Source: Minisyncoccia bacterium (GTDB lineage Bacteria; Patescibacteriota; Minisyncoccia; Phycocordibacterales; Phycocordibacteraceae). Taken from it: a stretch of 64,000 nt of DNA. A program made the translations under genes and the position numbers. Below are positions 1 through 64,000 of the stretch, piece by piece; position 1 is the stretch's first letter; the number at the start of each line of letters is the position of its first letter. The stretch spans positions 442 through 64,441 of the forward strand of contig JBBRPE010000003.1 of NCBI GenBank assembly GCA_038228545.1, in the 5' to 3' direction. Below the pieces are notes generated by a model. That model was given only the letters and a program-made list of their open reading frames with translations. It had not been told where the DNA came from and made no database searches.

Positions 1-996
1 GTCGGCGATATATACCGGAACTTCAAGCTTCGTTGCAGGATTCGTTGCTGTGACGCCCTCGATAGCAACTCCCGTCTTTTCCTTATTTTCGCTACGCTCG
101 CGTTCGGTCTTCTTACCGGTTTCGCGTTGGTACGCACGAATAGCATTCGCATTAAGCGCGTCCTGTATGAGTTCATCAATCATCGGATGCTCGGGGGCGA
201 GCACGAGATAGGTAGCTCCAAATACGGTGTCTGGACGTGTCGTAAAGACTTCAATTGGAACAGGGGCGTCTTCCTCACCCGTGTGAGCAAGGAAGGTGAG
301 CTTTGCTCCCTCAGACTCGCCTATCCACGCGCGTTGAGCGTCCTTTATGTCCTCGCGCCACGAAAGCCCGTCGAGATCCTTAAGGAGCCGGTCTGCATAC
401 GTGGTTATCTTAAGAAACCACTGCGTGAGACTCTTGTCTTCTACTTCGTGACCACAGCGTTCACACTTGCCGTCGATAACCTGTTCATTTGCAAGCACGG
501 TCTGGTCCTTCGGACACCACTTCACATTCGCAAGTTTCCGCTCTGCAAGATTGTGTTCAAACAACTTAGTAAAGAGCCACTGTGTCCATTTGTAGTACTC
601 GGGATCGCAGGTAATAACTTCCTTCGACCAGTCCATAGACGCACCCATGGTACGCATCTGCGTGCGCATACGCTCCATGTTTTCGTACGTCCACTTTTTT
701 GGGTCTACTTTGTTCTTTATTGCAGCGTTTTCGGCCGGAAGTCCAAATGCATCAAAGCCCATTGGGAAGAGTACGTTTTTTCCTGCCATACGGAGTTTAC
801 GGGCATAGATGTCCGTGAGTGCAAACGCGTACCAGTGTCCGATGTGCAAGTCGCCCGATGGATACGGAAATTCGAAGAGCAGATAGTACGGCTCCTTTGA
901 CTCATCTTCGAGATCACACGTGTACACATCAAGTTCCGCCCATTTCGCCTGCGCTTTTTTCTCTATATCAGCGTGGTCGAATGAATCGCGTGCCAT
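1..996 (-). CDS. leuS: Leucyl-tRNA synthetase, N-terminal ~330 aa (partial, continues beyond window start)
   Basis: Minus-strand translation from ATG at 994-996 gives MARDSFDHADIEKKAQAKWAE... Class-I HIGH motif (KEPYYLLFEFPYPSGDLHIGH) at revcomp of 841-900, followed by GKNVLFPMGFDAFGLPAENAAIKN. The supplied + ORF 127..900 is its antisense shadow. Confidence 0.85.
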   Translation of the reverse strand, partial: MARDSFDHADIEKKAQAKWAELDVYTCDLEDESKEPYYLLFEFPYPSGDLHIGHWYAFALTDIYARKLRMAGKNVLFPMGFDAFGLPAENAAIKNKVDPKKWTYENMERMRTQMRTMGASMDWSKEVITCDPEYYKWTQWLFTKLFEHNLAERKLANVKWCPKDQTVLANEQVIDGKCERCGHEVEDKSLTQWFLKITTYADRLLKDLDGLSWREDIKDAQRAWIGESEGAKLTFLAHTGEEDAPVPIEVFTTRPDTVFGATYLVLAPEHPMIDELIQDALNANAIRAYQRETGKKTERERSENKEKTGVAIEGVTATNPATKLEVPVYIAD

Positions 997-1015
997 AGCA
1001 AATCAATACAGTTAC

Positions 1016-2011
1016 TTAGAATGGCTTTGGACCTGGGATGGTGGAAGGGAATTTCTGCGGGTCAATGGTTCGCGTGAAGCATGCCTGCCCGGTCGTGTGC
1101 TGCCAATTGTCGCTAATACCACCCATATCGATACCCATAGACGGGTACGTCATGTTCGTTGGACCAACACCGCCTCGACCTTTCTGATCAGATGAAGCTG
1201 CCTTAAAGGTGGCGCAGAGACTAAACGAAAGCGTTGAGGTTGAGGTATAGCTGTAGGCAGCGCTTGTTTCCGGGTCTACAGGCACAATGAAGTTTGCGAG
1301 TGGGTCCGTCAGGTCAGATAGAGACTTCGGAAGCTTCTGCTTTTGCTGGTAGTAGTAGGTTACCTGCGACTGAATACTCTGGAGGTCGCTTACGCGTTGA
1401 CTATCAAGACGTAAATCACGAACATGACTCGGCGTACCGATGATAAAGAAGCCAGCGACAACCGTCGCAACCGCTAGTATGCCTACTGCGATGCCGACCA
1501 TATTTCCCTTCTTCACGTTTGCTATCCAATAGCCTTTGAGGTCAGCGAGGAAGTGCAGGAAGACGCCAACAGCAACTAGGAGAACAACGGCCACCTTAAG
1601 GCCGAAACGAATGGTTATTTCACCACCAAGAAACGTATTGATGAGTGTAACGAGGTCAATGAGTACTGTGACGGTAGCAATAAAAAGTGTGAGCACCAGT
1701 GCCCAGCGACGTACCCAAATGATTGCCTTACCTGCTTCTACTACGATAGTTCCGCGTATGAGATGCAAGAGGACAATGGTTGTTGGTACAAGCACAATAA
1801 GTGCAGCCATAGAAAGGCGCACCGCCCCACCGTATGGGTCTCCGTAGGACGCGAGCGCATCAGGGAACGTGTAATTGATGTACTCAAAAAGAAGAGCGAT
1901 GAAGGACGTAACACTACCGTACAGAGCGATGATAGCGCCGAGCCAAAGGAAGAAATCTTTCGGAGTGGTCTTGCTGGTAGTGAAGTTAGGAGTTTGTGAT
2001 ATGTGTTCCAT
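1016..2011 (-). CDS. Multi-pass membrane protein, DUF5671-like hypothetical
   Basis: 331-aa ORF with several hydrophobic helices and a Ser/Thr-rich C-terminus. The resemblance to DUF5671 proteins common in CPR genomes is from memory. Confidence 0.6.
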   Translation of the reverse strand: MEHISQTPNFTTSKTTPKDFFLWLGAIIALYGSVTSFIALLFEYINYTFPDALASYGDPYGGAVRLSMAALIVLVPTTIVLLHLIRGTIVVEAGKAIIWVRRWALVLTLFIATVTVLIDLVTLINTFLGGEITIRFGLKVAVVLLVAVGVFLHFLADLKGYWIANVKKGNMVGIAVGILAVATVVAGFFIIGTPSHVRDLRLDSQRVSDLQSIQSQVTYYYQQKQKLPKSLSDLTDPLANFIVPVDPETSAAYSYTSTSTLSFSLCATFKAASSDQKGRGGVGPTNMTYPSMGIDMGGISDNWQHTTGQACFTRTIDPQKFPSTIPGPKPF

Positions 2012-2059
2012 AGTGGACTAATTATACCACATTTTAAGAGTGCTTTATACTATTCAGAT

Positions 2060-2263
2060 ATGGAACCATTTGAGCAGCGACTACTCGCACTAGAAACAAA
2101 GATTGACGCTATTTATATTTCAGTAGAAAAGACTCGAAAGTATTTCTTCTGGACAATGATTATCACCGTAGTGCTGTTTGTGCTTCCTCTCGTCGGTCTG
2201 GTCTTCGCCATTCCAGCGTTCATGACGAACTACCTCGGACCTATTCAAAGCCTTTCGCAGTAA
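2060..2263 (+). CDS. Small membrane protein (hypothetical)
   Basis: ORF 2003..2263 has an internal Met at 2060 (MEPFEQRLL...) followed by one clear TM helix. No strong RBS, so the start is uncertain. Confidence 0.3.
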   Translation: MEPFEQRLLALETKIDAIYISVEKTRKYFFWTMIITVVLFVLPLVGLVFAIPAFMTNYLGPIQSLSQ

Positions 2264-2283
2264 CAACGAAGCCCGTCGAACCA

Positions 2284-2955
2284 TTACGGTCCGACGGGCT
2301 CTCTACTCGCAAGAATGTCGATAATGCGATTTGCGAGAAGAGGAAAGTACTGTACATCGAACAAAGAGATGGCTCGACGCTTCTTCTTTGGGAAGATAGA
2401 AGTCCGCAGCTCCTCGTGTTCCGTTTCCGTGAACGGTACGCCGAAGTACCGATTCCACGGACACGCCGGATACATAGACCAGTCAATTGCGCGTGTATCC
2501 TGCAGTCCGAAGGAGTTCCAGGCATGCAGCATTGTTGATGCTAGATAGCCAACAGCCACACCTTCGACGTAGACGAGCCGTTTGTCACTCTTCTCTGCCG
2601 AGTTGATGGCCTCCATAAACAGCCAGGAATTTGCGAAACAAGAACCTATCTCCGGCTTGCGGGGCATTTCATGCATCATCTGGATTTTGTCGACGTAGGG
2701 CGCGTAGTCGATGCCATACGCAAGCATGAGTTCCAGTGCCCCTTCGTGGAAAGTGCATTTACCCTCTTCCACTATGAGCGGTCGGTCGGCCTTGGTCTCG
2801 CGCAGGAGATGCTCCGCAAGTGGCCGGATGCTCGTCGCATGTCCGTCAGGAAACTTGTCATGGAACCAGGTCGTTGCCTCAGGACCTTTGCCATTCGGAC
2901 CATACAGGTAGTCCCACGCTTTTTCGTGGGTAGCGAAAGAATTCATTCCGGGCAT
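2284..2955 (-). CDS. Hypothetical protein with possible Cys-His-Asp (transglutaminase/papain-like) triad
   Basis: 223-aa ORF. GSCFANSW ... LHAWNSFG ... AIDWS spacing resembles a transglutaminase-like core (G-C-x-x-F-A / H-A-W / D). Motif reading only. Confidence 0.5.
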   Translation of the reverse strand: MPGMNSFATHEKAWDYLYGPNGKGPEATTWFHDKFPDGHATSIRPLAEHLLRETKADRPLIVEEGKCTFHEGALELMLAYGIDYAPYVDKIQMMHEMPRKPEIGSCFANSWLFMEAINSAEKSDKRLVYVEGVAVGYLASTMLHAWNSFGLQDTRAIDWSMYPACPWNRYFGVPFTETEHEELRTSIFPKKKRRAISLFDVQYFPLLANRIIDILASREPVGP

Positions 2956-3010
2956 GGTTTCCTCCTATCCTGCCAGTGATAGTTAGAACATATCCGATTG
3001 GATTTGTAAA

Positions 3011-4108
3011 TTAAGAGTGTAGAAAGACCATCACGTCACCATCTTTGGTTTCGTAGGTTTTGCCTTCCGTGCGTATATCGCCCTTATCACGTGCAGCGCT
3101 CCACGAACCGTCTGCTATAAGCGTGTCCCACTGAACGACTTCTGCGCGTATAAATTTATCTTTGAAATCCTCGTGGATTGCAGCGCCCGCTTCAGGCGCA
3201 CTTGCGCCTTTTTTCACTGTCCATGCGCGTGTTTCTTTCGGACCAGTAGTGAAGTACGTAATAAGGCCGAGTGTTTCGTAAGCTCCACGTATCAAGTCCT
3301 TGATGCCATCATCTTGCACGCCGAGTTCCGAGCGGAACATAATTTTGTCCTCGTCTGAAACGTCGTTCAGCTCGTGTTCCGTTCGAGCGTCTACCATGAC
3401 GTAACTTCCACCGAGTGATTTCACATATTCGTACGCTTTCTCTGCTCGTCCGTCATTCATTTCGCCGAGATTATGCCCGCCTGCCTTGCCGTTAAAAGCG
3501 TAGAGGATTGGTTTCAAAGTAAGGAGATTGAGTGACTTGATAAGCTTTGCTTCTTCCGGCGTGAGGTCTGCCGTTAGCGCGAGCTTTCCATTCTCTAACT
3601 GACCTTCAACCTTTACGAGGACTGCATCTTCTTCTATCGCCTCTTTCTTATTCATCTTTACGTCCTTGCCGACTTTCTCACGACGATTTTTTACGGATGC
3701 CTGGTCTGCAAGCATAAGTTCAAGATTAATAACCTCAATATCCTCAACGGGATTCACTTCCCCATGTACATGCGTAATGTCTGGATCATCGAAGAAACGC
3801 ACCATTTGCAAAATTGCATCCGTCTCGCGGATATGAGTAAGGAACTGATTGCCCAGTCCTTCACCTTCTGAAGCACCCTTGACCAGTCCTGCAATATCCA
3901 CAAACTCTACAGCCGCAGGAATAGTTTTTTCAGAACCTGAAAGTGTGGTGAGTGCCTGTAGGCGTTCGTCCGGTACGCCAACGACACCCACGGATGGGTC
4001 TATCGTACAGAACGGATAATTCTCCGCTGGCACCGAAGCCTTTGTGAGCGCATTAAAGAGAGTGGACTTCCCGACATTCGGGAGCCCGACGATTCCTATC
4101 TGAAGCAT
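3011..4108 (-). CDS. ychF: Ribosome-binding ATPase YchF (Obg-family GTPase)
   Basis: [22 protein letters not shown] (G1/Walker A), FCTIDP, and a C-terminal TGS-like region ...GDVMVFLHS. 365 aa is typical for YchF. Confidence 0.95.
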
Positions 4109-4131
4109 TGTTCTACCTTACGGTTTGCGGG

Positions 4132-4163
4132 AGAAAAAAGAAAGACCGCCACGGATGGCGGTC
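4132..4163 (-). terminator. Rho-independent terminator (minus strand)
   Basis: Perfect 8-bp hairpin gaccgcca/tggcggtc (4144-4163). On the minus strand it is followed by UUUCUUUUUU (complement of the 4134-4143 A-run). It sits 24 nt upstream of the ychF start. Confidence 0.6.
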
Positions 4164-4290
4164 GGCGCTAGAACGAGAACGCTACGCGGTTCGTTAGGCC
4201 TACGTGTCTGAGGGACATCCAGAAATCTGGTGTCCTACCCGGGGGGAGAAGGCGACACGTGTCCTCGTCCTAGCACTGGCACTGTGCCAT
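4164..4290 (-). ncRNA. Candidate structured small RNA of unknown class (extended hairpin with large asymmetric bulges, 6S-like architecture)
   Basis: On the minus strand a 14-bp closing helix (GCUAGGACGAGGAC / GUUCUCGUUCUAGC, 2 GU pairs) encloses a nested 7-bp helix (ACGUGUC/GACACGU) and an apical hairpin (GGACAUCCAGA-AAU-UCUGGUGUCC). It is followed directly by the intrinsic terminator at 4132-4163. It lies in the 200-nt gap between the flavodoxin-like gene and ychF. Confidence 0.35.
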
Positions 4291-4309
4291 TCAATACTTC
4301 TTTTTGCAA

Positions 4310-4891
4310 TTACACTCCACGTCGAGCAAGTGCGGCAATTTTCTTGAGATACCGCGTATGACGAGTAGGAGTGCAGTTCTCGGAATTTCCGAATTGCGTC
4401 ATGGACACCTTGTAGCCCGACATACCGAGGAGGGCGTAGGAAATTTCGTTGGTGAAGTCACCGAAAACCAGCCGGATAAAAAATGGAGGCATCTTTGAAA
4501 GTGTAATAACGCGTGCAGTTTTGCCATTCAGCATGCGGTCCCAACCCATACCGCTTTTCCAAAAGTGGAAGGCGAAGCCGGGAAGCCACATACGGTCGAA
4601 CATACCCTTAAGGAGCGCGGGCATCGCCGACCACCACACCGGATACACGAGCACAAAGTGGTCAGCCCACTTCATATCTTCCTGGACCTTCTTCAAATCC
4701 GGTTCAAGTTCCTGAATGACCTTATAACCCTTGTGGAGAATAGGGTCGAAGGACAGGTCGCTTATGTTGGTACGACGCACGTAGTGCCCAGCTGCTGCGG
4801 CATCCTTTGCATACGCATCCGCCACATCATTCGAGAGCGTTTCCTCTGAGTCAGGGTTACCCATCAGTATAAAAATGTTCTTTTGCTTCAT
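4310..4891 (-). CDS. Flavodoxin-like fold NAD(P)H:quinone oxidoreductase (MdaB/YwrO-like)
   Basis: MKQKNIFILMGNPDSEETLS...HFVLVYPVWWSAMPALLKGMFDR, an FMN-dependent NAD(P)H dehydrogenase (Flavodoxin_2) signature. Confidence 0.8.
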   Translation of the reverse strand: MKQKNIFILMGNPDSEETLSNDVADAYAKDAAAAGHYVRRTNISDLSFDPILHKGYKVIQELEPDLKKVQEDMKWADHFVLVYPVWWSAMPALLKGMFDRMWLPGFAFHFWKSGMGWDRMLNGKTARVITLSKMPPFFIRLVFGDFTNEISYALLGMSGYKVSMTQFGNSENCTPTRHTRYLKKIAALARRGV

Positions 4892-5027
4892 ATCACGAAT
4901 TATGTCACGCGTTCAAAAGGATTCCTATGCAAGGCGTGGGTAAGTTATTGAATGAAGCGTACTCATAGTACGGAGAATGAAATGACTGGGACCCGCAACG
5001 CAGCAGAGGTATGCCTTTTGTCGCTCA

Positions 5028-5257
5028 TCACATTAGACCCTGTAGCTCATTCCTGTATTTTTTCATCACTTCCATGGTGGCCTTCATCTGCTGTTCTCCA
5101 CCTTTCTTCACGCGACGGTCTACCTCTTCACCAATCTTTTTAAAAAGTTCAGGGTTCTTAGTGACCAACGTTAAAATCTGCTCGCGCTGTGCCTCCGGCA
5201 CATCCTTGAGCTTGCTCTTCATCATCTGGCGAAGGAAAAAATCTTGTACTCCCATAG
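5028..5257 (-). CDS. Small lysine-rich hypothetical protein
   Basis: ORF 5028..5348 is trimmed to the internal Met (MGVQDFFLRQMMKSKLKD...ELQGLM) so it no longer overlaps the upstream ORF. No recognisable family. Confidence 0.4.
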
Positions 5258-5308
5258 TAGTGTCAGTATACCAAAAGTGTTCGGGCCCGCTATACCAGCG
5301 GGCCCTCA

Positions 5309-5683
5309 CTACTTTCTTTCGCTTTCGCGACGAAAGCGTTCCAGACATGTCTGCAAATGACGCAGGGTCTGTGTCCGAATTTCTTCCGGTGTGTCCGTCT
5401 CATAGACGACGAGCATGACCGCCGGAGTGTTTGGACGCTTTTGCCAGTGCAATTCGGCACAGTTTCGCGAAGAGGTAATCTGCAGGGGAATTCTGCCGTA
5501 TTCCGTATAGGCCCAGCCGTCGACGCCATTTTGGTCTTCTTCATGAGTTCCAGGAAGGACCATATAGACGTCGTCAGGTAGTTCAATCGGATAACAGTAG
5601 AATGCCTCGAAGAACTGTCGTTCGCGTGCCATACCGTAGGCATGTTGTTGTGCCCCAGATCGAGGCGTAGCTAGGTAGCTCAT
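5309..5683 (-). CDS. Hypothetical protein
   Basis: 124-aa ORF with an AGGAGA Shine-Dalgarno 6 nt upstream of the ATG at 5683. No recognised motif. Confidence 0.5.
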   Translation of the reverse strand: MSYLATPRSGAQQHAYGMARERQFFEAFYCYPIELPDDVYMVLPGTHEEDQNGVDGWAYTEYGRIPLQITSSRNCAELHWQKRPNTPAVMLVVYETDTPEEIRTQTLRHLQTCLERFRRESERK

Positions 5684-5765
5684 CGCTTCTCTCCTTGTAG
5701 CTCGCGTTTCGCTAAGAACACACTACCGTGTACACGCTGTTGTGCAAGTTGTCGAAGTGGGGACA

Positions 5766-6011
5766 CTACAGTAGGACCGTTGCCTGATTACTTGAAACTT
5801 CAGCGATTCCCTTTTCTATGGGAAACGTCTGCTTAGTGCCGTCCGCTGTTTCCACAGTGGCGACTCCTGCTCTAAGCGGAGTTACAAACGCTTCGTGTCC
5901 CGCCATCACCGTAAACATACCTTCCTCTCCGGGAAGATTTACTGAGACTGCGTCGCCATCGAAGAGATTATCTCCAACGCGAGCGATGGTGAGATGAAAT
6001 GTTTTTGCCAT
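5766..6011 (-). CDS. atpC: F1 ATP synthase epsilon subunit, short form (beta-sandwich domain only)
   Basis: MAKTFHLTIARVGDNLFDGDAVSVNLPGEEGMFTVMAGHEAFVTPL. It is the last gene of the atp operon. At 81 aa it lacks the C-terminal helical hairpin. Confidence 0.85.
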   Translation of the reverse strand: MAKTFHLTIARVGDNLFDGDAVSVNLPGEEGMFTVMAGHEAFVTPLRAGVATVETADGTKQTFPIEKGIAEVSSNQATVLL

Positions 6012-6129
6012 AGGTATTTGTTAGGCGACGGAAAATGGGTTTGGATGCTAGGCGTCGCGAGAGAATTTCCGGAGGCGTATGCAGTATACGGCGGAGGAAA
6101 TTCTAGAAGCGACAACAACGTAGACGAAT

Positions 6130-7960
<1,831 letters not shown>

Positions 7961-7964
7961 ATCT

Positions 7965-8864
7965 TTATGTAAGTGCCCCGCTCACAATCTCTGACACTTC
8001 CTGAGTAATGGCTGCCTGACGCACCTTGTTGAATTTGCGCGTCAGGTCATGAGCCACTTCCTTGGATTTATCAGATGCATTCTTCATCGCGACCATGCGT
8101 GCGGAATGTTCCGACGCCTTGGACTCGAGAAGCATGTGATAGAGCGATACGGCGACGAGGCGCGGCACCAAAATGCCGAGCACCTCATCACCAGACGGCT
8201 CCACCTCATACGCTGCAGGGGCTTCAAGCGTCGCCGAATCCGACCACTTTCCCTTGGCAGGCACGATACCTTCCACGATTTCCGCGAGCGCAGGGAGCGA
8301 AAGCGGTAGGAGTTGGCGAGTCGTTGGCACCTGCTCGAAGGTTGACTTGAAACTGCTGTAAACGGTCACTACTTTGTCATAGTCCCCGCGAAGGAATCCC
8401 TCGGAAAGCTCTTTCGAGATTTCCTCCATAATTTCAATTGAAACGTCGTCACTCTTATTTTCGTATGATTTTGCAATTGAGTAATGACGATTATTGAAGT
8501 ACTCCAAACCTTTACGTCCGTATGCAAACAACGTGACATCTTTCGCGTCTCTTCCCTCGAGCGCCGCGATGCCGGCCTTGATTACGCCCGAGTTCAGACC
8601 GCCCGCAAGTCCTTTATCGCTTGTGATGACCACAAGCGCGAGCTTGTTTCCGGTACGCACACTAGCTAGCGGATGGCGCTTCACGTGTTCGGTACCTGAA
8701 AGGCGAGTGAGCACGGCAACTGCAGCACGAGCATACGCGCGACCGGCAAATGCCGAGTTCTGCGTCTTACGCATCTTCACGGCAGACACAGCCTCCATGG
8801 CGCGTGTGACTTTATTCATGCGCTTGGTAGCCAAAATCTTCAGTTTGATGTCTTTGAGTGCCAT
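7965..8864 (-). CDS. atpG: F1 ATP synthase gamma subunit
   Basis: MALKDIKLKILATKRMNKVTRAMEAVSAVKMRK ... a C-terminal conserved helix ...ITQEVSEIVSGA. Confidence 0.95.
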   Translation of the reverse strand: MALKDIKLKILATKRMNKVTRAMEAVSAVKMRKTQNSAFAGRAYARAAVAVLTRLSGTEHVKRHPLASVRTGNKLALVVITSDKGLAGGLNSGVIKAGIAALEGRDAKDVTLFAYGRKGLEYFNNRHYSIAKSYENKSDDVSIEIMEEISKELSEGFLRGDYDKVVTVYSSFKSTFEQVPTTRQLLPLSLPALAEIVEGIVPAKGKWSDSATLEAPAAYEVEPSGDEVLGILVPRLVAVSLYHMLLESKASEHSARMVAMKNASDKSKEVAHDLTRKFNKVRQAAITQEVSEIVSGALT

Positions 8865-8883
8865 GTGTACGTACTGTTTCTAG

Positions 8884-10434
8884 TTATGCAGTAGTGCGCT
8901 CAACGAACTGCTCGAGCTTTGCGCGGAGATCCTTCTCGATAGTCTCGTTTATTTCGCGCGTGGTGCGGATGGATGCAAGCACGTCATTTGCCTCGCGACC
9001 AAGGTAGTCCTGAAGCTTCTGTTCTGCTTCGGAAGTCTTCTCCGGAGCGAACGAATCGAAGTACCCGTTCACTGCAGCGAAGATTACCGCTGCCTCCATT
9101 TCAAACGGAAGTGGCATACCCTTCGGCTGTTTCAACATTTCCGTCATGCGACGTCCGGAATCAATCTGCTTCTTCGTACCCTCGTCGAGGTCGGAAGCAA
9201 ACTGCATGAATGCCTCAAGTTCGCGGAACTGTGCGAGCTCAAGCTTAATCTTTCCGGACACTTTCTTCATAGCTTTGGTCTGTGCAGCCGAGCCGACGCG
9301 CGACACGGAGTTACCCACGTCAATAGCAGGACGAAGTCCCTGGTTAAAGAGATTCGTAAGCACGAATATCTGACCGTCCGTGATGGAAATCACGTTCGTC
9401 GGAATGTAGGTCGAAATATCACCTTCCTGCGTTTCAATAATGGGAAGCGCTGTGAGTGAGCCTCCGCCCTTTTCTTTAGAGAGCTTTGCTGCACGTTCAA
9501 GAAGACGCGAGTGCAAGTAGAAGATGTCTCCCGGATATGCTTCGCGACCCGGTGGGCGACGAAGAAGGAGCGACATCTGGCGATACGCCACTGCTTGCTT
9601 TGAAAGGTCGTCATAGATAACAACAGCATCCTTACCCTGCTCCATGAAGTGCTCACCGATAGCAGCGCCAGCGAATGGTGCGAGAAACTGAAAGGCTGCA
9701 GGCGAAGAAGCTGGAGCGGTAACGACGATGGTGTAATCCATTGCACCCTTGTCTGCGAGCTCCGCCACAAGCTTCGCGGTCTTACTTTCCTTCTGGCCGA
9801 TAGCTACATAAATACAGATAGGACGAGTCGCTTCTGGCTCAGACTTCTGGTTGATGATGGTATCGATAGCGATAGTCGTCTTACCGGTGCCACGGTCACC
9901 AATGATGAGCTCGCGCTGTCCGCGACCAATTGGAACCATGGCGTCAATTGCCTTGATACCAGTGTGAAGTGGTGTGTTCACCGGAGAACGGTCCATAACA
10001 CCGTATGCCTCAGACTCGATAGGACGAATTTTGTCAGCACCGGTTGGGCCTTTGCCGTCTACCGGCTCACCGAGTGGATTTACCACGCGACCAACGAGCG
10101 AATCACCTACCGGGATGGAAAGTAGGCGTCCGACACGACGTACGAGCATGCCCTCGTACACACGAGAAGAGTCTCCGAGAACCACGGCGCGTACGCCATC
10201 TTCTTCGAGGTTGAGTACGAGACCGTACACAGGGTCTGCATCCTTGAGAGCTTCCTCAAGCGTTCGGTCGAAGGTCGGGTCGAAGAGCACCATCTCATTC
10301 ATGATGGCCTTCTCGAGTCCGTCTATTTCAGCGATACCGTCTCCAGTAGCGCGCACGATGCCCGTCTCTTCCTTATCGCCAACAGGCGTGTGTCCTGCGA
10401 TTTCTTCTTCGATGCGCTTGATAATGCTCTCCAT
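8884..10434 (-). CDS. atpA: F1 ATP synthase alpha subunit
   Basis: [20 protein letters not shown]-loop, 516 aa. Confidence 0.97.
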
Positions 10435-10458
10435 GATGTGTTTGTAACGGTTAGTAAA

Positions 10459-10827
10459 TTAGTTCGTGACCTTTCGGTAGATGTCGATAAGACCGCGCTT
10501 TGCGCTCCTATCTATAAGCGTGCCGCCAGAGCGAGCGCGCCAGCCTTTAATTAAGGCCGGATTCACATGCGCTTTTTCTACCTCAATTCCTTCTAGTTTT
10601 GCCGCTGCGATAGCTGCGTGCGCGTCTTTTTCATCCGCTACTTCGACCCTAGGCGCGAGCTTTGCACGGCGCGCTTCTATGGTTTTTAAATTGCGAAGAA
10701 TTCCCGGAAGAAGCTTCGTACGGCCGGTGACCTCGAGATGCTTCATGAGTTCAGCTACCAATTTCTTGGTATCACTTCCCTCGCGTAGCGCGAGCTCATC
10801 TAGTGCCTGTGCGTAGAGCTTCTCCAT
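10459..10827 (-). CDS. atpH: F1 ATP synthase delta (OSCP) subunit, short form
   Basis: Position between atpF and atpA. OSCP-like helices (LPGILRNL...AKRGLIDIYRK). At 122 aa it is shorter than canonical delta. Confidence 0.8.
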   Translation of the reverse strand: MEKLYAQALDELALREGSDTKKLVAELMKHLEVTGRTKLLPGILRNLKTIEARRAKLAPRVEVADEKDAHAAIAAAKLEGIEVEKAHVNPALIKGWRARSGGTLIDRSAKRGLIDIYRKVTN

Positions 10828-10831
10828 GCTC

Positions 10832-11296
10832 CTATTTGTCGCCTGCCTGGCCGGAAGGCTGGCGCAGTACCTTCTCAGCCGCGAGGACTGAGAGCCGTGC
10901 TATTTCCTTCTCGCTGTCGCGAAGAATGCGTGCAGCGTCTTCCTTCGCGCGAGCTTCAGCATCCTTCTCGACGCTTGAAGCGCGTGCTTCAGCTTCCTTG
11001 ATGATGCGAGCACGTTCAGTCGTGGCTGCTTCACGTGAGTTCGAGACGATACCTTCTGCTTCGGTCTCTGCACCATGTACTACCTTGGCAGCGTCTTCGT
11101 CAGCAGTTGCTGCTTTTGCCTCAGCTTCCTCAGCAGCACGCACGCCCGCCGCTATCTTCTCTTTGCGTTCCTCAAGAGTTTTAAGGACCGGCTTGTAGAG
11201 CAGGTAGGTGAGCGCAACCATGAGGATGCCGAAATTCACGAGCTGCGCGAGCAGCAAGGGAAGTTGGAGGCCGAATGCGTCGAAGAGTTGAGCCAT
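10832..11296 (-). CDS. atpF: Fo ATP synthase subunit b
   Basis: N-terminal TM helix followed by a long charged helix (EAEAKAATADEDAAKVV...). Operon position. Confidence 0.85.
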   Translation of the reverse strand: MAQLFDAFGLQLPLLLAQLVNFGILMVALTYLLYKPVLKTLEERKEKIAAGVRAAEEAEAKAATADEDAAKVVHGAETEAEGIVSNSREAATTERARIIKEAEARASSVEKDAEARAKEDAARILRDSEKEIARLSVLAAEKVLRQPSGQAGDK

Positions 11297-11326
11297 AGAT
11301 AGTAATAGGAATTTGTTTAGTCGGAA

Positions 11327-11611
<285 letters not shown>

Positions 11612-11621
11612 CTAGCTTTCG

Positions 11622-12446
11622 CTAATGAGCTTCGTGCGGATCCATGACGCTTAATTTGATGAAGAACATCGTGAGCATCGCGAACACCAGGGCCTGAATA
11701 GCTCCAATAAACATCTCAAAGCCTATGAGCGGTACCGGCAAGAGATACGGCAGGAAGTACCCGGCAACGAGAATCATGACTTCCCCAGCAAATATGTTGC
11801 CGAAGAGACGAAACGAGAACGAGACGAGGCGGCCCAGATTCGAGACAATCTCGATGATGCCCACCGCGAAGCCGACCGGTGAACTAAGATTAACAAAGCG
11901 GCCGGCGTACTTCAATCCACCGAGCACGGCGAGACCGGTTATCTCAATCGTGAAGAAGGAAATAAATGCGAGCGCGAGGGTAAAATTGAGATCAGCGGCA
12001 GGTGCACGAAGAAGCGGAGCAAACTCAGTTCCGTGGAAGAAACCAATAGAACCCACACCGGGAACAAATTCTAGTTCGTTTCCGACGAGCACAAAAAGAA
12101 AGATTGTTGCAATGAGCGGAAAGAAACTCGCAGTGAGTTTTTTGTCTCCAAATGTTTCTTCCACATAGGCGTACGCGCCTTCGAATATCCACTCGACAGC
12201 CGCTTGAAGTTTTCCAGGAATCATTTTGAGTGTTGAGCGAAACCAAAGGGCAAATCCGATGAGGAGCACCATCACGAGCCAGGTCATGATGAGTGAGTTA
12301 GTTATCGGAAATCCGAAAAGATGCCCAATGACCTCCGCCTTGAGTGATACATGTATGGGACTTTCTTTTACGACGGCTGTGGCAGTAGCCACCGCCTGGG
12401 TAGCGGTTGCCATCATCGTAGACGTCGAGACTAATTCGACGTTCAT
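11622..12446 (-). CDS. atpB: Fo ATP synthase subunit a
   Basis: Polytopic membrane protein with the conserved Arg-containing helix (LVSFSFRLFGNIFAGEV). Start placed at the internal Met (MNVELVS...) of ORF 11622..12500. The upstream Met at 12500 is the alternative. Confidence 0.88.
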   Translation of the reverse strand: MNVELVSTSTMMATATQAVATATAVVKESPIHVSLKAEVIGHLFGFPITNSLIMTWLVMVLLIGFALWFRSTLKMIPGKLQAAVEWIFEGAYAYVEETFGDKKLTASFFPLIATIFLFVLVGNELEFVPGVGSIGFFHGTEFAPLLRAPAADLNFTLALAFISFFTIEITGLAVLGGLKYAGRFVNLSSPVGFAVGIIEIVSNLGRLVSFSFRLFGNIFAGEVMILVAGYFLPYLLPVPLIGFEMFIGAIQALVFAMLTMFFIKLSVMDPHEAH

Positions 12447-12569
12447 ACGTAAAAAAGACCCGTCTGGGCCGATACCCCTGTCATAGGGCCATTCTAGCAA
12501 ACAGACGCCTATCTACAAAGGATAGCGGCGTACTTTGACGGGTGAACCTAAAAATGGTAGATTTATGGT

Positions 12570-12770
12570 ATGAAAACCGGCAAGATTGTTGAGATCGGTG
12601 AACGCCTTTCAGGCACTATTAAACTCGTCGGTGAGAAAGAGACTCTTTTTTTCCACTCCGATGCACTTGAGGGCGTAACGTTCGGAGAATTGAAGCCAGG
12701 AGATAAGGTTTGCTTTACCGTTACGGAGAGTAAGAAGGGCTCCTACGCGGAAAACGTCCGTCGCGCATAA
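12570..12770 (+). CDS. csp: Cold-shock protein (CspA family)
   Basis: 66 aa, KGTIKL..EK.TLFFHSDALEG..F..L..GDKVCFTV..SKKG..AENV, i.e. RNP1/RNP2-like cold-shock domain motifs. Confidence 0.9.
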   Translation: MKTGKIVEIGERLSGTIKLVGEKETLFFHSDALEGVTFGELKPGDKVCFTVTESKKGSYAENVRRA

Positions 12771-12810
12771 CAAAAGCTTGACCGGCGCCACAGACGCCGG
12801 TCTTTGCTAT

Positions 12811-13134
12811 TTATCGCTTACGCGGCTTATCTAGCTTGGCGATACGACGCATCTCTGCCTTCACAGAGGCCGGGGCACTTTCCTCAATGCAATCCGTATC
12901 GTACAGGGGCCGGTAGGAAATGTTGTTGAGCATTTTCCACACTGTTCGCTCAACATCCGAGAGCTCGATTCGATGGAGCTTCACCAGCAGCATTTGCTGA
13001 CGCACGATAAGGTAGTACGTTCCTGGAACAAGGCCGTCTCTCCTCTGTTTATTTGTGAGACGAATACGTTCTCCTTTGTGATTGAAAAGCCAGAAGACTT
13101 CCCCAATCCGTCCGTTGAGTTGAAGAGTTGCCAT
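12811..13134 (-). CDS. Hypothetical protein
   Basis: 107-aa ORF, basic, no motif recognised. Confidence 0.4.
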   Translation of the reverse strand: MATLQLNGRIGEVFWLFNHKGERIRLTNKQRRDGLVPGTYYLIVRQQMLLVKLHRIELSDVERTVWKMLNNISYRPLYDTDCIEESAPASVKAEMRRIAKLDKPRKR

Positions 13135-13239
13135 TATCGTGCCCTTTCACGTCTGGACGAATACTACCGACGTGGATTGGTTTCAGCAAGAAACAGAACA
13201 AACTTCACGGGGACCATACTAGTACTAAGCTTTAGCATC

Positions 13240-13281
13240 ACTATCATCATCTTGTGACGACCGTCACAAGATGATGATAGT
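13240..13281. repeat. Near-perfect 20-bp inverted repeat (stem-loop)
   Basis: actatcatcatcttgtgacg AC cgtcacaagatgatgatagt, a 20-bp perfect stem with a minimal loop. Intergenic, between the two minus-strand genes 13357.. and ..13134. Confidence 0.75.
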
Positions 13282-13356
13282 CTTTGGTGGTCTAAATCTT
13301 ACGCAGTCTGAGTGGGCTTAGGTAAGCTAAAATGGCTTAGTAGTCTTAGACAGTCT

Positions 13357-13929
13357 CTAGTTGCCCTTCTTGAGAGCCTCGAGGTCACTAAGAAGTTTCT
13401 GGACATCGTTCGATAGCTGCTCGAGCAGTTCTTTTTCGTCACGCACTTTCTTTTCCGTACGATCCTTACGTTCTTTGCGTTCCTTCTTTTCCGTTACTTC
13501 TTTTTCTTTGACCTCCTGGGCCTCTTCCTTTTCTTCATCAGACATCTCTTCGACGTCTTCCTGAATTTCATCGATGTCCTCAGAGATTTCCTCGATGTCT
13601 TCCTGAATGTCTTCGACGTCTTCGCCAAGTTCCTCTACGTCTTCCTGAATTTCCTCGATATCTTCCTCGACTTCACGAAGCTGAGCGGTGTTGCGATTCA
13701 CTGTAATTTGAATGAAAAGCGCGAGATAAATAGCCTCAAGCGAGACTATCGTCGTAAGCACCAAGAGCATGTTCTGCCACTCTACGAGCCCAAATGCGGA
13801 CAAGGCGAACGACACGATAAAAAGTATCGTATGCACGAAGAGCGACGTAACGGAGCCAATGGCTTCAATCGCCCGCTCAATGATGGACTTGTTGAGTGGG
13901 GCTTTCATTAGTCGCACCCTAGCCCGCAA
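13357..13929 (-). CDS. DUF1003-like membrane protein with acidic tandem-repeat coiled-coil tail
   Basis: N-terminal 2-TM region (ILFIVSFALSAFGLVEW...LFIQITVNRN) typical of DUF1003. The C-terminus contains about seven 7-aa repeats, EDIEEIQ / EDVEELG. The underlying ~21-nt DNA repeats are visible at 13560-13690. Confidence 0.7.
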   Translation of the reverse strand: MRARVRLMKAPLNKSIIERAIEAIGSVTSLFVHTILFIVSFALSAFGLVEWQNMLLVLTTIVSLEAIYLALFIQITVNRNTAQLREVEEDIEEIQEDVEELGEDVEDIQEDIEEISEDIDEIQEDVEEMSDEEKEEAQEVKEKEVTEKKERKERKDRTEKKVRDEKELLEQLSNDVQKLLSDLEALKKGN

Positions 13930-14033
13930 GACTGCGTATGTCCACCCCGAGCGTAAAGCAAAGAGTGCATAAGGTCTTCCGTCGTATACGCAAATTGCAT
14001 TTCATAGCACTATTTTTTTGCTACAATTACGTA

Positions 14034-15107
14034 ATGCCGGGCCCAATCAATAGGACCCTTATGCCCCGCACCATGGGGCCATATAAAAAGAAGCCGAGCT
14101 CAAACTTCGGTGGTGCTTTGAAGACGTTTGCTCCGATAGTTGCAAGCACCCTCATACTTGCAGTTGCACTCTTTGCACTTCCCTCGATTCTCTCGATGGA
14201 CCTGAGGTCACAGGAAATTGCTGATGCAAACTCAAAGACGCCCTTTCCAATTTCTGTTGACCCTGCCCACAAGCTCATAACTGAGAGCCCGACCGCTGAT
14301 GCGCTCATAAATCCGGACGCAAATACTAAAGTCTCCGCTGCGGTAGAGCAGGCAGGCAACGTCTTGACCTGGCTTGCCTCTGCTATTGCTTCCTTGCCGC
14401 TTTACCAACAGCTAGCCGGAGCTGATGTGCAGTTCGTCACCATTCAGGCCGGATTTCGCCAGGAACAGGTAGCGTATGCCTTCGGTAGTGCACTTGATTG
14501 GAACGCCACCACGCGTCAAAAATTCCTTACTACGCTCAAATCAACGCCACCGACTCTCTCGGAAGGTGAGTTTGTGCCTGGTACCTATGAAGTCCACGGA
14601 GCCGCGTCGCCTACAGATGTGCAAAATCTTTTAAATGACCGCTTCACTGCAAAAATCCTCGATCGCTACAGCACATCGACCGCAGAGCGTGTCCCGCTGA
14701 ATGACGCACTTACCATTGCGTCATTAATCGAGCGCGAAACGGGCGGTACGGACGATATGCGTATGATTTCCGGGATTATTTGGAACCGTCTTTTTGTAAA
14801 TATGAATCTGCAGATTGACGCAACGCTTCAGTATGCGAAGTCTGCACAGACGAACACCAAATCCTGGTGGCCCGCTGTGCATCCTGCCGATAAGTACATA
14901 AAGTCGGCATACAACACCTACGCACATCCAGGTCTTCCGCCTACTCCTATTGCAAGTCCGTCAGTCGCCGCTGTTATAGCAGCTCTTAACCCGGCCCAGA
15001 CAGACTGCATCTTCTACTTCCACGATAAGTACGGAAACTTCCATTGCTCTAGCAACTACGCGCAACACGTAAAACTCCTAAAGAAATATTATGGGCAAGG
15101 TAAATAG
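14034..15107 (+). CDS. mltG: Endolytic murein transglycosylase MltG (YceG family)
   Basis: N-terminal TM, then LIERETGGTDDMRMISGIIWNRL, LQ.D.T..Y, the YceG signature. Start placed at the Met at 14034 (ORF begins 13938). Confidence 0.88.
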   Translation: MPGPINRTLMPRTMGPYKKKPSSNFGGALKTFAPIVASTLILAVALFALPSILSMDLRSQEIADANSKTPFPISVDPAHKLITESPTADALINPDANTKVSAAVEQAGNVLTWLASAIASLPLYQQLAGADVQFVTIQAGFRQEQVAYAFGSALDWNATTRQKFLTTLKSTPPTLSEGEFVPGTYEVHGAASPTDVQNLLNDRFTAKILDRYSTSTAERVPLNDALTIASLIERETGGTDDMRMISGIIWNRLFVNMNLQIDATLQYAKSAQTNTKSWWPAVHPADKYIKSAYNTYAHPGLPPTPIASPSVAAVIAALNPAQTDCIFYFHDKYGNFHCSSNYAQHVKLLKKYYGQGK

Positions 15108-15111
15108 ACGA

Positions 15112-15140
15112 GGCCCCGCACGAAGCGGGGCCTTTTTTTT
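15112..15140 (+). terminator. Rho-independent terminator
   Basis: ggccccgc-acgaa-gcggggcc followed by T8, immediately after the mltG stop. Confidence 0.85.
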
Positions 15141-15155
15141 ACGTGACGTCCGTCC

Positions 15156-15614
15156 CTAGCTTATGGCGAGCGGTACATCGCGGGGATGCATTATTCCGTT
15201 CAACCTATCCTGGTGTGCCCGTACCAGTCGCCGGCGCTGCAACGTCTCAGGCGGCAGAGCTGTCCAAATAAGCGGATGGAGCTCCATGCGGTAAATGCGA
15301 ATATGCTGACGTACCCCTACGTGCCGACTGTTGCGCTCGGCAGCTTTTACATATTCGAAGGAGTTTGCCGGACGAACGATGCCCAGCATCTGATGCAGAA
15401 GATCTGCCAGCATTTCCGGACAGTGTTCAGTATCCGCATTTGGGACACAGGGCAAGTAGAGATGGCTTTCTTCATGCGCCATGTCCATACTTGGTTTCTT
15501 ACTCACCAGCAGGAGCTCGAGCCCGCACACAATCCTCATAACACAAAGGATATTTGGGTGTGTTGTTGTAGTAACCACGGGCCTGTGGCGCGATTTAGCT
15601 AACGAATGTAGCAA
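15156..15614 (-). CDS. Hypothetical basic protein with HExxH motif (possible zinc metallopeptidase-like)
   Basis: MAHEESH (H-E-x-x-H) plus downstream His/Cys/Glu residues. Arg/His-rich, no family assigned. The + ORF 15186..15602 is treated as its shadow. Confidence 0.4.
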   Translation of the reverse strand: MLHSLAKSRHRPVVTTTTHPNILCVMRIVCGLELLLVSKKPSMDMAHEESHLYLPCVPNADTEHCPEMLADLLHQMLGIVRPANSFEYVKAAERNSRHVGVRQHIRIYRMELHPLIWTALPPETLQRRRLVRAHQDRLNGIMHPRDVPLAIS

Positions 15615-15693
15615 TGGGTTTCCCTCCCCAAAGAACGACCGACATATACACGGTCAGCCCTTCTTATAGCACGCTTTGCGGAAACGATAGAAA

Positions 15694-16101
15694 TTACATC
15701 TTGAACACCTTGGTGGCGATGATGTAGGTGAGGCCCGATGTCACAGCGGAAATAATCACACCCCACGCAATGTCGACGAACGTTAATAGAAGTGGCCAGT
15801 TCTTAAATGCAGCGAGGTTCGTGAGGTCATACAGCATATAAGAAATAAAGCCGAGCATGGCTGCCCAAAGTACTGCCTTTGAGAAGGAACGCTCTGCGAG
15901 CGCAGGTTTGAGCGCGAAGAAAATAAGACCAATCACGTAGAAGACGTAAAACGCTCCCGCAGCAAGGAAGTTAGGGTGATCAGTCAGGAATGGGGCAAGC
16001 CCTGTTTTATAGAAACTACTCGCTATCACTCCTATCCAACTGGCGTCGAGCGCAATCATTATGGGGAGCGCGAGGCAGAAGAGTTTTAGGTACGTACGCA
16101 T
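15694..16101 (-). CDS. DUF2177-like integral membrane protein
   Basis: 135 aa with 4 TM helices. The recalled DUF2177 pattern is FL.AGAFYV.YV.GL..FAL. Confidence 0.65.
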   Translation of the reverse strand: MRTYLKLFCLALPIMIALDASWIGVIASSFYKTGLAPFLTDHPNFLAAGAFYVFYVIGLIFFALKPALAERSFSKAVLWAAMLGFISYMLYDLTNLAAFKNWPLLLTFVDIAWGVIISAVTSGLTYIIATKVFKM

Positions 16102-16103
16102 AC

Positions 16104-16577
16104 TTATGGATTAAGGAGAATAATGCCCAGATTAAGCGAAGTGGCGTACGTCACCCAGAGCAAATACGGGATGAGCAAATACGCCGCCGTGCGAGAGTAC
16201 TTCCAGAAGAGAATCATCAGTATGACGATAAGCACCCAGAGTGATTTGATAATCATAAGCGCCGCAAGTGCATCGTGGAGGCCGAAGAACACGACAGACC
16301 ACGCTGTGTTTACTATCAGGTGTGCGAAGAAGATACCGAGAGCAAATTTCTTTCCGGGTTTACTCGACTTCCATACCAGCCCTGCACTGATTCCCATAAG
16401 CACGTAGAGTGTTGTCCATACCGGACCAAATACCCAATTAGGCGGCGTCCACGATGGCTGCACGAGTGATGCGTACCAAGTTGTAATGCTTGGCAATGTG
16501 TATATAGAGCCGATGCCGCCTGCCGCAAGTGCGAGGACGATACATAGTGCGAACGGCCCCCACGCGCGGTAGTTCAT
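16104..16577 (-). CDS. tspO: TspO/MBR tryptophan-rich sensory protein
   Basis: 157 aa, 5 TM, Trp-rich (WYASL.QPSWTPPNWVFGPVWTTLY), the TspO signature. Confidence 0.85.
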   Translation of the reverse strand: MNYRAWGPFALCIVLALAAGGIGSIYTLPSITTWYASLVQPSWTPPNWVFGPVWTTLYVLMGISAGLVWKSSKPGKKFALGIFFAHLIVNTAWSVVFFGLHDALAALMIIKSLWVLIVILMILFWKYSRTAAYLLIPYLLWVTYATSLNLGIILLNP

Positions 16578-16667
16578 GCTTATAGTTTACCCTATCCCTA
16601 CATAGGCACTTCTGCCCCTGGAGTACTGTGAAATGTGGTATAATGAACTTCTAACTAACAATGAACT

Positions 16668-16913
16668 ATGCCTAACGCAGCCTTTGCAAAACCAATGAAG
16701 CTCTCTCCGGAACTGGAGGCAGTGGTGGGTGCTGGTCCGCTCCCTCGCTCGGAAGTTACCAAGAAGCTCTGGGAATACATCAAGAAGCACGACCTTCAGA
16801 ACCCAGCTAACAAGCGCAACATCCTCGCGGATGACTTGCTTAAGGCTTTGTTCAAGAAGGATGAAGTGACCATGTTCGAGATGACGAAAATCGTCTCTCC
16901 GCACATGTCATAA
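16668..16913 (+). CDS. SWIB/MDM2 domain protein
   Basis: KLSPELEAVVGAGPLPRSEVTKKLWEYIKKHDLQNPANKRNILADDLLKALF, the SWIB domain consensus. Confidence 0.85.
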   Translation: MPNAAFAKPMKLSPELEAVVGAGPLPRSEVTKKLWEYIKKHDLQNPANKRNILADDLLKALFKKDEVTMFEMTKIVSPHMS

Positions 16914-16930
16914 GGGGTCCTTCGGGACAA

Positions 16931-16966
16931 AGCTAAAACCGCCTGTGAGGGCGGTTTTAGCTTTTA
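16931..16966 (+). terminator. Rho-independent terminator
   Basis: 13-bp stem agctaaaaccgcc/ggcggttttagct followed by TTTT, just after the SWIB gene. Confidence 0.8.
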
Positions 16967-17031
16967 GAAATTACGTCTCTCATTACTTGAATTTACTGAG
17001 TGCCGATGTTGCTTTAATGTCCAACGGCAAG

Positions 17032-17580
17032 TCAGGACGGATAGAAAATGCCGATGAAAGATAGGACTATTAATGCTAGCCCAACGAGCATTAATACTAT
17101 ATCCCACACAAAGAATTTCTTCTGCGGAACGTACGAAGAATCGATGTGTTTGTTGTATCGATTGCATATGCTCTGCATTTTTACAATAGAAACTACAGAG
17201 AGAAAACTTATAAGCCAGAGGAGGTTTGCAATTCCTTTCGTTGCCGGCGTCGTGCTTTGCATTCGGGCTGAGATACTGCCGATGAAAGTTAGGGCAATCC
17301 ACAGACCCGACCATACATCCACATATGACTTTGGACTTTGAGTGAGTGCGTCTGTCTTTTCGGCAATAGTTTTAAACAGTGCTGATACATAAAAATAAGC
17401 GAAAAAAGCACGCCAGAAAGGCTTAATTTCTAGATTGTCCATTTCGGCGACAATCTTCCAATTCCGGTACTGCCAGTACAATTCGTAAAAGCCAAGCGTT
17501 AATATTCCCAGAACAATTATTTTAGTATTGGATACAGAAAAAAATTCTTGCTTCTTAGCTTGCGAGCTGGATACTTCCAT
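17032..17580 (-). CDS. Hypothetical membrane protein (DUF4234-like)
   Basis: 182 aa with 4 TM helices, YELYWQYRNW motif. Confidence 0.55.
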   Translation of the reverse strand: MEVSSSQAKKQEFFSVSNTKIIVLGILTLGFYELYWQYRNWKIVAEMDNLEIKPFWRAFFAYFYVSALFKTIAEKTDALTQSPKSYVDVWSGLWIALTFIGSISARMQSTTPATKGIANLLWLISFLSVVSIVKMQSICNRYNKHIDSSYVPQKKFFVWDIVLMLVGLALIVLSFIGIFYPS

Positions 17581-17865
17581 TTATTCATAAGAACATACGT
17601 ATGAATAATCGGAAAGTGGGAGGAGTGGGAAACGCTTTATATCTGGGACTTTGTTTCGGTTATATATCGGACTGCGATTACGCTTTCGGTCACAAATAAT
17701 TCCCTGCAGGAATTTCCGCGACCCCGACTCGGCCACTGGCTCCATACTTCGAATTCTTACAGGACCGTGATTACACTTTCGGTCAAGCGCTCATTCGTCG
17801 CCGTCGCTCCTCATTCCGCCTGACCACGATTTCGCGACCAGCCGTGCTCGGCAGGTGCCCGCGAA

Positions 17866-17960
17866 ATCCTTCGAATCCTGTACGGTACGCACAAAATATA
17901 AGAAAACCCTGCTCACGCAGGGATTTCGTTATTTTGTGGACCGTACAAGATTCTCGACTT
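17866..17960. repeat. Palindromic tRNA-Ala-derived unit A: inverted degenerate copies of the tRNA-Ala 3' half flanking a GC hairpin
   Basis: The plus-sense fragment cttcgaatcctgtacggtacgcac (17868-17891) matches the tRNA-Ala T-arm and acceptor 3' strand. The central hairpin is ccctgc-tcac-gcaggg with A/T runs. The minus-sense fragment tggaccgtacaagattc (17937-17953) matches the same tRNA segment. Confidence 0.7.
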
Positions 17961-18008
17961 ACAGTCGCTGTCCACTCGTTGGATTTTGCTCGATGACTCA
18001 CAAAACGC

Positions 18009-18088
18009 TCAACGAGTTTCTTCGAATCCTGACGCAAGCTCCGCTTGCTTACGGTCCACGACAAAAGCCCCTTGCGGGGCTTTATGTG
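18009..18088. repeat. Palindromic tRNA-Ala-derived unit B (second tandem copy, fused to the functional tRNA-Ala gene)
   Basis: The plus-sense fragment ttcgaatcctg[acgcaagctccgcttgct]tacggtccacg carries an inserted 6-bp hairpin. It is followed by the gcccc-ttgc-ggggc hairpin and then the genuine tRNA-Ala 3' end in the opposite orientation. Same architecture as unit A. Confidence 0.7.
18061..18082 (-). terminator. Rho-independent terminator of tRNA-Ala
   Basis: On the minus strand: GCCCC-GCAA-GGGGC UUUUGU, directly 3' of the tRNA. Confidence 0.7.
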
Positions 18089-18161
18089 TGGACCGTACAG
18101 GATTCGAACCTGCGACATCTTCATTGCAAATGAAGCGCTCTACCAACTGAGCTAACGGCCC
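18089..18161 (-). tRNA. tRNA-Ala (anticodon UGC)
   Basis: Minus-strand sequence GGGCCGUUAGCUCAGUUGGUAGAGCGCUUCAUUUGCAAUGAAGAUGUCGCAGGUUCGAAUCCUGUACGGUCCA. Full cloverleaf, G3:U70 identity pair, A73, T-loop UUCGAAU. CCA is not encoded. Confidence 0.93.
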
Positions 18162-18211
18162 ATTTATTGAACTTCAGTACTATAGCACAACGGTAATATT
18201 TGGAGCAACGG

Positions 18212-18628
18212 CTATTTGAAAGCCTGTACCAGAGCCGCATAAGTACCTGGATCGAGCGTCGTTTCAGGAGTGGTACGTAATTCTTCCACCTCGTCCTTGG
18301 ATACCCAACGATACTCCTTGTGTTCGCTACTAATTTCGACATCAAATGTCTTGGTGATTATCGAGTAAAAAAGCAGAATCAGACCTTTACCCTCGGGATT
18401 TCTACCCAGTCGAAACGCATGAAGAAGACCTCCCACCTCGAACACATGGAGTGATGGAAGTTCTTCGGCAATCTCTCTACGGAGAGTTATTTCAATGGAC
18501 TCGTCATCATCTATACGTCCTCCTGGCACATCCCAGAACGCGCGCTCCGCCTCTACTTTGCGCAACACCAGAACTTTGTCGTCTACACGCACGATGCCTT
18601 TAATACCGACACGAAAGTCCATTTTCAT
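18212..18628 (-). CDS. NUDIX hydrolase
   Basis: Nudix box GGRIDDDESIEITLRREIAEELP (G-x5-E-x7-REUxEExGU). Confidence 0.85.
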   Translation of the reverse strand: MKMDFRVGIKGIVRVDDKVLVLRKVEAERAFWDVPGGRIDDDESIEITLRREIAEELPSLHVFEVGGLLHAFRLGRNPEGKGLILLFYSIITKTFDVEISSEHKEYRWVSKDEVEELRTTPETTLDPGTYAALVQAFK

Positions 18629-18954
18629 ATCAAATCAATTCTGGCGGCAAGAATAAAATCATTTTCCGATAACCCTTTTACGCTGTGGGTAGTAAGGCTG
18701 ACCCTTACCTTTCCCCATCCAAGCTTAATATCCGGATGATGGCCCTGCTCCTCGGCTTCTGCACCTACCTTATTGGTAAACGCGAGTGCTTCTTTGAAAT
18801 CCGGGAAGCGGTAGATGCGATGTATCTCTGTTGAGTCGTCGTTTATGCTCCAAAGCGGAACATGGCCCATGAAGTCCTTCGCTTGCTCAGGTGTGAGCGC
18901 AGGAAAGTCTTCATCTTCGCAGGGCACGCAGTGTTTGGAAGCAAGATCAGACAT
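18625..18954 (-). CDS. phhB: Pterin-4a-carbinolamine dehydratase (PCD/DCoH)
   Basis: EEQGHHPDIKLGWGKVRVSLTTH, the PCD active-site motif (E-x-x-HHP-x-h), 109 aa. Confidence 0.85.
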   Translation of the reverse strand: MSDLASKHCVPCEDEDFPALTPEQAKDFMGHVPLWSINDDSTEIHRIYRFPDFKEALAFTNKVGAEAEEQGHHPDIKLGWGKVRVSLTTHSVKGLSENDFILAARIDLI

Positions 18955-18956
18955 AC

Positions 18957-19958
18957 TTAGATACTGACACGGTCAAGCGACAGCTCAACCAGATGTGAAA
19001 GGAAATCTGGGAACTTTACGCCGACCGCCGCGAGCGACTTCGGCAGAAGCGATTCACTTGTCATGCCCGGAAGCGTATTAGTCTCGAGGAAATAGATACC
19101 CTTCGGCGAAACGATGAAGTCGCTACGTGAATAGTGACGAAGTCCGAGTACTTGATGCATAAGCTTTGCTTGTCGCATCAGTTCGTCATTCACTACTTTA
19201 CTAAAGCGTCCGGGGACAATTTCCTGTGTACTTCCGTCATACTTCACTGCCCTGTCGAAAAATGAAGCGTGCGGTGGCGGAATGATTTCTATCGGTGGAA
19301 GCATGTAGATATCCTCACCTCGCATACGCTCCACTACACCCGCAGTAGCTTCTGTGCCCCGTATTACTTCTTCGATGAGTACACCGCCATACTGCATGAG
19401 ATTCTCAATCGCTTGATACACAGGCGCGTAACCACCGACTATGGATATACCGACAGAGGAGCCCAGTGCTACTGGCTTTACGATAACGGGCTGATGAAAA
19501 TTTCGAGTGATATGCGCGGCGGCGGCTTCTATATCCGCGCCTTCGTCTACGAAATAGTATTTCGGCGTGAGTAGACCCGCTTCCATCGCCTTTTCCTTCG
19601 TAAGCACCTTATGCATTGCTACTGCCGACGCAAATGAGTCAGAGCCCGTGTAGGGCACGCCATATCGCTCTAAAAGCTTCTGTACGCCGCCGTCTTCTCC
19701 GTATTCACCATGGAGACCGATAATGACTGAATCGAGCGATGGGAGCACGCGTTCAGGGGAGGTGGGGACACCTCGTTCGTGCCACGTTCCCTGCTTATCT
19801 ATGTACAAATCGCGTGCGGTGTACCGGTCTTCGGGCAAGTGCGAAAGTATTGAATGACCAGTCTTAAGCGAGACATCATGTTCGCTTGAAGGACCACCCC
19901 GTAACACTCCGACAACTGTGCCTCTCATGTGCTGAATTATACCAGCATGAAGCGGCAA
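18957..19958 (-). CDS. ddl: D-alanine--D-alanine ligase
   Basis: VLRGGPSSEHDVSL...IIGLHGEYGEDGGVQKLLE...VKPV.LGSSVGISIV...FLETNTLPGMT, the ATP-grasp Ddl signatures. Confidence 0.93.
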   Translation of the reverse strand: MPLHAGIIQHMRGTVVGVLRGGPSSEHDVSLKTGHSILSHLPEDRYTARDLYIDKQGTWHERGVPTSPERVLPSLDSVIIGLHGEYGEDGGVQKLLERYGVPYTGSDSFASAVAMHKVLTKEKAMEAGLLTPKYYFVDEGADIEAAAAHITRNFHQPVIVKPVALGSSVGISIVGGYAPVYQAIENLMQYGGVLIEEVIRGTEATAGVVERMRGEDIYMLPPIEIIPPPHASFFDRAVKYDGSTQEIVPGRFSKVVNDELMRQAKLMHQVLGLRHYSRSDFIVSPKGIYFLETNTLPGMTSESLLPKSLAAVGVKFPDFLSHLVELSLDRVSI

Positions 19959-20097
19959 AGGGAGTGATGAGTGTAGCTAGTGCAACCGTTGGTGGGAACT
20001 ATGAGCAAACTACCTTCTTTTGAATTTGATAATCGGTTGGGCCCAGATAACGTTTCAGCCACCCCCGGATTGGAGTGGCTGTTTTTGGATGATTTCC

Positions 20098-20373
20098 TTA
20101 GTCCGTACAAACGACAGCCATGAACTCGTCGTCTGTCATCGCGAGATAGGCATGGGTGGTATCGAGCGTTTCCAGTTTACGCATGAAGACCCCGATGGCC
20201 TGTGTACGTTTTTTCCCCTGGAATTCGTTCGGATATCGACAGACCGTAGCGCTGAACCAGTCTACGAGGTCAGATACGGATAGCGGAACGTCGTGCGGCT
20301 CGCCCACCATGAACTCCAGGTTCGTCGATACTTCGAGCGTAGTTTTACGTTGCTGGTGCTCGTAACTAGTCAC
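20098..20373 (-). CDS. Hypothetical protein
   Basis: 91-aa ORF in the ddl–uvrC spacer. Coding status uncertain. Confidence 0.3.
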   Translation of the reverse strand: MTSYEHQQRKTTLEVSTNLEFMVGEPHDVPLSVSDLVDWFSATVCRYPNEFQGKKRTQAIGVFMRKLETLDTTHAYLAMTDDEFMAVVCTD

Positions 20374-20434
20374 GATACTTTCTCCCTCAAGAACAGATTA
20401 CGGCTAGATAACCACGCTATACGCGTGAATGCAA

Positions 20435-21718
20435 CTAGGCGCGCATAGTTCTGCTCCGCGCCTTGCGGTGAAGCGTTATGGAAAAGCGATGGGCTTCTGA
20501 GTTTGCGAGCACTGCATCTGCGTCTGTAATGCCCGCCTTCTTACCACCCAGCACTTCACGCGGACGGTGCTTTTCGTCCTTCACGACTGCGGCTACTGGT
20601 ATACCGATGCCGAGCTCCTTCAGTACCACTTCAGCCGCCTTTTTATGGGTTAGCCCACCATCCACCACAATGGCGCGTGGGTAGGTCCACTCCGGATGTC
20701 CAAAACGACGTGAGAGGATTTCTTTCAGCGATGCGATGTCGTTATTTAAACTCTTCCCGCCTGCGCCACGTATTTTAAAGGAGCGATAGTCGCTCTTGAG
20801 AGGCATGCCAGCTTCAATAACTACCATAACGCCGATGGCATTCGTGCCAGATAGATGTGCCGTGTCATACGCCTCTATGCGCGGACCAGTATCTTCGGCA
20901 CGCGATTCGTCTTTTATGAGCGATACGTCCTGAATATGATCGAGTGCAAAGAGTTGATGTTTGATAGTCCCCGCGTCTTCAAAGCGCTCCTCCCGTATCG
21001 CGGATTTCATATCCTTACCAAGCTGCACTCGAAGTGCTTTCACTCGTCCGGAAAGAAAGAGAGAAACGTTACGTATTGAGCGCAAGTACTGTGTGCGGTC
21101 CATATTCCGAGGATACTGACCTATCTGACGATTGAACTCTACATTTGCCTGTAGGTGTTTATTGCCACCGGCGACTTTCCGGCCAAGTCCTTCTTTTGAT
21201 GGAAGAATGGGACGTGACGTATCGTAAAAAGGGAAGATGCGACGAATGAGACGAAGACCCTCGCGTAATTGGTAGCCGGACGGAAATGGTCCATGAATGT
21301 CTTTGAGTAGAAGTGTTCCAGAGCGCTTTGCTTTGAAATCAATATCCTTGCCTCGTATGGCGAGTACGCGTGGAATTTCTTCGTCGGTGATGACTGCATA
21401 GAGAAAGGTTTTGTCGTCCTTACCCATCGCGTTGGCTGGTGGATTATGTTCACGAATGAGTGCCGCTTCACGCACCAGTGCTTCGAGCACAGTGGGTGTT
21501 GTCTCGTGCATAAGGCCGTCAGCTTGCGTGACCATGTCGACGAGGCGTGGCCCACGTGTCGCTATAAGGTCGTCGTCGAAATACGAGCGCACGCGATCTC
21601 GAAGCGATGTCGCTTTTCCTACATACAGAATCTTTTTCGACTTCCCTTTGCCCTTGGTAAAGAGATACACACCCGGGCAGTCGGGCAAGTCGAACTTCTT
21701 CAGTTGTTCGCGCTCCAT
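20435..21718 (-). CDS. uvrC: Excinuclease ABC subunit C, short form without the C-terminal HhH region
   Basis: N-terminal GIY-YIG (PGVYLF...ILYVGKATSLRDRVRSYF) and an EndoV/RNaseH-like 3' nuclease domain (IEAYDTAHLSGTNAIGVMVV...YRSFKIRGAGG). 427 aa against ~600 for canonical UvrC. Confidence 0.85.
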   Translation of the reverse strand: MEREQLKKFDLPDCPGVYLFTKGKGKSKKILYVGKATSLRDRVRSYFDDDLIATRGPRLVDMVTQADGLMHETTPTVLEALVREAALIREHNPPANAMGKDDKTFLYAVITDEEIPRVLAIRGKDIDFKAKRSGTLLLKDIHGPFPSGYQLREGLRLIRRIFPFYDTSRPILPSKEGLGRKVAGGNKHLQANVEFNRQIGQYPRNMDRTQYLRSIRNVSLFLSGRVKALRVQLGKDMKSAIREERFEDAGTIKHQLFALDHIQDVSLIKDESRAEDTGPRIEAYDTAHLSGTNAIGVMVVIEAGMPLKSDYRSFKIRGAGGKSLNNDIASLKEILSRRFGHPEWTYPRAIVVDGGLTHKKAAEVVLKELGIGIPVAAVVKDEKHRPREVLGGKKAGITDADAVLANSEAHRFSITLHRKARSRTMRA

Positions 21719-21790
21719 ATATGAATATCCTACGCGTCTCGCGTACGTCCGTAAAATCTCCCAGTCCGCCTCATAAGGAGGCGGACTGTT

Positions 21791-22093
21791 TTATTCGGCA
21801 GCAAAAGCGACCGTGTGTACTGCGGCACGCTTCTTTCGTTCTTCGCGGCGACGCCACCTGACCCACGTGCGCCGTATCCGTAGCTTCAGTTCGCGCAGCT
21901 CCGCCTTTTCTTCGAACGTAAGCGGCTGTTCGTTGAGCGGAGCATGTCCCGGAAGCGGCTCCCACTTCACCAGCTTGTCGCCTTTCCGGTACTGACCCGT
22001 CAGTGTCGTTTCAGATACCCAAATGCCGTCAGAAGGCTTCCAGGTCGGTTTCGGTGTGGTGTAGCGGAAGAATTTCGGTTCTTCGTCGCTCAT
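21791..22093 (-). CDS. Hypothetical protein with Arg/Lys-rich C-terminus
   Basis: 100-aa ORF, no motif recognised. Confidence 0.35.
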   Translation of the reverse strand: MSDEEPKFFRYTTPKPTWKPSDGIWVSETTLTGQYRKGDKLVKWEPLPGHAPLNEQPLTFEEKAELRELKLRIRRTWVRWRRREERKKRAAVHTVAFAAE

Positions 22094-22154
22094 TGTCTCT
22101 CCCCTCTATGCAAAGACGCACTCTAAAGTTCTAGTGTACTACGACTGGTATACA

Positions 22155-22182
22155 TTGACGTCGTATAATTATCTTGTATAGT
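22155..22182 (+). promoter_or_regulatory. Putative sigma70-type promoter for the 22224 gene
   Basis: TTGACG (22155-22160), a 16-nt spacer, then TATAGT (22177-22182). Confidence 0.35.
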
Positions 22183-22223
22183 GCAGATTGGCCTGAATCA
22201 GACATAACCGAAAGGGTTTACAC

Positions 22224-22556
22224 ATGCATGCCATCCTCAACGGAGCTGCGAATTTGGGTATTCTCGTCGAACTCGCTCTCATAGCTCTCTACGCCAGCAC
22301 GATTGTAGTCACACTACTGCTCGTCTACCTCAAACCGAGACCGTGGAGAATGTGGCCTTACACACTGTCCGGAATCGCATGCACTGGTGTTTTCACAGCT
22401 ATCGCCGTCTTCTTCTTCCTCTTCTTGTGGCACCACCAAGCACACGATTGGAGAGTCTGGAGCGGCGGTGTCTCGGCTCTGTTTCTGGTGATCGGTGCAC
22501 TGTTCGGCTGGACGGTCGGCAGGTGGACACCCGCCCAGCCTGTTCCAGAGACCTAG
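22224..22556 (+). CDS. Hypothetical membrane protein (3 TM)
   Basis: 110-aa ORF made of hydrophobic helices. A promoter-like element lies upstream and a terminator downstream. Confidence 0.5.
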   Translation: MHAILNGAANLGILVELALIALYASTIVVTLLLVYLKPRPWRMWPYTLSGIACTGVFTAIAVFFFLFLWHHQAHDWRVWSGGVSALFLVIGALFGWTVGRWTPAQPVPET

Positions 22557-22587
22557 CTGCAACCAAGACAGCGGTAGTTCCCGCAAA

Positions 22588-22624
22588 AGCGTCCGTCCCG
22601 ATAGCAAAGGGCGGACGTTTTTAT
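22588..22624. terminator. Bidirectional rho-independent terminator
   Basis: cgtccgtccc...gggcggacg hairpin with an A-run 5' and a T-run 3'. It serves the + ORF ending at 22556 and uvrA (stop 22621) on the minus strand. Confidence 0.7.
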
Positions 22625-25290
22625 TTCTTATTTTTATTCTTCGCGTGCTTGCGGAGCATCTTCGCAAGATACTCGCCCGTATAGGAGCCTTCGGCTTCCG
22701 CCACCTCCTCCGGAGTTCCCTTCGCAATAATCTTTCCGCCCTTAAGACCACCTTCCGGCCCAAAGTCGATAAGCCAGTCTGCCGACTTAATCACGTCAAG
22801 ATTGTGTTCGATAACGACAACGGTATTACCGCGACGCACGAGCTCCTGGAGTATGTCGATAAGCTTCTTGACGTCGTCGTAGTGAAGACCGACTGTCGGC
22901 TCGTCCAGGAGATAGAGCGTCTTCATGGTATGTGGACGATAGAGCTCAGAAGCAATCTTCACGCGCTGTGCTTCACCTCCCGAGAGCGTCGTAGCTGACT
23001 GTCCGAGGGTAAGGTACTGCAGGCCAGTAGCGTTCAACTGTTCAAGCCGGTCATTGATAGCCGGAATATCCTTGAAGAATACTTCTGCTTCTTCAATGGT
23101 CATCTGTAGAACTTCATAGATATTCTTACCTTTGAAGCGTACTTCGAGTGTCTCGCGCATGAAGCGTGTGCCGTTACAGACGTCACAGGTGACGTATACC
23201 GTCGGCAAGAAGTGCATCTCCACCGCGATGGTGCCGTTCCCTTGGCAGGCTTCACAGCGTCCACCCGCAACGTTAAATGAGAACCGTCCTGGCTTCCAGC
23301 CACGTGCACGTGCTTCTGGCGTTGCGGCGAACAAATCACGAATGTGTGTAAACGAGCCCGTGTACGTAGCTGGGTTTGAGCGCGGTGTACGACCGATTGG
23401 GGACTGGTCTATTAGTACGACGCGTCCGACGTATTCAGTGCCCGTCATACTCGCAATGTGCTCCAGCTTCGATTCACGCCTAGCGAACCGGGCAGCAACG
23501 TTGCGATGCAGAATATCGTAGAGGAACGTGGACTTCCCTGAGCCTGACACACCGGTAATGGCAACAAGTTTGCCAAGTGGTACATCGACGTTTTGGTTCT
23601 TTAGGTTATGCAGTGTTGCTCCCTTTATGGAAATCTTTCCTTTCTCGCTCTCACGGCGCTCCTCAGGGACTTCAATCTCCCTCTCCCCACGCAGATACGC
23701 AAGCGTAGACGAACCACTTTCGTTTTTATCCGCAGTGAGTAAGTCCTCGAGCCAACCTGACGCGACAACCTTTCCGCCGTGAGTACCAGCTCCTGGCCCA
23801 ATATCTATAAGGTAGTCGGAGGCATAGATAGTGTCTTCGTCGTGCTCAACGACGAGAATGGTATTTCCTAAATCCTTCAGACGCAGAAGTGTCTGTATCA
23901 GGCGGTCGTTATCGCGTTGATGCAGACCAATGGTTGGCTCATCGAGCACATAGAGTGCACCGACGAGTCCCGTACCGAGCTGTGACGCGAGGCGAATGCG
24001 CTGTGCCTCACCACCCGAGAGCGTTGCGGCAGAGCGGTTCAGCGTGAGGTAGTCGAGACCGACGTTCAACATGAAGTCGAGTCGAGAGGTTATTTCACGC
24101 AGTATTGGTAGTGCAATCTCTGCTCGCATTTCGGAAAGTTCGAGATGGTCCATGAAATCCTTTGCTTCACGAATTGAGAAATTGGTGAAATCGACAATAT
24201 TGATACCAAGGCCGTTGTTTATCTTCGGATTCTTTTTTCCGGAAAGGTAGACACGAAGTGCTTCGGGTCGCAGACGCTTCCCTTCACACACCGGACAGAC
24301 CTCCTCGGAGAAGAGGGACTTTGTGCCAAGACCATTACAAGCCGGGCATGCGCCGTAAGGACTATTGAATGAAAAAAGACGCGGCTCTACTTCCGGGAAG
24401 GACACGCCGTCATCTGCACAGATAAACTTCGCCGAGAGAGTCTCCATAGTCCCGTCAGCGTGTTTAATCTTTACGAGACCATCACTTTCCTTAAGTGCGA
24501 GCTCGAGCGCTTCAGAAAGGCGTTCACGCGCAGCATCCGGAGTGCGAACGAATTCGGAGACGAATATGGAGTCCACCTGAGCATCGATGTCGTGTCGCTT
24601 GTTGCGGTCGAGCTCAATCTTTTCGCGAAGGGTGTGCAACTTTCCATCAATAACTGCCTTTTCGTAGCCCTTACCAAGAAGATCGTAAAGGAGCTGGTAG
24701 TACTCGCCCTTACGGCCAACAACGACTGGTGCATAGATAGTTACGACACTTCGGTCCAGTGATACCTCCATGACGTTGACGTTGTCACCACCCGTCTTCG
24801 CGCTAATACGCTTCTGAATAAGCCCAATCATCTCCTCCTTCGAGAGCTTTGATATAGGCACGTCGTGATTCGTACAATACGGCTGGCCGGCACGAGCATA
24901 GAGCACACGGAGATAATCATAAATTTCAGTCACGGTAGCGACTGTTGAGCGTGGGTTATTCGAACGAGACTTCTGATCTATGGAAATAGCGGGTGAGAGG
25001 CCGGTGATTTCGTCCACGTCCGGCTTCTGCATCTGATTCAGGAACTGACGTGCGTATGCAGAAAGTGACTCGACATAGCGACGCTGGCCTTCCGCAAAAA
25101 TTGTATCGAAAGCAAATGACGACTTACCTGAGCCGGAAAGCCCCGTGACCACGGTCATCGCTCCACGAGGAAATTCCGTCGAGATATTTTTCAAATTATG
25201 AGTACGCGCACCCTTCACGCGAATCCATTGGTCCGCGTTTGCATGTTTTTCGTGCGTGTCTTTCTTTTCTACTTTTTTAGGAGTTGCCAT
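22621..25290 (-). CDS. uvrA: Excinuclease ABC subunit A
   Basis: Two ABC ATPase modules ([18 protein letters not shown], two LSGGE signatures) and zinc-finger Cys clusters ([16 protein letters not shown]), 889 aa. Confidence 0.97.
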
Positions 25291-25384
25291 CTATTTATTT
25301 GGTCTTCATACCATAGGTACGAAGACACCCGGCCCTTGGAGGGACCGGTACTATATGAGTATACCATTTGACGCACCTGTGTGC

Positions 25385-25828
25385 TTAGACAGTACCTGGA
25401 GGAACGGATGCTTCAGGTGCGGGCGTAGCAACGGGAGCGGTTTGTGTAGAAGCTGCAGCAAGCGAGAGCTCTATCTTCGAAACGATTTCTTCTATCGGCA
25501 CCTCAGCTTTAATAAGATAGTCGTTTGCCCCAAGCGCAATTGCACGGTCTTTGTCCTTCTGCTGACCGAGATTAGACACAATAATGACCGGTGTTTTTGC
25601 GAGGTCGTCTGTACGTGTACGGATTGATTCAAGAACGGCGAAACCGTCCATGGTAGGAAGCATAAGGTCGAGCAGTACGAGCGCGGGCTTATTCTGCTCG
25701 AATAAAGCGAGTGCCTCGTTGCCATCGCTGGCATAGAGGGTCTGGTACTTACCAGCCATCGTGTGACCGATGAGGTTTTTCAAAATAGGGTCGTCCTCGA
25801 CAACAAGTATAAATTTGGTTTCAGGCAT
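25385..25828 (-). CDS. Stand-alone response-regulator receiver domain protein
   Basis: FILVVEDDPIL...LVLLDLMLPTMDG...PVIIVSNLG...ALGANDYLIK REC signature. No output domain, but an Ala/Pro-rich C-terminal tail. Confidence 0.85.
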   Translation of the reverse strand: MPETKFILVVEDDPILKNLIGHTMAGKYQTLYASDGNEALALFEQNKPALVLLDLMLPTMDGFAVLESIRTRTDDLAKTPVIIVSNLGQQKDKDRAIALGANDYLIKAEVPIEEIVSKIELSLAAASTQTAPVATPAPEASVPPGTV

Positions 25829-25854
25829 AGTGTCATTTTAGCACCCGCAGGGGA

Positions 25855-26952
25855 TTAGTTTGCAACCGGCAAACTGAAGGTAAATGTAGTTCCCGCTCCA
25901 TCTTTATTCCCCTCAAAATTAAGGTCTCCTCCATGATCGGTCGCTATAGTGCGAGCAATATAGAGCCCGAGACCATTTCCTGAGTTTTCTTTTTGTATCG
26001 CATTCTGGGCTCGGTAGAAGCGTTCAAAGATGCTGGCACGATCACCTTCTTTAATACCAATCCCCGAATCTTTCACGTGTATAAATATTCTTCCGAGGCC
26101 TGCGTCCATAAATACACGCACCGTGCCACCTGCCGGTGTATAGCGAATTGCGTTTTCTACAAGGTTATTGAGAACCCACTTAATACGCTCGCGGTCTGCC
26201 TTTGCCTTAGCGAGTGGTACTTCGCTTTTCTCATAGTACAGAGTTACCTGGCGGGTCTGTGCGAGTGGACTAAAATCACGTGTAATTTCTTCAAGCACAT
26301 CGCTCATATTCACCGGCTCAAACTTGTATTTGTATTTACCTGATTCAATAGCCGAAATATCAAGAAGCGTGCCGATGATAGTCACCAGGTCGCGACTCTT
26401 GGTGACGGCACTATCGACGAGCACTTGCTGGTCTGCATTTAAACCAGACGTTTGTAGAGCTTCAAGCGCCCAGCGTATGCCCGTCATGGGAGTGCGCAGC
26501 TGATGCGCAGCAGTTGAAATAAAATCCGACTTCATACGTGAGACTTCCATATCGCGATTGTGCACGCGCTCCACGTTGTTGGTGTATTCCTGGAACGCTT
26601 CCACGAAAGAGCTGACCTCAATGATTGACTTGTCTAGGTGTGGCAGAGGCATCTGACGGTTGTGCTGTGCAAACTCGTTCATGGCGAGTCCAATCGTTTT
26701 TACCGGCTTAATAATTGCTCGGGTAATGAACAGATATAGCCAGACAAACAACAGCGCGATAAGTGCATAGAGCAGACCGGCACAAATATAGAGTATGAAC
26801 GCAGATGGTGCCTCAACACCAAAAACGAGAATGGAGTACGGAAGCAATCCTCCGAGCAGGCCCCAGATAATCTGGAACGCGAGTAACGTGAAGCCGCAAA
26901 TAAGTAAGAGCGACCCAGCAAAGAGAGCGGTAAGGAGCGTGCGTGCAGACAT
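25855..26952 (-). CDS. Sensor histidine kinase (membrane, HisKA + HATPase_c)
   Basis: N-terminal TM helices, H-box FISTAAHQLRTPMTGI, then N/G1/G2 boxes (NLVENAIRYT, DSGIGI, GNGLGLYIA). Confidence 0.85.
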   Translation of the reverse strand: MSARTLLTALFAGSLLLICGFTLLAFQIIWGLLGGLLPYSILVFGVEAPSAFILYICAGLLYALIALLFVWLYLFITRAIIKPVKTIGLAMNEFAQHNRQMPLPHLDKSIIEVSSFVEAFQEYTNNVERVHNRDMEVSRMKSDFISTAAHQLRTPMTGIRWALEALQTSGLNADQQVLVDSAVTKSRDLVTIIGTLLDISAIESGKYKYKFEPVNMSDVLEEITRDFSPLAQTRQVTLYYEKSEVPLAKAKADRERIKWVLNNLVENAIRYTPAGGTVRVFMDAGLGRIFIHVKDSGIGIKEGDRASIFERFYRAQNAIQKENSGNGLGLYIARTIATDHGGDLNFEGNKDGAGTTFTFSLPVAN

Positions 26953-26992
26953 GTATATATCGTAGCACTACACACACGCACGACGGTAGAAA

Positions 26993-29059
26993 TTATCGCC
27001 CTCGACGTCGAGCTCGAGAAGGTGGCGCACCTTTCGGTTCCTTGCCCTCAAGCACGTAAATTTCATCACGCAGTATTGCAGCGGTTTCGAAGTCGAGCGC
27101 CTCAACTGCTTCACCCATCTGCTGTCGCTTGTCCTTAAGAAAACCTTGCGGATCTTCCTCGTACAGCTTTGCATCGAGCTCAAGCAAGCCAGCGACTGTC
27201 TTTTGATGCTCGGTCCGCATTGATGCCGCAATATCCTTAATTTCCTTTTTAATGGTCGCGGGAGTAATACCATGCTTTGTGTTGTATGCCTCTTGAATAG
27301 TCCGTCTGCGGTTCGTCTCAGAAATGGCACGGTCTAAGGAACCGGTCATGTTGTCGGCGTAGAGAATAACGCGACCAAGTACGTTGCGGGCGGCGCGACC
27401 AATAGTCTGTATGAGAGAGGTCTCCGAGCGCAAGAATCCTTCCTTGTCGGCATCGAGTATGCCGACAAGCTCTACCTCCGGAAGGTCGAGTCCCTCTCGA
27501 AGTAAGTTCACGCCGACGAGTATGTCGAATTCGCCCTTGCGGAAAGCGGTGAGTATTTCTATACGCTCGATAGTTTTAATATCCGAATGCAAATATTCAG
27601 CTTTGATTGACTTCGCACGAAGGAAGTCGGAAAGGTCCTCTGCCATTTGCTTCGTGAGTGTGGTCGCGAGAGCACGGCCACCGCGTTTAATTACGATTTC
27701 GCTCTCTGCAATAAAGTCAGCAATCTGACCGGGATAGCTTCCCTCTTCTGTTACGGGGCGCACGGTAAGCTCGGGATCAATAAGCCCGGTTGGACGAATA
27801 ATCTGTTCAACCACCTGACCCTTGGGCGCAACAGAGTGCTCACGTTCGTAGTTCCCCGGTGTTGCAGACGTAAAGATGACCTGGCCGATATTCTTTTCGA
27901 ATTCTTCAAATTGCAGAGGTCGATTATCGCGCGCCGACGGAAGACGGAAACCATGCTCGACAAGTACATCCTTGCGCGAACGGTCTCCGGCGTACATGCC
28001 ACCTATTTGCGACACCGTCACGTGGGATTCATCAAGAACCGTGAGGAAGTCAGCCGAACCATCTTTCTTGTGCGGGAAATAGGAAAGAAGCGTAAACGGT
28101 GGCTCACCCGGCGAGCGGCCATCGAAGTGTCGAGAATAATTCTCAATACCACTCGTGTACCCCATCTCACGAATCATTGCGAGATCGTGTTGGGTACGGC
28201 GCTTCAAGCGCTCATGTTCAAGTGGCTTCTCCTCACGTTTAAGCTGACCGAGTCGCTCCTCAAGCTCATTCTTAATGCTTTCAATAGCACGCGCTCTGTC
28301 GTCTTCGTCTGAGACGAAGTGCTTTGCCGGAAAGATAAATAATGACTCCGGTGAGCTGGTCTTTGCGCGCGAGACGGGATCAAGGGCATCGATATGGGCG
28401 ACCTTGTCGTCATCAAACGTAATTTTATATACAGCACGTTCGTTAACCGGCATTATCTCTATTGCGTTGCCGACAGCACGTATTTTTCCCGGTTCTAGGT
28501 CTGCGTTCGTGCGTTCGAAATAAATGCCAACGAGTTTGCGGATAAGTGCCGCGCGATTCTCTGGCTCACCTACTACGAGCTTAACGTGTACCTTTTCGTA
28601 ATTTGCAGGTGAGCCGAGTCCGTAGATAGCAGAGACGGACGCCACAATAATAACGTCCGAGCGTGTGAGCAGGGCCTGTGTCGCCGCGTGACGCAATCGA
28701 TCAATTTCCTGGTTTATTTGTGCTTCCTTTTCTATAAACGTATCGGAACGAGCGATATATGCTTCCGGCTGATAGTAGTCATAGTAGGAAACGAAATAGT
28801 GAACAGCGTTCTCGGGAAAGAATTCGCGGTATTCCTGCGCAAGCTGAGCCGCGAGTGTCTTGTTGTGAGCCATGACCAAGGTCGGCTTACCTATGTTCTG
28901 AATGACGTTTGCAATGGTGTAGGTCTTGCCCGAGCCAGTCACTCCAAGCAGAGTCTGGTAGGGCAGACCCGTCTCTACACCCTCGGTAAGCTTCTTGATA
29001 GCAGCTGGCTGATCGCCCGCAGGCGGAAACGGCGAATGTATCTTGAATTGACCTTCCAT
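26993..29059 (-). CDS. uvrB: Excinuclease ABC subunit B
   Basis: LLGVTGSGKTYT (Walker A), helicase motifs, and a C-terminal UVR domain (ETAAILRDEIYVLEG), 688 aa. Confidence 0.97.
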   Translation of the reverse strand: MEGQFKIHSPFPPAGDQPAAIKKLTEGVETGLPYQTLLGVTGSGKTYTIANVIQNIGKPTLVMAHNKTLAAQLAQEYREFFPENAVHYFVSYYDYYQPEAYIARSDTFIEKEAQINQEIDRLRHAATQALLTRSDVIIVASVSAIYGLGSPANYEKVHVKLVVGEPENRAALIRKLVGIYFERTNADLEPGKIRAVGNAIEIMPVNERAVYKITFDDDKVAHIDALDPVSRAKTSSPESLFIFPAKHFVSDEDDRARAIESIKNELEERLGQLKREEKPLEHERLKRRTQHDLAMIREMGYTSGIENYSRHFDGRSPGEPPFTLLSYFPHKKDGSADFLTVLDESHVTVSQIGGMYAGDRSRKDVLVEHGFRLPSARDNRPLQFEEFEKNIGQVIFTSATPGNYEREHSVAPKGQVVEQIIRPTGLIDPELTVRPVTEEGSYPGQIADFIAESEIVIKRGGRALATTLTKQMAEDLSDFLRAKSIKAEYLHSDIKTIERIEILTAFRKGEFDILVGVNLLREGLDLPEVELVGILDADKEGFLRSETSLIQTIGRAARNVLGRVILYADNMTGSLDRAISETNRRRTIQEAYNTKHGITPATIKKEIKDIAASMRTEHQKTVAGLLELDAKLYEEDPQGFLKDKRQQMGEAVEALDFETAAILRDEIYVLEGKEPKGAPPSRARRRGR

Positions 29060-29117
29060 ACAGCCATTGTATATTCGTTTGGGGAACTTCGCATTAACGC
29101 AGAAAGGAGGAGCCCCA

Positions 29118-29503
29118 TGTTGGAAGACACTGTGGCTACTGCCATTGCGGGACAGCCGAAACTTCGAGATCTCTACTACAAAATGCTCGCGCTGTATACA
29201 CAGCTCGACAAGACGATTCTCGTCAGTGCACTACCGGTTTTTGTGGACGGGGCCGGAGTTGTCTTCGACGGCGCGCGCGAAAACCTGAGTGTCGCTAAGC
29301 CGGGCACCAATACATACAGGCGCGACATCTTCGACGAGCTTCTCTTCGTCGCACACGGCTTGTCTGTAGGCCGATACGACGAATCGGAGAGGGAGCTGTT
29401 CGAGTCCATGAGCCAGCATGTGCTCACTTCGATTGAAAGAAGCGGTGAGGTCTTCGCTCGTAGTTCTGCTGTGCCGACGGTACCGAAGGAGAAGTTCATG
29501 TAG
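29118..29503 (+). CDS. Hypothetical 128-aa protein
   Basis: Strong RBS AAAGGAGG 6 nt upstream of the ATG at 29118 and a terminator directly after the stop. The upstream part of track ORF 28688..29503 is the antisense shadow of uvrB. Confidence 0.55.
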
Positions 29504-29505
29504 GA

Positions 29506-29530
29506 GGTCGCCCCTTGGGGCGACCTTTCC
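29506..29530. terminator. Bidirectional terminator hairpin
   Basis: ggtcgccc-cttg-gggcgacc followed by TTTCC. It sits between the convergent small ORF (+) and tgt (-). Confidence 0.65.
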
Positions 29531-30741
29531 TAGTAGTACTTTTCTACAAAGTCTTTTCGATACTGCTCAAAAGTTCCTGCATGAATCGCCTCACGTGCAC
29601 CGTCCACGAGTTTAATAATGAAGCCGAGATTGTGCATTGAGCAGAGTATGGAGCCCAACATCTCGCCCGCACGCAGTTGTGAAGAAATATACGCACGGGA
29701 AAATCCTTCCGTTCCGGCGACAATAGTCTCCGGGTCGAGCGGACCGTAGTCGTTTTTAAATTTCTCACCCTTGAGGTGCAGAATACCGTGTGTCGTATAT
29801 ATGGAGCCATGACGCCCGATGCGCGTTGCTGCGACACAATCAAAGAGATCCATGCCTTCCGCTATACCGGTTAGGATATCGCCCGGTTCTCCAATGCCGA
29901 GGAAGTGGCGCGGCTTTCCTTCCGGAAGTTCCGGGATAGCGGCCTGCAATGCCCCGTCCATGTCCTCTTTACTAAAGGAACCGCCGATACCAAAGCCATC
30001 GAAGTCCATGCTCGCAATTTCCTTTGCACTTTCCTTGCGCAAATCCGCGTACCGTCCTCCTTGGACGATTCCGAAAATCGCCTGCTTCTGATTAGCGTCA
30101 AGATTTTGGCGATGGGCTTTCAGTGAACGCTCTGCCCATTTGTGTGTACGACGCATGGCTTCCGCTTGGTATTCATACGGCTCCGTCGGACTGGTGCATT
30201 CATCAAACGCGAAGAACATATCGGCTCCGAGTGCATGCTGAATCTCGACCGAGCGCTCCGGTGTAAACCGATGCAGAGAGCCATCGAGATGTGAGGTGAA
30301 TGTCACACCTTCTTCGTCAATGACCGCAAGCTGTCCGTGCTGACTCGCAACGTCTTCGTCGTAAACGGAGACTACCTGGTCGTTCGCATTCTCCTCACCC
30401 TTCGCAATCTTCGTAATCGTCTTGCCGAAGGCAGCACCCAAAGAGAATACTTGAAACCCGCCCGAGTCAGTCATGGTCGGACCTTTCCACCCCATGAACG
30501 CTCCGAGTCCACCGGCGTCTTGTATGATTTTTTCTCCTGGTTGCAGATAGAGATGATACGTATTCGCAAGCACTACCTGAGCACCCATTTTTTCGAGTGC
30601 ACTCGGTAACACGCCCTTTACACCAGCCTTCGTTCCGACCGGCACAAAGGCTGGTGTTTGCACTACTCCATGAAGCGTTGTGAGGGTGGCGGCCCGCGCG
30701 CGACCGTCACGTGCCGTGATATCGAAGGATAAAGACTTCAT
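29530..30741 (-). CDS. tgt: Queuine tRNA-ribosyltransferase
   Basis: VQTPAFVPVGTKAGVKG, the LANTYHL motif, SGGFQVFSL, and a zinc site (CxCxxC...H) region, 403 aa. Confidence 0.95.
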   Translation of the reverse strand: MKSLSFDITARDGRARAATLTTLHGVVQTPAFVPVGTKAGVKGVLPSALEKMGAQVVLANTYHLYLQPGEKIIQDAGGLGAFMGWKGPTMTDSGGFQVFSLGAAFGKTITKIAKGEENANDQVVSVYDEDVASQHGQLAVIDEEGVTFTSHLDGSLHRFTPERSVEIQHALGADMFFAFDECTSPTEPYEYQAEAMRRTHKWAERSLKAHRQNLDANQKQAIFGIVQGGRYADLRKESAKEIASMDFDGFGIGGSFSKEDMDGALQAAIPELPEGKPRHFLGIGEPGDILTGIAEGMDLFDCVAATRIGRHGSIYTTHGILHLKGEKFKNDYGPLDPETIVAGTEGFSRAYISSQLRAGEMLGSILCSMHNLGFIIKLVDGAREAIHAGTFEQYRKDFVEKYY

Positions 30742-30803
30742 ATCTACCTAAAGTAGCGGTCTCCGGTGTATTGAGCAACCAAATACGGCTTTGTACCAGG
30801 GTA

Positions 30804-30832
30804 TTGACACATTCACAAACGTAGTGTATATA
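30804..30832 (+). promoter_or_regulatory. Consensus-like sigma70 promoter for the high-GC gene
   Basis: TTGACA (30804-30809), a 17-nt spacer, then TATATA (30827-30832). Downstream, an AGGAGGG RBS lies 9 nt before the ATG at 30906. Confidence 0.5.
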
Positions 30833-30905
30833 CTTATATTAGGTACTTGTTCTTCACAGTCTAGTTGGAGAACCAGGCCATTACAGCAACAGGAGGGCAT
30901 CTCAG

Positions 30906-31739
30906 ATGTCTAATCTCAACAGGGCGTTGAGGCTTGCCCTCAGCGCCACCGTCGCCATGTCAATTCTGGCGAACGCGGCTAACGCCCAAAGCGTTCCGCA
31001 GGTTCCGAGTGGAGGAGCGGCATCCGTCGTTTCCCAGTCGACTTCGCAAGAAGCGGCTTCGGCCGCCTACGTCACGCTTGCGGAACGGACGGCACCTTGC
31101 CGTTCGAACGCCACCTACTGCATCGAGCCGCGTCCGGCCCGACCGTCGACCATCGACGGCACGAGCCCGACCGTCACTCCGACGGAATGGATGCGGGATT
31201 ATCCCCGTTCGGGAATGGCCGGCTACAACCGGATAGCGAGGGCGAACCAGGCCCTCTGCTCCACTGCTGACGAATACGTCGCGGGTCTCAGGACCCTCGA
31301 CCAGCTCTTCGTCAGCGCCGGAAACGAGTACCAGTTAATTCAGGACGTCTATAACGACCTTCCTGATGCGATTCGCCGCAACGCCCGAGTGATGATTGCC
31401 ACGCAAGCGGTGCAAGCCGGTCTGCTGTGCCTTCTCTCGTTCGGCACGTACTGCATCGCGGTGGTTGTCGGCGCCGCGGGCAACATCATGACTACGCACA
31501 CTAACGAGCGTATCCAGCTGACTTCGGTCCAGCTGGCGCTCGCGAACATCGTGGTCACGAAGCTCAACATCTGGTCGAATCGTCTGACGATTCGACTGGA
31601 CAACCTGTGGCTGAAGGACTGGCTTCCGAACTGCGAGGGGCTGGGGTATCACATCAACTTCACTCTCCCGCCGCTCGGCCCGCCGCCGTCGGTTCCGGAA
31701 GGCTTCGGCCAACCGGCGCTCCCTGCCGGTCACCACTAG
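30906..31739 (+). CDS. Secreted/membrane-anchored hypothetical protein, anomalously GC-rich (~62% vs ~50% elsewhere)
   Basis: Signal peptide MSNLNRALRLALSATVAMSILANAANAQS, an internal hydrophobic segment, a Pro-rich C-terminus. Third codon positions are strongly G/C-biased, unlike neighbouring genes. Confidence 0.7.
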   Translation: MSNLNRALRLALSATVAMSILANAANAQSVPQVPSGGAASVVSQSTSQEAASAAYVTLAERTAPCRSNATYCIEPRPARPSTIDGTSPTVTPTEWMRDYPRSGMAGYNRIARANQALCSTADEYVAGLRTLDQLFVSAGNEYQLIQDVYNDLPDAIRRNARVMIATQAVQAGLLCLLSFGTYCIAVVVGAAGNIMTTHTNERIQLTSVQLALANIVVTKLNIWSNRLTIRLDNLWLKDWLPNCEGLGYHINFTLPPLGPPPSVPEGFGQPALPAGHH

Positions 31740-31774
31740 ACAAGCAACCTTCTGACCCCTGGGTCACAAGGCAA

Positions 31775-31805
31775 CGCCGCACCCCTCAAAAGGTGCGGCG
31801 TTTCT
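31775..31805 (+). terminator. Rho-independent terminator
   Basis: cgccgcacc-cctcaaaa-ggtgcggcg followed by TTTCT. Confidence 0.75.
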
Positions 31806-31825
31806 ACATGCCTATGTGTGAATGA

Positions 31826-32404
31826 TTACTGACCTATTTTAACAAGCTCAACTTCAAAGATAAGTGTTGCGTTCGGTGGGATTACTCCTCCTGCGCCCTG
31901 CGCCCCATAGCCAAAGTCTGGTGGGATAACGAGCTTGCGCTTACCGCCAACTTTCATACCAACCAAGCCCTGATCCCAGCCCTTGATGACCTGGCCTGCG
32001 CCAAGCTGAAACTGGAATGCTTGTCCGTGCTTTGCAGACGCGTCGAAGACCGTGCCATCAGGAAGCATGCCGACGTAATTCATGGTGAGAACGTCGCCTG
32101 CCTTAGCTGTTGCACCTGTGCCGACCACTTCATCGCTCACGGTAAGTGTTGTCGGAAGCGGTCCTTGGATAGGACCACCATGAGCTGTGGTAGGTGCTTG
32201 AGCGGAGCTGCCGGATTGTACGGGATGACCGGATATATCGAGAGAATCGGATGATGATGCCATAGTATTTTGTGAAGCTGCGTCTGTTGTCGTGGCCGTC
32301 GTAGCGTGCCCAAATGGTCGCAAAACGCTGGGCCCCAAAAACAGGAAGGCAACCGCGACGACCACGGCGAGAGTGACGGCGACGGCTGTTGCAGTGATGT
32401 TCAT
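31826..32404 (-). CDS. FKBP-type peptidyl-prolyl cis-trans isomerase, membrane-anchored/secreted
   Basis: An N-terminal TM/signal segment and a C-terminal FKBP domain ([31 protein letters not shown]...[10 protein letters not shown]). Confidence 0.85.
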
Positions 32405-32414
32405 ATGCTAGCTA

Positions 32415-32714
32415 TTATTTTGTAACCGCAAGTATATCATCTGCGAGGCTTTCCACCGTCTCTGCAAGAGCGAGGTCGGCCTGTGGTACTTTTTTCTCGA
32501 GGAATTGAGCCATTTTCTCCTCGCTCGCTCCGCTCTTGACCAGTTCATACCAGGCAGCGCGCGTGGGCTCGTTCATTCGCTCTATCGTGCGCACAACTGC
32601 GCCGCGGAAGATAAGTGAGTTGAGCTCGAGAACAAACTTTTCCTGATCTTCGACAGAAAGCTCGCTGAAGTCTACGGAATCCAGTATGGAGTTGTAGGAA
32701 GTGGTAACGTTCAT
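32415..32714 (-). CDS. Hypothetical 99-aa acidic protein, distal gene of the VirB4-like operon
   Basis: It starts 3 nt after the stop of the 1120-aa ORF on the same strand. No motif recognised. Confidence 0.5.
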   Translation of the reverse strand: MNVTTSYNSILDSVDFSELSVEDQEKFVLELNSLIFRGAVVRTIERMNEPTRAAWYELVKSGASEEKMAQFLEKKVPQADLALAETVESLADDILAVTK

Positions 32715-32716
32715 GC

Positions 32717-35700
32717 TTAGCTGACTACACTACTAAAAGTACCCGGCGACGGAATGTGATTAAGTTGTGTTGCTGGGTCGGTAAGGCCGTTGAGCAAGCT
32801 CGAGTGACCCTGACCATCACCCGTGACGGTCGCTGTGTAACGGAATATTCCCTGCTCTGCCAGGTCGGGTCGTTGTGCAAACAGTGTCTCTGGATTTCCT
32901 TCCACACTCACGCGCACCGGAGTACTCTGACTCGCTGCAAATCGTTGCGCGAACGAATGCAGTTCGTCGTACGACTTACCTCCCCATGCATGCAAGGTGC
33001 CGTACGTATCAGAGTAGATATGCGGAACGCGCGAATCAACGGTAATGGAATTTGCATTTGTAAATCGCGCCGGATACTCGCTCATGAGGTTGTGGCGCAA
33101 GTCGAACGACGATGGATGTACTACAGACGAATCCGTGCCCGGCGCAGGAGAAGTTTCTGGGGGCGCCGTGGATGCGGAATCAGGAGTAGCACTCGGTACT
33201 GCGTGTAAACGCTCATCAAGTGTCATATATCCACTTCCACTAGAATCTGCAGGTGCGTCTGGTGACTGTTCGAGAGTTGGTGGCGACTCGATACCAGTAG
33301 TTGCGGACTCCGCTGCTGGAGTCTCGGAGACCACTGCTGACGTAGGTGACTCGTGTGTGGGGTGGGGTCCGTTATGATGTGCACCGGAAGCGTGCGTAGC
33401 GCGCAGTTCAACATGCGGCTGGTCATGGGTAACTACGGCACCCTGCGGTGATTCTTGCATCACCGTATAGGGGTCACCATGCGCCGGAGTGAAGGTGAGT
33501 GTATGGCCGTCAGGTGAAAGCGTAAGGGTATCGCCCGGGTGGACGAGTGCACTTGTGACCGTATGCGAAGCTGGATCGAAATGTTCAAATCCGGTGGCGC
33601 GCGCGAACTGGTCTACATTATGAAACTCAAACATCTTCTGTACGAGTGGTGGTGGTGTGCTACCGGCTGGATATTGATGATGGAGCTGACGCAACATATC
33701 GGCATACATATGCGTCGCACCCTCCCCGGCTTTAATTTCGTGATGAAAACCTCCCACCTGTGATTCGGGTGCACCCGGTGTGGCTGATTGAGCTTCAGGG
33801 GAAACAGAGTGTCCGGCAGAATCTTGCGAATGCACGTCGTGTACATTTGTATCACTTGGCGCAGAAGCATCAGGATGTCCCGGTACTTCTTGTGCATGGT
33901 GCGTACCTGCCGGCGCAATTGTAGGAGTTTCCGAATGTGTAGCGGAGTGCGCAGTTGTCGAATGAAGCTCAGGACCTCCATGTGTACTGGCGGCATGAGT
34001 CGTTACCGAGTGCTCAAGCGACGTGACGCCGTGCGGTATGTGCGAACCGACTGCACTAAAACCTTCCGCTGAGAGGGCACCTGCTCCTACGCCTGCAGCA
34101 ATACCTCCAACGGCGCTTCCGGTAGAGCGGAGTCTCGCATTGCGCTCAAGGGTTGCTGCAGCACCCTGACGACTCTTTGAGAGAGTTTCGAAGTAATTGG
34201 CATCGCGCAAATCGCCTACTTCACGTTTTTTAAGCGTTGCTTCCGCGTTCTGCGAAGATTTTTTTTGTGCAGTTTCGATACCTTTTCCGGTGAGCCACCC
34301 GCCGATACCCGCTGCACTCCACCACTTTGCATTACTCGAGAGTTTCGCGTGAGCATCTGTATCGCCCCGTTCCAGAGCCCCCTGTGCCCGTAGTCGCTGC
34401 ACGGCGCCAATAGAAGCGACGCCAAGTGCCGAACCGGAAAGGAGAGCAGCCGCACCTATGCCGCCCGTAAGCGTACCGAATGCAAATCCAGCAACACCGA
34501 GTGCGCTTCCCAAAATAATTTTTTTCTTGGGATCCATGCCGTTATAAGCCTTAAACAATTTGTCGGCCAAGTGTCGGTCTCGTAGAGCGAGTCCTTCCAT
34601 ACGTGCACGTTGCTCTGATTCCTCTGCGCCAAACACCGCTGCCTTTACTACATACATACGCTGATAACGTTCGCGCATAACCTCACCGTACTGCTTCCCC
34701 TTATTAGGACCTGCCTGAATTACCTCGTCCAGGTGACGGTCCTGTCGTGCAGCTGAGCCCCGACCCTCACGTCGTTCCTGTATGGAATCGAGAAGTGTCC
34801 GAGCGTGCATGACTCGCGTTGCGACCCACTGCCTGCGTGCAAGCTGTACCTCATCCGGGAGTTTATCTTGATTTCCTTTTTGTAATCCAAGACGTTCGCC
34901 GAGTGCACCTAAAAAGCCACGGTTCTGTTGGTGAGCTTTAAGCAAATCGAAATATGTTTCTTTATATGCTTTTTCCGTATCGATAGTCGGGTCATAGAAG
35001 TCCTTTTTAAAGGTTTCGTTGGCTGTTTGCTTAGTACTCCGACGCTCTGCACGGGCTGCAGCTTCCTGTACACTCACCGTCGGTCCTTCAGGAAGCGTAT
35101 TCGAAGCGATAACAGGTGAAGGATAGTGCGGTTCACCTGTATAGACCTCACTAGCGACAACACCGACATCTGACTGCGGAGAGTATTTATCGAGAAGTGC
35201 CTGCAACTTTGCTTTGTATTCTGCTTTTGAATTCGGGCTCGGTTCGTTACTTTCAAAGTCCCTCTTCAAAGTAAGTAAGTCCTCTCTCAGTGCGTTATCG
35301 GCAACCGGTTCTTCGTGTTCTGATTGTGCGTTTTGTTCCACCACGGCTGCACCTCCAGCCTCTGGAGAGACTGCATCAGGAGCGGTTTTCTGCTCGTCAC
35401 TTCGTAAGTCAGGCAGTGCAATAACGTCTGGAGCAGTATCTACTGAAGTAGGTGCTTCCTCGTCGAATGGCACATCTGTACTTCCATCTTCCGGAGTACT
35501 ACGGTCTGACGACTCTGGTCGCGGTTTAGTTCGCTTCTGTACTTCACGTTTTGCAATAACAGTCTGTCTCGCGAGTCTGTCTTCATGTTCCTGTGTTTGC
35601 GCTGCCTTTTCGCGCTCAAGTGCACCTTGTAACTTTCCGGCTTGATCAAGGAGCTGATCACGCTCTTCGCGCTTCATACTTCGTGCAGCTTTTCTTTCCA

Positions 35701-36079
35701 CCTCAGGGAGGGTCGCTTCTGTTTCCCGTATAATTTTTCTGTTTCGTGTCAGCTTTTGAACTGCGTCTGGCAATTTTTCACGTATATTTTTCTCCACTCC
35801 ATCCACTATCGCTTGTTCACTCGCTTCAACACGAGCACGATTGTCAGCAATTGCTTTTGCTTCGTCCTCACGCTGTTTGCGTCTATAGAAAGCAACTCTA
35901 TCCGCGCGACCAATTTTATTCGCTACTTCAGGAATCGTATCAATTAACTGCTCAGCAGACATCTCGGTCGATGTGTTTGTAGCCTTACGCACCTGCTCTG
36001 CGCGTATAGCCTTCGTTAGTTCCTTGGTCTTGGCTCCAAGTTCTTTACTTCGTGGCGTTCGTTCCATTCCTCGAGACAT
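32717..36079 (-). CDS. Giant (1120 aa) bitopic protein: charged coiled-coil N-half, central Gly/Ala-rich TM pair, His/Pro/Thr/Ser-rich low-complexity C-half
   Basis: A single uninterrupted ORF. Central hydrophobic segment ILGSALGVAGFAFGTLTGGIGAAALLSGSALGVASIGAV. The C-terminal region is rich in HxxH/TH/SP repeats (HGVTSLEHSVTTHAASTHGGPELHSTTAHSATHSETPT...). It starts 11 nt after the VirB4-like stop. Confidence 0.8.
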   Translation of the reverse strand: MSRGMERTPRSKELGAKTKELTKAIRAEQVRKATNTSTEMSAEQLIDTIPEVANKIGRADRVAFYRRKQREDEAKAIADNRARVEASEQAIVDGVEKNIREKLPDAVQKLTRNRKIIRETEATLPEVERKAARSMKREERDQLLDQAGKLQGALEREKAAQTQEHEDRLARQTVIAKREVQKRTKPRPESSDRSTPEDGSTDVPFDEEAPTSVDTAPDVIALPDLRSDEQKTAPDAVSPEAGGAAVVEQNAQSEHEEPVADNALREDLLTLKRDFESNEPSPNSKAEYKAKLQALLDKYSPQSDVGVVASEVYTGEPHYPSPVIASNTLPEGPTVSVQEAAARAERRSTKQTANETFKKDFYDPTIDTEKAYKETYFDLLKAHQQNRGFLGALGERLGLQKGNQDKLPDEVQLARRQWVATRVMHARTLLDSIQERREGRGSAARQDRHLDEVIQAGPNKGKQYGEVMRERYQRMYVVKAAVFGAEESEQRARMEGLALRDRHLADKLFKAYNGMDPKKKIILGSALGVAGFAFGTLTGGIGAAALLSGSALGVASIGAVQRLRAQGALERGDTDAHAKLSSNAKWWSAAGIGGWLTGKGIETAQKKSSQNAEATLKKREVGDLRDANYFETLSKSRQGAAATLERNARLRSTGSAVGGIAAGVGAGALSAEGFSAVGSHIPHGVTSLEHSVTTHAASTHGGPELHSTTAHSATHSETPTIAPAGTHHAQEVPGHPDASAPSDTNVHDVHSQDSAGHSVSPEAQSATPGAPESQVGGFHHEIKAGEGATHMYADMLRQLHHQYPAGSTPPPLVQKMFEFHNVDQFARATGFEHFDPASHTVTSALVHPGDTLTLSPDGHTLTFTPAHGDPYTVMQESPQGAVVTHDQPHVELRATHASGAHHNGPHPTHESPTSAVVSETPAAESATTGIESPPTLEQSPDAPADSSGSGYMTLDERLHAVPSATPDSASTAPPETSPAPGTDSSVVHPSSFDLRHNLMSEYPARFTNANSITVDSRVPHIYSDTYGTLHAWGGKSYDELHSFAQRFAASQSTPVRVSVEGNPETLFAQRPDLAEQGIFRYTATVTGDGQGHSSLLNGLTDPATQLNHIPSPGTFSSVVS

Positions 36080-36089
36080 AGCAAGTGTA

Positions 36090-38819
36090 TTACGAAAGAT
36101 AACGGGCCTTAATCATTGATTCAACTGTAGCACGGTCACGACCGTAGGTAAGGTAGGAAAGCTCACGCAAGTCATCTATTTGCGCAGGATTCCCTGCAAC
36201 GGGAGGAAGTGTCTGAATGTTAAACGGCTTTTGCGGAACACCTCCTGCAAGAATTTTTACGTATGCGTTGTAATTCTCTATCGACGTAAAATCGCCGGCT
36301 TTAAAGACCGGAGCAAACTGCTTCTCAAAGAATTCGCCGTCTTCCTGACCAACACGGAATATCGACATGGAGCCAACGTTTCCGAATACGGCGTTTCGTG
36401 TCTTTTCATCCACCTGTGAGAGGAATTGATGCGCGATAGTCAGTGAAAGTTTGTATTTACGTGCCTCGGAAAGAATGCTCGGAATAGAATCCGTCGTGAT
36501 GTTCTGGAATTCATCTATATACAGGTAGAACGGCGCAAAATCTCCACGTGGATTGTCCGCGCGTGAAAGTGCCGCCATAAAGAGCTTGCCCACAAGGATA
36601 AGGCCGAGCAGGTTTGCATTGCGCTCGCCGAGGCGACCCTTTGAGAGATTTACCAGCAATATTTTCTTATTGTCTATGACATCACGGAACTGGAAGGATG
36701 ATTGCTGTTGGCCAATGATAGGGCGCATGAAATCGTTCGCCGTGAAGTCGTCGAACTTGTTCGTAATGTACGGAACGATGTTGGCGAGCGAGGCTTCCCC
36801 TTCCGCTTGTGTCGCTATTTCATTCCAGAACTGGTTCACAATCGGATTCATCGATTTCGAAAGCTTGTAGTCTCGGAATGGCTTATTTGAAAGCACACGA
36901 CCAATGTCCATCAGCGTTGAGCCGGATGCCGGGTCTTCCATGACGAGGAGGGTGGCATTGCGGAAGTACTGCTCAAATGCCGGCCCCATACTTTCCGGTA
37001 CATCACCGTACAATCTTCGGAAAATCGCGAGTAACTCATTCACGATAAACGTTTTTTGTTCAGGACGTGACGCATCGTACTCGAGCAGATTGAGTCCGAA
37101 TGGACGGGAGATTTCAGCGGGGTCGAAATAGATGACATCCTCAAAGCGCTCCGGCGGTATGTAGGAAAGCACATCGAGAATGTCGTTTCCGTGCGGGTCA
37201 ATGAAACAAACGCCGTTGCCAGCAGCAATATCCTGGGCAATAAGCGTCTTCATAAACGAGGTTTTACCGGTACCCGTTTGTCCTATGACGTAAAGATGAC
37301 GTAGACGGTCCTCAGGAGTGAGACGTATGCTGGTCTGTACTCCACGATAGTCGTTTGCACCAAGCACAATGCCGTCTTGCGGTAGCGCAGTCGGTGCCGG
37401 TGCGGAGGTAAAGCGCGACTGCGCAAGGTGCGGACTTGATTCGATTCCTTTAGGTGGGAAGTGGTACAGCGTCGTGAGCTCACGAATCGAAAGAGGCATA
37501 TCGCTTGCATCAGAAAAGAGACGGAAGGTAAAGTCACGAAAGAGTTTCTTCGCATCGCCTCGTTCTACATTCTTAAATTCAATGCGATTGCCAATAGTGT
37601 TTTCGAATTGATTAAAAGCGGCCGCTAACTCTGTTCTAATGGAATGTGCTTTTACCGCATCGGTGGAAGACACGACAATACGGATATTCGTTTCGACGAT
37701 AGGAGCCAGTATCTTCTTCTCCACCTGTTCAATCGCTACTTTGTCGGCGTGGGCTGGGTCAAGCGCTTTCTTTTGCGGACCTAAGAGTCCTATGGCTTCA
37801 CGGGCAAAATCGCCCACGAACGTTTCTGGAAGATTGAAAGCACGGGACCTATGTTCACCCTTACGGAGTTCTGCGAGTACTCGACGATAATGATCGGTAT
37901 AGTGGCTACCTCTCGGACGAATGAGTATCTGAAGCGATGCTCCTTCACCTTCCGCGTCAATCTTTGCGAACGCATTTAGAATTGAATTGAGCGGGTCATA
38001 GTCAAAGTCACCGTAGTCCTTGAGCGGCAGCATTGCTTTATCTTTTAGAGTCGCATACGCGCCAATCGAATTTCCGTCTTCGGTAAACACGTTATAGTCG
38101 TTGGGTTGGCCTTTGATGCGTGCATCAGGGAATATAGCGAGAAGCTGTTTCTCGAACAGGTCCTTCTTGCCGTTGGGCACGGACGCATAAAATTGAAGCG
38201 TTGGGGAATTTACCGGCACCGCGAGCTCGAGCGTGTAGTAGGGTGGCTCTTTAGCATCGGCTTGCTGTATGGACTGCATGCCGGAATAAAACTGCTCCAT
38301 TGCGGAAACCAATTCCTTGAGGGTTTTCGTCCGCGCATTGTTTCCTCCATCGGCTTCCGGTTCAGGAAGTGCTATTTCATAGAGCGTCATATGGAGTGCC
38401 TTCCATGTAGGCTGGCCTTCCGCAAGCCCGGTAGCCGTCATTCCGGAGATAATGTACTGGACGAGGAAACGATGGAAATCATCCTCAAGATGAGGATTAT
38501 TGAGCTTTTCAAGAACGCTGAATGCGTTCTTGATTCCCTTCTCCTCCATAATCCCGCGAAGCTCTTTAATAGTTTCGTCGTTTTGTTCCGGAGAGAGCGA
38601 GTCTGCGAGTTCGAGAAGTGCAGCGGGAGTAGCGCGATATTCGGGTGCGAGCACCGTATCAGGTGAAGTGCGATGTACCAGAATGCGCTCATGCGCTACT
38701 TCTTCGCGTGGTGCCGTCTCGCGCATCGAAGCAAGCTCAGCTTCTTTACGTGCAACTTCTGCGCGCAAATACGCAAGTTCATCCTCCGGACTAGCCAGTG
38801 GTCGTAGTGGGCCCTCCAT
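36090..38819 (-). CDS. VirB4/TrbE/TraE-family type IV secretion ATPase (AAA_10-like)
   Basis: ~910 aa. The non-ATPase N-terminal half has no TM helices. The C-terminal ATPase carries Walker A GQTGTGKTSF, Walker B FYLYIDEFQN, and TIAHQFLSQ...FGNVGSMSIFRVG motifs, the architecture typical of VirB4 rather than VirD4. Start placed at the MEGPLRP Met (38819), downstream of the terminator hairpin. Confidence 0.72.
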   Translation of the reverse strand: MEGPLRPLASPEDELAYLRAEVARKEAELASMRETAPREEVAHERILVHRTSPDTVLAPEYRATPAALLELADSLSPEQNDETIKELRGIMEEKGIKNAFSVLEKLNNPHLEDDFHRFLVQYIISGMTATGLAEGQPTWKALHMTLYEIALPEPEADGGNNARTKTLKELVSAMEQFYSGMQSIQQADAKEPPYYTLELAVPVNSPTLQFYASVPNGKKDLFEKQLLAIFPDARIKGQPNDYNVFTEDGNSIGAYATLKDKAMLPLKDYGDFDYDPLNSILNAFAKIDAEGEGASLQILIRPRGSHYTDHYRRVLAELRKGEHRSRAFNLPETFVGDFAREAIGLLGPQKKALDPAHADKVAIEQVEKKILAPIVETNIRIVVSSTDAVKAHSIRTELAAAFNQFENTIGNRIEFKNVERGDAKKLFRDFTFRLFSDASDMPLSIRELTTLYHFPPKGIESSPHLAQSRFTSAPAPTALPQDGIVLGANDYRGVQTSIRLTPEDRLRHLYVIGQTGTGKTSFMKTLIAQDIAAGNGVCFIDPHGNDILDVLSYIPPERFEDVIYFDPAEISRPFGLNLLEYDASRPEQKTFIVNELLAIFRRLYGDVPESMGPAFEQYFRNATLLVMEDPASGSTLMDIGRVLSNKPFRDYKLSKSMNPIVNQFWNEIATQAEGEASLANIVPYITNKFDDFTANDFMRPIIGQQQSSFQFRDVIDNKKILLVNLSKGRLGERNANLLGLILVGKLFMAALSRADNPRGDFAPFYLYIDEFQNITTDSIPSILSEARKYKLSLTIAHQFLSQVDEKTRNAVFGNVGSMSIFRVGQEDGEFFEKQFAPVFKAGDFTSIENYNAYVKILAGGVPQKPFNIQTLPPVAGNPAQIDDLRELSYLTYGRDRATVESMIKARYLS

Positions 38820-38868
38820 ACGTTTGAGTATACGATACGAAATATCACGTAAACAGATACGTATGGAT

Positions 38869-38899
38869 AAAAAGAGACGCACATGATGCGTCTCTTTTT
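38869..38899. terminator. Bidirectional rho-independent terminator
   Basis: AAAAA-gagacgca-catga-tgcgtctc-TTTTT, symmetric A/T runs flanking a perfect 8-bp stem. Confidence 0.8.
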
Positions 38900-38911
38900 A
38901 CAAGGCGAAAT

Positions 38912-39259
38912 TTAGATTGAAGCGGACTGGCGTGTCATCATGCCGAAGAAAGCAGTCACGAGTGACACAACAATGGAAAAGAAGAATGCTGCCCAGAAAC
39001 CGTTCACATGGAAGCCAGGAACAATCATTGCAGCGAGCATGATGAGAAGCGCATTCACGACAAGTGAAAAGACCCCGAGCGTAACGATGTTAATCGGAAG
39101 AGTTAGGAGGTGGATTATCGGCTTGAAGAACACGTTAATGACGCCAAGGACGATAGCGAGCAAGGCAAGGCTAATGAGGGAGTCGTGTGTAACGCCCGGT
39201 ACGAGATATGCGGCGACGAGAATTGCTAAAAACGATACTACCCAGTGGATGAGAGTCAT
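38912..39259 (-). CDS. Phage-holin-family-4 / DUF360-like small membrane protein
   Basis: 115 aa with 4 TM helices. The pattern LVAAYLVPGV...VNVFFKPIIHLLTLPINIVTLG is characteristic of the Phage_holin_4_2/DUF360 family. Confidence 0.65.
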   Translation of the reverse strand: MTLIHWVVSFLAILVAAYLVPGVTHDSLISLALLAIVLGVINVFFKPIIHLLTLPINIVTLGVFSLVVNALLIMLAAMIVPGFHVNGFWAAFFFSIVVSLVTAFFGMMTRQSASI

Positions 39260-39334
39260 GTGTATGACGCTAATTGATAACTCCTCAAGTATAGCTCCGT
39301 ATGTACAGATTCTGAGGAAGACTGTGTAGAACTT

Positions 39335-40417
39335 CTACGGGTGAAGGAAAAAGGCAACGGCCATAATGACGTACGCAATAAGCAACTGGAACCCTTCGAA
39401 CCACGTGCTTTCTCCGTCCTCAACCACGGCATTCGTGACAAATACCGCAAAAATAATTGAGGCAAGTTCAAACAAATCGAAAACGAGATTCATGGGCTGT
39501 CCGAGGAACAAGCTAACGAGTACAAGCACCGGCGCAACGAACATAACCACCTGCGTAGCAGACCCGACCGCAATCTGAATCGAAAGATCCATTTTGTTTT
39601 TAATTGCAGCAGTAACTGCAGAGAAGTGCTCGGCGACATTTCCTACTATTGCCACGACGATGACTCCAATAAATAGCTGTGTCCAACCGAATTGCGCAAC
39701 AACTGGCGTAATCGAACCCACCAGTATTTCAGAAAGAACGGAGACCGCGACCGTAGCGCCGAGCAGAATGATAACGCTCATGCGGGCACTCCACTTCGGC
39801 GCAATGGAGCGTTCATCTTCTTCTTCGCCTTTATAGAGATGTTTGTGCGTATGTAGTGTGAAGAGGAGATTTGCACCGTACGCAGCAATCATAAGAATTG
39901 CCACGAGTACGGAGAGTGGCTCTATATTGCCCGTATTACCCTTTCCATCAGTTGCAAGAAATATGGCCGGCACCACAAGCGCGGTAGTTGCAAGAAGTAG
40001 CATCGAGCAGGCCGCTTTAGCGGCCGTCGCATTGAAGTGCTGCCGTTCGCGTTTACGCCCTCCCAAAAACATGGCGGTACCGAGTACAAACAAAAGATTA
40101 CCGAGAATAGCACCAGTGATAGTCGCCTTCGCCACTTCTACAAGCCCAGCCTGAATGGCAAAAATAGAAACGATGAGTTCAGTCGCATTCCCGAATGTTG
40201 CATTCAAAAGACCGCCAATAGCGGGATTGGTACGAAGTGCCAAGTCTTCCGTCGCGTCACCAATATATTTAGCAAGCGGAATCATTGCTGCTGCGGACAA
40301 AAGAAACACGGTCAGCGCAGAGAAATGGAAATAATCCGCAGCGAGCGCAAGCGGAGTGAGGAGTAAGAGGCCGGAAAATAGCTTGCCGATCACGCTATCA
40401 GTATACCAGGACGCCAA
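39335..40417 (-). CDS. cax: Ca2+/H+ antiporter (CaCA family)
   Basis: Two alpha-repeat motifs (LLNATFGNATELIVSIFA and GNVAEHFSAV), 360 aa, about 11 TM helices. Confidence 0.9.
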   Translation of the reverse strand: MASWYTDSVIGKLFSGLLLLTPLALAADYFHFSALTVFLLSAAAMIPLAKYIGDATEDLALRTNPAIGGLLNATFGNATELIVSIFAIQAGLVEVAKATITGAILGNLLFVLGTAMFLGGRKRERQHFNATAAKAACSMLLLATTALVVPAIFLATDGKGNTGNIEPLSVLVAILMIAAYGANLLFTLHTHKHLYKGEEEDERSIAPKWSARMSVIILLGATVAVSVLSEILVGSITPVVAQFGWTQLFIGVIVVAIVGNVAEHFSAVTAAIKNKMDLSIQIAVGSATQVVMFVAPVLVLVSLFLGQPMNLVFDLFELASIIFAVFVTNAVVEDGESTWFEGFQLLIAYVIMAVAFFLHP

Positions 40418-40423
40418 TGCTCG

Positions 40424-41131
40424 CTAGCGGACAAAGGTGAAGCTTTTAAGGGTTGCCTCGAGGGCTGTATAGGAGGCGTCCAACTTTGCCTGTGGTATGT
40501 CAGCTTTGCTTACGGGGTCGTCGCGATAACTAGAACCGGTCTTAATCTGTTCAAGTGCGATACAGGTGCCATTACGAAGTGTTCGATAACTAACGCCCTG
40601 TACGTACTGCATCATAGCCGCGTCCTGGAAGCTAAAGACTTTCCACGTCGCTCCGCCGAACACCGCGTCAGGAAGTGCTACTTCTGCCTGGGCAGTTGCT
40701 GCCGTTTCGCAACGGGCCAGCTCCTTTGGGTCGTTGCTTGCACCAATGCGAATTTCAGCATCAAAGTAACGTGGATAGGAATGGTCTGACTGTGCTCGCT
40801 CACCGATTATGGAAATAATTGGCGTCCCCGTTCCCTCGGGAAGTGCATTCTCGCGCCAATTCGCCGGCAAATGATAAAACGATGTGAATGTGTAGTCCGT
40901 ACGATATGTTTCAGGGTAGGTAATGGTGAATCCGTGCTCGCCGTCGGTAAATATAGCTTTACCCGTAAGGTTCGGTGTTGAGGACGCTGTTTGGTTTGCG
41001 GTGATTGCCTGGTGGTGAGATACCACCATAAAAAGGGCCGCAGCAATGCCGATAACCATAACAAGTCCGAGAACGATGAGGGAATTCTTAGTCATACGTA
41101 CAGTATATTGCGTTTGCACTCGCGTCACCAC
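40424..41131 (-). CDS. Hypothetical membrane-anchored/secreted protein
   Basis: N-terminal TM (LIVLGLVMVIGIAAALFMVV) then a soluble domain. An alternative start lies at the internal Met (41095). Confidence 0.55.
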   Translation of the reverse strand: MVTRVQTQYTVRMTKNSLIVLGLVMVIGIAAALFMVVSHHQAITANQTASSTPNLTGKAIFTDGEHGFTITYPETYRTDYTFTSFYHLPANWRENALPEGTGTPIISIIGERAQSDHSYPRYFDAEIRIGASNDPKELARCETAATAQAEVALPDAVFGGATWKVFSFQDAAMMQYVQGVSYRTLRNGTCIALEQIKTGSSYRDDPVSKADIPQAKLDASYTALEATLKSFTFVR

Positions 41132-41155
41132 GAGCAGTGGGTGAAAAGAGAGAGC

Positions 41156-42139
41156 TTACTGCGTAAGACTGGAAGAGCCATCAAGCATCTGCGTTCTATT
41201 TATATCGCTCTGCGACGCTGCAGTATGCGGGATAGCGACATCCGTCTTTGATGTAAACGCATTAGACGAAGTAAACAGGTGTCCACGGAACGTAGTGCTT
41301 GCAGTGAGGTGCAGGTCGCGCGGTATCCGAACTGTTGTTCGAGCTCTAACTGCATTCGGCGTACTTGAGCTTGTCGAAGCATTCTTCGTCATGGCGGCCA
41401 TAGTACGGACAGCGGAAGGCTCTGTTGAAGTCGCACTACCGTTACCCGTGTCGTTCGAAGACGCGAGTATGGCATCGGTAACGGATGTTGTGTTTGCTAT
41501 ATCCTGCGACGTAGCAACCACAATACGTAGGAGACCGGCACTTTCCTCGGAATCGTTTGTTGTAACAGCTCCAAGTGCCTGTGCTTCTCCGGCGAGGTTT
41601 GCGGCGAGGTTTGCCTTTATGGTCTCGGCTCCCGCAGTGTCTCCGGTAGAGGCAAGTTCGTCCGCTTTCTTCGCGGCATTCTTGATACGAACAGCAAATT
41701 CAGTAGCAAGATAGGTTTGACGGTCTGTAGTGAGCGTTCCGCGCGACGCGAGTGTAACCGCTTCGTCTACACGACGGGTTGCAAGTTCTGCCGCAACCTT
41801 CGCCTGACCGGACGCGGTCGGCGCAAGTGCCGTCATGACCGGTTCATTTATATGTATTTTAAGTGCGTAAAGTGCATCTCCAGGAGCACTCGTGTCCGCG
41901 GCAAGCGTGACACCTCCACCAAGAGTAACGACCAGCATAAGGCCGAGAGCATATGCCGGAAAACGGCGCGACATGATAAAGCTAAAGATGCCGCTGTAAG
42001 CGCTACTAGTTTGAAGTGCTTCGGAAGCAATGTGCATATCCGTATACAGCACAAGACGCTCTCGCATAGCGAGGCGTTCATTACTCGAAAGGGTGATTCC
42101 CTTCAGTCGGTTTAGAAATGTGGTGGTGAAATCATTCAT
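41156..42139 (-). CDS. Putative anti-sigma factor / DUF5667-like membrane protein
   Basis: It overlaps the ECF sigma gene stop by 8 nt and lies immediately downstream. One TM (YALGLMLVVTLGGGVTLA) and an Ala/Thr-rich extracytoplasmic domain. Confidence 0.55.
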   Translation of the reverse strand: MNDFTTTFLNRLKGITLSSNERLAMRERLVLYTDMHIASEALQTSSAYSGIFSFIMSRRFPAYALGLMLVVTLGGGVTLAADTSAPGDALYALKIHINEPVMTALAPTASGQAKVAAELATRRVDEAVTLASRGTLTTDRQTYLATEFAVRIKNAAKKADELASTGDTAGAETIKANLAANLAGEAQALGAVTTNDSEESAGLLRIVVATSQDIANTTSVTDAILASSNDTGNGSATSTEPSAVRTMAAMTKNASTSSSTPNAVRARTTVRIPRDLHLTASTTFRGHLFTSSNAFTSKTDVAIPHTAASQSDINRTQMLDGSSSLTQ

Positions 42140-42638
42140 GGACGTGTAGGCGCTCTTGAACTTTCTTTAGTGCGCGGTTGATACGAACTGAAACAGCGTT
42201 TGCGGTCTCTCCTGTTATCTCTGCAATATCTTTAGGTGACATGCCCTCAACAAAACGCAGGGTGAGTGCTTCACGTGACGGCTCATCGAGGTCTCGAACG
42301 ACATCGAGGACTTCGCGCATTTCGGCATGTTCGGAAATCTTCTTGTGGTCGTCTCCGGCAAATTCGAAACCTTCATCCGTGAGCATGTCGAGTGACTGTT
42401 CCCTCTTTTTTCGGTACCAGTCAATTATGAGATTGCGGGCAATGGTATACAGGAGTGCCCTCTCATTTCCAATGTCGGTACCAAGGCGAAGCTGCTGCCA
42501 GAAGCGCATAAATGCGTCCTGAGTAATGTCCTGGGCCACTTCGCGTCCAGAGACCTTCATGGTACAGAAACGAAAAATATCGTCAGCGTACCGGTCATAG
42601 GCCGCTAGGAATTGCTCTTTTGTCTCGTCTTGGTCCAT
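42132..42638 (-). CDS. ECF-type RNA polymerase sigma-70 factor
   Basis: Region 2 (AQDITQDAFMRFWQQL...LYTIARNLIIDWYRKK) and region 4 HTH (MSPKDIAEITGETANAVSVRINRALKKV), 168 aa. Confidence 0.9.
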   Translation of the reverse strand: MDQDETKEQFLAAYDRYADDIFRFCTMKVSGREVAQDITQDAFMRFWQQLRLGTDIGNERALLYTIARNLIIDWYRKKREQSLDMLTDEGFEFAGDDHKKISEHAEMREVLDVVRDLDEPSREALTLRFVEGMSPKDIAEITGETANAVSVRINRALKKVQERLHVHE

Positions 42639-42785
42639 AAAGTATGACGGGGGTACCCAGTCACTCTTACCTCGACGGCATAGAGTTCATAGGTGTATTC
42701 CATATGCTAACAGAGGTCCTGTACAAGCGCGACTGACAAAAGGAAAATCCCCGTGTGGGGATTTTCCTGCACATGAGTAGCAAGA

Positions 42786-43271
42786 CTACCGAGTCGCTTT
42801 CTTCACGGCCTTTTTGACGGTCTTTGTCACTTTCTTTACTGCGCCCGATACCTTCTTCACATTCTTCTTCACCGTTGCCGATGGCATCAGTTCCGCATGA
42901 ATACGGTGCCAATTCTTCTTGAGTTCTTTTGCGGCAACCTGCACATCAGTGTGAGCTACGCCGCGCATGCCCTGGTAGGCAGCCGCAGCCTCATCAACAA
43001 CACGAGCGACGGATGAGGAGTCAATCTTCTTAAGTGACTTCACTCCTTTCTGCACATCCTTCTGCATGCCCTTTGCCCACTTGCTTGCGGCCTGGCGATG
43101 CTTCTTTGCATGTGCCGTTCCGTAGAAGTAGTAGCTCGCGGCGCCGGCTGCTGCAGCAGCAGCAAGAGCAGCGGTTCCTGCGGCAACGGCCGGTCCGACT
43201 CCACTCTTCTTTGCGGTCTTCTTTACTGCTTTCTTTGGAGCAGATTTCTTCGTAGTCTTTTTAGTTGCCAT
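42786..43271 (-). CDS. Lys/Ala-rich histone-H1-like hypothetical protein
   Basis: KKxxKK tails at both termini (MATKKTTKKSAPKKAVKKTAKK ... KKVTKTVKKAVKKATR) and a central Ala-rich hydrophobic stretch. Confidence 0.5.
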   Translation of the reverse strand: MATKKTTKKSAPKKAVKKTAKKSGVGPAVAAGTAALAAAAAAGAASYYFYGTAHAKKHRQAASKWAKGMQKDVQKGVKSLKKIDSSSVARVVDEAAAAYQGMRGVAHTDVQVAAKELKKNWHRIHAELMPSATVKKNVKKVSGAVKKVTKTVKKAVKKATR

Positions 43272-43293
43272 GGATTCGAATTATGAATATGCG

Positions 43294-43590
43294 TTAGGAT
43301 TTCTTCGTCGAGCGGCGCTTTGGTTTTTTTCCTCCAATGGAGAGGAAATCAAGAATGTGTGTTGCACGCATTCCTTCTTCCTGCACCTTCGCTCGAACAC
43401 CGGCTATATCTTCACGGAGTTTATGTCCTTCTTCTTCTACCATAACGGAGATATCTTCGATGTTCTTCAAAATTCTAAGCACCCGAATGAGAACCCATGC
43501 CAAGAGAATAGTCATGATGACTACCGCAATGGTGGTCACCACGAAGAAAATATCCATCTTGAGGAATTCATTCATACCGGTATCTCTCAT
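43294..43590 (-). CDS. Small membrane-anchored protein (DUF948-like)
   Basis: Internal Met (MRDTGMNEFLKMDIFFVVTTIAVVIMTILLAWVLI) then a charged helical tail. The upstream portion of ORF 43294..43737 is likely non-coding. Confidence 0.4.
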   Translation of the reverse strand: MRDTGMNEFLKMDIFFVVTTIAVVIMTILLAWVLIRVLRILKNIEDISVMVEEEGHKLREDIAGVRAKVQEEGMRATHILDFLSIGGKKPKRRSTKKS

Positions 43591-43655
43591 GGTAGCGTGC
43601 CCCGCCCCTGACGCAATGCGTAAAGCGGGGTTTTCCACAGGGGTATACTTCACGT

Positions 43656-43925
43656 ATGCCTCATGTATCAGAGCAGGAAATGGATAACGTGCTTGCCGCA
43701 GCTGGAGATGCAGTGGAAATAGGCGCTCGTTACACACATTACAAGAGCGAGGAGAAAGAGTACGAAGTTACCAGTTTTTGCATTATCGAATCAGACGACT
43801 CTGTAGGGGTGCTCTACAAAGCGCTCTACGGTCGCGGGTTCCTTTTTATGCGGCCTCTTTCGGGTTTCACCGCGAACGTAGAGCACGAGGGCAGAACCGT
43901 AGCGCGCTTCAAAAAAGTTTCCTAG
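43656..43925 (+). CDS. DUF1653 domain protein
   Basis: YTHYKSEEKEYEVTSFCIIESDDSVGVLYKALYGRGFLFMRPLSGFTANVEHEGRTVARF matches the recalled DUF1653 pattern (Y.HYKG..Y.V...A.HSET.E..VVY..LYG....W.RP...F...VE..G..v.RF). Confidence 0.6.
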   Translation: MPHVSEQEMDNVLAAAGDAVEIGARYTHYKSEEKEYEVTSFCIIESDDSVGVLYKALYGRGFLFMRPLSGFTANVEHEGRTVARFKKVS

Positions 43926-44530
43926 AGACTGCGTATGTCTTCTACGAGCTCATTGAATTCGGCCTGATTGAAATGCTGGCGGTTAGCGAATGTGCGCACG
44001 ACAGCACCAGGTAGACGAACGACAAACTTATCGAGCTCCGCAAAGCCAACGACTGGGTCGTCGTCGCTGTGATACAGGAATAGCTGTCCTCCCTGTTCAG
44101 ATAGCCGTGCAAGATCGTTCGTTATGTTGAATTCCACGAGCGTACGCTCTCCATCGGCATCAAACGGTGCTGACACGAGGAAAGTAGCGTGCACTGCGAT
44201 CGGAAGCGATTCCTCTGAGAGGAATTTTGCTAAAAATACACCACCAAGTGAGTGGCCCACGAGTATCACGCCGTCATTGAGCTGTGGAAGCAATTTCTCA
44301 AAATAGATTTTCCACTCGCGATATTTAGCATTCTGTGGATTCGGCATACGCGGGAGAAGTACCTCGTACTCGTGCCCTAGAACCTTTTGGAGATTCTTTT
44401 TCCAGTCATTGAAATTCATCCATTCAAGACTGACTACTATTTTGCTGAAATTCGAAATGAATTCTTCGTAGGTCGCGTAGGAATCTCCACCGTGTATAGC
44501 CACCACCTGCTTCATGCGCTCAGTATACAT
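43922..44530 (-). CDS. Alpha/beta-hydrolase fold serine hydrolase (YdeN/RBBP9-like)
   Basis: GHSLGG nucleophile elbow, VAIHGG, downstream Asp/His candidates, ~200 aa. Confidence 0.75.
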   Translation of the reverse strand: MYTERMKQVVAIHGGDSYATYEEFISNFSKIVVSLEWMNFNDWKKNLQKVLGHEYEVLLPRMPNPQNAKYREWKIYFEKLLPQLNDGVILVGHSLGGVFLAKFLSEESLPIAVHATFLVSAPFDADGERTLVEFNITNDLARLSEQGGQLFLYHSDDDPVVGFAELDKFVVRLPGAVVRTFANRQHFNQAEFNELVEDIRSL

Positions 44531-44627
44531 ATCATGGTATTGTCACCCTATGCCCACATCTCCACGCCGTACCAATAGAGAAAGTGCCCGCAGGAAAGCT
44601 CCGGAAGCTCCGGCAAGCATCTGGCCT

Positions 44628-45320
44628 ATGCGTATTAATAAATTCCTTGCTCACAAGGGACACGCTACCCGTCGCGAGGCCGATACGCTTGTCGAGAAGG
44701 GACTCGTCTCGCTCAACGGCAAGACTGCGAAACTGGGCGACAAGGTACTAGAAACAGATACTGTTGAAGTGAAGACTCGTGTGCTACGTCAGTACGTATA
44801 CCTTGCCTTCCACAAACCAAAGGGTCTGGTGACCCTCGCAGACGAAAAGGGTGAAAAAGACATTATGGATATGCTTCCGTCTGATTTGAAACGACTTCAT
44901 CTGTTCCCACTTGGTCGCTTAGACAAGTCGTCGTCGGGTCTCATACTGCTCACGAACGATGGCCGTGTTACCGATCGTCTCCTTAATCCCGATCGTGACC
45001 ACGTAAAGATTTACGAAGTCTCGACCAAGTTACCGCTTCGTCCATCATTTGCCGAACATATGGCAAAAGGTGTTGATATTGAAGGGTATGTCACCAAGGC
45101 AGCAGATGTAGAAGTGACCGGAGACGATCGCTTCCGTATTACGCTCACCGAGGGCAAGAAGCACCAGATTCGGCGCATGGTGGTTGCGATGCATAACGAA
45201 GTAAAGGAACTTCGGCGCATCAGTATCATGAACATTTCACTTGGTCGCATCCCAGTCGGAAGCTATCGTCGCATTGAGGGCAAGGAACTTGCCACCTTTC
45301 TTGAATCGCTCGGACTGTAG
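44628..45320 (+). CDS. rsuA: Pseudouridine synthase, RsuA/RluB family
   Basis: N-terminal S4 domain (MRINKFLAHKGHATRREADTLV) and a catalytic HLFPLGRLDKSSSGLILLTNDG motif (Asp nucleophile). Start placed at the MRINKFL Met. Confidence 0.88.
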   Translation: MRINKFLAHKGHATRREADTLVEKGLVSLNGKTAKLGDKVLETDTVEVKTRVLRQYVYLAFHKPKGLVTLADEKGEKDIMDMLPSDLKRLHLFPLGRLDKSSSGLILLTNDGRVTDRLLNPDRDHVKIYEVSTKLPLRPSFAEHMAKGVDIEGYVTKAADVEVTGDDRFRITLTEGKKHQIRRMVVAMHNEVKELRRISIMNISLGRIPVGSYRRIEGKELATFLESLGL

Positions 45321-45330
45321 TTCTCGCGAA

Positions 45331-46437
45331 CTATTGGTACTGAATGAAGATGGGTGAAGGCTGGAGATCTAGTACTTCTCGTGGCGTCAGCATGCGGGTA
45401 GACGGAGGGAGGAGGTCGTTCTTATAGAAAAGTTTAAAGCCTGCGAATTGCACCGGTTCCATTTGAATAACGCGCTTGTACGTATTTATCTTTTTCGCAC
45501 CAAATCCCCAGCCGTCCATGTCCATGATTACTTGCACGTTTGCAGTAGGGGCAATGCTTCGTGAGCCCGTCACCATAGCCTCCGTAAACCGATGCACGAC
45601 AAGTATCTTCGGCGGGAGATTGTTATCAGTCGCAATCTTGTCGAGAAAATTAATCGCAAAGTTTATATCGCTTGAACTCATCGTACCTATGACACGCCCC
45701 GGCTTTACGCCGTTGTGCATCGAGAATTCTGGATCTAGTGCCAAGTGCACGTTCGGAAGTTTCAAAAAAGGCTCGAGGCGCGGAAGCTCGCTCGGTAAGT
45801 CTGACAGTCCTACCTGGACGTCTAATATTACTATCCCGTGAACTTGGCTCGCCAAATCAACAGCCTTTTGTATTTCGGTTGCAGGCATACGCAGGCGGTA
45901 CGTGTTATCGGGCTGTGGGCTTCCCTGAGCAGTGTCGACAATGTAATCGATTGCAGGAATGACCGGTGTAGAGGGGTCTGCGTCCTGCCACTGCTTCACC
46001 GTGGCTTGCAACTGCGGAATCATGACTGAAGGTGGGTTCTGGCCGAGTATACCCATTTTCGTCGAGTAGAAGTTGCCGTAATAGGCAACGATGCGATTGA
46101 ACGGCAGTAGTGCACCTGCCTTTGGATACACAGTCTTAGCGGGCCACGTGTGGGGTTTCGTTGTTGATGCGGTCGAGGTTCCGACTGGTGCAGGATAATT
46201 CGCAAGTTTCTGCATGCGTCGGTCGTAGTCAGCAACGTTAAGCGTTACCGGCGTTGTTGTTGCCTTAGGCGTGAAAAGTCCTTTCACCGTAGAAGTGCCT
46301 TGCGCTTCTACACGGTCATAACGACCAGCGAATAGTTCGGGAAGCGCGACGAAATAAATAAGGACGGCAATGAGTACCCCGCCAAGAGCTACATAGGCAT
46401 AGGGAAGCTTTTTTACGCTTACGGGAGACACGGTCAT
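45331..46437 (-). CDS. Hypothetical membrane-anchored extracytoplasmic protein
   Basis: 368 aa with an N-terminal TM (LPYAYVALGGVLIAVLIYFVAL). No motif assigned. Confidence 0.55.
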   Translation of the reverse strand: MTVSPVSVKKLPYAYVALGGVLIAVLIYFVALPELFAGRYDRVEAQGTSTVKGLFTPKATTTPVTLNVADYDRRMQKLANYPAPVGTSTASTTKPHTWPAKTVYPKAGALLPFNRIVAYYGNFYSTKMGILGQNPPSVMIPQLQATVKQWQDADPSTPVIPAIDYIVDTAQGSPQPDNTYRLRMPATEIQKAVDLASQVHGIVILDVQVGLSDLPSELPRLEPFLKLPNVHLALDPEFSMHNGVKPGRVIGTMSSSDINFAINFLDKIATDNNLPPKILVVHRFTEAMVTGSRSIAPTANVQVIMDMDGWGFGAKKINTYKRVIQMEPVQFAGFKLFYKNDLLPPSTRMLTPREVLDLQPSPIFIQYQ

Positions 46438-46484
46438 GATAGTGCCATACTACGCTATTTGAGCGAGTAACAAAAATACCGGTA

Positions 46485-46838
46485 TCAGTGCTTCAGTACG
46501 AGAAGGTGCAAATGAAAATGTGGCGGAATAGTACGTGTACGGTGCGTTGATTCAATAAAGTTATCGTACTTCCCCTGTAGTTCGTCAGAATACTTTATCT
46601 GCATAAACTCCTCTCGCTCTTCGTCTGTGAGCTCGCTTTCCGTGGCATGACGCAGAGGCAGCAACATGTTGTGTTCTGCCGCTATGAGGTCATACGGAAA
46701 CAGATTTGAAACGATTTTCCAGTGCACAAAGGTTTTCAGCGATTCACGGTTACAAAGCGCACAAGCGGTTTTGAATTCGTTAGTCTGCATGACCTCTCGG
46801 TAACGCTGACTCAATTCAGTGGAGCGGAAAACAGGCAT
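46485..46838 (-). CDS. HIT-family (histidine triad) protein
   Basis: C-terminal HFHLHLL (H-phi-H-phi-H-phi-phi) and an N-terminal CALC zinc-ribbon-like pair, 117 aa. Confidence 0.55.
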   Translation of the reverse strand: MPVFRSTELSQRYREVMQTNEFKTACALCNRESLKTFVHWKIVSNLFPYDLIAAEHNMLLPLRHATESELTDEEREEFMQIKYSDELQGKYDNFIESTHRTRTIPPHFHLHLLVLKH

Positions 46839-46861
46839 AGCAAAGGTGATATGGGTAAAGT

Positions 46862-47338
46862 CTACAGTTTTTTTGATAATCTGAAGTACGTAAGGGTGAA
46901 TGGATATCCTGGGATAAGACGCACCTGTAACTTGCCAAGATATTCTCCAGGTGCGACTTCGACGATTTCGTCGAGTACTGGACGGAGCCAGAGCGGGTTC
47001 GTTAGACTATTGTACTCAATTTGAACGACGAGGCGATTATCGTGTACACCAGGACCGATAGAAAGTGTAAACGGATACTTTTCAATGAATGTTCCGGATG
47101 CAGTCGAAAATAGATTAATCCCGGAGTGAGTTGCTGCATTGAATTTCTTGCCAAGCCAGGAAACTTTTGGACCGGTTACCGTGCCTGCATATGTACCATT
47201 TGGCAAAGTGTCTGTTTCAAGTGCATGGGTGAAGCTTGTTTGATCCTGCGTCCACAGCAATTGATTCGTTCGTACTAGTAGTAGTACTAGTACAGTGACG
47301 AGCACCAGGGCAATGATTTTGAGGGCTAGCAGTAGCAT
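46862..47338 (-). CDS. Hypothetical membrane-anchored protein
   Basis: N-terminal TM (LLLALKIIALVLVTVLVLLLV), 158 aa. Confidence 0.5.
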   Translation of the reverse strand: MLLLALKIIALVLVTVLVLLLVRTNQLLWTQDQTSFTHALETDTLPNGTYAGTVTGPKVSWLGKKFNAATHSGINLFSTASGTFIEKYPFTLSIGPGVHDNRLVVQIEYNSLTNPLWLRPVLDEIVEVAPGEYLGKLQVRLIPGYPFTLTYFRLSKKL

Positions 47339-47388
47339 GCAGGTAGCGTAGCACGTAGCATTTGACTGGAACCGAGTAAGAAACAGCC

Positions 47389-47428
47389 GGCAGGGAACCC
47401 CGCCGGCTGTTTCTTTTCTAGTTTCGCC
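47389..47428. terminator. Bidirectional terminator hairpin
   Basis: cagccggc-agggaacccc-gccggctg followed by TTTCTTTTC. It is downstream of the minus-strand gene ending at 47441. Confidence 0.6.
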
Positions 47429-47440
47429 CGTAACGTATAC

Positions 47441-47779
47441 CTACAGGGGCTTCACCTCCATAACGTCGATGGTTGCACCCGGAATATCCAGATGTGGGTG
47501 ATTTTTGAACATCTCCGCCACTTCTTCGACTGAATTTCCCGCAACATAGGAAGAGAGCATAAGTCCGTTGTTAGTATCCGTAACTCCATCCGCTCGTACG
47601 CGTTTGGTGGCACCCAGACCGATAGTATTCTGTACCGAATCCTTATGGCTAGCGAGCCAGGTATCCCAATCTCCTTTCATCTTGGCTTCTGCTACCTTTC
47701 GTTCTTCTTCAGGCTTCGCCATCCATTCTTTCAGACCTTCGACAGGCATTGCGTATAGTACGGTGAAAAATTTCATATA
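47441..47779 (-). CDS. Hypothetical protein
   Basis: Internal Met start (MKFFTVLYAMPVEGLKEW...) of ORF 47441..47872, 112 aa. Confidence 0.45.
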   Translation of the reverse strand, partial: YMKFFTVLYAMPVEGLKEWMAKPEEERKVAEAKMKGDWDTWLASHKDSVQNTIGLGATKRVRADGVTDTNNGLMLSSYVAGNSVEEVAEMFKNHPHLDIPGATIDVMEVKPL

Positions 47780-47835
47780 AGTATGTCTAGATATAATGCT
47801 GATATGGTACTGCATCCCACATGAGGTTGTGGTGA

Positions 47836-48225
47836 TTACGGGTGTCGTTTGCCGGCCAGGAGCATCACACACGCTTTTTCCACTCTTTTTGCGCGCGTTT
47901 CCGTGTCACTAGCAGCTCCAATCCAATCAGCAAAATCCCTATGTTGGTCCGGTGTGAGCTTCTTCCAATGCGCTTTTGCCTTTGGGAGCTCACCTATGGC
48001 TTTGTACAGATTCATGGGAACAATCGCATAACAGCACGGGCGTTTCTTTCCGCTTGCAAGCCTCGATGGAATGCTATCGAGGCGCCGCTTCCGGGTCTCC
48101 GGTTGCTTAGCCGACTCTATCCAACTCACAAAATCACGATGTGCGATTGACGTTAGCGCATTCCACTGCGCCTTTGCTTTTGCAGTGGTGAGTGATTTGC
48201 GAATCTCCGTTAGAGTTTTTTCCAT
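47836..48225 (-). CDS. YdeI/OmpD-associated-family-like protein with internal tandem duplication
   Basis: Two copies of KAKAxWxxLTxxxxRDFxxWIxxAxxxETRxxR...LAxGKxxP (residues ~15-62 and ~82-129). Confidence 0.5.
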   Translation of the reverse strand: MEKTLTEIRKSLTTAKAKAQWNALTSIAHRDFVSWIESAKQPETRKRRLDSIPSRLASGKKRPCCYAIVPMNLYKAIGELPKAKAHWKKLTPDQHRDFADWIGAASDTETRAKRVEKACVMLLAGKRHP

Positions 48226-48236
48226 AGGATTAGGTA

Positions 48237-49241
48237 TTAATTAATTTCAATATCTACATACGTCACCTGCGGAAACTCCTCTCGTATACTTTTTTCAATC
48301 TCAGCAATACGGTTACCGACAAGACGCGGAATACGGTCGGTGGTACGGAACATGAGCTTCGTGAATTCTTTGAAATCGTCCTTGATATTATCGAATTCGT
48401 CCTGGAGGTCGCCCGCCTCGTATATCTCCTCGTAGAGCGGAGAACCATTCCATTCAACGGCGGCGAAGATTCGATACTTATTCAAATCAACAGCTGCAGA
48501 CTTGAATTCAATAACCTTTTCAACACATGAATCTTTTTCAAGAGCCTCAATAAGCTCGTCCACAATATCTTCATGCAAGGGCATGCCGATAATATATTTG
48601 TGATTCTTTATGATGAGTAGAATTGCCAGGAACCCAAGTATGAGACCCACGGCTATACCACCCAGTGAGTCGTACACTGCATTTCCGGTTATGTAGGTAA
48701 GCCACTGGGCAATAAGAGCAAACAGAACACCAAGCACGGCGACACTGTCTTCATAGACGACAGCAAGAAGTACCGGGTCGCCATCGGAAAAAAGTTCGAC
48801 GGTGAGATTTCCTCCATTTCGCAATTCGTTCACCGCAAGAAACAACGTCATACCCTCTATGAGGAGCGCTACCAAAAGTACGAGAACGCTCAGTGTGCTG
48901 AATACCGGCGCTTGGTGGCTTACCTGGAGCAAGGATTCGATAGAGTGGTAGAGAGAAATACCCGCGCCAATGAATAACACACCGCACGCGGACACGAGCG
49001 ACCAAAAGAAGCGCTCAATACCATAACCGTAGCCATGAATGTCGTCGGCGGGTCGCTTAGAGCGCTGAATTCCTATGAGGAGGAGCGACTGATTGAGTGT
49101 GTCTGCAATACTATGGACGCTTTCCGCAAACATACTCGCCGAGCCGGTAGCGATTGCCACGACGGTTTTTATGATGGTTATAAATACATTGCCACTAAGA
49201 GCGGCAATGACCGATACTTTTCCTTGGGCGTGTTTGCTCAC
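48237..49241 (-). CDS. Cation diffusion facilitator family metal efflux transporter
   Basis: 6 TM helices with SVHSIADTLNQ and HGYGYGIERF motifs, plus a C-terminal cytoplasmic domain. 334 aa. Confidence 0.9.
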   Translation of the reverse strand: MSKHAQGKVSVIAALSGNVFITIIKTVVAIATGSASMFAESVHSIADTLNQSLLLIGIQRSKRPADDIHGYGYGIERFFWSLVSACGVLFIGAGISLYHSIESLLQVSHQAPVFSTLSVLVLLVALLIEGMTLFLAVNELRNGGNLTVELFSDGDPVLLAVVYEDSVAVLGVLFALIAQWLTYITGNAVYDSLGGIAVGLILGFLAILLIIKNHKYIIGMPLHEDIVDELIEALEKDSCVEKVIEFKSAAVDLNKYRIFAAVEWNGSPLYEEIYEAGDLQDEFDNIKDDFKEFTKLMFRTTDRIPRLVGNRIAEIEKSIREEFPQVTYVDIEIN

Positions 49242-49301
49242 GTACGAAGAGTGTATCAGAAATACGTTGATGTCTGAGACGTGATGAAATGGAGACGGGC
49301 G

Positions 49302-49835
49302 CTAATCAACAACATCGTACCCGAGCTTTCGCGCAACATCCTCTTCCTCAAGAACTTCTCCGGTAAGCGGGTCGTGGCACATATATTCTTTATCCATTGC
49401 AAAATAGGTCGGTGTCTTGCTGTGTTCACCACCTGCGGCCTTCCAGCATGTACTGAGCCATGCATAGAGCATCTCGGACTGTCGAGTACCGAAATCCATT
49501 GCTTCCTTATCTGTGAACTCAACACCGTCAAATGTTTTGGTCTCGTATTCGTCTAGTTCGGAAATAAAGCTTGTTTCGGAACTACTTTCCACATCGTAGT
49601 CAGCGCCCAACTTTTTCTTTCCATCCTCGTCTGTAACTTTGAAGCTATTGTAAACGAGACAGAAATTTTGATCCGCGAATAACTCAAGTGTGCGATATAT
49701 TTCACCTTCTTTCGGCTCCATCTCCACATACGTGCGCATTTTCTCTACGGCCGCTCCCTCAGCACGTTCCAATATCCCAGTAACTTCACCGATAATCTTG
49801 TCCACGCGTTCAATTCCGTTTGGTATAGCTTCCAT
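49302..49835 (-). CDS. Hypothetical acidic protein
   Basis: 177 aa, soluble and acidic. It lies just outside the last att-like repeat of the tRNA-Gln array. Confidence 0.5.
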   Translation of the reverse strand: MEAIPNGIERVDKIIGEVTGILERAEGAAVEKMRTYVEMEPKEGEIYRTLELFADQNFCLVYNSFKVTDEDGKKKLGADYDVESSSETSFISELDEYETKTFDGVEFTDKEAMDFGTRQSEMLYAWLSTCWKAAGGEHSKTPTYFAMDKEYMCHDPLTGEVLEEEDVARKLGYDVVD

Positions 49836-49886
49836 ATGTATAGATTATGCCATGAAATGGATATGCGTCAGAATCTAGATACATCT

Positions 49887-49915
49887 GGCAGACTGGGACG
49901 ATGTTGGAACCTATG
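49887..49915 (-). repeat. att-like repeat 3: degenerate copy of the tRNA-Gln 3' end
   Basis: Minus-strand sequence TAGGTTCCAACATCGTCCCAGTCTGCCAG compared with tRNA-Gln CTAGGTTCGATCCCTAGTCTCCCAGCA. It shares TAGGTTC and CCC(T)AGTCT(C)CCAG. Located directly after the stop of ORF 49911..50534. Confidence 0.6.
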
Positions 49916-50534
49916 CTACTCCCATGTATCCATCCTTGAGTTCAGATTGAAATTTCTCTTCTTCAAAAGTTTGAGGATCGATACTCCAACTTGATGCAAC
50001 TTTTAATACATCTGACTCATTGGGGAAATCCTCCCAATTCTCCATTGGGGTGGAAAGATAAACAAGGTCTTTTTCAATAGAAGTTGGTTCGCCAACGTTT
50101 CGATAGACCTCACCGCTTTCACCTAAGTAATAAAAACTTCTTTTAAGTTCCCCATTTATTGCACGCGCCCATATGTTCAGTTCAACAACCCGATGATTCG
50201 CAAAGAATTGAGCCTCCCCAAATTCCTTACTTAACACGCATATCTTATCTTCAATATCGGTAAGATCTTCTCTTAAAGAGAGAGCGAGCGCCTGGCCCAC
50301 CACAAATACCCAACCTTCTACTTGAGGAGTAATAAAGATTTCTTTTCCAGCTCCGTTAGCGTATGTAGCTGAAACACCTTCACGCCAGGGTGTCTCTCGA
50401 AGCTTTCGTATACCCAGAATAGCGTCAATTTTTTCATAGTCCGCTGGTGCCTTAATGGCATACCATGCAGTTTTATATGACCAAGCAGCGAACAACGAAT
50501 CAGGTTGAGTAGGTTTCTTAGCAAAGAATTTCAT
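49911..50534 (-). CDS. Hypothetical protein (cassette gene C, AT-rich)
   Basis: 207 aa, AT-rich codon usage unlike the flanking genes, immunity-protein-like small soluble protein. No family assigned. Confidence 0.55.
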   Translation of the reverse strand: MKFFAKKPTQPDSLFAAWSYKTAWYAIKAPADYEKIDAILGIRKLRETPWREGVSATYANGAGKEIFITPQVEGWVFVVGQALALSLREDLTDIEDKICVLSKEFGEAQFFANHRVVELNIWARAINGELKRSFYYLGESGEVYRNVGEPTSIEKDLVYLSTPMENWEDFPNESDVLKVASSWSIDPQTFEEEKFQSELKDGYMGVA

Positions 50535-50560
50535 ATATTTGAATGTATGACATACAGATT

Positions 50561-50590
50561 TTAGTGCTGGCAGTCTGGAACTACGTTGTA
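50561..50590 (-). repeat. att-like repeat 2: degenerate copy of the tRNA-Gln 3' end
   Basis: Minus-strand AGGTTACAACGTAGTTCCAGACTGCCAGCA ends in CCAGCA like the tRNA-Gln 3' terminus (…UCCCAGCA). Located directly after the stop of ORF 50596..51072. Confidence 0.6.
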
Positions 50591-50595
50591 ACCTT

Positions 50596-51072
50596 CTAAT
50601 TAATCAACAGCGAGGTGTAAGTCTCCCACTTTGGGTCACACTTCATCATAAACTGTAGTTGATGCTCTTCAAATTTATCTTGAATGGTTTTGACTTTCGA
50701 CTCAAAATATTCCGGCTTCCACTCTGGCGCGTAGAAAACAAATTCTCTCATACCACCAGTAGTGATAGACATAACATAGAGGAGTCCGTCTTTTGAAAGA
50801 ATCGCGTCAAGCTCATCTTCAATCAAGTTTAGTTCTTGTAACTCACTGCCTTGGGGTAAACCAGCTTCAGTAGGATTTTTGAGCGGAATTACAACACCAA
50901 TCTGAAATGGAAATCTTTCAGAGCCAACCATATTTGAAACTTGTCGTGCGCGTATGAATATTGCTTTGCCTGCGTATTCACCTCGTAACACCTTCCATTC
51001 ATCAGGCATTGGAGTTGGGTTTGAATCATTCTTCTTTGAGAAGTTGAGCATAATGTCTAAATTATCATACAC
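50596..51072 (-). CDS. Hypothetical acidic protein (cassette gene B, AT-rich)
   Basis: 158 aa. Faint resemblance to small acidic immunity/regulator-type proteins, unverified. Confidence 0.55.
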   Translation of the reverse strand: MYDNLDIMLNFSKKNDSNPTPMPDEWKVLRGEYAGKAIFIRARQVSNMVGSERFPFQIGVVIPLKNPTEAGLPQGSELQELNLIEDELDAILSKDGLLYVMSITTGGMREFVFYAPEWKPEYFESKVKTIQDKFEEHQLQFMMKCDPKWETYTSLLIN

Positions 51073-51084
51073 AAATCGAGCTGA

Positions 51085-51112
51085 CTGTTTGGGTCGATGT
51101 TGGAACTTTTTT
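51085..51112 (-). repeat. att-like repeat 1: degenerate copy of the tRNA-Gln 3' end
   Basis: Minus-strand GTTCCAACATCGACCCAAACAGTCAGC, the same motif family as repeats 2 and 3. Located directly after the stop of ORF 51115..51357. Confidence 0.5.
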
Positions 51113-51114
51113 AC

Positions 51115-51357
51115 TTACCACCATGATGTAAAAATTGCACTCAAAAAATTCTCAGCCACAAGCTTCCTGAAGCGAGAACTAACTACCAATCCGAATACGC
51201 CTATTACGACAATGACTCCAGAGACCATAACAATTGGCTGCGCCCCTAGATTTCTATAGAACAAATATGAAAAGGCACTCAGCACAAAAGCTGCAATGGA
51301 GATCAAGAACACAATTACAGGGATCGCTAACAGAATCTCTGAAATGAAGTTTTTCAT
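51115..51357 (-). CDS. Small 2-TM membrane protein (cassette gene A)
   Basis: 80 aa with two hydrophobic helices. It starts 19 nt after the truncated tRNA-Gln copy. Confidence 0.45.
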   Translation of the reverse strand: MKNFISEILLAIPVIVFLISIAAFVLSAFSYLFYRNLGAQPIVMVSGVIVVIGVFGLVVSSRFRKLVAENFLSAIFTSWW

Positions 51358-51375
51358 GTTTTTAGTATATATCAG

Positions 51376-51430
51376 TTGAGAGACTAGGGATCGAACCTAT
51401 ATTCACGGCTTCAAAGACCGCTGTCCTACT
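51376..51430 (-). pseudogene. 5'-truncated duplicate of tRNA-Gln (D-arm to 3' end, no acceptor 5' strand)
   Basis: Minus strand GUAGGACAGCGGUCUUUGAAGCCGUGAAUAUAGGUUCGAUCCCUAGUCUCUCAA is ~90% identical to positions 18-73 of the intact tRNA-Gln. The upstream sequence cannot pair with the 3' strand, so it is not a functional tRNA. Confidence 0.65.
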
Positions 51431-51470
51431 GGCAAGCGACTGAGCGAAGAATGGAATCTGTTCTGTTCAG

Positions 51471-51543
51471 TGCTGGGAGACTAGGGATCGAACCTAGATT
51501 CACGGCTTCAAAGGCCGCTGTCCTACCATTAGACGATCTCCCA
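51471..51543 (-). tRNA. tRNA-Gln (anticodon UUG)
   Basis: Minus strand UGGGAGAUCGUCUAAUGGUAGGACAGCGGCCUUUGAAGCCGUGAAUCUAGGUUCGAUCCCUAGUCUCCCAG(CA). Full cloverleaf with the U1:A72 and G73 Gln identity elements and anticodon loop CUUUGAA. Confidence 0.9.
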
Positions 51544-51675
51544 GCACTGGACGGAACAGGAACGGATTGCATTCTTCCGAGGGAGCGCTGCCAGCAAGCT
51601 CTGCTTACCACTCGCCGATCTCCCAATTTGTGAACCGCACGTTCTCACTTTGCCCGAAGTGGCTCTCCTCGGCAA

Positions 51676-52614
51676 CTACTTAAGTCTACAGGCAACTTTG
51701 AGCGCTGCCACGTCATCGGTCGAAAGCGTGACACCGTCTTTATTGTACGGGAACATTATGGACACCGGATTTTGATTGTGTACGAGACTGAGCGAGTGAC
51801 CAAGCTCATGTGCGAGCGAGTGCAAAAGCTCTGATTGGTTCTTATACGCATAGATATCAATATGCGTCTTTCCATTTGCGTCTCGTACAAAAAGACCCTC
51901 TTCGAAGTCGCCGCTTGCACTTGAATTGAAAGAAGTCACCACCTTATTTATATCTTTCACACGTGCGTTGTAGGTATCTATTTTCTGCTTAAGCTCGGTC
52001 GCTTGTGCATCAAGCTGAGCCCCTTCAGTACGTAGGTCTGATTGCTGTGACTTCAGACTGGCCTGCTCAGACTGTAGTCGCGCGTAGGTTTCCTTGTCTG
52101 CCCCACCTGCGGCATTTACGCGTTGTACCTCTGTTGAATAGCTAGCGCTTGCAGAATTAAAATCAGCAACTGCACTTCCATATGACTGTTGTGCGCTTAC
52201 GTAGTGGCGCTGTGCTGCATCAAGCGACGAACGCTCTGCGGACTGTGAGGCTTCTGTTGAATCAATCGATTTACCGAGTTCAACGGTCTGTTGACGCACG
52301 TCATAGACAAAATTTATCGGCATCGCCTGTGGGTTATCAGGTGCGTATACGAGAACGCTCTTCCCTGCGGCGCTATTCCAGAGGCCGGCACCATCCGCGA
52401 GCTTTGCAACAACTTGCGCCCTCGTAAGGGAGAAACGGGGATCAATGGTTCCTATCGTATAGGGTAACGGCGATGTACAAGGAGCAAAGAATGAAGCAAT
52501 TGCTTCTGACGAAACACGAACGAGGTCTATCGGTTGTTCGTGAAAATACAGTCCGGCGCCGACAAGTACTACAAATGCAGCTCCTGCAACAATGTAGGGT
52601 CTGTATATATTCAT
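51676..52614 (-). CDS. Membrane-anchored metzincin/matrixin-like zinc metalloprotease with coiled-coil linker
   Basis: N-terminal TM, a Gln/Ser/Ala-rich coiled-coil region, and a C-terminal HELGHSLSLVH (HExxHxxGxxH) zincin motif. Confidence 0.8.
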   Translation of the reverse strand: MNIYRPYIVAGAAFVVLVGAGLYFHEQPIDLVRVSSEAIASFFAPCTSPLPYTIGTIDPRFSLTRAQVVAKLADGAGLWNSAAGKSVLVYAPDNPQAMPINFVYDVRQQTVELGKSIDSTEASQSAERSSLDAAQRHYVSAQQSYGSAVADFNSASASYSTEVQRVNAAGGADKETYARLQSEQASLKSQQSDLRTEGAQLDAQATELKQKIDTYNARVKDINKVVTSFNSSASGDFEEGLFVRDANGKTHIDIYAYKNQSELLHSLAHELGHSLSLVHNQNPVSIMFPYNKDGVTLSTDDVAALKVACRLK

Positions 52615-53678
52615 TAACGTGGAGCGAGCAATTCGATAACGGCCAGTTCCAGTGCGAGCGCGGGAACGGGAGAAAAAAGCATCCGTCCAGCGGCCTCGAG
52701 GAATGTTCTGAGTGTCTCGTGTGAGATTTTTGATTCACTATCTAGAGCCAATACCTCAAACTCTGCGTATTCGTCGGTTCCCAGTTCCAACGCAATTTCC
52801 TTACGAAGTTCAGGCGCGTAGCGAATAAGAAGAATGGTGCGAAGCGCCTCAAGCACGAGCGTCAGATACAACTGCATGTCTACATCCTCGCCCGCAGTCT
52901 TCCTAAGTGCAGACAGAGCATTCTCGACATTCCCTGCGGCCAGAGCCTTCGTAAGAGCGAGTACGAGTGCGCGCTTTGGAGCACCAGTTGCCACTTCTGC
53001 TTCTGCAAGCGATATCTTTGAATCACTCGATACGGAAAACACTTTCTCGAGTATGGAAAGCGCGTCACGATAGGAACCTTCCGCAAGCAATGCCACCAGT
53101 TCTGCTGCAGCCGGCTCAAGCGTGTACTTCTCTTTCTTCGCTATCTCCGCTATAAGCGTTGCAAGTCCTGCACGTGTCGGTTTCTTAAATTCAAACACCT
53201 GGGTGCGCGAACGAACAGTGTCGGGCACTTTTTCGAGCTCGGTCGTTGCAAGTATAAAAAGCGCATGCGCCGGTGGCTCTTCGAGAGTTTTCAGAAACGC
53301 ATTCCACGCGCCTTTCGAGAGCATGTGTGCCTCGTCGAGAATGTACACCTTGTACTTCGATTCGAACGGAAGTGTGTAGACGTTCTCGGTAAGAGAACGG
53401 ATATTATCGACGCCGGTATTGGAGGCGGCATCAATCTCATAGAGGTCCTTGTCGCTAGTGCCGAGTTCGTGAGCAAAGATACGTGCAACGGACGTCTTCC
53501 CAAGACCACGCGAGCCGGCAAACAGATACGCATGTCCTACCTTGTCTGATTTAATCTGTTCACTAAGTGGTCCAGTGACTTGCTGCTGACCCGCCACTTC
53601 GCTGAATTTCGAAGGACGATAGGTACGGTATAACGACTGGTGTGCCATGGGGCGATTATACCAGTCCACGAGCTTCAT
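52614..53678 (-). CDS. dnaX: DNA polymerase III gamma/tau subunit (short form)
   Basis: YRPSKFSEVAGQQ..., Walker A GSRGLGKTS, Walker B ILDEAHMLS, SRTQ sensor, 354 aa. Confidence 0.75.
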   Translation of the reverse strand: MKLVDWYNRPMAHQSLYRTYRPSKFSEVAGQQQVTGPLSEQIKSDKVGHAYLFAGSRGLGKTSVARIFAHELGTSDKDLYEIDAASNTGVDNIRSLTENVYTLPFESKYKVYILDEAHMLSKGAWNAFLKTLEEPPAHALFILATTELEKVPDTVRSRTQVFEFKKPTRAGLATLIAEIAKKEKYTLEPAAAELVALLAEGSYRDALSILEKVFSVSSDSKISLAEAEVATGAPKRALVLALTKALAAGNVENALSALRKTAGEDVDMQLYLTLVLEALRTILLIRYAPELRKEIALELGTDEYAEFEVLALDSESKISHETLRTFLEAAGRMLFSPVPALALELAVIELLAPR

Positions 53679-54630
53679 TCAGAACCGAACGTAGTTCTTC
53701 AAGAGCGTTCACATTCATAAGTGTGTTGCGGAGCTCAGCCGCATTCGGCCATCCATTCACAAAGGCTTTGAAGTGCTTTTTTAAGAGGTGAAAAGATTTT
53801 TTCGGTCGCATCTCGTCGAAGTAGCCAGCGAGTATAGAGAGTGCTTCAAGTTTTTCCTGTGGCGTAATTTCTTCCGGATTTCTATCCGTAAACGCCCATG
53901 GATTCCCGAATATTGCTCGACCGAGCATCACGCCGTCGAATCCACTCTGCGCTACCCGCGCACGTGCCTCAGCGAGGGTTTTTACGTCGCCGTTTCCAAG
54001 GAGGAGCGTCTGTGGCGCGTATCGGTTACGCAACGCCAGAACGCGTGGCGCAAGCTCCCAGTGGGCGGGTACGAGCGACATTTCTTTACGTGTACGCAGA
54101 TGTACCGTAAGTGCTGCAATATTTTCCTGCAAAAGAATCGGAAGCCACACATCCATTTCTTCTTTGTTGTAGCCGATGCGTGTCTTTACTGAGACTGGCA
54201 ATCCACTTTCTTTTGCGGCGCGAATAATGGCGGGCGCGTCCTCCATATGCTTTATCATGCCTGCCCCCGCTCCCTGCTTCTCAATTGTTTTATCAGGACA
54301 GCCCATATTTATGTCCACACCGTCAAAACCAAGGGTGGCAGCAAGCTTGGCTGCGTACGCAATGGTTTCCGGATTGCTTCCGAATATCTGTGCAACTATG
54401 GGTCGTTCTTGAGTGCTATAGAGAAAATCTCGCATAAGCGGATTCTCGTCATCCTTCATTCCCTTCCGCTCGCGCGTAGCGTAGAGCCCATCTGCGGAAA
54501 CGAATTCCGTCCAGGTAACATCCGGTTTACCAGACTCCGCAATAAGCCGCCGATAGGCAGGATCGGTGACGTCTGCCATGGGCGCCATGACGAAGAACGG
54601 TTTCGTGAGTTTGTTCCAGAAGGAGTCCAT
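53656..54630 (-). CDS. dus: tRNA-dihydrouridine synthase
   Basis: FVMAPMADVTDPAYRRL, DINMGCP, a conserved Lys and HLR..., a Dus family TIM barrel, 324 aa. Confidence 0.9.
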   Translation of the reverse strand: MDSFWNKLTKPFFVMAPMADVTDPAYRRLIAESGKPDVTWTEFVSADGLYATRERKGMKDDENPLMRDFLYSTQERPIVAQIFGSNPETIAYAAKLAATLGFDGVDINMGCPDKTIEKQGAGAGMIKHMEDAPAIIRAAKESGLPVSVKTRIGYNKEEMDVWLPILLQENIAALTVHLRTRKEMSLVPAHWELAPRVLALRNRYAPQTLLLGNGDVKTLAEARARVAQSGFDGVMLGRAIFGNPWAFTDRNPEEITPQEKLEALSILAGYFDEMRPKKSFHLLKKHFKAFVNGWPNAAELRNTLMNVNALEELRSVLNEARGLV

Positions 54631-54778
54631 ATCGGCACCTTATCTTATTTCATACTTCGCACCAATAGGGACAGTATGGAATCATGCAGATGCGAGGCAT
54701 GGGTAAAAGAGTTCTGAAAACGTACTCACAGTACGATGGAAGAAATCTTTGGGACCCATAACAAAGCAGATGCGGATT

Positions 54779-55732
54779 CTATGGTGTTCCGCGTTTTTTG
54801 AAGAAGACTTTGGAGTCGAAGCGTAAGTCCACATACAGAAGCGAACCGTCGTTCAGGTTTAGACTGGGGAACGACGACGCGGCAAGATTTGCGGCTTTTT
54901 GTTCATGACCAACGACATAGGTAATACGTGTTCCCGCCTGCGTATAGAGGTCTGCCTCGTCATCACGTATATCAACTGAAACCACGTCAGCATTGAGTGA
55001 ACGAATTGCTTTCACGAATTGCAGCAATCCGGGGAGCGATGAAGACTTTTTTATGGTCATACCGAGTGGCGAAGAGCTTGCTTGATTCGTGTCGGTAAGC
55101 GGTGCGTACATGGACAGCATTGATGTTGATGCCTGAGCAGCCTCGAGTACGACGGGAGCGAACACAAAGCCGTTTGCATCGCTCTGATAACAACTCGCAA
55201 GCGGTGCACCTAACGATGTACCACACCACCAGAACGCGGCACCACGCTCGCTCGTAGTGACCGCAAGCGTATTCAGACCGCGTGGCGCAATGGAGACCGC
55301 TTCCACATTCGGAAATGACGCCAGTATATGTGCGCGAAGCTGCGCTTCCGGAAGAAAGAAAATGGAGTTGCGTGGAAGAATCAGAAAACGAGTACCGGAA
55401 AGGTCGTTCAGTACGAACGATTGAATTTCCGTACTGCTTGGACCTTCAGACTGAACTGCTTGCACGCGGAAGGTTGGTAGCCAGAGGACTACTTCCATAC
55501 CAAGCGCGAGTAAGACGACAACGATACCTATAAGAACCAGCCACGTGCGCCGTGCACGCTGACGGCGACGCTTAAGGGGTGTGCGAGGCGCCCCGCGTGA
55601 GGCAGCGCGCACTGATTCTCGCTTCGTTGGTACTGCGCGCTTTGGAACACGAACACGCTCCGGCTCTCGCGCCAGTGCTGGCGCTACCGGCGCAGACCGA
55701 GGACTACGCTGTATGTCCCAACTCTTCGCCAT
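54779..55732 (-). CDS. ftsQ: Cell division protein FtsQ/DivIB-like
   Basis: Arg-rich cytoplasmic N-terminus, a single TM (WLVLIGIVVVLLALG), and a POTRA-like region (FRVQAVQSEG...). Overlaps the serS start by 29 nt. Confidence 0.65.
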   Translation of the reverse strand: MAKSWDIQRSPRSAPVAPALAREPERVRVPKRAVPTKRESVRAASRGAPRTPLKRRRQRARRTWLVLIGIVVVLLALGMEVVLWLPTFRVQAVQSEGPSSTEIQSFVLNDLSGTRFLILPRNSIFFLPEAQLRAHILASFPNVEAVSIAPRGLNTLAVTTSERGAAFWWCGTSLGAPLASCYQSDANGFVFAPVVLEAAQASTSMLSMYAPLTDTNQASSSPLGMTIKKSSSLPGLLQFVKAIRSLNADVVSVDIRDDEADLYTQAGTRITYVVGHEQKAANLAASSFPSLNLNDGSLLYVDLRFDSKVFFKKRGTP

Positions 55733-57029
55733 TGCTTGCTCCGGTTACTTCTTCAGTCCCAACGATTTCCTTTGCTATCACGCTTTTCCCCATGTACGGC
55801 ACGAGTGCTTCTGGTACACGAATACTACCGTCCGCTTGCTGGTAGTTTTCAATAATAGAAACGAGGATGCGTGGCACTGGAACTGCCGTTGAGTTAAGTG
55901 AGTGTGCAAACTGCATTTTTCCTTCCGCGTCGCGGTAGCGAATATTCAAGCGCCGCGTCTGGAAATCATGGAAATAAGACGCTGAACTAATCTCGCGATA
56001 GGTCTCCTCAGCAGGAACCCACAACTCTATATCGTACTTCTTCACCTGACCGAGACCGAGGTCTCCACCGCAGTTAACCACCGTGTGATACGGAATACCG
56101 AGAAGCTCCATAAATTCCTCCGTGTTGCGATTTAATTCTTCATGGAGAGCAACGGTTGTCGTGTGTGATGCCTCACAGAGTGCGACCTGTTCCCACTTGT
56201 TAAATTCATGCACCCGTATAAGTCCCCGGACATCTTTGCCATGAGCGCCAGCTTCCCGGCGGAAGCAGGGGCTAAACGCGAGAAACTTTACGGGAAGCTG
56301 AGCAAGCTCAAGCGTCTCGTCCATGTAAAAACCCATAGTTGCAACTTCCGCAGTACCAGCGAGATAATCGCCATCCTGTGTCTTATATAAATCTTCTTCT
56401 CCTTGTGGGAGATAGCCGGTACCCATGAATGTCTCACGACGCACGAGTGACGGCGCAAGTAACGGCATAAACTTCTTTCCGGTCCAGTGCTTAAGGGCAA
56501 GCTGCCAAATGGCATTCATAAGCAGTACGCCGTCGCCCTTGAGGAAGTAGCCACGGAAGCCGGCAACCTTTGCACCGCGTTCGAAGTCTGCCATGTCGAG
56601 AGCCACCATCAAATCAACATGGTTCTTTGGCACGAACGAAAATTCCGGCTTATCGCCCCACACACTTACTTCTTTATTGTCCGCATCACTTTCGCCTTCC
56701 GGCACAGACATGTCCGGAATATTTGGCACCGTAAGCATCAGCGCCTGCCACTCCGTCATTACTGTTTTGTACTTTTCGTCGTACTCCGTCATTCCCTGCT
56801 TTACGTGACGCATCGCCTCAAGAAGCTTCTCTTTCGCCTCCCCACTTGCCATGGAGATTTGATTGCTTGCGCGATTCTGTTCTGCACGCATTTCATCGAG
56901 CTTGGCACGAAGCGTCTTGCGTTCATCATCAAGCGAAAGGAGACGGTCAATATCAACCTTCATGCGCTTCTTGGACGCACCCGCCTTAATGAGGTCCGCG
57001 TTTTCGCGGATAAAGTGGATATCTAGCAT
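55704..57029 (-). CDS. serS: Seryl-tRNA synthetase
   Basis: Start at MLDIHFIRENADL (canonical SerRS N-terminus, ATG at 57027-57029). N-terminal coiled-coil and class-II motifs (FRREAGAHGKDVRGLIRVHEF, GGDLGLGQ). The 64 upstream codons of the track ORF are excluded. Confidence 0.93.
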   Translation of the reverse strand: MLDIHFIRENADLIKAGASKKRMKVDIDRLLSLDDERKTLRAKLDEMRAEQNRASNQISMASGEAKEKLLEAMRHVKQGMTEYDEKYKTVMTEWQALMLTVPNIPDMSVPEGESDADNKEVSVWGDKPEFSFVPKNHVDLMVALDMADFERGAKVAGFRGYFLKGDGVLLMNAIWQLALKHWTGKKFMPLLAPSLVRRETFMGTGYLPQGEEDLYKTQDGDYLAGTAEVATMGFYMDETLELAQLPVKFLAFSPCFRREAGAHGKDVRGLIRVHEFNKWEQVALCEASHTTTVALHEELNRNTEEFMELLGIPYHTVVNCGGDLGLGQVKKYDIELWVPAEETYREISSASYFHDFQTRRLNIRYRDAEGKMQFAHSLNSTAVPVPRILVSIIENYQQADGSIRVPEALVPYMGKSVIAKEIVGTEEVTGASNGEELGHTA

Positions 57030-57067
57030 GTAGTCCACTATACGGCACCACACCCAGTCAGAAAAGT

Positions 57068-57937
57068 GTGATACTGGTACACATGGACAGTCGCGAGCTC
57101 GCGCGCGAAGACTATCCGGTACAACTGCGTGAAATTCCGCAGCCACCGGAGCGTCTATGGATGCGTGGCACATTTCCTCCCGTAGGAACCAAGTACCTTG
57201 CAGTAGTTGGTTCGCGCGCACTCACGAGCTATGGACGTGAGGCATGCGCACGACTTATAGGAGGACTTGCAGGATATCCCATCTCTATTGTTTCCGGTCT
57301 CGCACTTGGCGCGGACGCCGCCGCACATAGAGCCGCTCTCGCTGCAGGGCTTCACACCATTGCCGTTCCTGGTTCAGGACTTTCTGACCGTGCTATTTCA
57401 CCAAAAAGCAATCTTGGACTTTCGCGTGAAATTCTTGCTGCGGGCGGCGGACTTATTTCCGAGCATGAGGACGACTACCTACCGCATGCGTACGACTTTC
57501 CTTCACGCAATCGCATCATGGTTGGCCTCGCTGACGCCGTGCTCATGATAGAAGCGGGAGAGAAGTCTGGGACGCTCATAACCGCGCGTCTTACCACGGA
57601 GTACAATCGAGATCTTCTGTGCGTGCCCCATCGCATTGGGGACGTACATGGATTCGGCTCGCATTTATTCTTACGACTTGGGGCGACGCTCACCACGCAT
57701 CCGCTTCACATACTCGAAGCTCTACACATTGCTCCGCGACTTGAGGGCGATGCATCGTCTTCTCTAGTGCTCGTTGGTAACGAGAAGATTTTGTACGACC
57801 TTCTAACAGAACCCGTAAGCCGAGATGATGCAGTGCGACGCTCGAAGTTATCCGTCGCAGATGCGCTCACCGCCCTCGTAACGCTTGAGCTCAAAGGGCT
57901 CGCTCGTGAAGAATTTGGTGCCTGGCGGAGATTCTAA
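57068..57937 (+). CDS. dprA: DNA processing protein DprA (Smf)
   Basis: VVGSRALTSYGREACARLIGGLAGYPISIVSGLALGADAAAHRAAL...IAVPGSGL, a Rossmann-like DprA core. It lies adjacent to topA, the common arrangement. Confidence 0.9.
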   Translation: MILVHMDSRELAREDYPVQLREIPQPPERLWMRGTFPPVGTKYLAVVGSRALTSYGREACARLIGGLAGYPISIVSGLALGADAAAHRAALAAGLHTIAVPGSGLSDRAISPKSNLGLSREILAAGGGLISEHEDDYLPHAYDFPSRNRIMVGLADAVLMIEAGEKSGTLITARLTTEYNRDLLCVPHRIGDVHGFGSHLFLRLGATLTTHPLHILEALHIAPRLEGDASSSLVLVGNEKILYDLLTEPVSRDDAVRRSKLSVADALTALVTLELKGLAREEFGAWRRF

Positions 57938-58089
57938 TATACGAAGACCGCCTGCGGATGTATACGGAGTGCCCGATACTTTTTTGAAAACAGCACGCAT
58001 ACCGTCGGTGCCGGCTTGCACTTCTTCTATCTATACGAGGATGCAATCCTTGACTTCTAGTAGGTATGCACGTTATGCATACCTTATAT

Positions 58090-60489
58090 ATGTCACGGGT
58101 AGCAAAGAAAATACTCCTTATCGTCGAGTCGCCTGCCAAAGCGCGGACTATTCAGCAGTACCTCGGAAAAGACTACGAAGTACTTGCTTCCGTGGGCCAC
58201 GTGCGCGATCTTCCGAAGAGCAATAAGGACGCGGTTGATATAGAAGACGGCTTCAAGCCACGCTATGTCGTGTCACCCGATAAACGAGACGTTATCGAGA
58301 AAATTAAGAAGGCTGCCGAGCACGCATCAGAGGTGTATCTTGCGACAGACCCCGACCGCGAAGGCGAAGCTATTTCCTGGCACATTCAACAGGCCGTTGG
58401 GCTTATATCTCCGAAGCGAGTTGTATTCCACGAAATTACGAAAGCAGCCGTTGAAGAAGCTATTGCGCATCCACGCACCATTGATCAAAAGATGCGCGCT
58501 GCCCAGGAAGCGCGCCGCGTGCTCGATCGCCTTGTGGGCTACGACCTTTCCGGTCTCATTTGGAAAAAGGTGCGCTACGGCCTTTCCGCCGGACGTGTGC
58601 AGTCGCCGGCGCTTCGCATACTTGCGGAACGTGAGCGTGAAATTAAGGCGTTCATACCAGTTACCTACTTTGTTATTGATGCACGTTTTAAAGCACATGG
58701 TGAGGAATTTCCCGCAGTGTGCTCAGTCGAGCCCGACAATGCCGCTGAAGCAACCCGTATCGTAACGCTTGGTGAGAAAGCTACGTGGAAAATTGCGAGC
58801 GTTGATGAGACTGCGCAGGAACGGCATCCTCGCCCGCCGTTCACCACGTCCACGCTCCAACAGGCGGCGTCGACACGTCTTGGCTTCTCACCAAGTCGTA
58901 CCATGCGCGCTGCACAGAAGCTCTACGAGGCGGGTCATATCACGTACATGCGTACCGACTCGGTAAATCTTTCACAAGAAGCGGTTGCAAAATTAGTCTC
59001 AACCGCTCGTGCAGAATTCGGCGATTCCTACGTGCAGGCGCGCACCTATAAGACGAAGAGTAAGAATGCTCAGGAAGCGCACGAGGCAGTACGTCCAACG
59101 GACCCAACCAAGGGGCACGCGGGAGCAGAGCCCGACCAGCACCGCCTCTACGAACTTATTCGCGTGCGTGCAATTGCGTCGCAAATGGCATCTGCGTCCA
59201 CCATTCGCACGAGTGTAAAAATCGAAGCTGACGCTGACATTCCACTTTTTAGTGCAAACGGTTCTCGCGTTGTCTTTCCTGGTTGGCTTGCGCTTGATAC
59301 GCGTGCTCGAGGAGAGGATGTAGAGCTTCCGAAGTTTACCCAGGGCGAAAAAGTAGACGTGATTACACTCGGCTCGCTCGAGAAACAGACCGAACCGCCG
59401 AACCGCTACACGGAGGCGGGTCTCGTGAAGGAGCTCGAGAAGCGCGGTATCGGACGCCCATCAACGTACGCGTCTATCATGAACACTATTGCTGCTCGTG
59501 GGTATGTAGAGAAAACCGGACGCACACTCACACCGACGGCAACCGGAATGGTGGTCTCCGGTTTCCTTGAAGAGCACTTCGCGGAATACATCAGTGACTC
59601 CTTCACGGCAGAAATGGAAAACGAGCTTGATGAAATTGCTCGCGGGGAGCGTGACTACGAGACAACGCTCCGCGATTTTTACACACCATTCAATAAAGCA
59701 GTCCACGCTAAGGACGATTTGCCGAAGGCAACGTCGCTCGGAGCCGTTGACCCGAAGTTCCCGTGCCCTATTTGTGGCGCACCGATGGAGTTCAAGCTTG
59801 GGCGCGGTGGCATTTTTATGAGCTGTACACGGTACCCAGAATGCACCGGTGCACGCCAAGAGGACGGTAGCGAGCTTAAGTCGGATGAGCCAATCGGTAT
59901 TCACCCGGACACTGGCGTACCTATATATGTAAAGACGGGCCGATTCGGTCCGTATGTAGAAATGGTCCTACCGACGGATGAGTCAGCGGAGCCAGAGCCA
60001 GTACTGCTTACCAAAGCGGGAAAACCTCGCAAGGTAAAAGCGAAGAAGCCGAAGATAAACGCGAAACGAGCGAGTGTGCCGGCCGGCGTTGATCCAACAA
60101 CAGTTACACTGGTGGACGCGGTTAAGTATCTTTCACTTCCCCGCGAACTTGGACGTCATCCAATCACGAACGAAATGATTAGTGCATCCACGGGGCGCTT
60201 CGGACCATTTGTTGCTCATAATGGTGAGTTCCGTTCCATTAAAAAAGCGGACCCGTATACAATTACACTTGAAGAAGCGATTACGCTTCTGAACGAACCG
60301 AAGCGTCCACCGAAGGGTGTCGACCTCGTGCGTGATGTCGGCAAGCACCCGAAGACCGGAAAGCTACTTACCCTCTACAAATCAAAGGCTGGCCACTTCC
60401 TTAAGAAAGGTCTCCGACGCGTCTACCTTCCGGAGAGTGTGAACCCGGACACGCTGACGGCTGAGGAGGCAGCAAGCTACCTCTCCTAA
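58090..60489 (+). CDS. topA: DNA topoisomerase I
   Basis: TOPRIM (LLIVESPAKARTIQQYLG), active-site region (GHITYMRTDS), and C-terminal zinc ribbons (CPICGAPM...CTRYPECTG). Start placed at the MSRVAKK Met. Confidence 0.97.
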   Translation: MSRVAKKILLIVESPAKARTIQQYLGKDYEVLASVGHVRDLPKSNKDAVDIEDGFKPRYVVSPDKRDVIEKIKKAAEHASEVYLATDPDREGEAISWHIQQAVGLISPKRVVFHEITKAAVEEAIAHPRTIDQKMRAAQEARRVLDRLVGYDLSGLIWKKVRYGLSAGRVQSPALRILAEREREIKAFIPVTYFVIDARFKAHGEEFPAVCSVEPDNAAEATRIVTLGEKATWKIASVDETAQERHPRPPFTTSTLQQAASTRLGFSPSRTMRAAQKLYEAGHITYMRTDSVNLSQEAVAKLVSTARAEFGDSYVQARTYKTKSKNAQEAHEAVRPTDPTKGHAGAEPDQHRLYELIRVRAIASQMASASTIRTSVKIEADADIPLFSANGSRVVFPGWLALDTRARGEDVELPKFTQGEKVDVITLGSLEKQTEPPNRYTEAGLVKELEKRGIGRPSTYASIMNTIAARGYVEKTGRTLTPTATGMVVSGFLEEHFAEYISDSFTAEMENELDEIARGERDYETTLRDFYTPFNKAVHAKDDLPKATSLGAVDPKFPCPICGAPMEFKLGRGGIFMSCTRYPECTGARQEDGSELKSDEPIGIHPDTGVPIYVKTGRFGPYVEMVLPTDESAEPEPVLLTKAGKPRKVKAKKPKINAKRASVPAGVDPTTVTLVDAVKYLSLPRELGRHPITNEMISASTGRFGPFVAHNGEFRSIKKADPYTITLEEAITLLNEPKRPPKGVDLVRDVGKHPKTGKLLTLYKSKAGHFLKKGLRRVYLPESVNPDTLTAEEAASYLS

Positions 60490-60498
60490 ATACTTCAA

Positions 60499-60530
60499 GG
60501 GCGCCGCATTCTGCGGCGCCCTTTTGGCTT
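60499..60530 (+). terminator. Rho-independent terminator of topA
   Basis: gggcgccgc-attct-gcggcgccc followed by TTTTGGCTTT, 10 nt after the topA stop. Confidence 0.8.
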
Positions 60531-60911
60531 TCAGGCTCTATTTGAGAGCATATGGTGCCTGAATTCCTCCAGACCACGGCTTGTTGTGGGCCTTCGGCAG
60601 TAGAGGCTCTGACACACTGCGAACCGGCGGTTGAGCGGGACCGAACTCCCGGTCAGCGCATTCGTCGCAAGTGAGGCGGACCAGCTCAGCGCTGGAACGA
60701 AGTACTGAAATGCAATGCGGTCGAGTGCAAATCTCAGGCATCGTCTTCCCCTAACCGAGCATAACTTGCGACGGATGGTCCGGCTCGTTTCCGGTTGCAA
60801 TAACCGTAGGCGTTTCATCAAAATGAGAGTCTTGTGGCTCTTCTGGTTCGGAGTGTTCTTCCGATTCTTGGATACTGGTCGTTCCCATGTTCCCTGTCCC
60901 TAGGTACTACT

Positions 60912-60934
60912 ATCTCTGCACGACGCAGAGATTT
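60912..60934 (+). promoter_or_regulatory. 5'-UTR hairpin immediately upstream of rel
   Basis: atctctgc-acgac-gcagagat, a perfect 8-bp stem about 30 nt before the rel start. Function unknown. Confidence 0.3.
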
Positions 60935-60963
60935 CGAGCCAAATGCTATACTGGCCCCGAGCT

Positions 60964-62607
60964 ATGACTACTGTCAAGGAAATTCTGGGCTCAATGAGCA
61001 ACCTGACGCCGACGGAAACGGCGCTAATCGAGAAGGCATACGTATTCGGCCTCAAGGCACATGATGGGCATAAGCGTTACTCTGGCGATCCCTATTTCAT
61101 ACATCCGTCCGCGGTCGCAAAATATCTCGCAGAATTTGGTATGGACGCAGAGACTATTGCTGCCGCACTTCTGCATGACGCGATAGAAGATGCGAAAGCA
61201 ACTTCCGAAGAAGTCGAGCGTGAGTTTGGGCCCGAAGTACTCTTCCTTGTTGAAGGCGTCACCAAGCTCGGTAAGCATAAATACCAGGGCGGTGAGCGTC
61301 ACGCCGAGTCACTTCGGCGTCTGTTGGTCGCTACTAGTGCCGACGTACGCGTACTCATCATTAAGCTCGCGGACCGGTACCACAACATGAGCACTATCGA
61401 GCATGTACCGGAGCACAAGCGTAAGCGTATTGCGCTCGAGACACTTGAAATATATGCACCTATCGCAGACCGTCTCGGTATCGGACGACTCAAGAAAGAA
61501 CTTGAGGACCTTTCGTTTCCTGCAGTAGACCCGGATGCGTATCAACATGCCGTCGAGGTTCGGAAGCTCAAGAGCAAGGAGTCCGAGGTAGGACTTGCAC
61601 GCGTACAGAAAGACTTGCGACACGCGCTGGTACGTAAAGATATAAAAGACTTCACAACCTCAATTCGCATGAAGGGTCTGTGGAGCCTACATCAAAAACT
61701 GAAGCGTAAAGACGACGACATCACGCAAATACATGACATCGCTGCTTTACGCGTTATTGTGCCGTCCGTAGACGACTGCTATAGGGTGCTGGGCGTCATA
61801 CACGCCCTCTGGAAGCCACTTCCGGGAGAATTCAAGGATTACATCGCCTTCCCTAAACCCAACGGCTATCAGTCGCTTCATACAACGGTACTCACTCCCG
61901 AAGCAGGTATTGTCGAGATGCAGGTGCGCACCCAAGACATGCATCAGCGCGCTCAGTTCGGTATCGCGTCACACATGTCATATAAAGCACTCGGGAAAGA
62001 AGCACCGAAGGGAGCCTTCCAAAAGATGTCGTTTCCATGGATTCGCGACCTACTTCCTACCCTTCTGAATTTCAAACGAGCAACACCCGCAGGTACGACC
62101 GTAAACGTGCCGGTTGCAACGACAAAACAGAAAGCAAAGGCAACGCACAAGGGCGGAGCAGACGTACCCCGCTGGCTTACTGAGCTAGCTGACGCACACG
62201 CGAGCGTTGCGGGCTCACAGGATTTCGTTGATGGCCTTAAGACTGATTTCTTCTCCCATCGCGTGTTCGTATTCACACCGCGCGGCGATGTTATTGACCT
62301 TCCGGTTGAATCCACCGCAGCGGACTTTGCGTATGCAATACATAGCTGGCTCGGCAATCACATGAATGGCGCAAAAGTGAACGGCAAGTTAGTGTCGTTC
62401 GATACACGACTACGCAACGGTGACGTTGTGGAAATTCTTACTCGTGAGTCAGCGCATCCGACGGCGAAATGGCTCGAGTATGCGAAAACCTCAATGGCGA
62501 AGCGCCACATACGCAATGCGCTTGAGCAGATGTCTCCGAAAGCCCCTGTCGTTCCGGAGCCGAAAGCTGCAAAGAAAAAGAAAGCAGCGAAGAAGAAGGC
62601 GAAGTAG
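60964..62607 (+). CDS. rel: Bifunctional (p)ppGpp synthetase/hydrolase Rel/SpoT (short form with Lys-rich tail)
   Basis: HD domain (HDAIEDAKATSEE), RelA/SpoT synthetase domain (YIAFPKPNGYQSLHTTV), TGS domain (VFTPRGDVIDLP). The C-terminus is PKAAKKKKAAKKKAK, with no ACT domain. Confidence 0.9.
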   Translation: MTTVKEILGSMSNLTPTETALIEKAYVFGLKAHDGHKRYSGDPYFIHPSAVAKYLAEFGMDAETIAAALLHDAIEDAKATSEEVEREFGPEVLFLVEGVTKLGKHKYQGGERHAESLRRLLVATSADVRVLIIKLADRYHNMSTIEHVPEHKRKRIALETLEIYAPIADRLGIGRLKKELEDLSFPAVDPDAYQHAVEVRKLKSKESEVGLARVQKDLRHALVRKDIKDFTTSIRMKGLWSLHQKLKRKDDDITQIHDIAALRVIVPSVDDCYRVLGVIHALWKPLPGEFKDYIAFPKPNGYQSLHTTVLTPEAGIVEMQVRTQDMHQRAQFGIASHMSYKALGKEAPKGAFQKMSFPWIRDLLPTLLNFKRATPAGTTVNVPVATTKQKAKATHKGGADVPRWLTELADAHASVAGSQDFVDGLKTDFFSHRVFVFTPRGDVIDLPVESTAADFAYAIHSWLGNHMNGAKVNGKLVSFDTRLRNGDVVEILTRESAHPTAKWLEYAKTSMAKRHIRNALEQMSPKAPVVPEPKAAKKKKAAKKKAK

Positions 62608-62629
62608 TAGTTGCGGATTGTAGAAACGC

Positions 62630-63640
62630 TTACACGACGAAGTTTGAAACGGAGTACAAATCATCCTCAGGCTCAGCAACTATAGGCGCGTCAGCCGGAA
62701 TCTGTGTGGTGTTCGGATGTATCGGCATGTCACCGCTTACTACTTCCGCCACTGCTTCGGTAGCTTCAACACTCATTGCGAGTTGTGCCTCCTGACGCTC
62801 CGCGAGTATAGCGGCAATGTGCGAAAGGTCTTCCGGCGAGAAAAATTCAATGAGCACGCGTCCGCCCTGTGGACGATTTTCAATAAGCACACGGGTGCCC
62901 AGTGTTTCCGTCAGACTCTTCTCAAGCTCCATCATTTCGGGAGTCTTGTCGTGCTTGCGAATTTTATCGGTCGCTATACGGCGAGCAAGTTGCTCCACAA
63001 CACGAACTGAGCTTTTCTTCAAAACGATTTCTTTGAAAAGGGTGTCGCGTTCCGCTGGTCGGTCGTTCAACATCAACAATGCACGAGCATGACCCTCGGA
63101 GATTTCTTTATTTACTACGGACTGCTGAATGGCTTCCGGGAGTGCAAGGAGGCGTATGGAATTAGAAATATATTCGCGGCTACGGCCTATTTTTGCAGCC
63201 ACCTCAGTGTGCTGAAGTCCAAATTCTGCAACGAGCTGTTGGAATGCGGTTGCACGGTCTATTGCATTTAAATCTTCACGTTGCAGGTTCTCGATGATAG
63301 CGAGCTCAAGCTTCATCTTGTCGCTCTGTTCTCCCTGACGAATTACGACAGGTACTTCCCGAAGTCCTATAAGTCGCGAAGCGCGGAGGCGACGCTCGCC
63401 TGCTATGAGTTCGTAGGAAGTCTGTATGCCACCATCCGGTTTCTCTATTTCTTTTCGCGTGACGGTAAGTGGCTGGAGAATACCGTATTGGCGAATCGAG
63501 TCCGCGAGTGATTTGAGTGCGGATTCTTCAAATTCGTGACGAGGTTGGTAGGGATTCGCCTCAATACGATTAACTTCGACCCAATAGACGGAGTCGTACT
63601 TCGTTGGTTCGGTGTATTTGCCCTCGCTCATTTGCACCAT
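62630..63640 (-). CDS. parB: Chromosome partitioning protein ParB/Spo0J
   Basis: ParB-N motif YELIAGERRLRASRLIGLREVPVVI and an HTH. Start set at the Met at 63640 (MVQMSEGKY) because the track's upstream extension overlaps a tRNA-Leu gene. Confidence 0.85.
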   Translation of the reverse strand: MVQMSEGKYTEPTKYDSVYWVEVNRIEANPYQPRHEFEESALKSLADSIRQYGILQPLTVTRKEIEKPDGGIQTSYELIAGERRLRASRLIGLREVPVVIRQGEQSDKMKLELAIIENLQREDLNAIDRATAFQQLVAEFGLQHTEVAAKIGRSREYISNSIRLLALPEAIQQSVVNKEISEGHARALLMLNDRPAERDTLFKEIVLKKSSVRVVEQLARRIATDKIRKHDKTPEMMELEKSLTETLGTRVLIENRPQGGRVLIEFFSPEDLSHIAAILAERQEAQLAMSVEATEAVAEVVSGDMPIHPNTTQIPADAPIVAEPEDDLYSVSNFVV

Positions 63641-63694
63641 TGTAGCACCAGCAGGCGCTTTACTATCACGCTGTGCGTGAGTACGATGAGGAAA

Positions 63695-63775
63695 TTGCCG
63701 GGGTGGTGGAATGGTATACACGGTGGATTCAAAACCCGCTGCCGCAAGGCTTGAGAGTTCGAGTCTCTCCCCCGG
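63695..63775 (+). tRNA. tRNA-Leu (anticodon CAA), class II with long variable arm
   Basis: GCCGGGGUGGUGGAAUGGUAUACACGGUGGAUUCAAAACCCGCUGCCGCAAGGCUUGAGAGUUCGAGUCUCUCCCCGGCA. Perfect 7-bp acceptor, A73, anticodon loop UUCAAAA, variable stem-loop GCC-GCAA-GGC, T-arm GAGAG/UUCGAGU/CUCUC. CCA is not encoded. Confidence 0.88.
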
Positions 63776-63796
63776 CACAGATTTAAGCGAAGCTAA

Positions 63797-63952
63797 AAGC
63801 TGGGCCGGGGAGTACCTGGCCTTCGCCAGGTACGTGAGAGACTCGAAAGCCGGAGCGATGTTCGGCGAGCACGCCGAACCGCGAGGCGGGACTGCGACCT
63901 AGGCGAGTGACGACGAGCCTAGAGTTGTAGTCGAGAATGTACTCATGTTCTC
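63797..63952 (+). ncRNA. Candidate structured RNA of unknown class with tRNA/tmRNA-like end pairing (5'-GGGGAG…CUCCCCCACCA-3')
   Basis: Three internal hairpins (GUACCUGGC-CUUC-GCCAGGUAC, GUUCGGCG-AGCA-CGCCGAAC, CUAGGC-N12-GCCUAG) enclosed by GGGGAG/CUCCCC pairing, then ACCA. It directly follows tRNA-Leu and is followed by an intrinsic terminator. Confidence 0.3.
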
Positions 63953-63963
63953 TCCCCCACCAC

Positions 63964-63990
63964 AAATTGAAAAGCCCTGGCGGTTTCCCG
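63964..63990 (+). terminator. Rho-independent terminator
   Basis: gccctggcgg-tttc-ccgccagggc (10-bp stem) followed by TTT at the window edge. Confidence 0.7.
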
Positions 63991-64000
63991 CCAGGGCTTT

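Follow-up and report, generated by a model that had tools for sequence, protein, structure and literature searches.

A candidate small RNA gene with a promoter-like box and an intrinsic terminator directly upstream of ychF in a Parcubacteria-type genome

Bacterial small RNAs (sRNAs) such as DapZ and MicL are embedded at the 3' end of protein-coding genes and are transcribed from promoters of their own that lie within the upstream coding region or at its end. The Firmicutes have regulatory sRNAs with C-rich loops, RsaE/RoxS and the UCCC-motif Rsa RNAs, the usual targets of which are Shine-Dalgarno sites. 6S RNA needs both strands of its bubble and a length of ~180 nt. Riboswitch and attenuator leaders consist of a structured domain followed by a terminator, just upstream of the gene.

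The element described here was found on the minus strand of a 64-kb stretch of DNA (the window; all coordinates without a locus name refer to it), and related loci are numbered with the prefix L. Like DapZ and MicL, the candidate sRNA would be short, structured, confined to one lineage and dispensable, it would use the intrinsic terminator of the mRNA, and its putative promoter elements extend over the stop codon or final codons of the gene upstream (in L081, L082, L085, L176, L177 and L001). It differs from them in that no conserved seed or target was found, and in that the unit stays with ychF, not with the upstream gene, where synteny breaks (L084 and L172); we know of no Hfq-type context for the phylum Patescibacteria. 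With RsaE/RoxS and the Rsa RNAs it shares a length of ~100-150 nt, a 3' terminator and unpaired C-rich, CUCC-like loop motifs able to pair with G-rich sites. However, there is no sequence or Rfam relationship, the C-run varies in length and position, and Shine-Dalgarno sites are rare in this genome, with no target found. The long hairpin, the large internal loop and a structure that is conserved more than the sequence recall 6S RNA (RF00013 and related models), but the element is only about half as long, its loop is one-sided and its apical stem very short, it fails the covariance models and it is not universal amongst close relatives. The layout is that of a riboswitch or attenuator leader, yet there is neither a conserved core nor an antiterminator, and the downstream ychF has a putative promoter of its own at leaderless spacing.

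A stable terminated hairpin in the spacer before ychF

The element lies in a 201-nt spacer (4309-4109, minus strand) between a Flavodoxin_2/FMN_red gene and ychF, both on the minus strand. These flanking genes agree with the original prediction, which was made by a model from the letters and open reading frames. The genes and the parts of the recomputed fold are as follows.

4310-4891, minus strand: flavodoxin-like gene (Flavodoxin_2/FMN_red), stop codon at 4312-4310
4261-4274, minus strand: 5' arm of the closing stem P1, GCUAGGACGAGGAC (minimum free energy fold; pair probability 0.998; covaries in orthologues)
4254-4260, minus strand: 5' arm of P2, ACGUGUC (fold)
4236-4253, minus strand: C-rich 5' side of the internal loop, 18 nt, GCCUUCUCCCCCCGGGUA (fold)
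4213-4235, minus strand: apical hairpin P3, GGACACCAG-AUUU-CUGGAUGUCC, 9 bp with one bulged A
4209-4212, minus strand: 3' side of the internal loop, 4 nt (fold)
4202-4208, minus strand: 3' arm of P2, GACACGU, forming a 7-bp helix with 4260-4254 (fold)
4181-4201, minus strand: one-sided 3' bulge, 21 nt, AGGCCUAACGAACCGCGUAGC (fold)
4167-4180, minus strand: 3' arm of P1, GUUCUCGUUCUAGC (fold and pair probability)
4144-4163, minus strand: intrinsic terminator hairpin, GACCGCCA/UGGCGGUC with loop UCCG (terminator scan; mean pair probability 0.96)
4134-4143, minus strand: terminator U-tract, UUUCUUUUUU (terminator scan; T columns invariant in an 8-locus alignment)
3011-4108, minus strand: YchF gene, ATG at 4108

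The long hairpin occupies 4274-4165 and is followed by the terminator and U-tract at 4163-4134, so that the extended hairpin plus terminator of the original prediction was recovered in place and on the minus strand. The 14-bp closing stem (4274-4261 paired with 4180-4167; 16 bp with an outer G-C and a U.G pair), the 21-nt bulge and the 7-bp P2 helix were as predicted. The internal loop and the apical hairpin are also there, but at other sizes: 18/4 nt in place of 13/3, depending on how a CCC/GGG mini-helix is counted, and 9 bp with one bulged A in place of 10 bp. P2 is specific to the window and has no counterpart in the orthologues. The 21-nt bulge contains GAAC, which together with a following GUUC resembles the GAAC-loop-GUUC mini-hairpin that precedes the terminator in L081 and L084. 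The terminator scan confirmed the predicted perfect 8-bp hairpin and U-tract; six of the pairs are G-C, the loop has four bases and TTTCTTTTTT follows, as is characteristic of Rho-independent termination. The bases just 3' of the closing helix are ACC(C) in about seven of the ten loci (equivalents of window 4164-4166 were compared in L081, L082, L084, L085, L001, L173 and L177), and GCC in the window.

The stability of the spacer exceeds chance. The sense strand folds with -80.1 kcal/mol (z = -5.66) and none of 200 dinucleotide shuffles was as stable, compared with z = -1.66 for the opposite strand; for the window hairpin alone the values are z = -4.4 (sense) and -1.8 (antisense). Amongst the hairpins of nine loci, the sense z lies between -4.2 and -5.5 in eight, is more negative than the antisense z in all nine, and is accompanied by a lower sense fold energy in seven. 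A strand-symmetric walk along the helices counted 40 G.U against 14 A.C oppositions. These data favour the minus strand. When the whole window was scanned crudely, with normalisation for composition, the region came only ~24th (z = -3.4), and the top regions adjoin tRNA genes. A general feature of terminators was rejected as an explanation: only 4163-4134 has so stable an upstream 130 nt, the other nine of the ten terminator-like sites in the window being without a comparably stable upstream hairpin.

Known RNA classes were considered and set aside. Rfam 15 at the gathering threshold gave only three tRNAs in the whole window and none at the spacer; cmscan of 3950-4450 at E <= 10 returned only a chance lncRNA match, and no family matched any of 12 related loci at E <= 1. 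The original prediction had listed 6S, SRP, tmRNA, RNaseP and riboswitches as classes to check by cmscan, and none matched the region or the 12 relatives. It had also reported the absence of the SRP domain-IV motif, which we can confirm: there is no GGAA/AGCA motif, the apical loop is AUUU, and with no Rfam SRP match either, SRP (4.5S) RNA was rejected. The suggested resemblance to 6S RNA was not supported. There is no Rfam 6S match at E <= 10, the hairpins of the family are 66-112 nt long, and the loop is mostly one-sided; an apical stem of 6-10 bp and a 3' bubble strand of 0-4 nt in the orthologues are too short for a 6S-type open-promoter mimic. What stands of the original prediction is a structured RNA element with an intrinsic terminator; its comparison with 6S RNA and its alternative of a ychF leader are not supported, and neither is an SRP RNA. 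A literature search on 6S RNA, sRNAs or leaderless genes in Patescibacteria or Parcubacteria found nothing relevant.

Antisense to the hairpin is a 47-aa GTG-initiated ORF (4204-4347, plus strand) that holds the hydrophobic stretch VLVLALALCHSILLFAITL and is probably spurious. No small ORF on either strand is conserved between the window element and the nine other loci that carry one; a type I toxin-antitoxin locus was rejected, the hydrophobic ORF having no counterpart in those nine loci.

Other stretches of the window are structured or repetitive. Downstream of tRNA-Ala (18088-18161, minus strand) there are copies of its 3' half as direct and inverted repeats (17873-17953 and 18050-18097), which surround a terminator (17907-17922), are amongst the most structured regions of the window, and look like the scars of an integration site. 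tRNA-Gln (51472-51543, minus strand) has a 53-nt, 94% identical partial duplicate 97 nt away and is flanked by a 23-nt inverted repeat (91% complementary). On the plus strand, downstream of tRNA-Leu (63697-63778), a very stable stretch of ~200 nt (63780-64000) ends in CUCUCCCCCACCA and a strong terminator and reaches the window edge; ARAGORN found no tmRNA at 63780-64000, and Rfam gave only an FsrA-like, sub-threshold match at 63933-64000 (28 bits, the gathering score being 80). The window also has a perfect palindrome of 20 nt (spacer 2 nt) and a 21-nt unit repeated five times in tandem, for which the 44-nt reference copies overlap at 21-nt spacing.

51377-51429, 51458-51480 and 51537-51559: tRNA-Gln duplicate and inverted repeats
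13240-13281 and 13547-13674: palindrome and tandem repeat regions

Recurrence and covariation in related loci

The closest homologues of the window YchF are 77-87% identical and come from metagenome bins of Patescibacteria, Parcubacteria or Paceibacterota. YchF scans of genome and metagenome contig collections mostly returned relatives of <=77% identity, too distant to carry the element, and L001 was the only useful locus from the contig collections. Including the window, ten Patescibacteria loci have an equivalent unit at the same position and in the same order: promoter-like box, hairpin, terminator, ychF. In the nine other carriers (L081, L082, L084, L085, L001, L172, L173, L176 and L177) the long hairpin and terminator are directly upstream of ychF, and an intrinsic terminator is present in all ten loci. 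The element appears to be specific to one Parcubacteria/Paceibacteria-like subclade. The element is missing in three close relatives (L167, L175 and L168), in which ychF follows the flavodoxin-like gene after 14-21 nt, and more distant Patescibacteria have nothing like it. Searches by pattern, by repeat and by blastn/nhmmer (the last against 80 loci) found no other copy of the spacer in the window or in 860 kb of related loci.

The element is patchily distributed on a rough YchF tree: L081, which carries it, is sister to L175, which does not, and L001, another carrier, falls with L002 and L003, which lack it. Between L081 and L175 there is a clean indel of ~157 nt that comprises the -10 box, hairpin, terminator and spacer together; its edges lie outside the inverted repeat, and there are neither terminal repeats nor a target duplication. 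No flavodoxin-like gene precedes the unit in L084 and L172, where it comes after another terminator or a divergent gene, with a consensus-like promoter of its own. In L175 (1330-1371) and L167 (1460-1503), a TTGCxx box at the end of the flavodoxin-like gene is exactly 17 nt from GAAGGT before the ychF ATG, so that a deletion, or the ancestral state, would leave a complete promoter-like arrangement. Further units built in the same way (promoter, hairpin from +1, terminator), or additional hairpins in tandem, occur in some related loci. The same CGCCCCCCCGA run occurs in L172 (992-1099) and in L084, and in L082 a TTGACA-16-TACTAT promoter is followed by a further segment of ~350 nt.

L172, 992-1099 and 293-410: extra units or hairpins
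L084, 253-455: the same
L082, 2630-2990: the same
L001, 2292-2357: the same

The closing helix is kept paired by compensatory changes, the check that the original prediction had proposed for homologous regions. Across the P1 helices 135 of 136 positions are paired, with 5' arms that are only 36% identical. In a sequence-only MAFFT alignment of L173, L176 and L177 (A4), pairing holds in 33 of 33 cells of the 12 closing pairs, compared with 31-53% in slid controls, and six of the 12 pairs are changed on both sides. In a second alignment that includes the window and was fitted to the covariance model (A7), 98% of cells are paired and 10 of 11 pairs have double changes. The first covariance model was built from L173, L176 and L177 with only the closing helix annotated. 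Its best new match was window 4274-4135 (18.3 bits, E = 0.04 in 286 kb), followed by L081 and then by a second copy in L172, and a second-round model added L082 at exactly its element. The terminator helix was left out of the covariance models because its copies are out of register. A global MAFFT/RNAalifold analysis of seven elements recovered only the closing helix of L173, L176 and L177, the interiors not being alignable; the covariation evidence is for the closing helix only, in 3-6 sequences, with an interior that is remodelled between loci.

Amongst the orthologues no hairpin nucleotide is invariant in the 8-locus alignment (A1), where the only invariant columns are the Ts of the U-tract and A2 and T6 of the ychF -10 box. 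Some interior features recur. Runs of at least four C are found at the internal-loop equivalent in 7/10 loci; a C-run followed by GGGUA is common to the window, L082, L084 and L001; UCCCUCAG, at the 3' edge of P3 in the window, is common to L081; and a further interior fragment that loci have in common is GUG(G)CUAG. The unpaired bases of the ten elements include 186 C and 43 G. The G.U pairs, the near absence of mismatches and the compensatory changes argue for selection acting on an RNA.

Promoter-like boxes of the element and of ychF

Nineteen leaderless genes of the window were used to train a -10 matrix for scoring candidate promoter boxes; by this matrix TGGCACAGT is the sole 9-mer above 2 bits in the upstream spacer.

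4304-4309, minus strand: possible -35 hexamer TTGCAA (weak), read from the sequence, 17 nt upstream of CACAGT
4281-4289, minus strand: extended -10 box TGGCACAGT, 5.6 bits (p = 0.010 relative to random positions), located 6 nt upstream of the 14-bp stem
4274, minus strand: predicted transcription start (G) from the -10 spacing; the covariance-model match also begins here
4115-4120, minus strand: putative ychF -10 hexamer TAAGGT, adjacent to the sRNA and outside it, 6 nt before the ATG at 4108

The putative promoter of the window element is weak, with the hexamer CACAGT and no good -35. The position of the box is shared: a -10 site with p <= 0.04 lies 5-8 nt before the first stem base in 8/10 loci (the window and seven others; combined Fisher p ~1e-7), and by this spacing transcription is predicted to start with the first base of the closing helix. 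TTGCAx boxes at 16-17 nt spacing are also seen in L081, L082, L001, L173, L176 and L177, and in several of these loci are part of the last stretch of the flavodoxin-like CDS. In front of the L084 copy, which comes after another terminator and not after a gene, is TTGACA-16-TAGATT. A promoter belonging to the candidate sRNA is thus predicted at the 5' end of the RNA; its transcription and start site we infer from these signals.

The second box would belong to ychF. In other loci it reads TACGTT, TACAGT, TAAGCT or TACACT, variants that keep TAnnnT at 6-7 nt from the ATG and destroy the match to a Shine-Dalgarno sequence, which fits the -10 box of a leaderless gene and does not fit a ribosome-binding site. 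Its distance from the U-tract is 13-14 nt and constant in most loci. Since a TAnnnT box of its own sits 6 nt before the ATG, the ychF mRNA is probably leaderless. The same layout is frequent elsewhere: by a strict rule, TAnnnT precedes the start codon by 5-7 nt in ~18 of 66 crudely called ORFs of the window, in many cases within TGnTAnnnT (e.g. TGGTATAAT). Shine-Dalgarno-like motifs are rare, so leaderless transcription seems to be common in this genome. This suggests that leaderless mRNAs are widespread in a genome of Parcubacteria type. YchF has been reported to modulate the translation of leaderless mRNAs in Escherichia coli (PMC8138138), which we mention as context for the adjacency of the candidate sRNA and ychF and not as evidence of a functional link.

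19929-19943, 25829-25844, 53649-53663 and 4892-4906: examples of extended -10 boxes

What the element may be

Our preferred reading, to which we give a probability of about one half, is that the element is an independent sRNA gene of ~140 nt with its own promoter and terminator, previously unclassified, fast-evolving, specific to one clade and dispensable. RNA polymerase would start at ~4274 from the extended -10 promoter, and the first transcribed bases would form the 5' arm of a closing helix of 14-16 bp, which would enclose a C-rich, G-poor single-stranded loop and the apical hairpin. A constitutive terminator at 4163-4134 would then stop transcription to give the ~140-nt RNA, and would also shield the next promoter, i.e. 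the -10 box 13 nt downstream that would serve a leaderless ychF mRNA. The sRNA would most likely act in trans, its ends protected by the 5'-terminal helix and the terminator hairpin, and the exposed, CUCC-like loop could contact a G-rich partner, either RNA or protein. That the C-rich loop is the active part is a guess. The 5' region of ychF did not stand out as a target, since unconstrained duplex energies were no better than for other parts of the gene or for shuffled controls; and against 55 start regions of the window the loop reached -16.5 kcal/mol at best, weaker than typical minima of shuffled seeds.

A serious rival is that the element is no more than the 3' UTR of the flavodoxin-like gene. 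It would then terminate that mRNA, guard it against 3' exonucleases and insulate ychF, and there would be no independent functional RNA. There is no terminator between the stop codon at 4312-4310 and the hairpin, so that flavodoxin-like transcripts must cross the hairpin to reach the same terminator. The window's own promoter signal is weak, the U-tract supplies the unit's only invariant features, and three close relatives dispense with the element altogether. A plain 3' UTR, however, needs no -10 box 5-8 nt before the stem, as is seen in 8/10 loci, nor does it account for the units in L084 and L172 that have a consensus-like promoter and no flavodoxin-like gene upstream. So stable an upstream hairpin is, moreover, found at only one of the window's ten terminator-like sites. 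On balance we regard the 3' UTR explanation as doubtful.

A selfish or neutral hairpin insertion, for instance a miniature inverted-repeat element or a duplication arising from local template switching, without function at the RNA level, would explain the patchy presence on the YchF tree (with L175 lacking what its sister L081 has), the clean ~157-nt indel between those two loci, and the extra tandem units or hairpins in L172, L084, L082 and L001. Yet the element is single-copy in the 64-kb window and has no sequence-similar copy in the 860 kb of related loci, the edges of the indel lie outside the inverted repeat and bear no terminal repeats or target duplication, and the helices are kept paired by G.U pairs and compensatory changes with almost no mismatches. 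We consider such an insertion improbable.

The original prediction had also offered a cis-acting leader or attenuator for ychF, in which a signal, sensed by a riboswitch or through a controlling protein, decides whether the terminator is passed. The unit is always directly upstream of ychF with a promoter-like box before it, and the AAGG within TAAGGT, 7 nt from the ATG, could pass for a Shine-Dalgarno-like motif. However, the terminator helix has a mean pair probability of 0.95-1.0 in 9/10 loci, together with the closing stem and with no alternative pairing, which leaves no antiterminator and makes the leader reading unlikely. The hairpin has no conserved core nucleotides or invariant base and no match to an Rfam riboswitch or leader, ychF has a putative -10 box of its own whose TAnnnT variants keep the leaderless spacing seen in ~18/66 ORFs, and L167, L168 and L175 do without the element. 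A ychF leader is thus very improbable, and least probable of all is a miniature 6S-like RNA, i.e. an open-promoter mimic that binds the holoenzyme and is adapted to extended -10 promoters, for although the shape (closing stem, large loop, apical stem), the retention of structure over sequence as in 6S, and the lack of any 6S gene found in the window would suit it, there is no Rfam 6S match (E <= 10 in the region; E <= 1 in 12 loci), the loop is one-sided in most orthologues (3' strand 0-4 nt) with an apical stem of 6-10 bp in hairpins of 66-112 nt, and close relatives lack the element.

If the element is an sRNA gene, as we prefer, it could represent a new family of structured, regulatory RNAs of ultra-small Parcubacteria, one that tunes expression where leaderless mRNAs dominate, either through its transcription or through its loop. 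The marks of this family could be the closing helix at +1, the anti-Shine-Dalgarno-like C-rich loop and the terminator fused to a leaderless ychF promoter; this broader proposal is speculative and, as it stands, unlikely. The result itself is modest: an unannotated, dispensable sRNA candidate that is neither a housekeeping RNA nor a riboswitch. The noncoding RNAs of Patescibacteria are almost unstudied, and the genomes are tiny with few regulators; an sRNA confined to one clade, with clear promoter and terminator signals and with covariation in a helix, would offer a concrete candidate to look for in metatranscriptomes. The extended -10 box that many genes of this genome, ychF amongst them, have 6-7 nt before the ATG affects the calling of gene starts and the reading of 'intergenic' signals, and may matter more widely.

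Follow-up and report, generated by a model that had tools for sequence, protein, structure and literature searches.

Tandem tRNA-linked structured elements behind a tRNA-Ala gene belong to a family common in Patescibacteria

The array located downstream of the tRNA-Ala(UGC) gene in the 64,000-nucleotide stretch of DNA analyzed here (the window) consists of three tandem members of a tRNA-linked structured family that is common in Patescibacteria. The family has the same design as the tRNA-linked repeats (TLRs) of E. coli, is much larger and more diverse, and is absent from Rfam. The joint explanation that we favor, and regard as somewhat probable by analogy with E. coli, is an array of tRNA-linked structured elements that would give rise to small RNAs by read-through, with processing by tRNA-end enzymes.

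Copies of the tRNA-Ala 3' end in both sense and antisense orientation are arranged around two GC hairpins at a level far above chance. The 20-nt string running from the T-loop to the acceptor (TTCGAATCCTGTACGGTCCA) occurs on the minus strand at 18089-18108 with no mismatches and on the plus strand at 17870-17889 with two mismatches; no match is expected in shuffled sequences. A copy of the tRNA end in the same orientation as the gene lies at 17935-17953, 152 nt from 18087-18105, with which it shares 95% identity. An 18-nt hairpin divides the plus-sense copy of unit B into segments at 18021-18031 and 18050-18058. Both GC hairpins (18067-18080 and 17907-17922) are followed by T runs, and the palindromic units A and B that surround them fold far better than shuffled sequences (z = -9.8 and -9.0, respectively). 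A sequence-only reading of this region had described such copies of the tRNA 3' half on both sides of terminator-like hairpins, and had equated the minus-sense copy of unit B with the real tRNA-Ala end and its hairpin with the terminator, here called T1. These assignments are confirmed by the sequence and the folds. The region was also correctly judged to be non-coding, as the tRNA and the elements together cover the open reading frame at 17783-18124, which has no Pfam match.

Other parts of that reading require revision. The palindromes of about 95 nt are real. However, they are junctions rather than units, and the palindrome of unit B is made up of the tRNA-Ala end, T1 and the 5' arm of the next element. 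The intervening sequence, which had been passed over as spacer, contains the covarying cores that are the functional units. A direct repeat, GATTACRCTTTCGGTCA, is indeed present at 17676-17692 and 17769-17785 (0.03 expected), and its identity is the reverse complement of the conserved 3' module of the family, UGACCGAAAGYGUAAUC. What had been called a degenerate tRNA copy does contain tRNA-end remnants, and is really the place where the junction of elements 2 and 3 has collapsed, so that UCCUGUA, left over from the 3' arm of element 2, is fused to AGAAUUCGAAG, left over from the 5' arm of element 3 (Table 1). A regulatory structure, also proposed for the region, is possible. The conservation of the sequence between the palindromes and the family member behind tRNA-Leu in the same window had been overlooked.

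Additional members of the family were counted with a covariance model, R1, built from 11 relatives, and applied to Patescibacteria genomes and metagenomes at E <= 1e-6. At least 67 copies were found, which gives a positive outcome to the search of other genomes that had been proposed for a small repeated element tied to the tRNA. Among the matches listed, 57 of the 67 copies have a tRNA gene on the same strand within 400 nt upstream (median gap 57 nt), and the linked tRNAs represent more than 20 anticodon kinds, including those for Pro, Val, Leu, Ser and Lys. The core is shared across phylum-level lineages, and elements are located between genes inside tRNA clusters. Across the 64-kb window, R1 finds nothing beyond elements 2 and 3 and the tRNA-Leu element; searches of the window and of related loci with Rfam models return only tRNA matches and sub-threshold noise. 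No published account of such elements, whether from Patescibacteria or from the candidate phyla radiation, was found in the literature searched.

Table 1. Features of the tRNA-Ala array and of the tRNA-Leu-linked element in the window.
Feature	Position	Strand	Basis and remarks
tRNA-Ala(UGC)	18089..18161	-	ARAGORN; Rfam tRNA model 73.1 bits; CCA not encoded
tRNA trailer and terminator hairpin T1	18059..18088	-	sequence; fold z = -9.0
Element 1, rare core variant	17937..18058	-	3' arm identity to tRNA end; RNA fold
Second terminator T2	17896..17936	-	terminator scan; fold z = -9.8
Element 2, full core	17759..17889	-	R1 match; alignment with relatives
Collapsed junction, elements 2/3	17747..17769	.	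minus-strand reading versus intact junctions
Element 3, reduced core	17667..17758	-	R1 match 38.3 bits, E = 4e-11
Family member behind tRNA-Leu(CAA)	63804..63964	+	R1 match; sequence; fold z = -5.9

The arms that enclose each core differ from locus to locus and match the local upstream tRNA. The 5' arm is antisense to the last 5-20 nt of this tRNA. In the tRNA-Leu unit and most relatives, the 3' arm repeats 10-19 nt of the tRNA end, and it is often followed by a copy of the tRNA terminator. Some units carry an extra hairpin at the acceptor/T junction. Within the window, the last ~20 nt of tRNA-Ala are the template of all arms in the array, whose units lie 31-330 nt past this gene; the distance from tRNA-Leu to its element is 26 nt.

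Element 1 is flanked by two terminators in the order T1-element-T2. T1 reads AAAGCCCC-GCAA-GGGGCUUUUGU on the minus strand, with its stem formed by 18067-18071 and 18076-18080. The element then begins with the 5' arm UGGACCGUA (18058-18050), an inserted hairpin (GCAAGC-GGA-GCUUGC, 18048-18034) and CAGGAUUCGAAG (18031-18020). A single long hairpin and then a small GAC-UGUAA-GUC hairpin come next, and the 3' arm, GAGAAUCUUGUACGGUCCA (17955-17937), is identical to the tRNA-Ala end at 18 of 19 positions. The RNA is predicted to fold into a closed, tRNA-like multi-branch structure (-49 kcal/mol, z = -4.7). R1 does not match element 1, whose sole homologue found is the second unit of another tandem array (L095). 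T2, at the center of the unit A palindrome, consists of CCCUGC-GUGA-GCAGGG (stem 17922-17907) and UUUUCUUAUAUUUUG.

Elements 2 and 3 are visibly decayed and retain tRNA-end remnants of only about 7 nt. Element 2 is matched by R1 at 17760-17880 (104 bits, E = 4e-30). Its 5' arm is CGUACCGUACAGGAUUCGAA (17889-17870), its core comprises P2, P3 closed by an AGCA loop, P4 closed by GAGCGACGGCGA and P5 (GUG-UAAU-CAC), and only UCCUGUA is left of its 3' arm. Partial disruption of the P4 stem suggests decay. Element 3 has a shortened P3 and 12-nt loop, keeps the CGAGUCGGGGUCGCGG and GACCGAAAGCGUAAUCGC modules, and is degenerate in both arms; it resembles L095 unit 1 and the copy at L036. The element behind tRNA-Leu(CAA) (63697-63778) has arms copied from that gene and is matched by R1 at 63837-63953 with 109 bits. 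Its parts follow the order 5' arm GCCGGGGAG, inserted hairpin (63813-63832), UGAGAGACUCGAA, core and 3' arm UUCUCUCCCCCACCACA, and a terminator starts at 63971.

The family core is a multi-branch structure of about 100 nt with P2, P3 capped by an AGCA loop, P4 capped by a GAGYGACGRCGA loop, and P5 (GYG-UAAU-CRC). Among the 67 copies listed, 93.6% of predicted pair positions are base-paired, versus 65.5% in shuffled sequences and 28-44% when partners are slid. Double-sided, compensatory changes are seen in all 34 of 34 pairs in an alignment that was fitted to the model and therefore favors the structure; an independent RNAalifold analysis of a MAFFT alignment finds them in 31 of 39 pairs. The central pair of P2, for example, occurs as C-G, G-C, A-U and U-A. 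Internal helices contain 57 G.U or U.G pairs versus 15 A.C or C.A pairs, an excess of about four to one that would also fit folded single-stranded DNA of the same strand.

The terminal helix is 90.5% paired across the family, and the units in the window fold with closed ends. Pairing between the 5' arm and the tRNA's own 3' end is almost perfect and comprises 636 Watson-Crick pairs, 29 G.U pairs and six mismatches. Five substitutions in 3' arms keep the terminal helix and six break it, while those in 5' arms show a bias of 13 to 3 that is dominated by one G3.U70 state in related sequences. The hairpin formed by the tRNA end, the terminator and the 5' arm is very stable (z of about -9), so the functional structure could be the palindrome instead of the terminal helix.

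The closest known systems are the TLRs of E. coli, which include RtT RNA and have been known since 1978 (Egan & Landy 1978 and Rudd 1999, as cited in PMC8144298). There are 22 of these repeats, and the 3' 18-19 bp of each are the same as those that end the tRNA or rRNA upstream; no explanation has been given for how they originated, and a function has been accounted for in only three of the 22 copies (PMC8144298). Like the elements described here, they lie on the same strand immediately downstream of a gene for tRNA or rRNA in one to five tandem copies, a range that includes the three units behind tRNA-Ala and the one behind tRNA-Leu, and their 3' ends repeat the final ~18-19 nt of that gene, as the 3' arm of element 1 does. 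In both systems the 5' end is antisense to the 3' repeat, such that the ends can pair as a terminal helix. In RtT behind tyrT/tyrV, for example, this helix is GGGGAAGGAU/AUCCUUCCCC, antisense and sense copies of the tRNA-Tyr 3' end, with a period of 178 nt.

The likeness to E. coli TLRs does not extend to sequence or core architecture, and no homology is detectable in either direction. The RtT model (RF00391) recovers four units in E. coli at 133-137 bits and has no match in the window at E <= 10 or in eight related loci at E <= 1; R1 scores E. coli RtT at 9.7 bits only. The Patescibacteria family also differs in having arms of 5-20 nt, an association with more than 20 tRNA kinds in phylum-level lineages, and sometimes an extra hairpin. 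Because its members abut a terminator hairpin, they form long palindromes that distinguish them from E. coli TLRs. In RtT, a stretch of 59 nt that contains no hairpin separates the antisense arm from the tRNA, and the feature that is shared is thus the terminal helix rather than the palindrome.

A second point of comparison is provided by RrA, RrB and RrF, which lie where E. coli rrn operons end, between the dual terminators T1 and T2; these small RNAs result from transcription past T1 and from processing, and in vitro they bind Hfq and CsrA (PMC8144298). Element 1 has the same T1-element-T2 layout and also repeats the end of the upstream stable RNA at its 3' end. RrA, RrB and RrF differ in being linked to 5S rRNA instead of a tRNA and in carrying GGA motifs for CsrA.

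By analogy with these systems, the elements are most likely small RNAs that arise from terminator read-through and are trimmed by tRNA-end enzymes. Several observations count against this: no promoter-like site was found at the tRNA-Ala array, T1 resembles an efficient terminator, and elements 2 and 3 show decay. Read-through past T1 would produce the element RNA, by analogy with E. coli RtT and RrA/B/F. The terminal helix formed by the two arms would imitate the acceptor/T-stem stack of a tRNA, and with such tRNA-like ends the element would be excised by tRNA-end enzymes, with RNase P acting at the 5' side and the nucleases that mature tRNA 3' ends at the other. Excision would leave a small, stable RNA, and a trans factor would bind its conserved loops. 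Unequal recombination between the directly repeated copies of tRNA end plus terminator would enlarge the arrays. As a guess, template switching at the hairpins could bring a core with locally templated arms to new tRNAs.

Variable presence, perfect tandem arrays and a copy behind an rpsI-like gene point to DNA-level, selfish spread. A tenable though doubtful reading is that the active form is DNA, and that the palindrome of tRNA end, hairpin and antisense arm is an active site folded in single-stranded DNA. A folded strand would restore the target in duplex form, as in integron attC sites or the CTX-phi attP hairpin. Insertion at the tRNA 3' end would be the work of a recombinase whose gene lies elsewhere, and would give the direct repeat and cassette-like arrays. 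Alternatively, two template switches at hairpins, as in tandem inversion duplication, would suffice with no enzyme. The palindromes are 88-95 nt long and almost perfect, a length that fits attC. At L303, nearly identical copies of the tRNA end and terminator lie on both sides of the antisense arm and core. Among syntenic loci some have the element and others lack it, and many syntenic tRNAs are without one. Tandem arrays are also present at L095, L101, L237 and L343. The L237 array contains identical, perfect units, and the cores at different tRNAs of that contig are alike. L031 may be an intermediate that lacks a core and consists of tRNA end, hairpin, antisense arm and sense arm. One orphan copy (L062) lies 5.8 kb from its tRNA, and the arms of the copy behind the rpsI-like gene (L313) are copied from the end of the open reading frame. 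The strand-specific G.T excess would likewise be expected from folded single-stranded DNA.

Against a DNA-level element stands the absence of integrase, transposase, HUH or reverse-transcriptase genes near any locus examined. An att site needs no core of 100 nt in which the loops are invariant and all stems covary, both arms would have to be rewritten at each move, and the E. coli RtT unit has no hairpin between its distant antisense arm and the tRNA. The family resembles attC and CTX-phi attP in its imperfect palindromes of ~60-140 nt between short cargo, its single-site arrays and a structure conserved beyond sequence on one strand. However, no integron integrase was found in the flanks and no Xer context was recognized, the palindrome arms are copies of the target, and the 'cargo' is a conserved structured core and not genes. 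A MITE, as had been suggested for the array, is a poor fit: such an element would have fixed terminal inverted repeats, a target-site duplication and dispersed copies with the same ends. Here the ends vary between loci and copy whichever tRNA lies upstream, and no copy in the window occurs away from a tRNA. A phage or prophage origin was rejected on the grounds that there was no megablast match and that 100 scanned viral contigs, of 114 with the loop motif, had 0 elements at the motif site.

A broader and rather unlikely proposal is that TLRs, far from being peculiar to enterobacteria, are a general class of self-propagating elements that place a structured RNA behind a target gene, whose arms are written from the last 5-20 nt of that gene by templated insertion with no enzyme encoded by the element, and whose product mimics the top half of a tRNA. 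If so, the target would be a gene terminated by a hairpin, almost always a tRNA gene and once a ribosomal-protein gene. Insertion might proceed by switching template twice, at the hairpins of the terminator and of the T-arm, or by an RNA-mediated route, and the product would be accepted by the tRNA-processing, and perhaps the CCA-adding or aminoacylation, machinery.

Very unlikely, in our estimation, is a purely cis-acting device in which the antisense arm and the tRNA 3' half form a long duplex in read-through transcripts, serving as a fail-safe extension of the terminator or as an RNase III site for destroying or trimming 3'-extended tRNA. This duplex is the best conserved pairing and the most stable local fold, and the position of elements between genes within tRNA clusters would suit such a role. 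Such a device would nevertheless account neither for the conserved core and 3' arm nor for the second terminator and the tandem arrays, RtT has no adjoining hairpin, and many syntenic tRNAs lack the element.

Genes for tRNAs that have served as integration targets are marked by direct repeats of the tRNA 3' part from the T-loop. Repeats of this kind, from T-loop to 3' end, exist here, and tRNA-Gln in the window has a 53-nt direct copy of its own 3' part. The idea, raised in the sequence-only reading as decayed integration scars, that the array represents attachment sites left by successive tRNA-targeting integrative elements or prophages is nonetheless highly improbable and largely refuted. 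What lies between the repeats is no random remnant but a core of 100 nt that is conserved, covaries and is found behind more than 20 tRNA kinds in phylum-level lineages, antisense copies are not a product of integration, and, unlike attL/attR pairs, the repeats are spaced by only ~150 nt. Integrase and phage genes are absent at all loci examined, here and in relatives, and there are no phage matches. A search for integrases or islands around distant partial tRNA copies at related loci and around tRNA-Gln found no integrase; the genes in those stretches were MatE, NUDIX, trypsin-like, YceG, CBASS and methyltransferase genes only.

The tmRNA 5' end reads GGGG...GGAUUCGAC. The similar element 5' end, GGGCCGUACAGGAUUCGAA, prompted consideration of a tmRNA-like or aminoacylatable mimic whose terminal helix would be an alanine acceptor minihelix with a role in translation or ribosome rescue. 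The likeness includes an alanine-type acceptor helix, GGAUUCGA after its 5' strand, a structured insert between the acceptor strands, the small-tRNA fold of element 1 with D-like and T-arm-like hairpins, and G3.U70, which many Ala-linked copies retain (GGGCCGU/ACGGUCC, not an exact complement). The idea is barely credible, and tmRNA itself is ruled out, because ARAGORN reports none in the window or 119 related sources, the Rfam tmRNA models have no match even at E <= 10, most units have no T-arm, there is no tag reading frame or pseudoknot set, A3-U70 or a mutated stem is seen in the Ala-linked units of the window itself, and the same core stands behind tRNAs for Pro, Val, Leu, Ser, Lys and others, with arms that follow each.

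The favored reading, in which tRNA-linked elements give processed small RNAs, can be approached with comparative material that now includes more than 20 tRNA kinds, strong covariation, invariant loops, presence/absence polymorphism and one case of arms derived from a protein gene. Which pairings are under selection, where the arms come from, and whether RNA or DNA is the active form can be addressed with this material. The elements also matter for annotation, since they break assemblies at tRNAs, create spurious open reading frames such as the one overlapping the tRNA-Ala array, and, in the small genomes of symbionts, may be misread as att scars or as the boundaries of prophages.

The neighbors of the elements are housekeeping genes, and no enzyme encoded in cis was found among them. 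When an orthologous locus was sought through the NUDIX gene, the nearest relatives were at most 53% identical and not syntenic. Clustering of 568 flanking open reading frames yielded only syntenic housekeeping genes, for example, those for LepA, RF, UvrC and YceG. A 1.1-kb Logan contig is identical to the window and stops inside the tRNA.

On the minus strand, the window carries three family units behind tRNA-Ala. Together they form an array of tRNA-linked repeat elements from a large, uncatalogued Patescibacteria family. Each unit consists of a 5' arm antisense to the tRNA 3' end, a folded core, and a sense 3' arm. The final 20 nt of tRNA-Ala (TTCGAATCCTGTACGGTCCA) recur in inverted orientation at 17870-17889 with 2 mismatches, and shuffled sequences gave no matches. 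A copy in the same orientation is found at 17935-17953 (95% identical, 152 nt spacing), and a second inverted copy is split by an 18-nt hairpin into halves at 18021-18031 and 18050-18058. Element 1 is situated between the terminators T1 and T2 and folds as a closed, tRNA-like multi-branch structure (z = -4.7). Element 2 has a broken P4 stem, one of the core helices, and a shortened 3' arm. The ORF overlapping the tRNA-Ala and element region has no Pfam domain match.

A reading made from the sequence only had described the sense and antisense tRNA-Ala end copies with their GC hairpins, correctly and well above chance. It also delimited two palindromic units of ~95 nt (17866-17960 and 18009-18115). 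Both palindromes are real and strongly folded (z about -9 to -10), but they are the junctions that join consecutive elements, not the units themselves. Its direct repeat beginning GATTAC (GATTACRCTTTCGGTCA) does occur twice, versus 0.03 times expected, and, when read on the opposite strand, proves to be the 3' module that the family conserves. The observation is confirmed and its interpretation partly supported. A contig from an independent short-read assembly (L001, Logan SRR19962015, 1137 nt) equals window 17560-18117 exactly and stops inside tRNA-Ala. Element repeats apparently break assemblies at tRNAs.

tRNAs and tRNA-linked units of the window (R1, covariance model built from 11 relatives)
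Feature	Position	Strand	Remarks
tRNA-Ala(UGC)	18089-18161	minus	ARAGORN; Rfam 73 bits
GC hairpins with T runs	18067-18080 and 17907-17922		
Element 1	18058-17937	minus	rare core variant; counterpart only in related locus L095
Element 2	17889-17759	minus	full core; R1 104 bits
Element 3	17758-17667	minus	reduced core; R1 38 bits; degenerate arms
Collapsed junction of elements 2 and 3	17747-17769		
tRNA-Leu	63697-63778		
tRNA-Leu(CAA) unit	63804-63964		intact; R1 109 bits; Leu-derived arms; hairpin inserted in 5' arm
tRNA-Gln	51472-51543	minus	inverted repeats on both sides prolong acceptor stem

When species-representative genomes were scanned with the exact tRNA-Ala 3' end, 117 loci were found, the majority in Patescibacteria MAGs (Saccharibacteria, Paceibacterota, Kaiserbacteria). 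About 20 of these show the layout seen in the window. There, downstream of the tRNA and on its strand, come a terminator hairpin, GGGCCGUA and CAGGAUUCGAA with an optional hairpin between them, a conserved stretch of 100-130 nt, and finally UCCUGUACGGUCCA. In those loci, tRNA-Val and tRNA-Pro also precede the same core, with arms fitting each tRNA. R1 has 39 matches at E <= 1 in the window and 118 related loci, and 31 of the 34 best matches sit 26-82 nt behind a same-strand tRNA. A metagenome scan by core motif added at least 120 loci, with at least 44 R1 matches among those listed. Pooling gave an alignment of 67 copies, its metagenome part drawn from the matches listed. A same-strand tRNA lies no more than 400 nt upstream of 57 of these copies (median gap 57 nt), and the upstream tRNAs include those for Ala, Val, Pro, Ser, Lys, Thr, Glu, Leu, Tyr, Cys, Arg, Phe, Trp, Gly and Asp. 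Several copies that have no nearby upstream tRNA are at contig ends.

The fold of these elements is conserved. For 12 copies, MAFFT and RNAalifold predict 39 pairs, of which 31 show compensatory changes. In the 67-copy alignment, which was fitted to R1 and so favours the structure, pairing is seen at 93.6% of the predicted positions, compared to 65.5% in shuffles and 28-44% with slid partners, a large margin that is consistent with the independent RNAalifold result. Double-sided changes occur in all 34 of 34 pairs, and the middle pair of the 3-bp helix P2 is seen as C-G, G-C, A-U and U-A. Internal helices contain 57 G.U or U.G pairs versus 15 A.C or C.A pairs, so the fold belongs to the tRNA-sense strand, either as RNA or as single-stranded DNA. 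A reading in which the family acts at the DNA level is kept alive by the arms. The 5' arm is almost perfectly complementary to the tRNA end (636 Watson-Crick pairs, 29 G.U, 6 mismatches), and substitutions in the 3' arm show no bias toward preserving pairing.

Each arm diverges from the tRNA end by ~3.5%, and arm length varies from ~5 nt (acceptor tip only) to ~20 nt (as far as the T-loop). In the window, tRNA-Leu's own 3' end recurs behind that gene as a hairpin-split antisense copy and, beyond it, as a degenerate sense copy (repeat scan and sequence reading), and for tRNA-Gln 53 nt of the 3' part recur as a direct copy. Because these other two tRNAs carry copies of their own ends, the arms are made from the local tRNA, which speaks against a dispersed element with fixed ends. 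A phage origin of the region was rejected after a search for phage matches gave none, and in the 100 viral contigs to which R1 was applied, out of 114 with the loop motif, it placed no element at the motif site.

Arms need not derive from a tRNA, since one unit (L313:697-811, the same as L329:1476-1590) comes after an rpsI-like gene (ORF end ...RRAPQWSKR*) and its terminator, and both of its arms copy the final ~12 nt of this ORF. Its terminal helix stays paired via one U.G wobble. In several unrelated Patescibacteria units (5' arms of L319, L018 and L299) and in E. coli RtT (L354), AUGAGAA (GGAUGAGAA) replaces the antisense T-loop AUUCGAA. This shared replacement could have arisen by convergence or go back to a common ancestor.

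Units vary in presence and copy number. Among syntenic Paceibacteria-type loci, a unit behind tRNA-Ala is present in some and absent in others. The empty site of one locus (L078) corresponds to the post-element trailer of another (L064), so the filled state reads as tRNA end with T1, antisense arm with core, then tRNA end with T2. In L303:6900-7290, ~60 nt comprising the tRNA-Gly end and terminator are duplicated nearly identically on either side of a single unit, and behind tRNA-Thr in L237:6790-7240, 2.3 units make up a perfect 137-nt tandem array. Both loci suggest that duplication was recent or that homogenisation is still going on. The genes that recur next to the units are housekeeping genes, and no integrase, transposase or reverse transcriptase was found in any flank examined. 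In L062:7580-7930, a unit with Ala arms and a terminator of its own stands as an 'orphan'; the contig's tRNA-Ala is 5.8 kb away and itself has no unit, and CTGTCCA is the sole tRNA-end remnant upstream of the orphan. L031:790-960 has a core-less hairpin (GGAUGUACAGGAUUCGAACCGAUACGGUCCA) behind tRNA-Ala, with antisense and sense arms fused at the T-loop palindrome, which is either a unit precursor or a deletion derivative.

The Patescibacteria family is a further variant of a kind already known in E. coli. Rfam 15 reports only tRNA, also when the 510-nt region is searched by itself at E <= 10. A tmRNA, which the 5' end resembles, was rejected because ARAGORN calls none in the window or any related source. 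[quoted passage not shown] Their function is unknown except for RrA/B/F, which lie between two terminators, yield processed read-through products, and are bound in vitro by Hfq and CsrA; a role in directing processing is suggested by the authors for the repeated 3' end (PMC8144298). At the E. coli tyrT-tyrV locus, Rfam RF00391 identifies four RtT units at 133-137 bits, and a tandem array with a period of 178 nt contains three of them. Every RtT unit has a terminal helix (GGGGAAGGAU/AUCCUUCCCC) made of antisense and sense copies of the tRNA-Tyr 3' end. The Patescibacteria family shares all the architectural features of these repeats. Homology to RtT is not detectable, with R1 scoring 9.7 bits on RtT and the RtT model finding no match in the window or related loci. 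In RtT, the antisense arm lies 59 nt from the tRNA after a hairpin-free gap, so the two systems have the terminal helix in common but not the palindrome. With this family, a puzzle that has stood for 45 years gains a rich set of data for comparison.

On the analogy of RtT and RrB, T1 would be read through and transcription would terminate at T2. The element might then be cut out by tRNA-end enzymes, because it copies the tRNA in its terminal helix and 3' tail. The product would be a stable small RNA whose invariant loops may bind a trans factor. The same analogy suggests that arrays could lengthen through unequal recombination of direct repeats. A core might be placed onto a new tRNA by switching template twice, once at the terminator hairpin and once at the palindromic T-loop/T-arm, resembling a tandem inversion duplication, together with copying of the donor core. 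Alternatively, the element could be a folded single-strand recombination site used by a trans-acting recombinase.

Other repeats occur in the window. The inverted repeats beside tRNA-Gln span 23 nt (91% match) by tool and ~50 nt by eye. This tRNA lies between 5' (~51606-51627) and 3' (51377-51429; 53 nt, 94% identical) fragments of a second copy; it looks as if an intact, inverted-repeat-flanked tRNA-Gln were placed within a disrupted one. R1 has no match in 51377-51640. Downstream of tRNA-Gln, 46800-51360 is low in GC (0.41-0.47) and has no integrase; its small genes are of accessory type (OmdA, cation efflux, DUF695, DUF6928-like, hypotheticals), and it may represent an old island. The YceG gene is closely preceded by 21-nt tandem repeats in five in-register, TCYTCGAYGTCTTCCTGAATKTC-like copies (13547-13674) and, nearby, by a perfect inverted repeat whose 20-nt arms (ACTATCATCATCTTGTGACG/CGTCACAAGATGATGATAGT) are spaced by 2 nt (13240-13281).

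Follow-up and report, generated by a model that had tools for sequence, protein, structure and literature searches.

The 64-kb stretch of DNA analysed here (the window) carries a gene for a protein of 277 aa, plus a stop codon, at 30906..31739 on the + strand, enclosed by two genes of the − strand. Its left flank, divergent from it, is tgt (tRNA-guanine transglycosylase; 29530..30741; Pfam PF01702, E = 2.9e-124), and its right flank, convergent with it, encodes a membrane-anchored FKBP-type peptidyl-prolyl isomerase (31826..32404; Pfam PF00254, E = 3.2e-36). The place between tgt and the FKBP gene is a slot, which in related genomes is filled by exported proteins of two families, A and B, and the window gene belongs to family A.

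The slot gene has a GC content of 0.622, with 0.601, 0.507 and 0.759 at the first, second and third codon positions, respectively. The background, taken from the 63 other window ORFs of at least 100 aa, is 0.503±0.034 for GC and 0.524±0.059 for GC3, so the gene deviates by z ~3.5 and ~4.0. Its GC3 is the highest of 65 window ORFs, the runner-up reaching 0.685, and the GC of the neighbours is 0.526 (tgt) and 0.547 (FKBP). In 100-bp windows GC is 0.54-0.68 across 30900-31799, with AT-richer spacers on either side (0.41 and 0.43). A sequence-only reading of this DNA had described the gene as about 62% GC with G/C-biased third positions, and these values agree with it.

ORF 30906-31739 is a genuine coding gene, because its composition follows the order GC3 > GC1 > GC2, its protein has homologs down to E = 1e-70 and dN/dS is below 1 (0.12-0.48 in the less diverged ortholog pairs). 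GC-rich islands of lower-GC genomes are often RNA genes, and the region could on that ground be taken for a GC-rich structured RNA, or its ORF for a mere artefact of high GC; the long antisense ORFs that overlap the slot gene in several relatives would agree with this. The coding signals already contradict such a reading, and its probability is negligible. Besides the codon-position periodicity and the dN/dS values, conservation at the protein level, with in-frame indels, persists down to 15% identity. The Rfam covariance models gave no match at E <= 1 over 30400-32000, and the Rfam-type RNA content of the whole window is three tRNAs only. As for the antisense ORFs, they are unconserved, reach at most 133 aa in the window and are expected because TTA, CTA and TCA codons are rare; we set them aside as high-GC3 artefacts.

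Expression signals and the encoded protein

Upstream of the gene lie a −35 hexamer with the perfect consensus TTGACA (30804..30809, + strand) and, after a 17-nt spacer, the −10 hexamer TATATA (30827..30832, +), with 10 of 12 positions matching the consensus. Promoter-like matches occur once per 3.5 kb in this region, which is no more than chance, and the significance of this promoter comes from its conservation across related loci. The equivalent gene is preceded by a perfect TTGACA with a good −10 at 43 of the 44 related loci, versus 6 of 217 control intergenic regions that contain one. In the relatives the −10 reads TATAAT, TATACT, TATAAA or TATATA and lies 16-18 nt from the −35. In spacing and in conservation at orthologous positions, the two hexamers have the features of a sigma-70-type promoter. 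Our consensus scanner demands T at the last −10 position, so that it left TTGACA-17-TATATA unlisted and listed the overlapping TTCACA-17-TATATT instead.

The 5' leader is predicted to fold into a hairpin at 30846..30876 (+), in which GTTCTTC (30849-30855) pairs with GGAGAAC (30867-30873). Leaders of slot genes are 55-100 nt long, and a conserved pyrimidine motif of the YTCTTTCC type is present in 20 of 49. In 19 of these 20 motif-bearing leaders YTCTTY forms the 5' arm of the minimum-energy hairpin; their mean fold z is −1.96, and the 3' arms vary between loci. The fold of the window leader alone is not significant (z = −0.11 for 66 nt and −1.34 for 44 nt). When the leaders were aligned with MAFFT their 3' arms fell out of register, so that RNAalifold found no structure, and per-sequence folds were used instead. 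The hairpin may act as an mRNA stabiliser or a regulatory site.

A Shine-Dalgarno sequence, AGGAGGG (30891..30897, +), lies 8 nt upstream of the ATG, and a GGAGG-like sequence precedes the start codon in the related loci examined. Downstream of the gene, and convergent with the end of the FKBP gene, is an intrinsic terminator (31773..31805, +), a GC-rich hairpin followed by a U-run: an 11-bp GC stem (31773-31783 / 31792-31802) with an 8-nt loop and UUUCU, and a folding energy of −32.3 kcal/mol (z = −5.9). Equivalent terminators have z = −5.3 in locus L001 and z = −4.3 in L005, and a GC hairpin with a T-run is visible downstream of the slot gene in most related loci examined. The U-run is short in the window and longer in the relatives; the strict terminator scanner missed the window terminator, its T-run being too short. 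The slot gene is thus transcribed as a single-gene unit that carries its own promoter, a strong Shine-Dalgarno sequence and, at its end, a terminator with a GC-rich hairpin. The near-consensus promoter, the ribosome-binding site, the terminator and the self-contained nature of the unit had all been proposed in the sequence-only reading, and each was borne out.

The protein has a predicted Sec-type signal peptide of residues 1-27 (30906..30986, +), recognised by inspection and a regular expression, with AxA before the predicted cleavage between ANA and QS. The N-terminus reads MSNLNRALRLALSATVAMSILANAANA followed by QS, and is divided into a positively charged n-region (MSNLNRALR), a hydrophobic h-region (LALSATVAMSILA, where about 12-15 residues are usual) and a c-region (NAANA followed by Q). 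A small-x-small motif with Q stands at the signal position in all 39 aligned family members, and by inspection and the regular expression alone the features would be those of a type I Sec signal peptide. Residues ~162-195 (31389..31490, +) form a hydrophobic Gly/Ala-rich segment, QAVQAGLLCLLSFGTYCIAVVVGAAGNIM, of transmembrane grade (Kyte-Doolittle up to 2.2) and with conserved C175 and C183. In this segment lies LCxLSxGxYC, the block that is best conserved across the family. The C-terminus is Pro-rich (LPPLGPPPSVPEGFGQPALPAGHH). The signal peptide, the internal hydrophobic segment and the Pro-rich C-terminus that had been claimed earlier are all present.

The slot in Patescibacteria and the turnover of its cargo

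The tgt and FKBP genes adjoin the slot gene in all related loci, and the order tgt(−) / gene(+) / FKBP(−) was found in every family member with context, down to 15% identity with the window protein. The genomes that carry it are those of Patescibacteria (Parcubacteria/Paceibacteria, 'Kaiserbacteria'-like). The family of the window protein comprises 38 clusters among 1.84 billion representatives, and no homolog outside the clade was found among 5.8 billion proteins and these representatives. Our survey covered 62 species-level loci having both flanking genes; in 47 of them the slot is occupied by an opposite-strand ORF of 113-298 aa, and 44 genes were judged credible. A first family-pattern scan of species-representative genomes gave no locus, a metagenome scan with the family patterns gave two loci only, and the exact window protein had no match in the contig index. 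No description of the tgt-FKBP slot locus or its protein family was found in a literature search.

The high GC is common to these loci. In the 47 slot loci the gene has GC 0.612 and GC3 0.723, versus 0.524 and 0.549 in the background, and the slot gene tops the GC3 of its locus in 30 of the 47. Its GC hardly correlates with that of the genome (0.09), while the genome background of GC3 ranges over 0.35-0.70. The window gene and its ortholog in L001 are saturated at synonymous sites relative to each other, and the GC3 of both is ~23 points over background. The same codon is used at 50.8% of identical residues in this pair, versus 47.4% by chance; this observed-versus-expected test was preferred to setting the synonymous divergence of the gene against that of its flanks, which is confounded by composition-limited saturation. 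Because synonymous sites are saturated and the excess is nevertheless kept, high GC3 is maintained. The richness in GC belongs to the cargo and not to a foreign donor; it outlasts mutational saturation and is independent of the GC of the genome.

GC3 about 4 sd above the background in a self-contained gene is a textbook mark of foreign DNA. The sequence-only reading had taken the gene for a likely horizontal acquisition and had raised, as speculation, a host-derived surface protein if the organism is an episymbiont of high-GC hosts. Recent acquisition from a high-GC donor such as the host of an episymbiont, with the GC excess as unameliorated foreign composition, would agree with the GC and GC3 at ~4 sd above the window, with the self-contained unit and with the lack of a Pfam or NCBIfam family. 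This explanation is, however, already contradicted, and we regard it as very improbable. The family was found only in Patescibacteria, at the identical tgt/FKBP locus in every relative with context. The excess is found in 47 species-level loci independently of genome GC, and orthologs with saturated synonymous sites both retain it. Homologs confined to the same lineage and similarly GC-rich, which the sequence-only reading had itself named as evidence against its proposal, are what was found. Among the marks of a genomic island, deviant composition is present; patchiness or homologs in other taxa, amelioration and mobility signatures were not observed. No integrase or mobility gene occurs in 28-35 kb, the tRNA genes of the window lie only at 18.1, 51.5 and 63.7 kb, away from the locus, and blastn of the unit against the window gave no flanking repeats. 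Of the proposed acquisition the high-GC donor falls; what speaks for the proposal is horizontal exchange of the slot gene among relatives, as seen at other loci of the clade.

This exchange is seen in the families that fill the slot across the clade. Families A and B are unrelated in sequence (no homology between them was detected by hhalign and hmmsearch) and interspersed on the species tree. Their distribution is incongruent with a neighbour-joining tree of ATPase and tgt, which has no support values: L019 (A) stands by L020 (B), and L042 (B) has L007 (A) as its neighbour. Between L018 and L027 the flanks are 0.79-0.91 identical and the cargo 0.36-0.49, with abrupt boundaries, and L019 and L020 show the same abrupt drop over the cargo. 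The contrast of the window with L001 and L091 is gradual, 0.7-0.8 in the flanks versus 0.3-0.6 in the cargo; the boundaries are not sharp because the nearest available relatives are too distant. The pN of the window gene is 0.37 versus a median of 0.156 for the flanks. Abrupt loss of identity and incongruent cargo types, both in the relatives' loci, are the marks of recombinational replacement, and the slot gene is exchanged horizontally among relatives (L018/L027, L019/L020). Because the coding parts of close relatives are unrecognisable while the flanks are 80-90% identical, the cargo is, judging from the relatives' loci, replaced by recombination within the clade, between conserved flanks.

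From all these results, we consider it probable that the tgt-to-FKBP interval is a conserved single-gene slot in a clade of Patescibacteria, whose GC-rich exported cargo is swapped and highly expressed. The slot gene would be very highly expressed, as its expression signals suggest, and its product would be a major protein of the envelope or cell surface. The turnover of the cargo may be driven by host recognition or phage, which would exert diversifying pressure.

Codon classes behind the GC3 excess

The excess is not spread evenly over codon classes. In paired comparisons over 44 loci, the C fraction of two-fold pyrimidine-ending codons is raised by 0.216 in slot genes (p = 3.5e-11) and four-fold GC by 0.206 (p = 1.2e-10), and the G fraction of two-fold purine-ending codons (Lys/Glu/Gln) by only 0.031 (p = 0.29). 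Most of the gain comes from C, which rises from 0.27 to 0.44, while G rises only from 0.27 to 0.30, and in the window gene C/(C+T) is 0.86 versus 0.53 in the window background. Import from a high-GC genome would have shifted the Lys/Glu/Gln codons to G as well. Choice of GC-rich amino acids adds to the GC of slot genes, and R/(R+K) is raised to 0.65 versus 0.54.

Highly expressed genes favour C in two- and three-fold pyrimidine-ending codons, irrespective of genome GC, and have a U bias in four-fold boxes (PMC7374057). The slot genes show this C bias, which by that criterion would indicate a highly expressed gene under translational selection, but their four-fold boxes shift to C and G, unlike the U bias described there. 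Against the atp operon, the sole expression proxy inside the window since the ribosomal-protein genes lie outside it, the window gene ranks 42 of 65 by codon adaptation index (CAI) and, by log-odds, 17 of 65. Three codons that the atp genes avoid, CGG, AGG and CTG, are enriched in it. The comparison with atp genes suggested earlier, which is a weak test, thus lends no weight to codon adaptation, and simple translational adaptation toward the atp operon is unsupported by CAI. The upper branch of the ATPase and tgt tree, which includes records titled Kaiserbacteria, holds ten family-B loci whose pooled excess is small (C3 of 0.36 versus 0.31), with per-locus GC3 z of −0.6 to 1.6, and this speaks against our preferred explanation.

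We propose that selection on synonymous sites, tied to heavy expression, is the main force that upholds the GC3 excess, and GC-biased gene conversion at a recombination-prone locus may reinforce it. With the same identity of the gene, such conversion at a recombination hot spot, by heteroduplex repair toward G/C, could also be the main cause. It would suit the cassette exchange that is directly seen between conserved flanks, the interspersed families, the decoupling of gene GC from genome GC, the raised R/(R+K) and the enrichment of CGG and CTG although atp genes avoid them. However, it predicts more G in Lys/Glu/Gln codons as well, which is not seen, and the gain lies mostly in C rather than G. 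GC-biased conversion in bacteria is not known to give offsets as large as the 20-40 GC3 points at this slot. Gene conversion as the main cause is thus unlikely, though we give it real weight.

The orientation of the gene bears on another explanation. In the window 59 of 65 ORFs are on the − strand, so that the slot gene runs opposite to nearly all of them, and cumulative GC skew declines along the + strand. From this strand bias and skew, and because its neighbours are always opposite, the gene is probably oriented opposite to replication. On the coding strand, slot genes of the lower clade have a GC skew of −0.05 to −0.06, versus +0.02 in the background. Selection at the level of nucleic acid for a GC-rich, C-skewed coding strand might therefore act here, either by reducing R-loops and replication conflicts in a head-on, heavily transcribed gene or by making the mRNA long-lived through a lack of AU-rich sites for nucleases; the 5' hairpin and the strong terminator would fit such selection. 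General avoidance of A and U would, however, shift Lys/Glu/Gln codons as well, and GC3 is normal in the other genes of this strand. We consider this explanation quite improbable. Selection on synonymous sites tied to heavy expression remains our preferred explanation.

For genome scans these results are a caution, since the GC3 anomaly here belongs to a resident locus, where it is conserved and maintained. Once this clamp on GC3 is traced to its cause, the slot would offer a natural experiment that separates selection from biased conversion.

Likeness to known systems and possible role of the cargo

E. coli lpp and ompA and the Bacillus genes with aprE- and cryIIIA-type leaders are monocistronic genes whose products are among the most abundant envelope proteins. 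The slot resembles them in being a single gene with a near-consensus promoter, a strong Shine-Dalgarno sequence and a strong hairpin terminator. Its leader, too, forms a predicted 5' hairpin, with a 3' arm that is purine-rich and Shine-Dalgarno-like as in leaders of abundant envelope proteins. Its product is likewise exported, small and often a lipoprotein, and its codon usage is distinct from that of the genome. It differs in that there is no relation in sequence or fold to Lpp or OmpA, that slot expression is deduced from signals, that the codon bias departs from that of the atp operon, and that its cargo varies extremely, one gene taking the place of another even between close relatives.

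In this last respect the slot is closer to Borrelia ospC, Neisseria porB and capsule and O-antigen loci, where variable surface structures are replaced between housekeeping flanks. As at those loci, the flanks are conserved and identity drops sharply over exactly the cargo, the species tree shows alleles or families without relation to each other in mixed order, and some lineages have lost the gene. Unlike those loci, the slot holds a single small gene, whose promoter and leader are common to all alleles, in Patescibacteria and with new protein families. Capsule and O-antigen islands are typically lower in GC than the genome, whereas the slot cargo is uniformly GC-rich. The antigenic-variation locus vls of Borrelia has locally raised GC and GC skew, and the slot shares with it a fast-changing surface-protein locus with GC well above that of the genome as a locus property across species. 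The skew of the slot is modest and toward C on the coding strand, however, and it has no direct repeats at its borders. For the available sequence a vls-like system is rejected, because the 64-kb window contains neither a paralog of the slot gene nor a silent cassette.

The window protein belongs to no family in Pfam, NCBIfam or PHROGs. Pfam gave chance-level matches only on the 39 family members and no family on nine other slot proteins, and a profile search of the PDB gave no match below E = 0.03, only coiled-coil noise. An AlphaFold model from 39 sequences was usable (pLDDT 74.6), and a five-sequence run was poor (pLDDT 57). The usable model consists of long antiparallel helices, with the hydrophobic Gly/Ala-rich segment as a low-confidence tip between them. 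In this arrangement, and in being exported, the protein resembles the alpha pore-forming toxins ClyA, AhlB and SmhB, but the Foldseek matches to AhlB and SmhB were not significant (E = 1.8-3.1, probability 0.04-0.07). Slot products in general are Gly/Ala-rich, with cysteine pairs conserved around a membrane-grade hydrophobic segment. Family A has a Sec signal peptide and family B mostly a lipoprotein signal; with its GxxxG-rich hydrophobic stretches, family B is like the glycine-zipper lipoproteins SlyB/Pcp and the Rickettsia 17-kDa antigen, though no Pfam glycine-zipper or toxin family was matched. No fold or family match backs any specific function of the slot protein.

We infer that the slot protein is an abundant, fast-changing envelope protein. 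It would be exported by Sec, cleaved after ANA and disulfide-bonded, and may sit at the membrane through its hydrophobic tip with the long helices outside. A more far-reaching and doubtful idea is that it is the main host-contact protein of episymbiotic Patescibacteria, abundant and exported, whose disulfide-clamped hydrophobic tip engages a membrane, possibly that of the host, as an anchor or pore. Its cassettes would be exchanged in an arms race with host or phage, and its GC3 clamp would be a gene-specific directional force, by biased conversion at a hot spot or by anti-R-loop selection on a head-on, heavily transcribed gene. If so, the clamp would reveal such a force acting on a single bacterial gene.

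Patescibacteria make up a large uncultured share of bacterial diversity, and how they attach to and feed on their hosts is mostly unknown. The tgt-FKBP slot is an easily located candidate surface determinant of host range or phage sensitivity, and it pairs an invariant strong promoter with a fast-swapping exported protein. It would also suit strain typing in metagenomes, and it is comparable across genomes of 44-60% GC.

The tgt-FKBP slot and its GC-rich gene

The locus of the window gene is a clade-wide single-gene slot of Patescibacteria, arranged as tgt(-), slot gene(+) and FKBP(-), and it holds a fast-swapping envelope protein. The occupant is apparently expressed at a high level, judging from the anatomy of the unit, and its high GC is both intrinsic and maintained. 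The window gene (30906-31739, + strand, 277 aa) has a GC content of 0.622 (GC1 0.601, GC2 0.507, GC3 0.759), whereas the 63 other window ORFs of at least 100 aa have GC 0.503±0.034 and GC3 0.524±0.059. Its GC3 is the highest among all 65 window ORFs (runner-up 0.685). The rise in GC matches the coding part, with 0.54-0.68 in 100-bp windows from 30900 to 31799 against 0.41 and 0.43 in the flanking spacers.

Only four relatives of the window protein, with 44-55% identity, came out of a word-indexed search through 5.8 billion proteins; a full profile search, run against 1.84 billion representatives, yielded 38 related clusters, whose members are 228-317 aa long except for two fragments. The 39 aligned family members share a signal peptide and the block GALCxLSxGxYCxAAxxGxxGN, and the cysteine pair C118 and C243 is nearly invariant. 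Every member whose contig has any context lies at the same locus, including P0041, which is merely 15% identical to the window protein. The gene order is UvrA, response regulator, histidine kinase, UvrB, small ORFs, tgt(-), the slot gene(+), FKBP(-), DUF5663, a 780-1120-aa protein and a DUF8128/DUF87 ATPase. The sequence-only reading was right that the compositional anomaly is real and that the gene is a self-contained unit for an exported protein. It had also proposed horizontal acquisition, possibly from a high-GC host of an episymbiont; when distribution and GC were checked, however, the homologs were found only in the same clade, at the same locus and likewise GC-rich, which by that reading's own criterion refutes acquisition from a high-GC host.

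The window ATPase (36090-38882, 930 aa) has relatives carrying DUF8128/DUF87 and shows a faint TraG-D_C signal. Its match to phrog_5156 is strong (E = 1.5e-68), those to terminase and FtsK-like families are weak, and it may belong to an apparatus beside the slot that translocates DNA or protein. Between the DUF5663 gene and this ATPase is a 1120-aa ORF (32717-36079) of low GC3 (0.42) without a Pfam family; its product is variable and of low complexity, and its counterpart has 779-885 aa in the related loci L006, L007 and L091 and is missing in L001.

With the ATPase as query against species-representative genomes, 80 Patescibacteria MAG loci were collected (63-83% ATPase identity over the best-matching segment), with records titled Parcubacteria, Paceibacterota, Kaiserbacteria and some Saccharibacteria; this places the window in that clade. 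An opposite-strand ORF of 113-298 aa intervenes in 47 of the 62 loci that have both tgt and FKBP; three are doubtful, leaving 44 credible slot genes. The other 15 have no slot ORF (L024, L048, L050, L053, L054, L057, L058, L065, L070, L072, L074, L076, L084, L086 and L087), and in 14 of them tgt directly adjoins or overlaps FKBP. The gap is 11-216 bp in 13 of the 15, and its computed value is negative in L070 and L074, where the two gene calls overlap. L090, with an 812-bp gap and no opposite-strand ORF, was not counted as gene-bearing. Empty loci fall mostly, not exclusively, in the tree branch with records titled Kaiserbacteria.

Long antisense ORFs (184-304 aa) overlie the slot gene in many relatives (L001 9923-10831, - strand; L006 7950-8825, - strand; also L026, L030, L034, L039 and L041), and some exceed the real slot gene in length. 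They are expected where TTA, CTA and TCA codons are rare. We rejected them as genes: they are not conserved, and in the window the antisense ORF reaches no more than 133 aa. Automatic gene calling could mis-annotate these tgt-FKBP loci.

Expression signals and the exported product

As the sequence-only reading had noted, the window gene carries its own signals on the + strand: a -35 TTGACA (30804-30809), read from the sequence; a -10 TATATA (30827-30832) 17 nt past it; a Shine-Dalgarno AGGAGGG (30891-30897) 8 nt upstream of the ATG; and, by folding, a terminator composed of an 11-bp GC hairpin (31773-31783/31792-31802; -32.3 kcal/mol, z = -5.9) and a UUUCU tail. A consensus scanner called neither promoter nor terminator, because its rules were violated by the last -10 base and by the short T-run.

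The same frame recurs across the clade. Upstream of the slot gene, 43 of 44 loci have a perfect TTGACA followed at 16-18 nt by a good -10, in contrast to 6 of 217 other intergenic regions there. All leaders displayed have a GGAGG-type Shine-Dalgarno, and most slot genes end in a GC hairpin with a T-run. The pyrimidine motif (R)GYTCTTTCC, frequently followed by CAUCAAC, is common to 20 of the 49 leaders examined, and 19 of these 20 have it as the 5' arm of their minimum-energy hairpin. The leader hairpins have a mean z of -1.96, and their 3' arms vary between loci; that of the window gene (about 30846-30876, + strand) is not significant taken alone. By analogy with lpp, ompA, aprE and cryIIIA, a unit built in this way would be transcribed strongly into a stable, monocistronic mRNA.

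The window protein has no match to any Pfam or NCBIfam family. It begins with a Sec-type signal peptide (...ANA|QS), is hydrophobic to a membrane-grade degree over residues 162-195 and ends in a Pro-rich tail; the suggestion of an exported product holds. The AlphaFold model from 39 sequences (pLDDT 74.6) places a disordered linker after the signal peptide, a confident core of three long helices (103-150, 154-176 and 200-245) and a low-confidence hydrophobic tip (176-199) that holds a conserved CX7C. A structural search of PDB and BFVD gave nothing significant, and the pore-forming toxins AhlB and SmhB matched at noise level only. At most, the evidence points to a helical protein that is exported, carries disulfide bonds and has a membrane-active tip. 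Since a membrane-anchored prolyl isomerase adjoins the gene and the C-terminus carries the motif LPPLPxxPxxPxxFG, one may speculate that the two are foldase and client.

Replacement of the cargo between conserved flanks

The 44 credible slot proteins fall into family A, to which the window protein belongs (11 loci, plus the metagenomic clusters), family B (29 loci, with a lipoprotein signal in 26) and four singletons. Families A and B showed no homology to each other in profile comparisons. They are intermixed on a neighbour-joining tree built from ATPase plus tgt, L019 (A) adjoining L020 (B) and L007 (A) adjoining L042 (B), and slot-gene losses are scattered.

In L018 and L027, sister genomes on this tree, DNA identity is 79-91% across tgt and promoter and 77-88% from the terminator into the FKBP side, and drops to 36-49% exactly over the coding part; the slot proteins are 22% identical. 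This cargo was replaced by recombination between the conserved flanks and did not diverge gradually. Homology stops directly past the leader motif GAGTTCTTT (leader regions: L018 about 17110-17200, L027 about 17150-17250); the 5' arm of the leader hairpin lies in the conserved flank, and the loop and complementary 3' arm move with the cassette. Between the window and its available relatives, none of them close, the contrast of cargo and flank is only gradual. Slot genes of one family are under purifying selection (dN/dS 0.12-0.48 in the less diverged pairs), yet they evolve faster than their neighbours, as between the window and L001 (pN 0.37 vs a median of 0.156). Variable surface-protein loci between conserved flanks are a known kind, to which the slot belongs; new here are the lineage, the families of proteins, the leader that they have in common and a GC3 that is uncoupled from that of the genome.

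Origin of the GC3 excess

The 47 slot genes have a mean GC of 0.612 (sd 0.047) and GC3 of 0.723 (sd 0.099), against genomic backgrounds of 0.524 and 0.549 (GC3 range 0.35 to 0.70), and their GC does not track that of the genome (r = 0.09). No other gene of the whole 20-kb locus exceeds the slot gene in GC3 in 30 of 47 cases, and the extremes are L023 (0.84 vs 0.42), L035 (0.76 vs 0.40) and L043 (0.62 vs 0.35). The L001 ortholog, 49% identical to the window protein, has GC3 0.873 vs 0.643±0.050 for its called neighbours. At identical residues the window and L001 genes agree in codon at 50.8%, chance being 47.4% from each gene's own codon usage; the flanking genes are just as saturated. Since agreement is near chance though both genes keep the excess, the GC3 excess is an equilibrium under an ongoing force, not a remnant of transfer. 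The only other recurrent GC3 outlier at these loci is a small membrane protein (GC3 0.62-0.84; L007 10081-10425, L015 8520-8852, L046 9581-9907), with Phage_holin_4_2 (Pfam) in L001 and L007.

Slot proteins are high in Gly and Ala and low in Glu, Lys, Leu and Ile (GARP residues +6.8 points; R/(R+K) 0.65 vs 0.54), and this amino-acid choice explains their high GC2, a part of the GC excess. The GC3 excess is mostly C: pooled third positions in slot genes and background are 0.44 and 0.27 for C, 0.30 and 0.27 for G, 0.11 and 0.20 for A, and 0.15 and 0.26 for T. In paired comparisons over 44 loci, the C fraction of two-fold pyrimidine-ending codons rose by 0.216 (p = 3.5e-11) and four-fold GC by 0.206 (p = 1.2e-10), whereas the G fraction of Lys/Glu/Gln codons rose by only 0.031 (p = 0.29). 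The pattern is present in both families, A and B (lower clade), and strand alone is insufficient to explain it. A foreign high-GC origin or a mutational bias could act as a blanket GC pressure, which would move Lys/Glu/Gln codons too.

A preference for C in pyrimidine-ending codons is reported for highly expressed genes, whatever the GC of the genome (PMC7374057). Selection on synonymous sites tied to heavy expression would keep the GC3 excess and is the likeliest candidate for its main cause. A simple translational reading meets three objections: in codon usage the window gene does not follow the atp operon (it ranks 42 of 65 by CAI), it uses CGG, AGG and CTG, which atp genes avoid, and four-fold boxes shift to C and G, not U. 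Biased gene conversion is the main rival or a co-factor, as the slot locus demonstrably recombines, but if it acted as a blanket pressure it would shift Lys/Glu/Gln as well. From the codon-class pattern and the three counterpoints we therefore infer that synonymous-site selection ranks first, biased gene conversion second and nucleic-acid-level selection (for a stable mRNA, or against R-loops in a gene oriented head-on) a distant third. The - strand holds 59 of the 65 listed window ORFs, and along the + strand the cumulative GC skew declines steadily; the - strand is probably leading, and the window gene would therefore be head-on to replication.

Within the ATP synthase operon, an extra 148-aa ORF without functional annotation (7514-7960) lies between putative beta (6130-7503) and gamma (7965-8864) subunit genes, assigned by eye, not by Pfam. 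A low-GC stretch (49300-51400, GC 0.40-0.43) contains ORFs 49911-50534 and 50596-51072 (GC3 0.33 and 0.39) and directly adjoins tRNA-Gln (51472-51543); it is a candidate foreign island of a more conventional type than the GC-rich slot gene. A second low-GC outlier, a 182-aa ORF (17032-17580; GC 0.406, GC3 0.44), is close to tRNA-Ala (18088-18161).
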